Shown here: positions 1 to 9,652 of the stretch, in pieces
How positions within the stretch are numbered: position 1 is the first letter of the stretch
Layout of the letters: every line of letters begins with the position of its first letter
Source: Promethearchaeota archaeon
GTDB taxonomy: Archaea; Asgardarchaeota; Odinarchaeia; Odinarchaeales; JBHLKK01
Reading direction: 5' to 3'
Length of the DNA: 9,652 nt
NCBI GenBank assembly: GCA_048939465.1
Contig: JBHLPL010000072.1
Span: 1-9,652, forward strand
Notes under the pieces: generated by a model
The model's database searches: none
What the model was told of the DNA's origin: nothing
The model's input: only the letters and a program-made list of their open reading frames with translations
Made by a program: the position numbers and the translations under genes

Positions 1-323
1 CTCCCCATTCAGGAATAAGCTTCTGGACTGTAATCATACTAACGGTTTGTTGAATATATATTAGTTATGCATTAAATATCTATTGCGCTTTTTCATGAAC
101 ATTCTTGGTATCTGAATGACATACATCCTGTCTTCCCTCTTTCAAAAACATAAATACCAGATTAAACAGAACACGTTGTAAGTTTATTGACAGGATCCTA
201 CTGTGAGCACGCACTGACTCTCCGAAAAGGTTGACAACATAACCGACTGGGGTAACCCTATTCAACCGAGACCTTTGTTATGTGTCCCCGTACGGGACCA
301 CAAAAGAGCTGGATGAGGGATTT

Positions 324-971
324 ATGAAGAAAGGCACAGAAAAGGAGAAGAAAGGCAAAGGTTTGGACGAGAAATCCATCCGTAGCATGTTTCTCGATCT
401 ATCAACAATTCTTGTGGGAGTAGCCATAGGATTTAGCGTGGTCTTCGCAACAGATCTGGGAATAGGGGGAATAATTAACTTCCTCCTCGTGGGAATATTA
501 ATACTTTTCTTCTGGTGGGACTATCTCACTCATCGGCTGAAGTATATCCGCCCTGCTATGCCATTTCCGATAGTAGATGTTGTTATTTTGCTTGTTATCT
601 CGCTCTTTCCCTGCGTCATATACAGCATTACTTGGTTCCAGTGGCCTTCCTACACTATACTTATAGTTTTAGGATCACTTTTCATGGTCTGGAGCGTTTG
701 GTGGCACCATACCCTTAAGGAATTCTCAAAGGAAATCGTGGAACGCGGGGAAGAGAGAGAGTCCAGGTTTCAAAGACAGCTTTCCACCGAGGTTGCCATC
801 ATCTACTTTGTCGGAACGATCATAAGCGCCCTTTATCCCCTGCGCGTTTCAAGCAGCTTCATCATGTCGATTTTTGACATTCTGTCTATTTCATTGTCTC
901 TCATTTGGGTAGGAATAAGAAATAAGATCTTCTCCCGTCATGATGAATTATCTATTCCAGAAGATGAGTGA
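324..971 (+). CDS. Polytopic membrane protein (about 6 TM helices), possibly a divergent TMEM175/DUF1211-like channel
   Basis: The ORF is open from GTG 282. ATG 324 is preferred because GATGAGGGA lies just upstream. A Lys/Glu-rich N-terminus is followed by six hydrophobic segments. RSMFLD at the start of TM1 and FFWWDYLTHRLKYI...LLVISLFP resemble the TMEM175 RxxxFSD and W..H...YI...L..ISLLP patterns. The family assignment is by eye only. Confidence 0.75.
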   Translation: MKKGTEKEKKGKGLDEKSIRSMFLDLSTILVGVAIGFSVVFATDLGIGGIINFLLVGILILFFWWDYLTHRLKYIRPAMPFPIVDVVILLVISLFPCVIYSITWFQWPSYTILIVLGSLFMVWSVWWHHTLKEFSKEIVERGEERESRFQRQLSTEVAIIYFVGTIISALYPLRVSSSFIMSIFDILSISLSLIWVGIRNKIFSRHDELSIPEDE

Positions 972-1218
972 GGTATTACTCCCCATTCAGCAACGGGAAA
1001 AGGTCAAGGCAAGAACCAGCTGCAGCACACACCAACGTGTTTTTGATTACTATTCGCTGGTTGGAATTGGTTTAAGTCCCTATCTCATTTTCTGTTCTTC
1101 TGATAATTGCGTTCGAGCGATCTTCGATTCCGAGGGGACCAAAAATGAAGAGGAAAAATAGGGGAGGAGAAAGGAAGTGTTCTTTTGCTGTTTTATTTAT
1201 GATTTTAATAGTTTTCTG

Positions 1219-1355
1219 GTGAACTACTCCATCCTTTTGGACGAAGCTTCCTGCTTCATCCGTTCCCCAACGGGACACGTCTTACAGGCTCTACGGGCAG
1301 TTCCTGCCCTGAAACCTTATTCTCGCGAACTGGTGAGTGTTACCTCAACTCAATT
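1219..1355 (-). ncRNA. Putative TnpB reRNA (omegaRNA) scaffold; the guide would continue into the flank at about 1218-1199
   Basis: Perfect hairpin GGGCAG-GAA-CTGCCC (1309-1295) and hairpin CCGTT-GGGG-AACGG. The segment GATGAAGCAGGAAGC leads into the right-end hairpin, and its TGAA (1258-1255) can pair with the terminal TTCA as a pseudoknot. One frame reads GQELPVEPV, which resembles tnpB C-terminal tails as recalled. The 5' end is estimated from the TATA box. Confidence 0.55.
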
Positions 1356-1379
1356 CTACATGTTTGTCGTGAGAGCGAG

Positions 1380-1387
1380 TATTTAAA
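1380..1387 (-). promoter_or_regulatory. TATA box (TTTAAATA) inside the IS left end
   Basis: Archaeal TATA consensus about 15 nt 3' of the left-end hairpin. TTAAAT is kept at the same offset in the second left-end copy (6213-6208). Confidence 0.5.
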
Positions 1388-1737
1388 CTCCTCGCAATTC
1401 ATCTCCACCCTTTCCGATGGAGTCTTCTTGCGGAGAGGAAGGTAAAGTTATTCCAAGAAGAATCATGAAACATATCGAGAATAGGCGATCGTTCCATCCC
1501 TCTTGTTTTAAGCATTTTCATGTTCAGCTAGTAATCACGGGAGAACTGAACCTTACCTAGGTCGGTTCGGCTATTTTGAAAATTGGGCGAATACTATTTT
1601 GAGAGGTCTCTTTTTCTTCCTTCTGCTCAAGGAAGAATTTAGGAAAAAAGCCTTATTTACAAGAAACAAGATAATAGGCGAGGCACTGTAGGCAAAATCT
1701 TTGTGGACGGGAGAGTTCTTGATAGAGGAGGAGGAAT

Positions 1738-3249
1738 TTGTTGGAGTATACACACAATGCTGGATCGACTGCGCGTCCTCCATTCGAGAAGAGCTGGGAG
1801 TTTGAAGCTGGCGGAAGTATTGAACCCTCATGGATGGGGTTATTTCTAGCGCACGGCATGGTCCTCTTTGGAAGAAAAGATAATTGCATTTCCGCACTTG
1901 AAGTAGTCTCTGGGAAAGAGAGATGGAAGTTCAAAATGGGGAGAAAAATCAAATTTCCTCTTGTAGTATCAGACGGTCTCATTTATGCTGCAAGCGATGA
2001 CAAGAACGTTTATGCTATTGAAGCCAACACGGGTGAAAAGCGATGGCAGTTTTCCACAGGCAAGGATGTTGCACACCGTCCTGTTATGGCTAACGGACTT
2101 GTCTATGTTGTAACTAAGGACAAGAGACTACATGCCCTAGATTCTCAAACAGGGCAAGCACGCTGGCAGTTCTCCACCGGTAAGGACATATCACCTCCTG
2201 GAGTTGGAGAGGGACTGTTATGTTTTGGGAGTGAAGATCAGAGAGTCTATGCGCTTGATGCTAAGAGCGGTGCAAAGAAATGGGACTCAAAAACAGGACA
2301 TAAGAGGCATTCCCTCCCGGTGTTTGTGAAAGACAAGATGTTGATCTCGGGAGATAAGGATCTTTATGCCTTCAGTACCAATAGCGGGGCGACATTATGG
2401 GTGGCCAAAAACACTTCTCACGGAGCGGGACGGACGCCGATCACTGCCGATGGGTTTGCCATATGCCATAGGGATTTTACCGTTCTAAGTCTCGCTGACG
2501 GGACCGTGTTGGAAAAACTTGCACCTGGAGAGACGGCGCGTGAAATCGCTGTACGTGATGGAATCATCTATATCAGCTCGTTGGGCGTACTGTATGCCGG
2601 TAACTTAGCAACAAGAGAAGCGATATGGTATGCACCTATTGATCCTGGATCTGTTCTTGGCATGTATTTTGCTCTGAATAAAGACTTTGCATTTGTCGTA
2701 TCTGATACTGGATTTGGTCTGCTTTCTGTCATCAGCATCACGAGACCGATGAAAAGGTGGGAGTTTGATAATTTATCTAAGGCCGTGTTTGATCATGTTT
2801 CCCCTCCCATAGTAACAGGCGATATGATCATCGTAAGTCGCGGGAAGAAGGTTATCGCCTTCAAAAGCGTAAAAGATCCATCCTCTCAACTCCTCCTTGA
2901 AATAGGTGATGAGATTGCTTCATCTCCAAAATATGCTGCAACAGTACTGTTTCCTGGAAAACCGGCGTTGCTTCGTCAAGAGAGAAAAACCGCTTGGCCG
3001 GAGTATTGCTGTCTGTGCTATGGTCCTGTGGAGAAACGTATGAAGCTTAGTGAGAGTCAAGGCAGGAAAGAATTGTTCGTAGAAGGGGTACCCTACTGTA
3101 AGAACTGTTTTGAAAAGATAAAGAAAGGAACTTTCAGAAAAGCGCAGGAAAAGCCTGGAGTTGAAATAACTAGGGTCTCTCCGCCTACGCTCACCTTCAG
3201 GAACGAAAAGTACTGGGCTAAGTTCATGGAAGTCAATGGTTTAAGATAG
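1738..3249 (+). CDS. PQQ-binding-like (BamB-type) beta-propeller repeat protein with a C-terminal Cys4 putative Zn-binding domain
   Basis: 503-aa ORF with a TTG start after GGAGGAGG (1727-1734) and an in-frame stop just upstream. It has 40-aa repeats of the type (V/L)(Y/H)A(L/I)(D/E)xxTGxxxW(K/Q)FxTG. The C-terminus has WPEYCCLC...VPYCKNC. No signal peptide is evident. Confidence 0.9.
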   Translation: MLEYTHNAGSTARPPFEKSWEFEAGGSIEPSWMGLFLAHGMVLFGRKDNCISALEVVSGKERWKFKMGRKIKFPLVVSDGLIYAASDDKNVYAIEANTGEKRWQFSTGKDVAHRPVMANGLVYVVTKDKRLHALDSQTGQARWQFSTGKDISPPGVGEGLLCFGSEDQRVYALDAKSGAKKWDSKTGHKRHSLPVFVKDKMLISGDKDLYAFSTNSGATLWVAKNTSHGAGRTPITADGFAICHRDFTVLSLADGTVLEKLAPGETAREIAVRDGIIYISSLGVLYAGNLATREAIWYAPIDPGSVLGMYFALNKDFAFVVSDTGFGLLSVISITRPMKRWEFDNLSKAVFDHVSPPIVTGDMIIVSRGKKVIAFKSVKDPSSQLLLEIGDEIASSPKYAATVLFPGKPALLRQERKTAWPEYCCLCYGPVEKRMKLSESQGRKELFVEGVPYCKNCFEKIKKGTFRKAQEKPGVEITRVSPPTLTFRNEKYWAKFMEVNGLR

Positions 3250-3309
3250 CATAATTTTCAGTGATCAAAGTCCAAGTTGAGATGTCAATGAGGTTCCTTT
3301 CGAGATAAA

Positions 3310-3317
3310 CTTATAAT
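3310..3317 (+). promoter_or_regulatory. TATA box with a purine-rich BRE-like segment, probably driving a leaderless or short-leader mRNA for the HD gene
   Basis: GAGATAAA-CTTATAAT lies about 20-30 nt before ATG 3335/3341, and no Shine-Dalgarno is apparent. Confidence 0.5.
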
Positions 3318-3334
3318 TCCTCGCTTAGAATCTG

Positions 3335-4027
3335 ATGCCCATGGAGGAAAAATACTCAAGATTAAAGCAAATTGTTGAAAAGGAGCTAATGGAAGCTAGT
3401 CCTGCTCACGATATGAATCACGTTATGAGAGTTTACTATTTGTGCATACACTTAGCAAAATACGAGTCCAACCTCGATCTAGATGTTTTAAAAACAGCAG
3501 CCTTGCTCCACGATATTGCAAGGGTTAAAGAAAGCCAAGAAGTCGATCACGCGGTTCTTGGTGCCGCGATGAGTGAGAAGATCTTGAAGGGACTAGGGTA
3601 CCCGGAGGAAAAGATAGAACGTGTCAAGCACTGTGTTGCTGCTCATAGATTTAGGGGTGAAATTAGACCGAAAACAATAGAGGCAAAAATACTGTTCGAT
3701 GCTGATAAATTGGATGTTCTCGGTGCTATCGGAGTCGCTAGAGCCTTCATAATAGCGGGGGAGGCTGGCGAGAAGATTTACTCAGATCTTCCCGTAGATC
3801 AATATGTCAGAGTGAATCTTGTTGGCGGAAACCCCAACGGAAGAATAAAAGATCTGTCAAAACACGCTCCGAACCTTGAATTTGAAACGAAATTTAAGCA
3901 TATTCCTGATATATTACATACTCAAAAAGCAAAAGAAATTGGCAGACAAAGATTGGAATATATGAAGCGGTTTTTTGAAACGTTGAGAAGAGAAATCCAC
4001 GGGGCAGAGAAATACTCCAGTAACTAG
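3335..4027 (+). CDS. HD-domain metal-dependent phosphohydrolase (COG1418-like)
   Basis: Motifs AHDMNHVMRV, ALLHDIAR, DHAVLGA, VAAHRF and LFDADKLDVLGAIGVARAF. The true start may be ATG 3341. Confidence 0.93.
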   Translation: MPMEEKYSRLKQIVEKELMEASPAHDMNHVMRVYYLCIHLAKYESNLDLDVLKTAALLHDIARVKESQEVDHAVLGAAMSEKILKGLGYPEEKIERVKHCVAAHRFRGEIRPKTIEAKILFDADKLDVLGAIGVARAFIIAGEAGEKIYSDLPVDQYVRVNLVGGNPNGRIKDLSKHAPNLEFETKFKHIPDILHTQKAKEIGRQRLEYMKRFFETLRREIHGAEKYSSN

Positions 4028-4109
4028 ATGAGGCTCGCCCTTCAGTCTTTGGGCTCAGATAGATAGAGGCTAGTGACTACGCTACGGACGTAATCATCGC
4101 ACTGGGAAA

Positions 4110-4175
4110 AGGCAAAAGATTTGTAGAGAAAAAGCAAATATCCTCTTTTCTTCTTCTTTTTCTTTTAAGAAGAAA
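4110..4175. terminator. Bidirectional archaeal oligo-T termination zone between the convergent HD and RACo genes
   Basis: The + strand has TCCTCTTTTCTTCTTCTTTTTCTTTT (4141-4166). The - strand has TTTGCTTTTTTCTCT...CTTTTGCCTTTT (about 4138-4108). Confidence 0.5.
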
Positions 4176-4190
4176 AGCGTTATGATCTGA

Positions 4191-6107
4191 CTAGCCTAAT
4201 CGCATTATTGGAGGCATTCTCTCAGGATAGTGACCCGTTTCCTTGAGAAGTCTGCTTGTCCTCGGGTATTTGGATAAATCTGCGTATGGGATGAAATGCG
4301 AGTTCATAAGTTCGTTTTGAAAATTAGGATCGTTCCCAAGTTCCACATACCTTGTCTCTTTTGATATCTTCTCAGCAGTTCTTCTTACTACTCTGGAGGC
4401 CAGTGCCATTCTTGCTCCTGTTCCTGCAGCATTTCCAACAATCTTCACCTTCTTTAGTGAAATCTCAGGGTACATGCCAATTATCCTCGCGTTTTCTGGG
4501 TCTATATATGACCCGAAGGCTCCTGCAACAAAAACAATATCTATATCATCCTCTGTCACATTTGCCTCTTTCATCAACGTTGTTGCTCCCGTGTGCATCG
4601 CTGCTTTGGCTAGTTGGATCTCTCTTATGTCTTTCTGCGTTATGACGATATCTCCTCCAGTCGACGTCTCCCCTTTCCGAGCTATAACAAACTCTGGGAC
4701 TCCTTCTTTTTTCCGCAGCCTTGGAGAATCTAGATCCTTACTTAGAGTTCCGTTGATGTCCATTATTCCTGTTTTCAGCATTTCAGCGGGTACGTCTACA
4801 ATGGCTGAACCGCAGATGCCTCGGGGTTCAACATTATCTACAGTTTTATACTTAACCTCCAGAGTTTCCGGATCAATTGATACCTTCTCAATGGCACCTG
4901 AGGCTGCTCTCATTCCATGCGTAACATGGGCTCCCTCGAATGCAGGTCCCGAAGCGCATGAACAGGCCAACATCCATTCTTTATTTCCTAAGACAACCTC
5001 GGTATTAGTTCCAATATCCAGTGCTAGGCAAAGTTCATCTCTCTTGTAGATTTCGGTAGCCAATATCGCAGCGACAGTGTCGGCTCCGACAAATCCAGCG
5101 ATGACAGGTAAAGCGTAAATATTGGCACTCGGGTTAATGTTTACTCCAATCTTACCGGCCCTAACGTCAATGCCTTCCCTTATCACAGGAGTATAGGGTG
5201 AGAGAGCCAAGTACTTTGGATTAATATTCAAGAATAAGTGGTGCATAACAGTATTACCGACGACTGTCATCTCATACACTTCTCTCAGGTTCACATCAAC
5301 CTTATTACACAAATCATTAAGGATCTCATTTATTCCTCCCACAACTACGTTTTGAAGCTCTTTACGATCTTCGTAAGCAATTCTAGTAATCACATCCTCC
5401 CCGTAGGGTATCTGAGGATTCATCAAAGAGTCTACTGCCTCGACTTTGCCTGTATTCAGGTTTATGAGGTAGCCTGCCAACTTTGTTGTACCGATATCGA
5501 CAGCGTATCCAAAGCATCTTTCTGTGGTATCACCAGGCTCGATGCCAATGATCTTCTTACCATTCCAGACTGTTACAGTTATTTCCCAACTCGCGTCCCT
5601 CAGAACCAAGGCCAGGTCCTTAACAACATCATACTCTATCATTAGTTCCTTAATGCCATGCTGTTCACGAAGCTCCTTCATCAGCCTATCGAGGTCAGAT
5701 CTGGGATCTTTAAGGGTGGGTTTTGATAACTTGACGTAGTACTTGCTGATTAGGGGCTTGAGCTCAACAGATGTCATAATTCCCTCCACTTGTAGTCTCT
5801 GCTTACCTGTTCTGCTTTCTTCTGGAATTTTGACAATCAAAGAATCCTGAATTAGAGTTCTACAGGCGAGTCTATAGCCTTTTGAGAGCTCCTCCGGGGT
5901 CAGAATTTCCTTTTCCACCACGCTTACAGGACTGGCCTGCTTTGGGTTTTCTATGATAACTTTGCACTTTCCACATTTACCCTTTCCACCGCACACAGAA
6001 GTCAGGTCCACTCCGGCAAGCTTTGCCAAGTCTAAGACATCTGATCCAGCCTCAGTCTCTACACGCTTTCCTTCGGGTTGGAAAATGACTTCTTTTGTTG
6101 ACTTCAT
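4191..6107 (-). CDS. RACo-type ATP-dependent reductive activator of corrinoid proteins (N-terminal [2Fe-2S] ferredoxin plus ASKHA/DUF4445 ATPase)
   Basis: N-terminal CGGKGKCGKC...RLAC 2Fe-2S motif. ASKHA motifs AVDIGTT, LDIGTNTEV, ASGPAFEG, GICGS, VAGAFGSY and GNAAGTGA. It lacks the C-terminal 2x[4Fe-4S] domain of RamA, so the architecture is RACo/AcsV-like. Confidence 0.95.
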   Translation of the reverse strand: MKSTKEVIFQPEGKRVETEAGSDVLDLAKLAGVDLTSVCGGKGKCGKCKVIIENPKQASPVSVVEKEILTPEELSKGYRLACRTLIQDSLIVKIPEESRTGKQRLQVEGIMTSVELKPLISKYYVKLSKPTLKDPRSDLDRLMKELREQHGIKELMIEYDVVKDLALVLRDASWEITVTVWNGKKIIGIEPGDTTERCFGYAVDIGTTKLAGYLINLNTGKVEAVDSLMNPQIPYGEDVITRIAYEDRKELQNVVVGGINEILNDLCNKVDVNLREVYEMTVVGNTVMHHLFLNINPKYLALSPYTPVIREGIDVRAGKIGVNINPSANIYALPVIAGFVGADTVAAILATEIYKRDELCLALDIGTNTEVVLGNKEWMLACSCASGPAFEGAHVTHGMRAASGAIEKVSIDPETLEVKYKTVDNVEPRGICGSAIVDVPAEMLKTGIMDINGTLSKDLDSPRLRKKEGVPEFVIARKGETSTGGDIVITQKDIREIQLAKAAMHTGATTLMKEANVTEDDIDIVFVAGAFGSYIDPENARIIGMYPEISLKKVKIVGNAAGTGARMALASRVVRRTAEKISKETRYVELGNDPNFQNELMNSHFIPYADLSKYPRTSRLLKETGHYPERMPPIMRLG

Positions 6108-6207
6108 GATTCTTCCTCATCTTTCGCTCTGATGAGTCTTAGAATTACGGACATTCTTAGAATTTCTGACGGTTAAGGGTGACCCAAAACTTAATTACCA
6201 AAAAACC

Positions 6208-6268
6208 ATTTAAGCGTACCGCAATTCGTATCCACCTTTCCGGATGGAGTCTCCCTGTGGAGAAGAAG
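6208..6268 (-). mobile_element. Orphan, diverged IS200/IS605 left-end remnant
   Basis: 6208-6273 aligns without gaps to 1381-1446 at 51/66 nt. It shows target TTTAT (6273-6269) and a TCCATC/GGTGGA hairpin at the same offset, and similarity stops just beyond the target motif. No right end was found downstream. Confidence 0.65.
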
Positions 6269-6566
6269 ATAAATTGAACAGGAAAACCGTCTCGTTTCTA
6301 TCCGCGTGGGTTGTTGCCGCTTGGACTTCCACCCAGTGTCCAGATGCTTCATCCCTTCCATCAAACTCTTATCAATCTCTTCCAGTTTCTCTTTCCATGT
6401 TTATCTGGTTCGACCAAGTATGTTTCATGGACTTGACGGTAATCCCTCACCTTCTTTGTAGCTATTTATTCTAAAATCTCGTTCAATATATAAGCATATG
6501 TCTAAAATATCTCTAGCAGTCTTGGCCTGCCATGTTTTGCGGATTGAATGGGGACTGCAGACCTGA

Positions 6567-8903
6567 CTAAAGCTGTCGACCACATCTTATGCAGAACCTT
6601 GCGCCTGCGGGGTTTATATGACCGCAGTAGGAGCATAAGACCTCAGAAGGCTGTACGTATTCAGGTGACTCAGCTTCTTCTCTCTCTGGTGCAATCTCTT
6701 CCGGTACGGCCTCTTCCTCATGAGCTGGTTCAAGTAAGGTTCTCCTAGGTTCGGGAACTGCGACTTCGGGCCGAGGTGACCTTGCCTTTAGAAATGCAGC
6801 TACTCCAATTACAGCAATCACTCCTATGCACGCAGCGGTAACTATGATAGTAGGATCCTGTTGACCGTCCCGAGGAAGCTGGGATCCCCAAATGCCATGT
6901 TGCGGTTCGGGTTCAGTGTATTTTCTCACAAAAACGTTGTCGAAGTACGAAATATCTGAGGCTTCATTTTCATAGTTTATTAGACCAGGTTCTCCACTTG
7001 AAAGACTTGTGTCAGCAATTGATTCATATTCTGTCCCATTTATCCAAAATCTAAGTTGTGTGTCATAAATCCTAAATTCTAACCTGTTCCACTGATCGTA
7101 CATGCCACCAGTAAAGGCGTGTTTAGTTAAGCAAGTCGGTGTGCCACTCACATGCTCAACTATTTCTGCATCTGGAGTAGGGTCAGGGACGGCTATTCGG
7201 ACATCATAGTAGTTTTCGGGGTTGGTATAACGTCCGATCAACCCATACATATCCCACTTATCAGCACCCCTTGCATTGCAGTAGATGCGAGCAATAATAC
7301 AATAATCCGTATAAGTTACATTTTGATAGACAAGAGCCCTATTGTCGATAAGAATCGGATCCAGCTTGCCTGAATATGTGCCATCATAAGAGTAATCTGT
7401 AGATGCTACAAGAGTTCCGTCAGATGTGCTCCAGTCTGCCGTGTCTCCATCTTCAAAATCATCAAACACTAAGAAAGTATTTCGACCGTTACTTGTTGTC
7501 GTTGCACCGCTGTTACCATAGTACATGAAGATTGATGCGCTAGTAGTGCTCAGATCATCTCTGATTTCAACCCAAAACACTCCATAGTCGGAGTCCACCT
7601 TTTCCTCAATCCAATAGTCGAGCTCTGTTATACCATCATCGTCTGTGAATCTGATGTCGCCGAAATCCGCTCTGCATTGAGAATCACAATAAGCATTCTC
7701 ACCGCTATCTGTTCCCGTACCATAATGAACGATTATTTCTACTTGATAGTTTGTTCCTGCACCGGGAGCAGGATTTATTGTATGACTTTTCCGGTGACTC
7801 CACCCGTTAAGCCAGTTAGATTCTTCGTTGCCCCAACTACCGTGAGTAGGTTCCGGATAAGTGTATTTTCTAACTCTGAAATCATCATCGAAGTATCCAA
7901 ATCCATCTGTCGCTGACGAACCGCTGCAGATGCTATTATGAAAACGTCCATAGCCTGTTCGTGTATGTGACAAATATTGTACGTGTTCTATGGTCTCATC
8001 AAATCCTCCTGAGAAGACCTCCAGTACAATCGAGGTCGAATCGATCCTTGTTCTCACATAATACCATGTGTCCCAAGAGAAATGGGCCCAGTCACCAGGG
8101 GTGTGTAAGCCTCCTTCCACCTTTTCCAGTATTATACGAAAGTGGGTGGAATTATAGCTCCCTTGTGTGCAGCTTAGCTTATTGTCGTTATCCTGAATCC
8201 AGACTTGCCATTGATGCGCATAGCCACCTATTGAGGTCCGATCATAATCAACATATAGCTCAAACTCGACGATTCTTTCTAGGGGCCAGCTGTCATCGGA
8301 CTCTCGATAGTTTGCAGCGCTGACTCCACTTCCCGCATCCTTCCAGCTTTCCATTCTCTGATTTTGCTCTGCCAAATGTACAGCACTTGCGTTATTATTA
8401 TCGAGTTGCCAGTTCCACTTACTTGCATCAAGAGAATTGTCATCGTAGGAATCGAAGAAAACAAACGTAGCATCTCCATTGCTTGTAGTACTTGCTGCAG
8501 GATTTCCATAGTAGGTATAGATCGTAGCATCAGAAGTACTGAGATCATCTGCGACTTCAACCCAAAACACAGCCTTATCAGAATCTGTCTTCTTCTCCAT
8601 CCAGTAGTCCAGTAACGTGATTCCATCGTTATCTGTGAATCGAATGTCTCCAAAATCCGTTTTGCATTTGCCACCGGAGAAGATATCAAATCCGCTATCC
8701 GTGCCGGACCCGTAGTGAACGACTATCTTCACCTGGTAGTTTGTACCCGCTCCGGAAGCAGAGCCGATCACATGGCTTTTGCGATAGCTCCAACCAACAA
8801 GCCAAGACTCCCCATCAGGAGAGGCGGAGACAATGGTCGGTACGAATGGAAAGAAGAACAGCATAACCAAAACAAAAGCTACGACTCGCTTTCTGCTCCC
8901 CAT
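6567..8903 (-). CDS. Membrane-anchored surface protein: signal peptide, two DUF2341 plus ConA/lectin-like modules, TM helix, Pro/Glu linker and C-terminal zinc ribbon
   Basis: The ORF is open from 8957. ATG 8903 is preferred (GGGAGAG upstream; MGSRKR, hydrophobic core, VSA cleavage-like site). WLxGWSxRKSHxI...DFGDIRFTDxDG...LDYWxE...FWV...YYGN occurs twice, 330 aa apart. The TM helix is IIVTAACIGVIAVIGVAAFL, followed by CSYCGHINPAGARFCIRCG. Confidence 0.9.
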   Translation of the reverse strand: MGSRKRVVAFVLVMLFFFPFVPTIVSASPDGESWLVGWSYRKSHVIGSASGAGTNYQVKIVVHYGSGTDSGFDIFSGGKCKTDFGDIRFTDNDGITLLDYWMEKKTDSDKAVFWVEVADDLSTSDATIYTYYGNPAASTTSNGDATFVFFDSYDDNSLDASKWNWQLDNNNASAVHLAEQNQRMESWKDAGSGVSAANYRESDDSWPLERIVEFELYVDYDRTSIGGYAHQWQVWIQDNDNKLSCTQGSYNSTHFRIILEKVEGGLHTPGDWAHFSWDTWYYVRTRIDSTSIVLEVFSGGFDETIEHVQYLSHTRTGYGRFHNSICSGSSATDGFGYFDDDFRVRKYTYPEPTHGSWGNEESNWLNGWSHRKSHTINPAPGAGTNYQVEIIVHYGTGTDSGENAYCDSQCRADFGDIRFTDDDGITELDYWIEEKVDSDYGVFWVEIRDDLSTTSASIFMYYGNSGATTTSNGRNTFLVFDDFEDGDTADWSTSDGTLVASTDYSYDGTYSGKLDPILIDNRALVYQNVTYTDYCIIARIYCNARGADKWDMYGLIGRYTNPENYYDVRIAVPDPTPDAEIVEHVSGTPTCLTKHAFTGGMYDQWNRLEFRIYDTQLRFWINGTEYESIADTSLSSGEPGLINYENEASDISYFDNVFVRKYTEPEPQHGIWGSQLPRDGQQDPTIIVTAACIGVIAVIGVAAFLKARSPRPEVAVPEPRRTLLEPAHEEEAVPEEIAPEREEAESPEYVQPSEVLCSYCGHINPAGARFCIRCGRQL
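6890..8804 (-). repeat. Intragenic tandem duplication of a module of about 330 aa (8804-7815 and 7814-about 6890)
   Basis: The first ~125 aa and the last VRKYTxPEPxHGxWG are conserved between modules, while the middles are unalignable by eye. Confidence 0.85.
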
Positions 8904-8937
8904 GGCACTCTCCCGTAAGGAATAGATCAGTACAGCC

Positions 8938-8966
8938 AAATAAAGATTACCTGTCAAAAATCTTTA
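8938..8966 (-). promoter_or_regulatory. 8-bp inverted repeat TAAAGATT-N10-AATCTTTA overlapping a TATA-like TTTATTT
   Basis: Perfect arms at 8941-8948 and 8959-8966. The TATA-like box at 8944-8938 is about 35 nt upstream of ATG 8903. Confidence 0.4.
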
Positions 8967-9004
8967 CTTGCGGCGCTCTCATAACCGGATGAAAACAGCA
9001 GAGC

Positions 9005-9652
9005 TTACTTCATGTATCTTCCGCATCTTATACAGTACTTCGCGCCAGCTGGATTCACATGACCGCAGTGAGAGCATAAAACATCAGAAGGCAGTAGACG
9101 CCCGGGTTCTTCAGCTTCTTCTCTTTCTGGTGTAATTTCTTCTGGCGCTCTCTCTTCTTCATGAGTTGGTTCGGATAAGGGTCTCCTGGGTTCGGGAACT
9201 GCCACTTCAGGCCGAGGTGACCTTGCCTTTAGAAATGCAGCAATTCCAATTGCGGTAAACGCTCCGATCCCGGCGACGGCGATTATGACGGTGAGATCCT
9301 GTCCACCATCCTGAGGAAGCTGAGAATCCCAACTGCCGTGTTGTGGTTCAGGTTCAGTGTATTTTCTTACGTAAACAACATCAAAATACGCTATATCCTC
9401 AGGTTCATCCTTATAATTTCTTAAGCCAATATAACCGCTAGTATGGGTACCATCTGTACCTGTTAAGTATTCTGCATCGTTTATCAAAAATCTAAAACGA
9501 GTCCCATCAAGCCTAAATTCAAGTTTGTTCCATTTACCGTACTTATCGCTATCTGAAAAAGCAGCATCTGCTAGATCGTTACCAACCCCCCCTGTTACTT
9601 CTCTTATTTTTATTCTTTGATTAGTCAGTGCCGCTTCATAGCGATTATCCAC
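9005..9652 (-). CDS. C-terminal part of a paralogous membrane-anchored lectin-like/zinc-ribbon surface protein (5' end beyond the window)
   Basis: The frame is open to the window edge. WNKLEFRLDGTRFRFLIND matches WNRLEFRIYDTQLRFWING of the neighbour. The last 120 aa are 87/120 identical to the neighbour, including the TM helix and CSHCGHVNPAGAKYCIRCG. Confidence 0.9.
   Translation of the reverse strand: MDNRYEAALTNQRIKIREVTGGVGNDLADAAFSDSDKYGKWNKLEFRLDGTRFRFLINDAEYLTGTDGTHTSGYIGLRNYKDEPEDIAYFDVVYVRKYTEPEPQHGSWDSQLPQDGGQDLTVIIAVAGIGAFTAIGIAAFLKARSPRPEVAVPEPRRPLSEPTHEEERAPEEITPEREEAEEPGRLLPSDVLCSHCGHVNPAGAKYCIRCGRYMK

What the first reader, a model, noticed from the sequence alone, without database searches (positions are those of the whole stretch)
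1199..1446. Minimal gene-less IS200/IS605 element that appears to be a self-contained promoter plus reRNA (TnpB guide RNA) unit
Seen in sequence (- strand): TTTAC, 19 nt, left-end hairpin, TTTAAATA, about 130 nt rich in hairpins, GAAG, right-end hairpin, TAGTTCAC. It totals 223 bp with no transposase or nuclease gene. Established knowledge: IS200/IS605 ends are subterminal hairpins bound by the Y1 transposase TnpA, and in IS608 the left cut is 19 nt from the hairpin. The guide-to-cleavage-site pairing rule predicts TCxC for a GAAG guide, and TCAC is observed. The tnpB 3' end and right end encode the reRNA, whose guide is the flanking DNA. Inference: the deletion removed the coding sequence but kept the promoter and scaffold. 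The element could be mobilised by TnpA in trans and could load a TnpB (or a nuclease-dead TnpB derivative) in trans with the guide CAGAAAACTATTAAAATCAT, directing it to the empty site or another locus. A T-rich stretch (about 1160-1138 on - strand) could end the transcript.
Basis: partly seen in the sequence, partly recalled or inferred. Interest (0 to 1): 0.85.

Follow-up and report, generated by a model that had tools for sequence, protein, structure and literature searches.

The report
Gene-less IS605 mini-transposon carrying guide RNA
This 223-base stretch is a protein-less mini-copy of an IS200/IS605 jumping gene in an Asgard archaeon that keeps both hairpin ends, a promoter and the complete guide-RNA scaffold of the TnpB nuclease; it is real and well preserved, but elements of this kind are already described.

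Summary
On the minus strand, window 1446-1219 reads TTTAC, 19 nt, a left hairpin, TTTAAATA, a structured interior, GAAG, a right hairpin and TAGTTCAC.

It belongs to a repeat family of about 17 copies in this 1.96-Mb Asgard archaeal genome. Similarity starts at TTTAY and stops exactly at TTCAC. The same end motifs flank the only tnpA-tnpB element (contig C105) and a tnpB-only element (C2).

- **Scaffold:** the last 95 nt are 87% identical to the 3' end of the C2 tnpB element and still encode its last 18 codons plus the stop. Their stems sit where the solved ISDra2 TnpB omegaRNA has its stems.
- **Promoter:** an archaeal TATA box lies 31 nt upstream of a 5' stem-loop found only in the gene-less copies. 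This spacing is kept (29-32 nt) in related elements of other Asgard families.
- **Untested steps:** transcription, TnpB loading and excision.

Gene-less elements (PATEs) carrying omegaRNAs, and standalone omegaRNAs that act in trans, are published. Earlier follow-ups in this scan found the same family on other contigs of this genome. I rate it a new member of a known kind, of modest interest.

The parts
1442..1446 (-). TTTAC, the target and left cleavage motif. It is flank, not element, and would be the TAM of the empty site.
   Evidence: Copies align from TTTAY onward and the DNA upstream is unrelated. In IS608, insertion is 3' of TTAC, which lies 19 nt 5' of the left hairpin (PMC3201880).
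1423..1441 (-). 19-nt left-end spacer ending in AAGA, the presumed left DNA guide for TnpA
   Evidence: Coordinates. Conserved in the family alignment. The 19-nt distance equals that of IS608.
1403..1422 (-). Left-end subterminal hairpin, the presumed TnpA binding site
   Evidence: The stem is kept, with changes, in the other copies.
1380..1387 (-). TTTAAATA, an archaeal-type TATA box and the promoter inherited from the left end
   Evidence: Conserved in most copies. It occupies the same place in the left end of the tnpB element on C2. It starts 31 nt before the 5' stem-loop, and relatives with a different intervening sequence keep 29-32 nt.
1327..1356 (-). 5' stem-loop SL1, specific to the gene-less copies. 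The transcript is predicted to start at about 1357-1355.
   Evidence: 96.4% of cells are paired over 35 sequences, with G-U variation. SL1 was not recovered in the best tnpB-locus alignments examined, where it is deleted or poorly paired.
1295..1309 (-). Stem GGGC(AGGAACU)GCCC. It corresponds to ISDra2 omegaRNA stem 1, and its GAA loop can pair with the 3' UUC as a pseudoknot.
   Evidence: Fully compensated in a tnpB-linked relative, L079. ISDra2 description in PMC10097598.
1247..1291 (-). Central part of the scaffold: the CUGU/GCAG helix (equivalent to ISDra2 stem 2) enclosing hairpin UCCC-GUUG-GGGA, followed by GAAG, the presumed right DNA guide for TnpA
   Evidence: The hairpin has changes on both sides of two pairs. 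CAGG lies at -35 to -32 from the element end, as in ISDra2.
1256..1312 (-). Fossil of the last 18 codons and stop of tnpB (SGQELPVEPVRRVPLGNG*)
   Evidence: Translation. The C2 TnpB ends SGQELPVGPVRHIPLGNG*.
1227..1246 (-). Right-end hairpin. It is the presumed TnpA site and also omegaRNA stem 4, with its tetraloop at -20 to -17.
   Evidence: Six of its eight pairs show changes on both sides across copies. The loop position equals that of ISDra2.
1219..1226 (-). TAGTTCAC, the right terminus. It ends in the cleavage motif TCAC, after which the scaffold ends.
   Evidence: Similarity stops here in every copy. GTTCAC is invariant in 34 of 35 aligned sequences.
1199..1218 (-). Flank that would be transcribed as the guide (CAGAAAACTATTAAAATCAT)
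   Evidence: Position relative to the right end. It is unique in the genome and has no second TAM-adjacent match.
1141..1158 (-). Two T5 tracts 61-78 nt past the element, candidate archaeal terminators
   Evidence: Read directly from the sequence. That they terminate transcription is inferred only.

Best explanation
Window 1441-1219 (minus strand) is a palindrome-associated transposable element (PATE), that is, a protein-less IS200/IS605 mini-transposon. It sits 3' of a TTTAC site in an Asgard archaeon.

**What it keeps:**
- both TnpA-type subterminal hairpins with their cleavage motifs
- the left-end TATA box that drives tnpB in full-length relatives
- a complete TnpB omegaRNA scaffold (the last ~91 nt)
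- an extra 5' stem-loop found only in the gene-less copies

**Likely mechanism (inferred):**
1. The Y1 transposase TnpA, encoded once in the assembly (C105), excises and inserts the top strand in trans.
2. Transcription starts about 26 nt past the TATA box, near 1356. It runs through the scaffold into the flank, giving an omegaRNA whose guide is CAGAAAAC...
3. The single cognate TnpB (C2) binds this RNA in trans. It cuts the vacated site (TTTAC + guide) after excision, so repair from a sister copy restores the element.

**Shown here:** repeat family and boundaries, homology of the ends and scaffold, and RNA structure conservation.

**Not shown:** transcription, TnpB binding, cleavage and mobility.
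For: - **Repeat family:** about 17 copies with sharp ends and unrelated flanks.
- **Parents in the same genome:** one Y1 tnpA, plus tnpB elements whose right ends finish with CAGGAAGC, a hairpin and TAGTTCAC.
- **Homology:** the C2 right end is 87% identical over 95 nt. The tnpB tail peptide is still readable in the element.
- **Covariance model:** the model of 35 gene-less copies scores 166.5 bits on this copy, second best of 21 hits in the genome. It hits 18 tnpB-linked 3' ends at 43-112 bits.
- **RNA structure:** 94.8% of cells are paired, against 46.5% or less in slid controls. Wobble pairs are frequent, and no shuffle out of 500 reaches the covariation score.
- **Match to ISDra2:** helix, loop and pseudoknot positions match the published ISDra2 omegaRNA.
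- **Nuclease:** the C2 TnpB matches ISDra2 TnpB at E = 1e-60, with the RuvC D/E/D residues and the zinc finger in place.
- **Co-occurrence:** the cognate TnpB is present in all 5 other genomes tested that carry this element.
- **Promoter:** TATA-to-stem-loop spacing is conserved.
Against: - No expression data could be obtained.
- No empty allele was found.
- Copies are old: median identity is 78% and the maximum 87%.
- Changes private to one copy mostly break pairs (31 break, 4 keep). Individual copies therefore seem to decay neutrally, and any one copy may be inactive.
- The right hairpin of this copy has two G-T pairs when read as DNA.
- Its left flank is TTAC, not the TTAT predicted by its AAGA guide.
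- Rfam gives no hit.
Confidence: 0.75

Rival explanations
1. It is a dead relic: a PATE that once transposed but is no longer transcribed, loaded on TnpB or mobile, with no present function.
For: - Family copies are only 64-87% identical.
- Private changes break stems at about the same rate as unpaired columns change.
- Several copies are visibly degraded, for example C63, C16 and C128.
- Only one intact cognate tnpB and one tnpA are in the assembly.
Against: - This copy has the second-best model score in the genome.
- Its TATA box, all stems and both termini are intact.
- The TnpA and TnpB reading frames are intact.
Confidence: 0.2
2. The element acts mainly as a mobile promoter or antisense source for neighbouring host genes. 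Its outward-reading transcript affects the convergent gene at 282-971, rather than serving as a guide RNA.
For: - The TATA box reads out through the right end into the flank.
- Elsewhere in the window, a truncated left end of a sister family lies about 100 nt upstream of a gene start on the same strand.
Against: - Neither the conserved 140-nt structured RNA nor its homology to tnpB 3' ends is needed for a promoter.
- Flanks of the copies are unrelated.
- I found no conserved relation to neighbouring genes, though this was not systematically tested.
Confidence: 0.04
3. It is a host-domesticated guide RNA that steers a TnpB or a nuclease-dead derivative to another genomic locus for regulation, as in TldR-type systems.
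For: Gene-less copies outnumber the cognate tnpB by about 17 to 1.
Against: - All 17 guides are unique to their own flank, with no second TAM-adjacent match.
- Flanking DNA finds no match in congeners, so no conserved guide could be shown.
- The cognate TnpB has intact catalytic residues and sits at different loci in the three congeners.
Confidence: 0.01

Closest known systems
PATEs of the ISGst (IS605-family) elements in Geobacillus stearothermophilus (Meers et al. 2023, PMC10055086)
   Same: Both are gene-less elements with left and right ends like those of the tnpB-bearing IS. They carry omegaRNAs that must use TnpB and TnpA encoded elsewhere. The same homing model applies.
   Different: The host is an archaeon (Asgard), so the promoter is a TATA box. 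This family has an added 5' stem-loop that was not recovered in the tnpB-linked loci examined. Nothing has been tested experimentally here.
Standalone omegaRNAs acting in trans with OMEGA effectors (Altae-Tran et al. 2021, as summarised in PMC10691335)
   Same: Both are mobilised omegaRNA loci without an effector or transposase, in genomes that also hold effector-bearing loci. Those were shown to work in trans.
   Different: The trans tests cited there were done in other, experimentally studied systems. Here trans action is only inferred.
ISDra2 TnpB-omegaRNA complex (PDB 8bf8, 8h1j, 8exa; PMC10097598)
   Same: The C2 TnpB matches it at E = 1e-60. The scaffold layout also agrees:
- a first stem whose loop GAA can pair with UUC at -5 to -3
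- a helix at -35 to -32
- a terminal hairpin with its tetraloop at -20 to -17
   Different: - The scaffold is about 91 nt instead of 116, with a shorter first loop and a shorter stem 3.
- The presumed TAM is TTTAY instead of TTGAT.
- The pseudoknot partner is not resolved by covariation.
IS608 of Helicobacter pylori (TnpA mechanism; PMC3201880)
   Same: - The left cleavage motif is 19 nt 5' of the left hairpin.
- Four-nt guides lie 5' of each hairpin.
- The ends are asymmetric and there is no target duplication.
   Different: The right cleavage motif TCAC starts 4 nt (and ends 8 nt) past the hairpin, rather than 10 nt. The motifs are TTAY and TCAC rather than TTAC and TCAA.
PATEs of Haloquadratum walsbyi (Dyall-Smith et al. 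2011; cited as ref. 40 in PMC10055086 and in earlier scan notes)
   Same: Both are archaeal gene-less IS200/IS605 derivatives. Both include roughly 52-bp forms made of the termini only, which this genome also has.
   Different: The hosts belong to different phyla.

Membership tests
IS200/IS605 PATE (gene-less derivative) | No transposase or nuclease gene inside the element | tested here: met
   The element is 223 bp. Only short chance ORFs overlap it. What is left of tnpB is its last 18 codons.
IS200/IS605 PATE (gene-less derivative) | Asymmetric ends with subterminal hairpins, no inverted repeats, no target duplication, and insertion 3' of a short conserved motif | tested here: met
   Hairpins lie at 1422-1403 and 1246-1227. 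Across copies the left flank is TTTAY and the right terminus is TTCAC, and the flanks are not duplicated.
IS200/IS605 PATE (gene-less derivative) | Ends related to those of tnpA- or tnpB-bearing elements in the same genome | tested here: met
   The C2 tnpB element shares the left-end architecture and 95 nt of the right end at 87% identity. The C105 tnpA-tnpB element shares the right terminus.
IS200/IS605 PATE (gene-less derivative) | Multiple copies at unrelated sites | tested here: met
   About 17 full copies in G000, and more in two congeners and three other Asgard families.
IS200/IS605 PATE (gene-less derivative) | Demonstrated mobility (empty site or excision product) | tested here: inconclusive
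   The flanks find no match in congeners. The empty-joint pattern and the control flank pattern are both absent from the metagenome collection.
TnpB omegaRNA (reRNA) | Encoded at the 3' end of tnpB plus the right end, with the scaffold ending at the element boundary | tested here: met
   The last 95 nt are homologous to that region of 13 or more Asgard tnpB loci, and all end at GTTCAC.
TnpB omegaRNA (reRNA) | Conserved secondary structure like that of solved omegaRNAs (stems 1-4 plus pseudoknot) | tested here: met
   The stems are supported (94.8% paired against 46.5% or less in slid controls). Their positions match the ISDra2 description. The pseudoknot itself is compatible but not resolved: 95.0% paired against 98.6% for the nested alternative.
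TnpB omegaRNA (reRNA) | Transcribed, with a guide of about 16-20 nt from the flank | not testable with these tools
Only the conserved TATA box and its spacing argue for transcription.
TnpB omegaRNA (reRNA) | Binds a TnpB and directs TAM-dependent DNA cleavage | not testable with these tools
   A cognate intact TnpB exists and co-occurs with the element in 5 of 5 genomes tested. There is no binding or cleavage test.
Rfam-curated RNA family | Match at the gathering score | tested here: not met
   No match at gathering score. Only chance-level hits with E > 1.

The most novel reading that the evidence does not exclude
The gene-less copies may be a self-standing guide-RNA gene lineage rather than mere deletion debris.
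- They have their own 5' stem-loop and a precisely spaced TATA box.
- They persist across at least three Asgard families, with different TnpA hairpin specificities.
- They outnumber the single cognate TnpB by about 17 to 1.

On this reading, one nuclease serves a dispersed library of trans-encoded guides, an intermediate state on the way to CRISPR-like arrays.
Probability: 0.25. Interest if true: 0.55.

Novelty: new member of a known kind. Interest (0 to 1): 0.3.

Why it matters
This is a clean, well-bounded archaeal example of a TnpB guide RNA separated from its nuclease gene, with a readable promoter and a compact scaffold of about 91 nt. It could be used to test trans-loading of TnpB and the homing model in Asgard archaea.

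It also shows that a 2-Mb Asgard genome carries about 80 such hairpin-ended elements, which matters for annotating its intergenic DNA. It does not reveal a new mechanism.

Tried and rejected
- **Rfam:** no family matched at gathering score or at permissive E-values.
- **Empty site in congeners:** only the element itself matches in same-genus genomes, and the flanks do not.
- **Empty site in metagenomes:** the exact empty-joint pattern gave 0 hits, but so did the control left-flank pattern. The test is therefore uninformative.
- **5' stem-loop in tnpB genes:** I searched tnpB reading frames for it. The profile matches tnpB loci only from position about 133 on, and in the three best tnpB-locus alignments the covariance model deletes or mispairs that stem. 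A simple-deletion origin from a C2-type parent is therefore rejected.
- **Second targets of the guides:** none found next to a TAM.
- **Fixed-locus (domesticated) TnpB:** the tnpB flanks are not syntenic in the three congeners.
- **Pseudoknot versus nested pairing of the 3' GUUC:** both fit and neither covaries.
- **Other kinds of repeat:** a CRISPR repeat, a tRNA-derived repeat or a bacterial-type terminator were considered and dropped because of the homology to tnpB right ends.

Full report
**1. Observation**

- TTTAC (1446-1442)
- a 19-nt spacer (1441-1423)
- a hairpin (1422-1403)
- TTTAAATA (1387-1380)
- a hairpin-rich interior
- GAAG (1250-1247)
- a second hairpin (1246-1227)
- TAGTTCAC (1226-1219)
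- two T5 tracts, 61-78 nt further on (1158-1154 and 1145-1141)

The element proper is 223 bp. As RNA the segment folds at -86.3 kcal/mol, against -62.9 for shuffles (z = -5.5). As DNA the excess is weaker (z = -2.3).

**2. It is a repeat with sharp ends**

The window lies on contig C141 of a 1.96-Mb assembly: 152 contigs, 43% G+C, 91% complete.

BLAST and profile searches of that genome find about 17 copies of 220-231 bp at 77-84% identity. In all of them, similarity starts at TTTAY and stops at GTTCAC, and the flanks are unrelated.

About 80 left-end-like sites exist in the genome. They fall into:
- this family
- three other gene-less families with the same left-end plan but different interiors
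- about 15 forms of 52 nt with a single hairpin

**3. Host and full-length relatives**

- **Transposase.** The genome has one Y1 transposase gene (C105:1108-1557, full Pfam match at 127 bits), followed by a tnpB.
- **tnpB-only element.** A second element at C2:25971-27281 carries a 383-aa TnpB.
- **Remnants.** tnpB fragments lie on C73, C55 and C70.
- **Shared ends.** Both intact elements end with CAGGAAGC, a hairpin and (T/C)AGTTCAC, and C2 sits 3' of TTTAT.
- **Nuclease.** The C2 TnpB matches ISDra2 TnpB (PDB 8bf8) at E = 1e-60. It keeps the RuvC Asp, Glu and Asp residues and the CxxC...CxxC zinc finger.
- **Host.** Its nearest relatives are in Hodarchaeota, Sifarchaeum and Borrarchaeum genomes, so the host is an Asgard archaeon. 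Earlier scan notes say the same. This makes TTTAAATA a candidate TATA box rather than a bacterial promoter.

**4. The 3' part is the tnpB guide-RNA scaffold**

- Element positions 134-228 are 87% identical to C2:27187-27281, which is the last 57 nt of the tnpB reading frame plus 37 nt to the right end.
- The window copy still translates to SGQELPVEPVRRVPLGNG*, against SGQELPVGPVRHIPLGNG* in C2.
- I aligned the RNA region of 35 gene-less copies from six genomes (A1). A structure of 37 pairs is 94.8% paired, against 46.5% or less when partners are slid. No shuffle out of 500 reaches the covariation score, and G-U alternations are frequent, which points to an RNA read from this strand.
- Most changes on both sides of a pair are in the right hairpin, which also serves TnpA. 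The UCCC/GGGA hairpin also has such changes.
- A tnpB-linked relative (L079) compensates the GGGC/GCCC stem completely.
- The covariance model R1 scores 166.5 bits on this copy, second best of 21 hits in the genome. It scores 43-112 bits on 18 tnpB 3' ends, 15 of them at 91-112 bits.

**5. Comparison with the solved ISDra2 omegaRNA**

The published description (PMC10097598) gives a 116-nt scaffold with these features:
- stem 1, whose loop pairs with -5 to -3 (the pseudoknot)
- a helix using -35 to -32
- stem 3
- a terminal hairpin with its tetraloop at -20 to -17

Counting back from 1219, this element has:
- UUC at -5 to -3, with GAA in the loop of GGGC(AGGAACU)GCCC
- CAGG at -35 to -32, pairing with CCUG
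- a shorter stem 3
- the right hairpin with its AAAA loop at -20 to -17

The whole functional scaffold is therefore retained in about 91 nt.

The 3' GUUC can pair either with the loop GAAC (95.0% paired) or with GAGC just downstream of that stem (98.6%). Neither pairing covaries, because GUUCAC is nearly invariant, so the pseudoknot is compatible but not shown.

**6. Promoter and the extra 5' module**

- TTTAAATA is conserved in most copies and occupies the same left-end position as in the tnpB element, where it must drive tnpB.
- It starts 31 nt before a stem-loop (1356-1327). This places the expected archaeal start site, about 26 nt from the box centre, at the foot of that stem. This follows from established knowledge of archaeal promoters and is an inference.
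- In related elements of other Asgard families, the hairpins and the sequence between the left end and the TATA box differ. The TATA-to-stem spacing is nevertheless 29-32 nt.
- The stem-loop was not recovered in tnpB loci. Profile matches there begin at position about 133, and in the three best alignments printed the model deletes or mispairs that stem. The element is therefore not a plain internal deletion of a C2-type parent.
- High-scoring copies that include the stem-loop occur in the own genus and in two further families. In all, 28 of 151 sampled Asgard genomes have a hit at E <= 1e-5.
- A close TnpB relative (67-83% identity) is present in all five other genomes tested that carry the element. 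It sits at different loci in the three congeners.

**7. TnpA rules**

IS608 cuts 3' of TTAC, 19 nt 5' of the left hairpin, and uses 4-nt guides located 5' of each hairpin (PMC3201880). Here the 19-nt distance is identical.

The guide-to-site mapping below is my recollection of IS608, not something I tested.
- The right guide GAAG predicts TCxC, and TCAC is found.
- The left guide AAGA predicts TTxT. Most copies do sit after TTAT, but this copy and C39 sit after TTAC.

**8. Is this copy alive?**

- Copies are old: RNA-region identity is 64-87%, median 78%.
- Changes private to one copy mostly break pairs (31 break, 4 keep) and are about as frequent in stems as in loops. Structure therefore seems to be maintained in the lineage that transposes, not in each resident copy.
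- This copy is among the best preserved. Its right hairpin has two G-U (G-T as DNA) pairs.
- All 17 guides are unique to their own flank and have no second TAM-adjacent match. This fits plain homing and gives no support for targeting another locus.

**9. What is known**

- Meers et al. 2023 state that PATEs "often encode" omegaRNAs that must be acted on in trans by TnpB encoded elsewhere.
- Altae-Tran et al. 2023 summarise that standalone, mobilised omegaRNAs exist and were shown to work in trans.
- Earlier follow-ups in this scan reached the same reading for the same family on other contigs of this genome.

**10. Verdict**

New here are the Asgard host, the TATA-driven layout and the 5' stem-loop specific to the gene-less copies. 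Interest is modest.

Noticed in passing
window 6272-6205 (minus strand): A truncated left end of a sister gene-less family: TTTAT, a hairpin and GCTTAAAT. It ends after about 85 nt and lies about 100 nt upstream of the start (6107) of the RACo-type reductive activator gene on the same strand. The transposon remnant may supply that gene's promoter.
   Followed up: partly
G000 C105:993-1044 (locus L034/L019): A 52-nt mini-element made of the 19-nt left spacer, one hairpin and TAGTTTAC. It sits directly before the left end of the only tnpA-tnpB element. Its own TTTAC terminus looks like the target site that the IS used. About 15 such single-hairpin forms are in the genome.
   Followed up: partly
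G000, e.g. C39:18554, C24:2882, C138:15400 (family B); C66:3543, C38:1589 (family C); C127:4101, C40:2054 (family D): Three more gene-less families share the left-end plan and the TATA box but have other structured interiors of about 305-370 bp. These interiors are probably scaffolds for other TnpB clades. In total there are about 80 left-end-like sites in 1.96 Mb.
   Followed up: partly
alignment A1 (35 copies): Singleton substitutions in stems break pairing 31 times and keep it 4 times. Substitutions shared between copies keep pairing. Structure is therefore selected in the transposing lineage, not in resident copies.
   Followed up: yes
loci L055-L065 (Borrarchaeum tnpB 3' ends): Between the conserved TnpB C-terminal motif and the first scaffold stem lies a spacer of variable length (12-60 nt), rich in AUC/AUCAUC repeats. 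The tnpB tail and the 5' edge of the guide RNA are therefore loosely coupled.
   Followed up: no
window 6567-8957 and 9005-9652 (minus strand): Two neighbouring large genes both end in a C-terminal zinc-ribbon domain. One also has DUF2341 repeats and the other a weak match to 3-keto-disaccharide hydrolase. They may be surface or secreted proteins with a shared anchor-like module.
   Followed up: no
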